Shown: piece by piece, positions 1 to 18,935 of the stretch
Layout of the letters: the number at the start of each line of letters is the position of its first letter
Numbering within the stretch: the first letter of the stretch is position 1
Origin: Arcobacter sp.
GTDB lineage: Bacteria > Campylobacterota > Campylobacteria > Campylobacterales > Arcobacteraceae
Direction: 5' to 3'
Assembly: GCA_965662175.1 (NCBI GenBank)
Contig: CBFIGT010000038.1
Span: 1-18,935, forward strand
DNA: 18,935 bases
The notes under the pieces: model-generated
Told to the model about the DNA's origin: nothing
Databases searched by the model: none
What the model saw: the letters and a program-made list of their open reading frames with translations, nothing else
Made by a program: the position numbers and the translations under genes

Positions 1-2
1 TT

Positions 3-350
3 GGTGGTGGAGCTTCTATTTTAGGAGTTTTATCAGGAACTGATGGAGTGCCTGTAAGTATTGGTGAAAATACACTATTAGGTGCAAACTCATGTACAGG
101 AACAGCTATTGGTGATTCTTGTATTTTAGATGCAGGAGTTACTATTTTACCAGGTACAAAAATTACTTTATCTGAAAAAGCAGTTGCTGCACTTAAAGAG
201 ATTAATCCTGATAAAGAGATAAGTACTCTTATGAGAGGAATGGATTTCCAAGGTGTTAATGGAGTACATTTTAGAGTTAACTCATTAAATGGTCAAACTA
301 TTGCTATGAGAAGTACTAGAGAAGTTAAACTAAACTCTGACTTACACTAA
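3..350 (+). CDS. dapD: 2,3,4,5-tetrahydropyridine-2,6-dicarboxylate N-succinyltransferase, C-terminal part (5'-truncated by window edge)
   Basis: Frame is open from position 3 (GGGASILGVLSGTDGVPVSIGENTLLGANS...IGDSCILDAG). Hexapeptide repeats and a C-terminal LN-x-x-LH end are typical of DapD. The track's GTG at 48 is internal. Confidence 0.9.
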   Translation, partial: GGGASILGVLSGTDGVPVSIGENTLLGANSCTGTAIGDSCILDAGVTILPGTKITLSEKAVAALKEINPDKEISTLMRGMDFQGVNGVHFRVNSLNGQTIAMRSTREVKLNSDLH

Positions 351-357
351 ATAAAAA

Positions 358-385
358 AAGGTTAAAGATTTAAATCTTTAACCTT
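358..385. terminator. Probable bidirectional intrinsic terminator between convergent dapD and GGDEF gene
   Basis: Perfect 28-bp palindrome AAGGTTAAAGATTT/AAATCTTTAACCTT. The A-run at 353-359 gives a U-tail on the minus strand. Confidence 0.75.
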
Positions 386-2222
386 AAAATAACTCTACAC
401 TTGTAACTTGCTCTTTTTGAAATCTAACTACTTTATCTCTTCCACTACTTTTTGCTTCATATAGGGCAATATCAGCATTTTTAATAACTGTATCAAATAG
501 TTTTGAATCTTGAGGGTACATTGATAAACCAATACTAACTGTCTTTTTAATAGTTGTACCAGCATAAACATCAATCTCATTTTCTCTTACTTTTTGTCCA
601 ATTTTATGGGCAATATTCATTGCACTCTCTTCTGAATCTATACCAATTAGAAGTACAATAAACTCTTCACCACCATATCTAACTAAGATATCAGATTCAC
701 GAACACTCTCTTGTAGTATTCTTGATAACTCTTTTAGTACCTTATCTCCAATATCATGACCATACTCATCATTTACAGCTTTGAAGTGGTCCATATCTAA
801 CATAAGTAGGGCAATATTTTTATTATCTCTGTTAACCTGTGGTATAAGTTTTTTTAGATTCTCTTCTAAATATTTTCTATTATAAAGTTGTGTTAATCCA
901 TCTGTAAATGCTGATTCTTGAAGTGCATTCATTAATAGTTTCACTTCAATAGTAGGACTTGCTTCTTTTAAATAACTTCTAATAAATATGTTTTTATTTT
1001 TTATTTCATCTAACTCTTCTTTTGTATCACATACAAAATGAACTATTAAATAAAAGTTTTTTGTAATATCAATATTCATACAAAAATAGAATTTATTCTC
1101 TTTATTAAAATATGGACAAGAGTTATGAAAATCAATAGAAACTACATCATTTTTAGTTCTTGCAGCACGGCATAATTCAGGTGAGTTTTTTATTGATTCA
1201 TGGCAATATAGTGATTCTCCAATCTCTATTACCTTTTGCATTTTTTGTTTTTTAATATCAATTTCAAAAAATGTGAAGTTTTTTATTTTGAATTTATTTT
1301 GAAAAACTTCAGAAATTCTTCTATAAATTTCATCTTTTGTATTATCAAGTTCTACTTGTTTTTTAAATTGATATAAATTTGATAAATTATCAATAATCTC
1401 TTTTGATTCATCCAATGGATTAGTTTTACTGTTTTTATATCCAATAAAACCTTGTAGTTTTTCATCAATATCCAAACTTGTATCTTTAAATATTTTTATT
1501 AAATTATTATAATCTTCTGTAATATCAATAAACTCTTTAGATAAACCAACTGGCATATTTATAGTTTTGAATTTACCCTCTTTAGATTGATTAATATTTT
1601 CTCTTAATTTTCTATATAAAGATAAATATGGTTTCATTATTTGTTTACTAAAAAAGTAAAATATTATTAAAGAAAATATAGCTATGAAAAGTATGGTATA
1701 GCTAGATTTTAAACCACTCTCTTTTATTGTACTTATATCCAAAACCATAGAGAGTGCAGCTATTGTATCTCCCTCTTTTACATTGTGACAGTTTGTACAG
1801 CTTATTCCATTTTGATTAGTAGCTTTAAAAGGTATTGTAATTCTCAAAGAGCTTGAACTAAAATTTTCATGCACTTTATATTTACTTATTCCACTTAGTA
1901 AAACATCTCTATCAAGTTCATCTTTTGCTAATTTAAAATTAGCCTTGTTAAATTGTTTATTTAAATTTTCACTTCTTACTATCCATACATCTTTAACATT
2001 TGAAATTTTGATAATAGAGTTCAAAAAGTTTTCAATATCTTCTGTTTTATTATTAGTCATATGTGATGTAAGTCCACTTTTTACAACTTCAGATATCAAA
2101 TTAGCATTTGAAACAGTAGATTTAATAGTTACATCTCTGATATTGTATAAGCTTAAAGCAGTTATAGATATGATTAAAATAAGTAGGAGTACTAAAAATT
2201 GTAATATTATATTTTTTTTCAT
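384..2222 (-). CDS. Membrane-anchored diguanylate cyclase with periplasmic CxxCH (putative heme c) sensor, GAF-like region and GGDEF domain
   Basis: Two hydrophobic TM segments flank a domain with CTNCH. C-terminus has TDGLTQLYNR, DMDHFKAVNDEYGHDIGD, an RESD I-site and RYGGEEF. Confidence 0.9.
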   Translation of the reverse strand: MKKNIILQFLVLLLILIISITALSLYNIRDVTIKSTVSNANLISEVVKSGLTSHMTNNKTEDIENFLNSIIKISNVKDVWIVRSENLNKQFNKANFKLAKDELDRDVLLSGISKYKVHENFSSSSLRITIPFKATNQNGISCTNCHNVKEGDTIAALSMVLDISTIKESGLKSSYTILFIAIFSLIIFYFFSKQIMKPYLSLYRKLRENINQSKEGKFKTINMPVGLSKEFIDITEDYNNLIKIFKDTSLDIDEKLQGFIGYKNSKTNPLDESKEIIDNLSNLYQFKKQVELDNTKDEIYRRISEVFQNKFKIKNFTFFEIDIKKQKMQKVIEIGESLYCHESIKNSPELCRAARTKNDVVSIDFHNSCPYFNKENKFYFCMNIDITKNFYLIVHFVCDTKEELDEIKNKNIFIRSYLKEASPTIEVKLLMNALQESAFTDGLTQLYNRKYLEENLKKLIPQVNRDNKNIALLMLDMDHFKAVNDEYGHDIGDKVLKELSRILQESVRESDILVRYGGEEFIVLLIGIDSEESAMNIAHKIGQKVRENEIDVYAGTTIKKTVSIGLSMYPQDSKLFDTVIKNADIALYEAKSSGRDKVVRFQKEQVTSVELF

Positions 2223-2260
2223 TTGTAAAACCTTTGTTTATATATTTTAATATATAAAAC

Positions 2261-2290
2261 TTTAAACAACATTATAAAAAGTTGTTTAAA
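2261..2290 (-). promoter_or_regulatory. 10-bp inverted repeat enclosing a TATAAT -10 (operator and/or terminator of upstream operon)
   Basis: TTTAAACAAC-N10-GTTGTTTAAA. Minus-strand TATAAT lies at 2276-2271 in the spacer, about 50 nt upstream of the GGDEF ATG. Confidence 0.45.
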
Positions 2291-2299
2291 TATTATTTT

Positions 2300-3598
2300 T
2301 TAATTAAAAAGATCTTCTGGATTTATATGTGTATTGTTTTTTGTTGCTTGAAAAGTAAGAGTTTCATCAACTCTTCCTACAACATACCCTTTTTTTATCC
2401 ACTTTCCAACTTTTAAAGTTGGAGAGATTTGGTCTAAATGTGAATAAATAGTATGTAATCCATTTCTATGTTGAACAATAACTACATTTTCAAGCATACC
2501 TGAGTCTTTTTTTGAGTAAACAACTTTCCCATCTAACACAGCATATACCTTTGCATTTGCTTCGTTTGTTTTTAATAAAACTGATTCATTAAAGAGTTTT
2601 ATTTTATAAACAGGGTCAAAATATTTACCAAATTTTTTTATTATTGAGTATGATTTTAAAGGAGCAATTGTTTTTGAACCTCTATATCTTGAGATTTTTA
2701 CACCCTTTGTGGAAGAGCCTAATATTCTAACATCTAAATCAATATCTTCAGCATAATCATTTTGTACAGATTCTTGAGTTTTTTGAATAGTTGTATTAGC
2801 TACAGATTTTACTTTTAACTCTTTTTCACGCTCTCTTTTTCTTTTTAAAGCTAAAAGCTCCTCTTTTTTTCTTTTTTCCTCTTTTAGCTCTTCTGTTTTT
2901 AAAATATTTAATTGTGAGAGAAGTGAGGTTAAAGAGTTCTGTTTTTGTATTATGCTTTTTAACTCTCTTTGATAAGCTTTATGTTTATCTTCAATAGAGG
3001 ATAGTGATTCTGAGTGTTTAGAAAGAAGATAGTTTAATACTTTTTTCTTTTTTTGTCTTTTTTGAATATAGGTATAAAGTTTTTTTATTTTTCTTTGATT
3101 ATCTAGCTTATTTTCTGTTATTTGAATATATTGGCTATCTATTTTTAGCATTTTATCTTTTGCTTCATTTGCTAAGATATTATATATTTCACTATCAATC
3201 AACTCATCTAATGAGTTTTTATCTGCTAATTTTATTGCAATAGATGAGGAGTAATCTTCAATAATAGAGTTAACTAACTCCTCTTCATAATCTTTTTTTT
3301 GGTTTTGCAAAATTTCACTTTTTATTGATAATTCACTTAACTCTTTTTTTGAGTTTTCTAAAAGCTCTTGATGTTCATTTATATCTTTTGTTACTAGATT
3401 TATCTCTTTTTCTAATTTTTTTAATTCACTATTTTGTTCATCAATTTGTTTTGCAAGAAGTTGAATTTGTAGTTTTGTTTTGTTTTTTGTATTTATGTTT
3501 TTATTTAATATAGATTTACTGTTTTTTATTTTATTATCAATTTCACTAGAAAAAGTTTGGGTTAATATTAATATTGATAAAAAAAGTAGTTTAAGCAT
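2300..3598 (-). CDS. envC: Murein hydrolase activator EnvC-like (coiled coil plus degenerate M23/LytM)
   Basis: Signal peptide from ATG 3598 (MLKLLFLSILIL), long coiled coil, M23-like C-terminus (VIVQHRNGLHTIYSHL...VKGxxVG-like KKGYVVG) lacking the HxH Zn motif. Directly downstream of ftsEX. Confidence 0.8.
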   Translation of the reverse strand: MLKLLFLSILILTQTFSSEIDNKIKNSKSILNKNINTKNKTKLQIQLLAKQIDEQNSELKKLEKEINLVTKDINEHQELLENSKKELSELSIKSEILQNQKKDYEEELVNSIIEDYSSSIAIKLADKNSLDELIDSEIYNILANEAKDKMLKIDSQYIQITENKLDNQRKIKKLYTYIQKRQKKKKVLNYLLSKHSESLSSIEDKHKAYQRELKSIIQKQNSLTSLLSQLNILKTEELKEEKRKKEELLALKRKREREKELKVKSVANTTIQKTQESVQNDYAEDIDLDVRILGSSTKGVKISRYRGSKTIAPLKSYSIIKKFGKYFDPVYKIKLFNESVLLKTNEANAKVYAVLDGKVVYSKKDSGMLENVVIVQHRNGLHTIYSHLDQISPTLKVGKWIKKGYVVGRVDETLTFQATKNNTHINPEDLFN

Positions 3599-4409
3599 TT
3601 TTAATTTTATACCTAAAAAGTACACCAAAGATTGTAACTATGGATATACCAAAAGATAGTAAAAATAGTTTTAAAACTTCAAGTTCAAGTTTAATCTCTG
3701 TTGATAAAAGTTCATTTAACTCTTCAGGAAAAACCAAATTTAGATTCATAGAAATAAAAACTAAAGCAGCAGCTGAAAATAAAAAGGATATAAATGCTCC
3801 AAATATTGCATACTTTATAACAGGTGCTGCACTATATAAAATAGAAGCACCATGAAGTTGGAATATTAATATTCTTTCATTATGTGCATAGAACCAAATT
3901 GTAACTTGTTTTGATAAAATTATTACCACAAATATTAAAATAAGACCAAATAAAACAATAGTAATATTATTTACTAAAACCAAAAGTAAATAGATTTGAT
4001 TATGGTTTTTAGAGAATATTTCAATTCTTTTTATGTTTTCATTTTTTAGTAAATCAGCTCTAATCTTTTTTAGTTCAATAGTTGTAGGAAATACATCCAA
4101 ATGTATTTCATAAAAGTGTGGAAGCCTTTGATTTAGCAAGGCAATAGAGTTTTCTGATAATTTACTTTTAATATTTGCAATAATATTTTTTTTGTCTAAG
4201 GTATTTATTTTATTAACTTTAATTCCAGCAATACTATCAAATTTCTCTTTTTCAATTGGAGTATGGGTAACTATAACTATTGAATAATCACTTGATATCT
4301 TTTTTTTATAATCAGTTACTATATTGTTTGTGATTAAATATATGGCAAAGGTAATTAACATAACTGTTAATGGAATAACAAATGTTAATATATTTTTAAG
4401 AGACCTCAT
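3591..4409 (-). CDS. ftsX: Cell division ABC transporter permease FtsX
   Basis: Four-TM layout with a periplasmic loop and an ERILIFQLHGAS motif (EI-x-IM-x-LxGA-like). Follows ftsE. ATG at 4409 preferred over the track start. Confidence 0.85.
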   Translation of the reverse strand: MRSLKNILTFVIPLTVMLITFAIYLITNNIVTDYKKKISSDYSIVIVTHTPIEKEKFDSIAGIKVNKINTLDKKNIIANIKSKLSENSIALLNQRLPHFYEIHLDVFPTTIELKKIRADLLKNENIKRIEIFSKNHNQIYLLLVLVNNITIVLFGLILIFVVIILSKQVTIWFYAHNERILIFQLHGASILYSAAPVIKYAIFGAFISFLFSAAALVFISMNLNLVFPEELNELLSTEIKLELEVLKLFLLSFGISIVTIFGVLFRYKIKNA

Positions 4410-5058
4410 AAATAATCCCATCTTCTATTGATAATTGTCTAAATCTAATTCCAAAGTTTTTTGGTACTCTATGTGTCACAACTACAACTGTAATACCTAG
4501 TTGCTCATTTGCACCTTTTAGTAAATTCCAAACAACATCAGCTGAATAATCATCTAAATTTCCTGTTGGCTCATCTGCAATTATGATTTTTGGATTATGA
4601 GCTAAAGCACGTGCAACTGCAACTCGTTGTTGCTCTCCACCACTTAGCTCATTTGGGTAGTATCCTTTTCTATGAGATAGTTTAACGTGATTTAAAAGCT
4701 TATTTGCTTGTTCTATTGATATTTCATTTGAGTAACCATTTATCTTAAGGGGAAGCATAATATTCTCTTCAATTGTCCACTCTTTTATAAGTTTATAATC
4801 TTGAAATATAACCCCTACGTCTTTTCTAAGTTTTCGCAAGTTTTTGTTTGAAATATTAGCTAACTCAAAATTATCTATGGAAAAACTTCCATGTTTTAAA
4901 GGAATATCTCCATACATAGATTTTATAAGTGTAGATTTTCCACTACCACTTGCTCCCCCTATAAAAATAAACTCTTTAGGTCTTATATGAAAACTACCTT
5001 TTTTTATAATAAATTTATTTTCATCATAAGCTAGATATATATTTTTAGCATTTATCAT
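4396..5058 (-). CDS. ftsE: Cell division ATP-binding protein FtsE
   Basis: Walker A GASGSGKS, Q-loop VIFQDYKL, LSGGEQQRVAVARAL, IIADEPTGNLD. Next to ftsX. Confidence 0.92.
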   Translation of the reverse strand: MINAKNIYLAYDENKFIIKKGSFHIRPKEFIFIGGASGSGKSTLIKSMYGDIPLKHGSFSIDNFELANISNKNLRKLRKDVGVIFQDYKLIKEWTIEENIMLPLKINGYSNEISIEQANKLLNHVKLSHRKGYYPNELSGGEQQRVAVARALAHNPKIIIADEPTGNLDDYSADVVWNLLKGANEQLGITVVVVTHRVPKNFGIRFRQLSIEDGIIYEVS

Positions 5059-6247
5059 TTGTTAAAATCTCTTTTAGTTTTATATGGGATTTTATGTTTG
5101 AACTTGTTGGAATTGGTTCACCTTGGTAGTATGAAATCTTTCCATTTTTTATTATTAGATATTTACTAACAGGTCTATTAAATGAACCCATTGTTATTTG
5201 AATTAAACCTGAATTTTCCTCATTTTCCATAATATAGGTATCTTCAATATTTATGAAAAAGTCCTCAAAAATTTGAGATTTTGCAGGAAGTTTATTTAGA
5301 AGTTCTAAATAGTTTATTTTAGTTTCAAAACTAAAATCTTTGTCTAAATCTATCTCTTCATCTATTGTATTAGAGTATAAAGTTACATCATAAATATTTT
5401 TTTTCTGTCTTTTCCATCTATCTTCATATTTGCTTGATATTGCTAAATCTTTATTAATATCAATCTCTATTTTACCACTTGGTAGATTTGTCAAAAGCTC
5501 TGTACAGTAATCAAAATATTTTCTACTATCAGTTCTAAGCTCTAGTGTTCCATTAAGTTTTAAAACTCTTTTTGCTTCATAAATAAAATCATTACTATAT
5601 ATTCTTCTATGGGGTTTTTTATCCCAAGGTACAGGAAAATGTACAAATATTTTTCCAACACTATTTGATTTTATAAACTCCATAAAAAGTCTTGCATCAT
5701 AATTTACAGCTAAAATATTTTTAATACCTAATATTTTTACTTGTTTTAACATCTGCTCAATTGAAGGAGTGTGTATTTCAAGTCCAATAAACTGCACATC
5801 AGGATTGGCTTGGGCTTGATATAAAAGATGTCTTCCTGAACCAAAACCTATTTCGATTTGAAGCTCTTTATTTGTTTTAAACTCATTTACGAAATACTCT
5901 ATATCTTTTAAATACTCTTTTTCAGGCTCAATTTTTTCACTTAATACTTTTGTATTTGAAAAAACAATATTTGCATCAGTTGTTTTTGCATAGGCATTTA
6001 AAGCATCTTTTACTATATTTATTGGAGTTACTCTTGTAACTTTATCCACTTTTAACATTTGATTTTCATTTTTATCTTTTAAAGATAGTAAAAACTCTTT
6101 ATTATCATTTCTAACACCAATTTTATACTCTGTATTCCTAATACCATCTCTAAAATTAAATGATTTTGCAATAAAATCAAAATCAACACCATCAAAAGAT
6201 GATGCTGTTTTTAAAGGATTATTTTTATTAAATACTATATGCGGCAT
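5045..6247 (-). CDS. trmB: tRNA (guanine-N7)-methyltransferase, long Campylobacterota type
   Basis: IEIGFGSGRHL SAM motif, FIGLEIH, HFPVPWDKKPHRR, LELRTD, SKYEDRW. Confidence 0.92.
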   Translation of the reverse strand: MPHIVFNKNNPLKTASSFDGVDFDFIAKSFNFRDGIRNTEYKIGVRNDNKEFLLSLKDKNENQMLKVDKVTRVTPINIVKDALNAYAKTTDANIVFSNTKVLSEKIEPEKEYLKDIEYFVNEFKTNKELQIEIGFGSGRHLLYQAQANPDVQFIGLEIHTPSIEQMLKQVKILGIKNILAVNYDARLFMEFIKSNSVGKIFVHFPVPWDKKPHRRIYSNDFIYEAKRVLKLNGTLELRTDSRKYFDYCTELLTNLPSGKIEIDINKDLAISSKYEDRWKRQKKNIYDVTLYSNTIDEEIDLDKDFSFETKINYLELLNKLPAKSQIFEDFFINIEDTYIMENEENSGLIQITMGSFNRPVSKYLIIKNGKISYYQGEPIPTSSNIKSHIKLKEILTNDKC

Positions 6248-6251
6248 ATTT

Positions 6252-7526
6252 TTATTTAGTAATTAATTTTGGTAATACAAGAAGAGTTTCATTTGTTCTT
6301 TCAGAAACTATTCCATATTCATCAACTGATTCAACAGAGTATTTATACTCAACACCTCTAACTATATCTTTATCTTCAAATCTTAAATCAGTAATATTTG
6401 TATATTTTTGATTTCTAGTTTTGAAAAAACTATCTTTTATTGTTTTATAAATATTATAGTGAACAGCTCTATTATCACCTGGTTGCCAGTTTAAAATTGC
6501 TTTTTCACCTTGTATTTGTGCTAGTGTTAAAATTGGTTTATTTAGTTTTGTTAAAGTTATTCCCATAACAGGATTTATACTATCACTACTCTCTAAACCA
6601 TCTTTATCAATAGTTGTAACTTTATAAAAATATGTTTTTCCATCTTCATTTATAAAATCTTCAAAAGTGAAAATATTGCTATTTAGTTTTTTTATTTCAT
6701 CAAAAGAACCATTTGGAGTGTTATTTCTATAAATTACATATTTTACAGCATCAAGTGAAGCTGATGATTGCCAATTTAAAGTGATTTTTCTTGGTTGATT
6801 ATTTGTAGCTGTTAAGTTTTGTACACCAGCTGGAAGTGCTTTTGTTTGTGCTTTTACAATTTGGCTCTCTTCAGATGGAATATCATCAAATGTATAAGCT
6901 ATAACTTTATATAAATAAACAACATTATCTTTTAATCTTGTATCAATATACTCAGCTTGTAATCTACCATCTAAAGTCTCTAATTTTTCCCAATCACTAT
7001 CTTGTGGAGTTGATCTAAAAATTTTGTAGTATTGAATACTCTCATTTGAATGAGGTCTCCATATTACTTTTATTTGTCTAGGTAAATTACTAATAGCTTG
7101 TATAAAAGCAATAGCCTCAGGTCTTGGCAGAGTTGTTACTTGGAAAGTTTTAGTAGGTCTTGATTCTATATCATTTACAGTTGCACTTGAAAAAGTATAG
7201 GCATATTTTGTATTTGGTGTTAGATTTGCATCTAAAAAGTGAGAAGAGTATCTATTTTTGATAAAATCTATATGTTTTAATTTTGTTGTCTCTTCACTTA
7301 AATTTGCTCTATACAAGTTATAACCAATAATTCTAGAATCATCAACTTTTTGCCACTCAAAGGCAATAGAGTTCACACCTGAAATAGTTCTAATAGAGTT
7401 TGAATCTATAACTTCTAAAGTTTCATCAATCTTTGGTTTAGCAGGGTCTGTTAAATTTTTAGTGCTACATCCACTAACTAAAAGTAGTAAAAATAGAAGT
7501 GATGTAATCTTCATCAAGTTTTTCAT
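6252..7526 (-). CDS. Fibronectin type III repeat lipoprotein (FlpA-like)
   Basis: Lipobox LLVSG-C. About four FN3 repeats (W...Y-x-I-Y-R...F-x-D...Y-x-Y-x-V). GGAGAG SD upstream. Position matches C. jejuni flpA as recalled. Confidence 0.85.
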   Translation of the reverse strand: MKNLMKITSLLFLLLLVSGCSTKNLTDPAKPKIDETLEVIDSNSIRTISGVNSIAFEWQKVDDSRIIGYNLYRANLSEETTKLKHIDFIKNRYSSHFLDANLTPNTKYAYTFSSATVNDIESRPTKTFQVTTLPRPEAIAFIQAISNLPRQIKVIWRPHSNESIQYYKIFRSTPQDSDWEKLETLDGRLQAEYIDTRLKDNVVYLYKVIAYTFDDIPSEESQIVKAQTKALPAGVQNLTATNNQPRKITLNWQSSASLDAVKYVIYRNNTPNGSFDEIKKLNSNIFTFEDFINEDGKTYFYKVTTIDKDGLESSDSINPVMGITLTKLNKPILTLAQIQGEKAILNWQPGDNRAVHYNIYKTIKDSFFKTRNQKYTNITDLRFEDKDIVRGVEYKYSVESVDEYGIVSERTNETLLVLPKLITK

Positions 7527-8436
7527 TTATTCTCTCCATATTAAAATTATTATTTAAAAATTCTTGCATATCATTTGCGATATTAGCCCTAAAATTCATC
7601 ATTTCATTCGTGATTGGGTGAATTAGGTATAAGTTATAAGCGTGTAAATAAAACCTAGAGATTTTATTTAATTCGCCCTTAAATCCATATAAATTGTCCC
7701 CTAATATATGCCTATTTAGTGTACTTAAATGTACTCTAATTTGATGAGTTCTTCCTGTAAAAAGTTTACAAGATATTAATTCATATTTTTCATTTTTACT
7801 TAATTCAAGTTTTGCAAAAGCTGTTTTTGCATTTTTACCATTTTCAAGAATTCCCATTTTTAATCTATTATTTGGATTTCTTCCTATTGGTTTATCTATT
7901 ATTAAACTCTCTTTTAAAGGTAAATCAGTAATTGCTAAATAGTATCTTCCCATTGTTTTATCTTCAAGTTGCTTTGATAATCCAACATGGGCTTCATTTG
8001 TTTTAGCAACAACCATAACACCACTTGTACCTTTGTCAAGTCTATGTACAATTCCATGTCTCTCTTCACCTGAAATTGTTGATAAAGATATATTTTTTGT
8101 TTTTAACCAATCTACAAGTGTAGCCTCTTTTACGCTTGGAGCTCCATGAACTGTTAGATTATATGGTTTATTTAAAACTAAGATATAATCATCTTCATAT
8201 ATTATTTCCACATCAAAATCTACATCTAAAGCAACACTCTCTTCAACTTCTGGAAACTCTACATAAACCTCTTGATTCTCTTTTAATTTATAACCTGTTT
8301 TTGATACAAGTTTTCCATCTACTTTTACATTCTCTTTTTTTATTAATTGTTCAACTTGATTTCTTGATTCATCTAAAGTTTCAGATAAAAATTTATCTAA
8401 TCTAGATGGCTCTTGAACAATAAAGTTTTTATTCAT
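7474..8436 (-). CDS. rluD: RluA/RluD-family rRNA pseudouridine synthase with S4 domain
   Basis: RLDKFL S4 start, LNKPYNLTVH, GIVHRLDKGTSG (catalytic Asp), TGRTHQIRVH, ILGDNLYG, LHA. Confidence 0.88.
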   Translation of the reverse strand: MNKNFIVQEPSRLDKFLSETLDESRNQVEQLIKKENVKVDGKLVSKTGYKLKENQEVYVEFPEVEESVALDVDFDVEIIYEDDYILVLNKPYNLTVHGAPSVKEATLVDWLKTKNISLSTISGEERHGIVHRLDKGTSGVMVVAKTNEAHVGLSKQLEDKTMGRYYLAITDLPLKESLIIDKPIGRNPNNRLKMGILENGKNAKTAFAKLELSKNEKYELISCKLFTGRTHQIRVHLSTLNRHILGDNLYGFKGELNKISRFYLHAYNLYLIHPITNEMMNFRANIANDMQEFLNNNFNMERINEKLDEDYITSIFTTFS

Positions 8437-8443
8437 ATTTCGC

Positions 8444-8449
8444 TACTCT
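8444..8449 (+). promoter_or_regulatory. Candidate -10 element for leaderless rodA mRNA
   Basis: g-c-TACTCT followed by exactly 6 nt and the rodA ATG. No SD-like purine tract upstream. Confidence 0.35.
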
Positions 8450-8455
8450 TTCACT

Positions 8456-9562
8456 ATGAGATTTATTGACAAAAGAATTATTTCCCAATTTGATTATCCA
8501 TTGATAATCTTTATTATACCATTAATATTATTGTCTTACCATTTAGTAGGAGAGATAAATACAACATTAGCCCAAAAACAAGTAGTTTATTTTGGTTTAT
8601 CCTTGCTTGCTTTTTTTGTGGTTTTTATTATTCCATTAAGAAGAAACTTAAGAATAATTCCTTTTTTATATTGGCTTGGTATTTTGTTATTGGTCGCTGT
8701 TGAGCTTTTTGGTGTTACAAAATTAGGTGCACAAAGATGGCTTCAAATACCAGGAACTAGTGCAACAATACAACCATCTGAGTTAATAAAACCGATATTT
8801 TTATTAATGATTGGATATTTGGTTAAAAATAGACCACCTCCAATAAATGGTTATGATGTAAAAGATTTTTTATATTTTTCTATTTATATTTGTATTCCTT
8901 TTGTATTAATTGCCAAAGAGCCTGATTTAGGAACAGCTCTTGTTTTACTTTTAGTAGGATATGGAATACTATTTATAATAGGAGTAAATTGGAAAATTTG
9001 GGCAACTATTATTATAGTTTTAGGAACTTTATCCCCTTTTATTTATACAAATTTAATAAAAGATTATCAGAAAAAAAGAATAAAAGATTTTATTGCTGAA
9101 GAGCCTAGTTATCATGTTCAACAATCAATTATAGCAATTGGTTCGGGAGGACTTACGGGAAAAGCTCCAGAAGAGGCTACGCAAACACAATTAAAGTTTT
9201 TGCCAATAGCAACAAGTGATTTTATTTTTGCTTATTTGGTTGAAAGATATGGATATATAGGTTCAATTGGTTTGATATTGATTTATATTTTACTTATATT
9301 GCATCTTCTGTCCATGAATTACTATTTTTCCGATGATTATGTAATAAGGTGCTTTGCCTCCGGATTAGCACTCTTACTCTTTTTGAGTATGTCCATTAAT
9401 ATATTTATGGTTATAGGATTTGCACCTGTTGTAGGATTACCTTTGCCCTTGGTCTCCTATGGTGGAAGTTCTTTTATTAATTTTATAGTAATATTTGCGA
9501 TTTTAGAAAATCTATTGGCTTTTAGGTTTATGGATTTATACAGCTTTGAAAGGAAACTTTAA
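8456..9562 (+). CDS. rodA: Rod shape-determining peptidoglycan glycosyltransferase RodA (SEDS family)
   Basis: GAQRWL, IQPSELIK, EPDLGTA, YHVQQSIIAIGSGG, TQLKFLP...SDFIF, PVVGLPLPLVSYGGSS. Confidence 0.92.
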   Translation: MRFIDKRIISQFDYPLIIFIIPLILLSYHLVGEINTTLAQKQVVYFGLSLLAFFVVFIIPLRRNLRIIPFLYWLGILLLVAVELFGVTKLGAQRWLQIPGTSATIQPSELIKPIFLLMIGYLVKNRPPPINGYDVKDFLYFSIYICIPFVLIAKEPDLGTALVLLLVGYGILFIIGVNWKIWATIIIVLGTLSPFIYTNLIKDYQKKRIKDFIAEEPSYHVQQSIIAIGSGGLTGKAPEEATQTQLKFLPIATSDFIFAYLVERYGYIGSIGLILIYILLILHLLSMNYYFSDDYVIRCFASGLALLLFLSMSINIFMVIGFAPVVGLPLPLVSYGGSSFINFIVIFAILENLLAFRFMDLYSFERKL

Positions 9563-9966
9563 TGATAATTAAAAAAATTATACTATTTTTAACATTTTCA
9601 ATTTTTGCTTTTGCAAATTTTATTGGAATAAGTCCAAGCCAATTACAAAAGAAAATTGAAGAGGGTGTTGTGGTAATTGATATAAGAACAGCTCCTGAGT
9701 GGAAAGAGTTAGGCATTGTTCCAACTAGTAAAGCTATTGTTTTTTTTGATGAAAAAGGAAACTATGATGTTGAAAAGTGGATGGGTGAATTCTCAAAATA
9801 TGTAAAAGATAAAAAGCAGCCATTTGTGCTTGTTTGTAGGTCAGGGAATAGAACAGGTGTAGTTGGTAATTTTTTATCAAAAAAGCTTCAATATGAAAAT
9901 GTATATCATTTAGAAAATGGTATAAAATCATGGATAAAAGAGAGTAAAGAAGTTATTAAACCTTAA
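9562..9966 (+). CDS. Exported single-domain rhodanese-like sulfurtransferase
   Basis: Sec signal ending in AFA, VIDIRTAPEW, active-site loop CRSGNRT, HLENGIKSW. TAATG overlap with rodA stop. Confidence 0.85.
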   Translation: MIIKKIILFLTFSIFAFANFIGISPSQLQKKIEEGVVVIDIRTAPEWKELGIVPTSKAIVFFDEKGNYDVEKWMGEFSKYVKDKKQPFVLVCRSGNRTGVVGNFLSKKLQYENVYHLENGIKSWIKESKEVIKP

Positions 9967-9989
9967 GTTTAAAATGAAAAGAGAATATT

Positions 9990-11207
9990 ATGAAAATTTT
10001 ACATGCCTTAGCCCAAAGACCTGGACGTACAGGTAGTGGAGTTTTTTTACAACAGCTATTTAAAGAGGGTTTAAAAAAAGGTCATGAACAAGCAGTAATC
10101 GCAGGAGTTCCTTTTCATGAGCAAAATCCTGATATGGATAATTTGGATATAAAAAACTATTATCCTGTACTTTTTGAAAGCCCTGAATTACTATTTCCTG
10201 TAGTTGGTATGAGTGATATAATGCCATATAAAAGTACCAAATATAGTGATATGAGTGAATCTATGTTTAAAGATTATGAAAAAGCTTTTAAAAAAGTGAT
10301 TACAAAAGCTGTCGAGGAGTTTCAACCTGATGTTATAATTTGTAATCATATTTGGCTTTTATCTAATTTTATAAAAGATTTATATCCTAATCTTAAAACC
10401 CTAGTTCTTTGCCATGGAACTGATTTAAGACAATTAGAGCTTGCTAAACAGTTTGTTCCTTTGTTAAAAGAAAAAATTCCTAGAAATGATTATTTATTTG
10501 CCCTAAACTCTGTACAAGCTAATAGTATAAGAGAACTGTATGATGTAAATTATGAACAGGTTATTACAAGTGGAAGTGGATATAATCCTTTGATGTTTTA
10601 TCCCATAAAAAGAGCTAAAAATAAAAAAGTAAAAATAGCCTATATAGGGAAAATATGTAATGCTAAGGGCGTTCCTCATTTATTAAATGCCTTTGAGAAC
10701 TCTAAAAATAAAGAAAAAATGCACTTAAATCTTATAGGAAAAGGAAATGCCCAAGAGAGTGATAATATCATAAAAAGTTTAGCTAATAAAAAAGCTGATA
10801 TAGACTATTTAGGTGCACTTCCTCAAGATGAACTTGAAGAGCTTTTAAGGGTATCAGATATTTTTATTCTTCCATCTTTTTATGAGGGATTGCCTTTAGT
10901 TGTAATTGAAGCTTTAGCTTCAGGTGCAAAAGTTATCTCCACTGATTTACCTGGACTTGATGATTTTTTAGGTGAAGAGTTTAAAAAGCTTGATGCTATT
11001 AGATATGTAAAAATGCCAAGACTTCAAGGTGTAGATACTCCATATAAAGAGGATATAGAGAGTTTTGAAAAAGAGTTATCTTTGAAAATTGATGAAGTAA
11101 GTGATGAAATAATCACAGGTAAAGAGTATGAAATTGATAAAATTACTGAACTTTTAGAAGATAAAACATGGTCAGGTTTATTTAATAGACTTGAGAAAAT
11201 GTTTTAA
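9990..11207 (+). CDS. Glycosyltransferase family 4 (GT-B)
   Basis: FQPDVIICNH, CHGTDL, YIGKICNAKG, DIFILPSFYEGLPLVVIEALASG (E-x7-E). Confidence 0.88.
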   Translation: MKILHALAQRPGRTGSGVFLQQLFKEGLKKGHEQAVIAGVPFHEQNPDMDNLDIKNYYPVLFESPELLFPVVGMSDIMPYKSTKYSDMSESMFKDYEKAFKKVITKAVEEFQPDVIICNHIWLLSNFIKDLYPNLKTLVLCHGTDLRQLELAKQFVPLLKEKIPRNDYLFALNSVQANSIRELYDVNYEQVITSGSGYNPLMFYPIKRAKNKKVKIAYIGKICNAKGVPHLLNAFENSKNKEKMHLNLIGKGNAQESDNIIKSLANKKADIDYLGALPQDELEELLRVSDIFILPSFYEGLPLVVIEALASGAKVISTDLPGLDDFLGEEFKKLDAIRYVKMPRLQGVDTPYKEDIESFEKELSLKIDEVSDEIITGKEYEIDKITELLEDKTWSGLFNRLEKMF

Positions 11208-11240
11208 ATTTTACTCTTAAATAAGAGTAAAATTTTTTTT
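11206..11240 (+). terminator. Intrinsic terminator after rodA-rhodanese-GT4
   Basis: AAATTTTACTCTTA-aa-TAAGAGTAAAATTT inverted repeat followed by a T-run. Confidence 0.75.
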
Positions 11241-11256
11241 ACCATTTTATAAAAAA

Positions 11257-11288
11257 GTCCCATTTTTGTCACAGATAATTGTTACAAT
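11257..11288 (+). promoter_or_regulatory. Promoter of fdh gamma gene: extended -10 with upstream tandem repeat
   Basis: TGtTACAAT at 11280-11288. GTCCCA-N5-GTCACA (11-bp period) at 11257-11273. SD AGGAG before ATG 11315. Confidence 0.5.
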
Positions 11289-11314
11289 TTCTTAGATAAA
11301 AATAGGAGTTTAAA

Positions 11315-12202
11315 ATGTTAAGATATCTAATGATATTACTCACAATATCCCCTTTACTTTTCGGATATACGGCTGTTAGTGAAGCTAATCAGGACTTAAT
11401 CACGACAATGTTAGCTTATGGAAAAGATGGAAGTGTTTACTTAGATGAGATTTTTGTTGCCCTCCAAACAAAACTATTCAAAAATGCATATTTAGGAATT
11501 ATAGTTATTGTTCCTTTGGTTTTTTTGATTCATTATTTAATTATTGGACCAAAAAAATTTAAACATGATGGTAAAAAATATTATGTCTTTACACTATTTA
11601 ATCGAATAATTCATGGAATAGCAGCTGTTTCATTTATTGTTTTAATTCCAACAGGTCTTATTATGATGTTTGGTTCTTATTTTGGTGGTGGTGAGTTTGT
11701 ACGTGCATGTAAAGAGATACACTCAGTAGCAACAGTTTTATTTTTAATAAGTGTAATACCTATGTTTTTAATGTGGTTTAAAAATATGCTATTTACAGGT
11801 GATGATGTAAAATGGTTTATGATTTTAGGTGGTTATTTATCTAAAGAGAAAAAACCAATTCCAGCTGGTAAATTTAATGCTGGGCAAAAAATGTGGTTTT
11901 GGGTTTGTACAATTGGTGGTGCTGCTATGATTTTTACGGGAGTTACTATTTATGTACAAGATTTAGATTTAGGGATTTTAACACTATTTGGACTTACAAA
12001 AATAGAGATGTTAAGATGGTGTATTATTGTACACAATGTGGTAGGAATGGCAATGACAGCTCTATTTTTTACTCATATTTATATGTCATTATTTGCAATT
12101 AAAGGTGCAATACATAGTATTATAAATGGATATAAAGAGGAAGAAGAGGTTAAAATACTTCATAGTACTTATTATAAAGAGTTAAATAAATCTAAGGGGT
12201 AA
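11315..12202 (+). CDS. Formate dehydrogenase subunit gamma (cytochrome b membrane anchor, FdhC/FdnI-like)
   Basis: FTLFNRIIHG, KEIH, DVKWF..LGGYL, AGKFNAGQK, IVHN, THIYM, GAIHSIINGY..E..V...H..YY. Candidate heme-b His ligands are retained. Confidence 0.88.
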   Translation: MLRYLMILLTISPLLFGYTAVSEANQDLITTMLAYGKDGSVYLDEIFVALQTKLFKNAYLGIIVIVPLVFLIHYLIIGPKKFKHDGKKYYVFTLFNRIIHGIAAVSFIVLIPTGLIMMFGSYFGGGEFVRACKEIHSVATVLFLISVIPMFLMWFKNMLFTGDDVKWFMILGGYLSKEKKPIPAGKFNAGQKMWFWVCTIGGAAMIFTGVTIYVQDLDLGILTLFGLTKIEMLRWCIIVHNVVGMAMTALFFTHIYMSLFAIKGAIHSIINGYKEEEEVKILHSTYYKELNKSKG

Positions 12203-12217
12203 TTTCTCCCTTAGATT
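12189..12217. terminator. Probable terminator between convergent fdh gamma and azlD
   Basis: AATCTAAGGG-N9-CCCTTAGATT hairpin with T-rich tail on plus strand and A-rich flank upstream. Confidence 0.7.
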
Positions 12218-12227
12218 AGTTTTACTT

Positions 12228-12548
12228 TTATAAAAACTGTACTAATCCCATATAAAATATAGTTCCTCCAAAAATAGAAATCAAATAGTTTTTTAAACTA
12301 AGATGTAAAATAGCTGTAAAAATAATTCCACCAAACTCTTTTAATCCATATGGAAAGAGATGAAAATTAATATCTTTTATACTATAAACAATAAGAATAG
12401 TCATAATAACAGCAGGAAAAAATCTCTCAATAAAGAGTAAAAACGGTGGTAAATCCTTTTTCCCAAAAAATAAAAAAGGAAAAACTCTAGTAAAAAAGTT
12501 CACAAGTGCCATAATTGCAATTGCAATATAAATTTCAATATTACTCAT
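12228..12548 (-). CDS. azlD: Branched-chain amino acid export permease small subunit AzlD
   Basis: TRVFPFLFF, FPAVIMTILIVY, LISIFGGTIFY. ATG at 12548 overlaps the azlC stop (ATGAGTAA). Confidence 0.85.
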   Translation of the reverse strand: MSNIEIYIAIAIMALVNFFTRVFPFLFFGKKDLPPFLLFIERFFPAVIMTILIVYSIKDINFHLFPYGLKEFGGIIFTAILHLSLKNYLISIFGGTIFYMGLVQFL

Positions 12549-13227
12549 TTTCAACTGCTTTTTTAAAAGTAAATAGTAAAACCAAAGATAAAAATATTGA
12601 AAAAATCAAGATTTTATCACTTGGTATAAAAACCAAAGCTATAAGAGAAGAGAAAGCTCCAATTAAAAAAGGAACAATATTTTTTAAACTCTTATATTGT
12701 TCTATACATAAAACAACAAAAAGTGCTGTTAGGGAGAACTCTAAACCGGCTGTATTAAACTCAATATTAGAGCCAACTATAGCTCCTAATGTTGAGCCTA
12801 CAAACCAATAGCATTGATTAAAAAGTGTTAGAAAAAAGTAATAATATCTTTTGTTTAGGGTTTCATCATCTTTAATAGTTGTTAATAAAGCATAGGTTTC
12901 ATCTGTTAATCCAAAAATCAAATATGCTTTTAATTTACCCGATTTTTTAAATCTTTTTAATAAAGATAGTCCATAAAAAGATTGTCTTACATTTACAAAA
13001 AATGAAGCAATAGCAATATCTATCATCCCAGCTTTAACATTAAAAAAGTTTATTGCAATAAACTGCAAAGCTCCAGCATAAATAAATATTGACATAAGTG
13101 GTGCTAAATACCATGGATACTCAAAAGAGACTAGAAGTAAGCCAAAAGCAAAGCCCAAAACGCTATAACCCATCATGACAGGAATAGATACTTGAAAAGC
13201 TTTTTTTATCTCTGTATTATATTTTAT
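12541..13227 (-). CDS. azlC: AzlC-family branched-chain amino acid export permease (start uncertain: ATA 13227 proposed, first ATG 13176)
   Basis: SIPVMMGYSVLGFAFG, IYAGALQF, NVRQSFYGLSL, LTDETYA, YWFVGSTLGA, GLEFSLTALF. SD AAGGA at 13238-13234. Confidence 0.85.
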   Translation of the reverse strand: MKYNTEIKKAFQVSIPVMMGYSVLGFAFGLLLVSFEYPWYLAPLMSIFIYAGALQFIAINFFNVKAGMIDIAIASFFVNVRQSFYGLSLLKRFKKSGKLKAYLIFGLTDETYALLTTIKDDETLNKRYYYFFLTLFNQCYWFVGSTLGAIVGSNIEFNTAGLEFSLTALFVVLCIEQYKSLKNIVPFLIGAFSSLIALVFIPSDKILIFSIFLSLVLLFTFKKAVENE

Positions 13228-13266
13228 AATTAATCCTTAAATTAATTAACAATTTTAAGATATTCT

Positions 13267-13285
13267 TATTATGATAATCCTTATA
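13267..13285. promoter_or_regulatory. Fur-box-like site in divergent azlC / DUF2237 promoter
   Basis: TATTATGATAATCCTTATA matches GATAATGATAATCATTATC at 15/19 positions (manual count). Confidence 0.4.
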
Positions 13286-13306
13286 TTTCTCACAATAAGG
13301 AAAAAA

Positions 13307-13663
13307 ATGCAAACAAATATTTTAGGTACAACATTAACAACTTGTTGTAAAAACCCAATAACAGGATTTTATAGGGATGGCTTATGTAGAGCTACACCTG
13401 AAGATAGAGCTGTTCATAGCGTATGTGCTATTGTTACAAATAAGTTTTTAGAGTTTTCAAAACAACAAGGAAATGATTTAACAACTCCAATTCCAGCTTA
13501 TGGATTCCCTGGATTAAAAGAGGGTGATAAATGGTGTTTATGTATTTTAAGATGGATTGAAGCACATAAAGCTGGAGTAGCACCAAGAATTTTAGCAAAA
13601 GCAACTTCTATAGAATCTACTAAATATATAAGCAAAGAGATATTATTGGAGTATGCTATTTAA
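13307..13663 (+). CDS. DUF2237 family Cys-rich protein
   Basis: NILGxxLxxC...PITGFYRDGLC...HSVCA...FLEFSK..GNDLTTP.P.YGFPGLKEGDKWCLC..RW.EA..AG.AP. ATG 13307 has an AAGGA SD. Confidence 0.9.
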   Translation: MQTNILGTTLTTCCKNPITGFYRDGLCRATPEDRAVHSVCAIVTNKFLEFSKQQGNDLTTPIPAYGFPGLKEGDKWCLCILRWIEAHKAGVAPRILAKATSIESTKYISKEILLEYAI

Positions 13664-13668
13664 ATCTT

Positions 13669-13694
13669 ACCCTCATTATAGATTTAATGAGGGT
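13669..13694. terminator. Hairpin between DUF2237 gene and convergent small ORF
   Basis: ACCCTCATTA-tagatt-TAATGAGGGT. The right arm is the last codons of the small ORF. U-tails are weak. Confidence 0.6.
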
Positions 13695-13824
13695 GAATTC
13701 CTGGTTTTATAACTCTAGGATGTTCTAAAACAACAGGGTGAGGAGCACAAAAAAAACAGTGACAACAACCCGAAAAAACTATACTTATAAATAATAGAAA
13801 AACTATTGATAAAACTTTTTTCAT
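13684..13824 (-). CDS. 46-aa putative Cys/His/Pro-rich lipoprotein absent from the ORF track
   Basis: Manual translation MKKVLSIVFLLFISIVFSGCCHCFFCAPHPVVLEHPRVIKPGIHPH*. SD AAGGAG is 6 nt before ATG. Has MKK, a hydrophobic core and an FSG-C lipobox. Confidence 0.8.
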   Translation of the reverse strand: MKKVLSIVFLLFISIVFSGCCHCFFCAPHPVVLEHPRVIKPGIHPH

Positions 13825-13920
13825 TTCTAACTCCTTATTTTTATAAGGAAATTATTACATATATAATTAAATAAATTTTAAATCAAAAGTTAACAAAATT
13901 TAATAGTTTTTATCTGAGTT

Positions 13921-14841
13921 TTAACTATCTTCCATTATCTTTTTGATTTCATGAAGAAGCTCTATTGATGCTTCTATCTCCTCTTTTCTAATAGCTACAC
14001 TTTCAATATTACAACCAATTGGAATACCTTTTTGTGTTCCAAAATCATATAACTCTTTAAAAATATCAACACATAGTTTCATAGAATCATGTAAAATATC
14101 ACCTGAGTGTTTTAAATCCTCTTCTAAGTAGTTAGGAATAGAAATACCAAGCCATTTCATAAAGTCTAGGGTTTTTGCACTTCCACAAGGTGTAAGTGTA
14201 AAGATTATTGGAACCATCTCTTTTTGATTTTCTTTTGCATATTTTGCATAATCAGTTAAAAAAATCTTTGAAGCTTCAAGATTATAAACACATTGAGTCA
14301 CAAAATATTCACATGAGTTATCAATTTTATTAAATACTCTTAAGTGTTCATCATGTTTTGTCATATGACGCTCAGGAATACAAATTCCACCTAAACATAA
14401 GTTATCATTAACTTCTCTTTTTAATCTATATGCTTCTTGGAGTGTTAATGGTTTTTTTTGATTATGGGAAGCTGCTCCTACAAATACAGAGTGAACTTGA
14501 TTCTCTTTTGTTATCTCTAACCATTTTGGAAAAGTTTCACTTGTATAGTTTCCAACAGCTCTATAAACAACTCTTGGAATTTTTAAATCTTGTAAATAAG
14601 CTCTTGAATATTCACATGGGTCTAGAGTTTTAATAAATGGAAAAGGTCTTTTTTCATCTGTTCTATCTGACTCATCTTGAATATCGTACAATACTAAACC
14701 ATCAATTGGTAGTTTTGATATTCTATCAATATGTTTCAAAGCTATTTGTTTTATTTCATCTTCAGTATGCTTTATTTTTGGAGGAGTTATACCATATAGT
14801 AAAATTCCACTTTGTTTATTTCTTATTTTATCTGTTAACAT
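13921..14841 (-). CDS. Methylenetetrahydrofolate reductase-like FAD-linked oxidoreductase (divergent MetF family)
   Basis: LYGITPPK, YDIQDES.R..RPFPF, LGGICIPERH, YFVTQCVYN, FMKWLGISIP resemble the MTHFR TIM barrel. Activity not established from sequence. Confidence 0.7.
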   Translation of the reverse strand: MLTDKIRNKQSGILLYGITPPKIKHTEDEIKQIALKHIDRISKLPIDGLVLYDIQDESDRTDEKRPFPFIKTLDPCEYSRAYLQDLKIPRVVYRAVGNYTSETFPKWLEITKENQVHSVFVGAASHNQKKPLTLQEAYRLKREVNDNLCLGGICIPERHMTKHDEHLRVFNKIDNSCEYFVTQCVYNLEASKIFLTDYAKYAKENQKEMVPIIFTLTPCGSAKTLDFMKWLGISIPNYLEEDLKHSGDILHDSMKLCVDIFKELYDFGTQKGIPIGCNIESVAIRKEEIEASIELLHEIKKIMEDS

Positions 14842-14910
14842 AAAAAAACCTTAAAATATTTTTGAAATGATACTATAAATATTTTAATCGCTTATAAAAT
14901 AGAGCATCTT

Positions 14911-15360
14911 TTAATCAAATGTATTATTTCCATTTTTACAAAGTTCAATTGCATCTAGAAGTGTTTCTAAAATATTTTTCTGATCTATTGGTTTTTGTAT
15001 AAATTTTGCAACACCTAAATTAATTAGTTCATATAAGTTTTCAGGATGAGAGTAGGCTGAAAGTACTAATATAACTTGCTCTTCTTGTACACTCATAATC
15101 TCTTTACACAACTCAATACCACCCATTTTAGGCATACTTAAATCTGTAATTACAATATCATAAAAATCATTATTTTCTGTTTCAAACTTATAATACATTT
15201 TTAAAGCTTCTTCACCATCATTTGCTATATCAATATTTTCAAAAAAGTTATATAACATTTTGACAACTTGATTTTGCACTTCCATATTATCTTCTACAAA
15301 TAAAACATTTAAATCTCTACTAAATGGTAAAAGTTCTTTTAGTTTTTCTATAGTTTCCAT
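14911..15360 (-). CDS. Single-domain response regulator (receiver only)
   Basis: VLFVEDN, IVITDLSMPKMGG (phospho-Asp), LSAY, FIQKP. Starts 1 nt after the kinase stop. Confidence 0.9.
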   Translation of the reverse strand: METIEKLKELLPFSRDLNVLFVEDNMEVQNQVVKMLYNFFENIDIANDGEEALKMYYKFETENNDFYDIVITDLSMPKMGGIELCKEIMSVQEEQVILVLSAYSHPENLYELINLGVAKFIQKPIDQKNILETLLDAIELCKNGNNTFD

Positions 15361-15361
15361 A

Positions 15362-18300
15362 TTAATCCTTTGGAATTGATATTTTAAATATTACGCCATT
15401 TTTGCTATTTTCTACGTTTAATAGCCCTTTACAATGCTCTTCTATAATCACCTTACTCATATATAAACCTAATCCTGTTCCATCTTTTGTTAATCTTGTT
15501 GAAAAGTATGGTTCGAAGATTTTATTTAAATTTCTTTCTTCTATTTGTTTCCCATTATTCTCTATTTCAAGAAAAATATTTTTTTCATCTTTATATGTTC
15601 TTATATTAATAGTTGGTTTCTCAATCTTATTTTCAATCAAAACATCTTCTGCATTTTTTAAAATATTTAAAACCACATGATTTATCTCTGTTGAGTATGT
15701 TTTTACTTTTTCATAACTATCAAAATTTAATTTTAAATCAATTAAATTACTAGATAAAGATGGTTTTATTATATTTATTGCTTGTTCAACAACATTTTCA
15801 ATAGTAACTAGTTTTTTAACTTTTTCTTTTTTATAAAAATTTCTAAAGTCATCAATAGTTCCTGATAAATATTGTGCATAATCATTTATCAAGGATAACT
15901 CTTTTTCTAATACTTCTTTATCTATCTCTTTTCCTAAAATCATTTTTAGTGATAGATTATTTATTGTTGCTGAAATTGCTGTTAATGGCTGTCTCCATTG
16001 ATGTGCAATCATATTAATAAGTTCACCCATTTGAGCTAATCTTGATTGTTGTATAAGCTGTTTGGTTTTTTGTTCATTTTTTTGAATCTCTTCAACTATT
16101 TTATCTTCCAAACTATTTTTTAATAAAGCAATCTCATTATTTGCTTTTTTTAACTCATTATTATGTCTATTTAATACAATTTGTCTATAAATAATAACCA
16201 CAAAAACAATAAAAATAAGAAATGTTATTTTCCAAAATAGGTCATAATCAAACTTCTCTTTAATACCATTTGTTGACCATTTTGAAATAATCTCTCTTTT
16301 ATCTTTTTGGGAAAGATTTTTAATAGATTTATTTAAAATATCAAAAAGTATTGGTTCACTGTTACTTACAGCCATATTTATATTGTATGTTAAGTTTGTA
16401 TATCTTGAGATATATAAATCACTCATTGCGTATTCAGCCATATAGTATGAGGCTATAGGAAGTGGAGCTAGGGTAAAATATGCCTTATTATTATTTACAG
16501 ACTCTAATGATTTATGATAATTTTCTGTTTTAATAATATTAATATCAGGGAAAACAGATTTAAACTCAGAGATTAATTGTGAATCATTTTTTAAAGCAAT
16601 AGGTTTATCAATAATATCTTCTAAACTTGGTACAACTGGAATATTTTTTCTTGTAATAATTGCTAGTTTGTATGTTAAATATGGATATGTAGTATTAATT
16701 CCCTCTAATAAAATATCATTATTTTCAATAGTAGGAATAATATCACATCTCTTTTTATTTAAAAATTCAACTGATTGTTTAAAGGAGTTAGTTGGAATAT
16801 ATTTAAATGATATGTCCAAACTATTTTTAAAATTCTCCAAAATATCAATACTTATTCCCATTGGTTTATTGTCTTCCAAAAATGAGATTGGATTAATATC
16901 ATAATTCATACAATATCTTATCTCTTTCTTCTCTTTTAAATAGATTTTCTCTTTATTTGTTAAGAAAGTTTCATTTTTCTTTGTAAAACTTTGTTCTCCA
17001 AACCATTTTCTTTTTAGAGTTAAAAGCTCCTCATCACTTACTGAGTCTTGTGCTTTTTGAAGTATTGATTGTAACTCTTTTTCACCTTTTGGAATACCCA
17101 TTCTAATCAAACTAACAAGTCTATTATCATCAACAAAATTTGTAGCTGTAACTCCTGAAATATTATTTGTGCTAATTATGTAATCTAAAACATTTTTTTT
17201 ACCAATAGTTGCATCAGCTTTTCCAAGAGAGAGTTGTCTTAGTGCTTCTAAAGAGTCTTTTACTAAAATCTGATTTATTTCAGGATAATATTTTTCTATT
17301 AATTGTTGAGCAAAAAAACCTTTTGGCATAATTATTGTTTTATTTTTTAATTTTTCTAAAGAGTCTAAATTTTCAGAACCATTTTTTACATATATTGCAT
17401 TTGCTGCTGTATGAAAAATATCTGTAAAATCTATATACTCTTCCCTTTGTTTGTTTTTTGATATATTATTTATTATATCAATCTCTTTATTTTTTAATAG
17501 TTCTAAAAATTCATCCCAAGAATAACCATAAACATACTCAACATCCATATTTAGTTTTTTTGCTAATAAATTTGTATAATCAATTGAAAAACCTTTTGCA
17601 ACTCCATTTTCATTGAAGTTATATGGTGGCCAATTTTTTTCATTATGGACTTTTAAAACTCTTTTATTACTTATATACTCTTTTTCTTCTTTTGTTAAAT
17701 TTAGTGTTTTATCCATTTCAAGTGGAATTAGTTTTGTATTAATTTCTGTAATCCATTTAGCGTAGAGTTCACTCCACTCTTTTGGACTAATATTTTCAAT
17801 TGATTTATCAATTATAGAGTAGAGAATTTTATTATCTTTTTGAATTCCATATCTTAAGTCAGTTTTTTTAATATTAGCAATATCTAGTTCACCTAAGGCT
17901 TTTAAGTTTGTAAATCCCTCTTTTATTATTATATTTTGCATACTTAAAAGATGGCCAAATAAAACATCAATTTCTCCAAAAGCTAGAGCTTTTAATTTTT
18001 CTGATAATTGATTATAAAATTTGATTTCAAAAATATTTAGGTCATTAATTTCGTTATAGTAAAATATATCTTTTGTAAGTCCAAGTTTTTTCCCTTTTAA
18101 GTCAAAGATATTTGTATAGTTTGTTAAATCCTTTCTAGCAAATATTACTAAAGGAATTTCATAATATGGTTTTGTAAAACTTGTAAACTCTAATCTCTCT
18201 TTTCTAAAAGAGATTGCATCAATTATATCAACTTTTTTCTCTTTGAATTTTTTTAAGTTATTAGGCCAAGTATCGATTTCATACTTAAATTTTATACCAT

Positions 18301-18511
18301 GTTTTTTTCTTAGAAGTTTCAAAATATCATTAGATAATCCACTGAATTTATTTTTTTCATATATATTAAATGGAGGAAAGTCAGGTAAAACAGCAACACT
18401 AAACTCATGTGTTTTTATATATTTTAACTCTTCACTTGTAAAAATTAAATCTTTTGCATTTAGATTTGATGAGATTAAAATAGTAAAAATTATTAAAATT
18501 ATTTTAAACAA
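15362..18511 (-). CDS. Sensor histidine kinase with three tandem periplasmic solute-binding (family 3) domains
   Basis: Signal peptide. Three repeats each starting (L/F)T-x-x-E-x-x-Y(I/L) with P-x-x-F/PPFN and G-x-S-x-D. One TM, MIAHQWRQPL H-box, NILKNAED, FEPYFST, GTGLGLYMSK. TTG start. Confidence 0.92.
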   Translation of the reverse strand: MFKIILIIFTILISSNLNAKDLIFTSEELKYIKTHEFSVAVLPDFPPFNIYEKNKFSGLSNDILKLLRKKHGIKFKYEIDTWPNNLKKFKEKKVDIIDAISFRKERLEFTSFTKPYYEIPLVIFARKDLTNYTNIFDLKGKKLGLTKDIFYYNEINDLNIFEIKFYNQLSEKLKALAFGEIDVLFGHLLSMQNIIIKEGFTNLKALGELDIANIKKTDLRYGIQKDNKILYSIIDKSIENISPKEWSELYAKWITEINTKLIPLEMDKTLNLTKEEKEYISNKRVLKVHNEKNWPPYNFNENGVAKGFSIDYTNLLAKKLNMDVEYVYGYSWDEFLELLKNKEIDIINNISKNKQREEYIDFTDIFHTAANAIYVKNGSENLDSLEKLKNKTIIMPKGFFAQQLIEKYYPEINQILVKDSLEALRQLSLGKADATIGKKNVLDYIISTNNISGVTATNFVDDNRLVSLIRMGIPKGEKELQSILQKAQDSVSDEELLTLKRKWFGEQSFTKKNETFLTNKEKIYLKEKKEIRYCMNYDINPISFLEDNKPMGISIDILENFKNSLDISFKYIPTNSFKQSVEFLNKKRCDIIPTIENNDILLEGINTTYPYLTYKLAIITRKNIPVVPSLEDIIDKPIALKNDSQLISEFKSVFPDINIIKTENYHKSLESVNNNKAYFTLAPLPIASYYMAEYAMSDLYISRYTNLTYNINMAVSNSEPILFDILNKSIKNLSQKDKREIISKWSTNGIKEKFDYDLFWKITFLIFIVFVVIIYRQIVLNRHNNELKKANNEIALLKNSLEDKIVEEIQKNEQKTKQLIQQSRLAQMGELINMIAHQWRQPLTAISATINNLSLKMILGKEIDKEVLEKELSLINDYAQYLSGTIDDFRNFYKKEKVKKLVTIENVVEQAINIIKPSLSSNLIDLKLNFDSYEKVKTYSTEINHVVLNILKNAEDVLIENKIEKPTINIRTYKDEKNIFLEIENNGKQIEERNLNKIFEPYFSTRLTKDGTGLGLYMSKVIIEEHCKGLLNVENSKNGVIFKISIPKD

Positions 18512-18529
18512 AAAAAACCTTTTATTCGA

Positions 18530-18535
18530 ATTATA
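18530..18535 (-). promoter_or_regulatory. Candidate sigma70 -10 for kinase-regulator pair
   Basis: Perfect TATAAT on the minus strand 18 nt upstream of the TTG, with an AAGG SD in between. Confidence 0.45.
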
Positions 18536-18562
18536 AGTAAGTTTTGATTATTAGTTTATTAA

Positions 18563-18935
18563 TTAGTAAAGTCTATAAGTCACATAAATCCTAATTTTTG
18601 TAGGTTCATTTGGTCTTGGATAATCTTTATATGCTATTTCTATAGTCTCTATAGTATTACTATCTAATGCTTCATATCCTGAAGATGTAGTTATTATAGG
18701 TTGGGTTATATCTCCATTTGGATGTAAGATAAACTCTATAACATTTGTACCACTTTGTCTTGTTCTTACAGAAATAGCTGGGTATCTTAGATATTTTTGA
18801 GTGATACTTCCTATGGTTTTTAAGTTTTTTTGCAAATAGACTTTTTGAACTTTGGTAAAAGAGTTATACTCTTCCCCATAAAGTTTAATATAACTTTGGG
18901 TTATTTCATCTATTAATTCAGGCTCTTTTGGTGGA
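18563..18935 (-). CDS. tonB: Energy transducer TonB, C-terminal part (5'-truncated by window edge)
   Basis: Frame is open to the window end: PPKEPELIDEITQSYIKLYGEEYNSFTKVQKVYLQKNL..IG.ITQ.YL.YP...EF.LHPNGDI...SSGY..LD. Helicobacter/Campylobacter-type TonB_C. Confidence 0.8.
   Translation of the reverse strand, partial: PPKEPELIDEITQSYIKLYGEEYNSFTKVQKVYLQKNLKTIGSITQKYLRYPAISVRTRQSGTNVIEFILHPNGDITQPIITTSSGYEALDSNTIETIEIAYKDYPRPNEPTKIRIYVTYRLY

Follow-up and report, generated by a model that had tools for sequence, protein, structure and literature searches.

A 46-codon minus-strand gene of Arcobacter sp. encodes a predicted micro-lipoprotein and carries a promoter resembling that of a Spy-like two-component operon

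A 46-codon open reading frame (ORF) on the minus strand of an 18,935-nucleotide stretch of Arcobacter sp. DNA (the whole stretch analysed, hereafter the window) is almost certainly a real gene, and its product is with high confidence predicted to be a lipoprotein. From its promoter this mini-gene probably belongs to the regulon of an OmpR-type regulator encoded in an operon headed by a Spy-like gene (hereafter the spy operon). The sequence-only reading that drew attention to the ORF had called it missing; it was absent from the gene track seen by that reading, but an NCBI-sourced gene call already exists in the protein collection. The coordinates of the gene, its expression signals and its neighbours are given in Table 1.

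Table 1 Features of the mini-gene and its surroundings in the window
Feature	Position	Strand	Basis or remark
46-aa mini-lipoprotein gene	13684..13824	minus	sequence; homolog; pN < pS
Shine-Dalgarno AAGGAG	13831..13836	minus	6-nt spacer to ATG
Signal peptide, residues 1-19, ending in lipobox F-S-G	13768..13824	minus	sequence; helical in AlphaFold model
Predicted mature 27-aa peptide: C-C-H head and Pro-rich arm (P-x-P-V-V, IKPG)	13687..13767	minus	
Predicted 5'-UTR hairpin over the Shine-Dalgarno, -6.7 kcal/mol	13831..13850	minus	folding
Extended -10 element TGTAATAAT, spy-promoter type	13851..13859	minus	
Four TTAA half-sites, starts 13903/13893/13881/13870, spacing 10/12/11	13867..13903	minus	predicted OmpR-family regulator sites
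10-bp inverted repeat (13669-13678 / 13685-13694), no U-tract	13669..13694	.	
DUF2237 gene, convergent neighbour	13307..13663	plus	not linked in relatives
MTHFR-like gene, upstream neighbour	13921..14841	minus	not linked in relatives

The sequence features described by the sequence-only reading were all recovered: the ORF follows an AAGGAG Shine-Dalgarno (SD) sequence at 6-nt spacing, its product begins with MKK and a hydrophobic stretch leading into the lipobox F-S-G|C, and the predicted mature peptide contains 4 Cys, 5 His, 5 Pro and three His-Pro pairs. The C/G-richer codons it had remarked upon are also real (GC 36.9% in the mature codons plus stop vs 19.3% in the signal codons and 14.6% upstream), and the stop does lie within a hairpin, the 10-bp inverted repeat covering it together with the final codons. 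A filter combining lipobox and SD retained four ORFs of 28-90 aa in the genome vs 1, 0 and 0 in three shuffles. No terminator was called in a scan of the region, where the inverted repeat overlapping the stop lacks a U-tract; this stop hairpin was rejected as a repeat element, being present in one copy in the genome and not evident after 16 DUF2237 homologs. A sigma-70 scan did not list a minus-strand promoter for the mini-gene, and an Rfam search of the region returned no match near the gathering score. In three DNA runs, each from a different study and one of them possibly the source of the window, the ORF was unchanged wherever contigs covered it, and a contig piece of a further run, X10, whose RNA nature is a guess, ends at 13692. 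An AlphaFold model (3 sequences) gave a helix for the signal and a low-confidence tail, with residues 29-46 below a pLDDT of 50.

Consistently with a lipoprotein, the precursor combines an MKK n-region, an h-region and F-S-G-C20, which in the homolog reads L-S-G-C. The strict lipobox consensus at position -3 is [LVI]; Phe at this position is frequent among lipoproteins of the family genomes. Lgt, LspA and Lnt are all encoded in the genome, each above its profile cut-off, and among its 42 predicted lipoproteins the mini-protein is the sole carrier of Cys+2 or His+3.

Searching 184 genomes of the family, we found a single full-length homolog, a 47-aa ORF in a genome of another genus (G068; E 2.7e-8); the mini-gene family is present in 2/184 of these genomes, and a homolog was absent from all seven same-genus genomes searched. 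A scan of 1.84 billion representatives yielded three matches, namely the protein itself, P0003, which is a one-residue allele of the G068 homolog, and P0002, a 234-aa repeat protein discarded as unrelated; the same scan contained no longer relative. No additional homolog emerged from searches of 41 relatives and of the own genome, word-index protein searches returned only self or P0003, and a profile search of the 184 family genomes and about 400 genomes of the order detected no further full-length member, its other matches being mostly signal peptides. None of 598 metagenome contig stretches matched, and the one match among 600 genome contig stretches was confined to the signal region. In line with the sequence-only reading, which recognised no family for it, the mini-protein matches none in Pfam (E<=1) or NCBIfam; its homolog has no Pfam match either, and neither protein matches the PF12778 (PXPV repeat) or entericidin profiles. 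In the ESM Atlas, its neighbours are clusters of 35-72 aa without a name (0.78-0.84), all below 0.9 and to be taken as leads only, as is the PXPV cluster found for the homolog at 0.79.

The mini-protein and the G068 homolog are about 50% identical (51%), with the same frame and stop and near-equal length. The alignment spans 47 codons, of which 13 are the same in both genes, 10 show only synonymous differences and 24 specify another residue. pN is 0.29-0.33 (range by alignment) vs a pS of 0.53, and dN/dS is ~0.4-0.5 on 46 codons only. Between the Spy orthologs of these genomes, pN is 0.48 and pS 0.37, with 31% protein identity vs 51% for the mini-protein. The residues kept are S-G-C-C-H, a Phe, P-x-P-V-V, a Pro and IKPG, and the codon of the conserved His+3 differs synonymously between the two genes. 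CxxC (its cysteines replaced by F and L), four of the five His and all His-Pro pairs are lost, leaving the homolog with 2 Cys and 1 His in total; the terminal His-Pro-His codons of the mini-gene fall in one arm of the hairpin, a structure absent in the homolog. Of the conservation that the sequence-only reading had proposed to check across the family, that of the frame is borne out, being kept in G068 with pN < pS, and that of the Cys/His pattern is not.

These comparisons bear on whether the ORF encodes a functional protein and on the stronger functional proposals of the sequence-only reading. That it is a chance ORF, or the decaying remnant of a longer lipoprotein, is very unlikely: its absence from 7/7 same-genus genomes and the modest dN/dS would fit such a case, but the homolog has equal frame, length and stop with 10 codons differing only synonymously, no longer relative exists among the 1.84 billion representatives, and the ORF is unchanged in three DNA runs. 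A functional core made of the CxxC and the His-Pro tail had been suggested by the 4 Cys and 5 His packed into 27 residues, and with it either a metallothionein-like chelator or a ribosomal lipopeptide precursor. Both elements are, however, gone in the only homolog family (G068 and P0003). The metallothionein reading fails because the homolog lacks CxxC, most His and the His-Pro pairs, and no metallothionein profile or other family matched; the ribosomal precursor is unlikely because no modifying or tailoring enzymes flank either gene, so that we regard these strong forms as highly improbable. Of the proposed metal binding, the version based on a CxxC/His-Pro cluster was therefore abandoned, and a weaker idea survives through Cys+2/His+3 and the His-rich sister peptides described below.

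Upstream of the gene, the DNA is conserved as well: the mini-gene and homolog upstream DNA align with a local score of 71 (maximum 45 among 601 AT-rich upstream regions) and ~75% identity, above the conservation of synonymous sites. When 20 loci with weak DNA matches to this upstream stretch were examined, 11 proved to be promoters of one operon, in which an LTXXQ (Spy/CpxP-like) gene comes first, followed by genes for an OmpR-type regulator and a kinase. The kinase is of the ArsS family by NF038389 (428 bits vs cut-off 250), and both Cpx equivalog tests remained below cut-off (CpxA 58 vs 486 bits, CpxR 119 vs 341 bits); the regulator is present in 145/184 family genomes. The common promoter design comprises four TTAA half-sites ~11 bp apart, the last of which ends 7-8 nt before an extended -10 element. 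For promoters of the Epsilonproteobacteria/Campylobacterota, a -10 consensus of gnTAnaAT and a generic periodic signal are described (PMC3847290).

A first matrix, which ranked the mini-gene site first, was discarded for bias, its 11 promoters having been collected by similarity to the query. The matrix was rebuilt from 28 loci selected by regulator similarity; with 5 loci without a usable promoter removed and the own spy promoter held out, 22 promoters remained. Over 5,161,168 genome positions, this matrix gave its highest score to the own spy promoter (42.7 bits) and ranked the mini-gene site second (15.1), the next site scoring 10.5, and with 1-nt shifts allowed the mini-gene was second of 2,294 gene starts (21.6). 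The mini-gene site is the best match to the spy matrix outside the spy operon in the genome. The homolog's promoter reached only -5.0 to 0.7 bits on the spy models and is among five consensus-pattern sites in G068, a pattern that failed to pick up the spy promoters in G002, G005 and G006. The 5' leader of the mini-gene is near-identical to the spy leaders of G005 and G006 (alignment score 67), which share the SD-covering hairpin (L130, L134); a hairpin this strong over the SD occurs in 10/646 genes of the genome, and it may possibly be a thermosensor or a trace of the copying of a spy gene's 5' end. Third in the ranking by the spy model comes a DUF4405 gene (G000:C66:5304-5774; L227:1005-1475).

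TTAA-type boxes are not specific to one regulator, TTAA-N7-TTAA being described as the binding site of both CosR (10.64898/2026.08.04.742711) and DsbR (10.1101/2020.08.17.255257). Among longer genes of the genome, a single TTAA-N7-TTAA pair lies upstream of 76/1,186 and a strict four-TTAA chain upstream of 2/1,186. Rival models were built from 16 of 29 htrA-operon loci and from 26 of 29 loci of a conserved orphan regulator, to which NCBIfam gave no name and which we take to be CosR-like. The spy, htrA and cosR-like models each recovered their own held-out promoter. On these three models the mini-gene site scored 22.1, 11.3 and -29.9, with 1, 3 and 280 of 815 background regions scoring higher, respectively; these scores make the spy-linked regulator the best candidate, followed by its htrA paralog, and membership of the mini-gene in the spy-linked regulon, as predicted from the DNA, is probable. 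Further paralogous two-component pairs are located at G000:C59:1617-3059, C48:12720-14575 and C26:9448-11741, the htrA-led one among them having its own conserved TTAAC-repeat promoter.

Synteny with the DUF2237 gene, the MTHFR-like gene or the G068 neighbours was rejected, the first two not being linked in relatives. The neighbours of the G068 homolog are a Tll0287 two-component pair and what is presumably a nitrate-reductase-like gene, and no metal genes lie beside the mini-gene or this homolog. Contigs of runs X2 and X4 enter the same different sequence past position 13913, just past the first TTAA half-site, while X3 agrees with the window; judged from these contigs, the upstream neighbour of the mini-gene differs among strains. 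Because the shared DNA stops at 13913, the mini-gene and its promoter appear to move as a unit without the MTHFR-like gene. For the DUF2237 gene, the start is most likely ATG 13307, which has an SD-like sequence and agrees with homolog starts, and not 13271. Further along, positions 14911-18511 encode a 1049-aa sensor kinase and a 149-aa receiver, located between the MTHFR-like gene and a gene that we assume to be TonB-like. This pair looks inserted, since in 7/7 same-genus relatives a 263-268-aa TonB-type gene directly precedes the MTHFR-like gene.

Other very short lipoproteins of the family carry similar promoters. A regular expression for the proximal motif matched 5/18 short lipoprotein ORFs in the fetched loci: the query, its homolog, and the G041, G068:C6 and G186 peptides, which are His-rich (36-43 aa, 5-6 His). 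The motif was present in 2/77 longer lipoprotein-like ORFs, one Spy-like and one from the motif search, and in 4/1,827 genes of the own genome. This expression and the later patterns were written after the query had been seen and are not independent for it; G068:C6 was found by motif, whereas G041 and G186 had come up earlier through protein similarity, when the motif was not yet known. The spy model placed G041, G068:C6 and G068:C8 in the top 0.5% and G186 partially (61/815 higher), G108 and G188 being without the motif; the sister peptides have no common arm sequence. A family-wide pattern, likewise written after the query was seen, gave 17 matches in 149 genomes vs 6 with a reversed control. 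Of the 17, 12 precede spy genes as judged by coordinates, 3 precede these micro-lipoproteins, 1 precedes an OprC-like TonB receptor gene and 1 is spurious. The N-terminal segments of Spy-like proteins contain at least 5 Cys/His/Met in 39 residues in 19/20 cases.

Taken with the conserved head, these data lead us to propose, tentatively, that the mini-gene encodes a copper- or thiol-stress buffer, a lipid-anchored 27-residue peptide of the spy regulon acting through its Cys-Cys-His start. Upon envelope stress, the phosphorylated OmpR-type regulator of the spy operon would bind the TTAA repeats, as the rank of the motif suggests, and would then activate the promoter, with its non-consensus -10, together with the Spy-like chaperone operon. 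To judge from its lipobox and the maturation enzymes encoded in the genome, the peptide would be processed by Lgt and LspA, passed on to Lnt and Lol, and anchored at Cys20. Near the bilayer, the free Cys+2 and His+3 might bind Cu or oxidants as a decoy, which is the weakest step of the model; the four extra His of this genome's peptide may assist, and the Pro-rich arm would stay extended. Indirect signs for this last step are the His-rich sisters, the Cys/His/Met-rich N-termini of Spy-like proteins, the OprC-like target, a His-rich mini-lipoprotein of G108 (no motif) in a copper-efflux cluster, and copper being described as blocking lipoprotein acylation in E. coli (PMC6538781). Against the buffer stand the 2 Cys and 1 His of the nearest homolog, whose other conserved residues fit protein binding equally well, and against the regulon step the use of TTAA-N7-TTAA as a CosR/DsbR box, the high rank of the site on the htrA model and the low scores of the homolog's promoter. 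The generic periodicity of such promoters, the 2/184 vs 145/184 distribution of mini-gene and regulator and the lack of metal genes next to either gene also count against the model. In a bolder version, which we consider unlikely, Arcobacteraceae would repeatedly have placed lipid-anchored micropeptides of 17-28 residues under the promoter of their Spy/ArsS-family operon. The C-C-H start would then make up an amino-terminal Cu(II) site of the ATCUN type (X-X-His), limited to the diacyl stage that precedes Lnt, and the peptide would serve as a copper trap or as a reporter of the state of lipoprotein maturation that feeds back on the kinase, a minimal counterpart of NlpE or MgrB.

The main rival to the buffer model retains the same regulon and makes the peptide a feedback modulator or sentinel, whose Pro-rich arm would bind the ArsS-family kinase, the Spy-like protein or HtrA; we hold it to be rather unlikely. 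The conserved residues are mostly Pro or hydrophobic, as might be expected of binding peptides, the site is the genome's best non-operon match, and MgrB and SlyB are among the precedents for modulator peptides. Others come from CpxP and NlpE, described as tuning CpxA (PMC6737893), and from CpxM/CpxP in P. aeruginosa, as reported in PMC12802237. The patchy spread, 2/184 genomes vs 145/184 for the regulator, nevertheless speaks against a core regulator, no arm sequence recurs among the sister peptides, and the mini-gene is unlinked to the spy operon. Alternatively, the product could be a stress-induced lipopeptide without a specific ligand, an unstructured Pro-rich filler of membrane or surface with His as a lineage by-product. 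We find this rather doubtful since Cys+2/His+3, unique among the 42 lipoproteins, is yet kept in the homolog and His-rich sisters recur behind the same motif, even though four of the five His are not conserved, the last ones are coded by the hairpin arm, the modelled tail is disordered and the ESM Atlas neighbours, as leads, are nameless short clusters. It is likewise unlikely that the gene is real and its TTAA repeats serve another regulator (the htrA-linked paralog or the CosR-like orphan), reflect generic periodicity, or belong to an unused copy of a spy 5' end. The htrA model does place the site fourth against 815 regions, CosR does bind a TTAA-n7-TTAA box, and the near-identity to the G005/G006 spy leaders hints at copying, but the spy score is twice the htrA score and the cosR-like model fails; the upstream DNA, more conserved than synonymous sites, and the rarity of the four-TTAA chain also speak against it.

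The arrangement recalls E. coli Cpx, in that an LTXXQ protein (Spy/CpxP, PF07813) heads the operon sharing the mini-gene's promoter, and differs from it in having an ArsS-family kinase instead of CpxA and a TTAA box instead of the CpxR GTAAA repeat. NlpE, too, is a lipoprotein that belongs with a two-component system for envelope stress (PMC6737893, PMC6538781), but it consists of two beta-barrel domains and acts as an upstream sensor, whereas the mini-protein would be a 27-residue unfolded peptide and a predicted output of its regulon. Among the ArsS-family systems, H. pylori ArsRS and C. jejuni CprRS/RacRS, the likeness is one of family profile, the kinase passing the NF038389 cut-off; such systems of Campylobacterota are described as handling acid, envelope and heat stress (PMC9449129). 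In the Arcobacteraceae system, a Spy-like gene comes first and a separate paralog accompanies htrA, and we found no micro-lipoprotein target of ArsS-family systems in the literature. P. aeruginosa DsbRS, described as copper-sensing (10.1101/2020.08.17.255257), and C. jejuni CosR are OmpR-family examples acting on TTAA-N7-TTAA with other genes and targets, and the cosR-like promoter model does not fit the mini-gene site. C. jejuni PflE, a 57-aa lipoprotein with a flagellar role according to 10.1101/2025.04.02.646747, is likewise a very small functional lipoprotein of the Campylobacterota, likened here by its description. PXPV-repeat lipoproteins (PF12778) and entericidins are also tiny or Pro-rich, without a Pfam match here. 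SmtA-type metallothioneins and H. pylori Hpn are short, Cys/His-rich and cytoplasmic, with conserved ligand sets; the mini-protein differs by its export signal, its richness in aromatic residues and the conservation of Cys+2/His+3 only.

Small stress-regulon lipoproteins are already known as a kind, and tiny lipoproteins are known in the phylum; what appears new is the mini-gene family, the motif and the Spy/ArsS link, none of which we found in the literature, although subscription papers (Svensson 2015, CprRS) or supplements may hold a CprR box. A candidate binding motif is now available for the spy-linked system of Arcobacteraceae, whose regulator occurs in 145/184 genomes, and its best predicted target beyond the operon is a family-less lipoprotein with a 27-residue mature part. 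This suggests a class of micro-lipoproteins, rich in His and Pro, that is missed by homology searches and found through promoter motifs; the peptide can be synthesised, so that metal binding and kinase modulation are cheaply testable.

Several further loci came to light. A TonB-dependent receptor in G089 (L328:1250-2701) has a spy-type promoter (9.5 bits), which the similar gene of the own genome lacks; it is nearest to the TIGR01778 copper receptor family, at 133 vs a cut-off of 472 bits for a truncated sequence. In G108, a 40-aa His-rich mini-lipoprotein (L128:3150-3272) without the spy motif is encoded last in a DUF411 and cytochrome c operon that adjoins a CusB/CusF-type efflux cluster, and His/Tyr/Arg-rich mini-lipoproteins of 57-62 aa, also without the motif, occur in G188, G191 and G194 (L072:3940-4128, L129:5488-5676, L196:1408-1581). 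The own genome encodes other lipoprotein ORFs below 60 aa at G000:C130:521-649, C111:1005-1172 and C169:184-357, the first presumably LptM-like and the last presumably entericidin-like. Two small RNA candidates, of which the L313 and L322 copies gave no match in Rfam, were also noted. One, of ~75 nt (G000:C1 ~15375-15450 minus, L330; also L313 in G006 and L315 in G005), combines a TTAA-type promoter, an anti-SD-like pyrimidine stretch and a GC-rich terminator, and is kept in three same-genus genomes with differing upstream genes. The other is longer (L322 in G041 and L323 in G068, ~1545-1680), with a similar promoter and terminator, and lies upstream of a gene that we take to be helicase-like.
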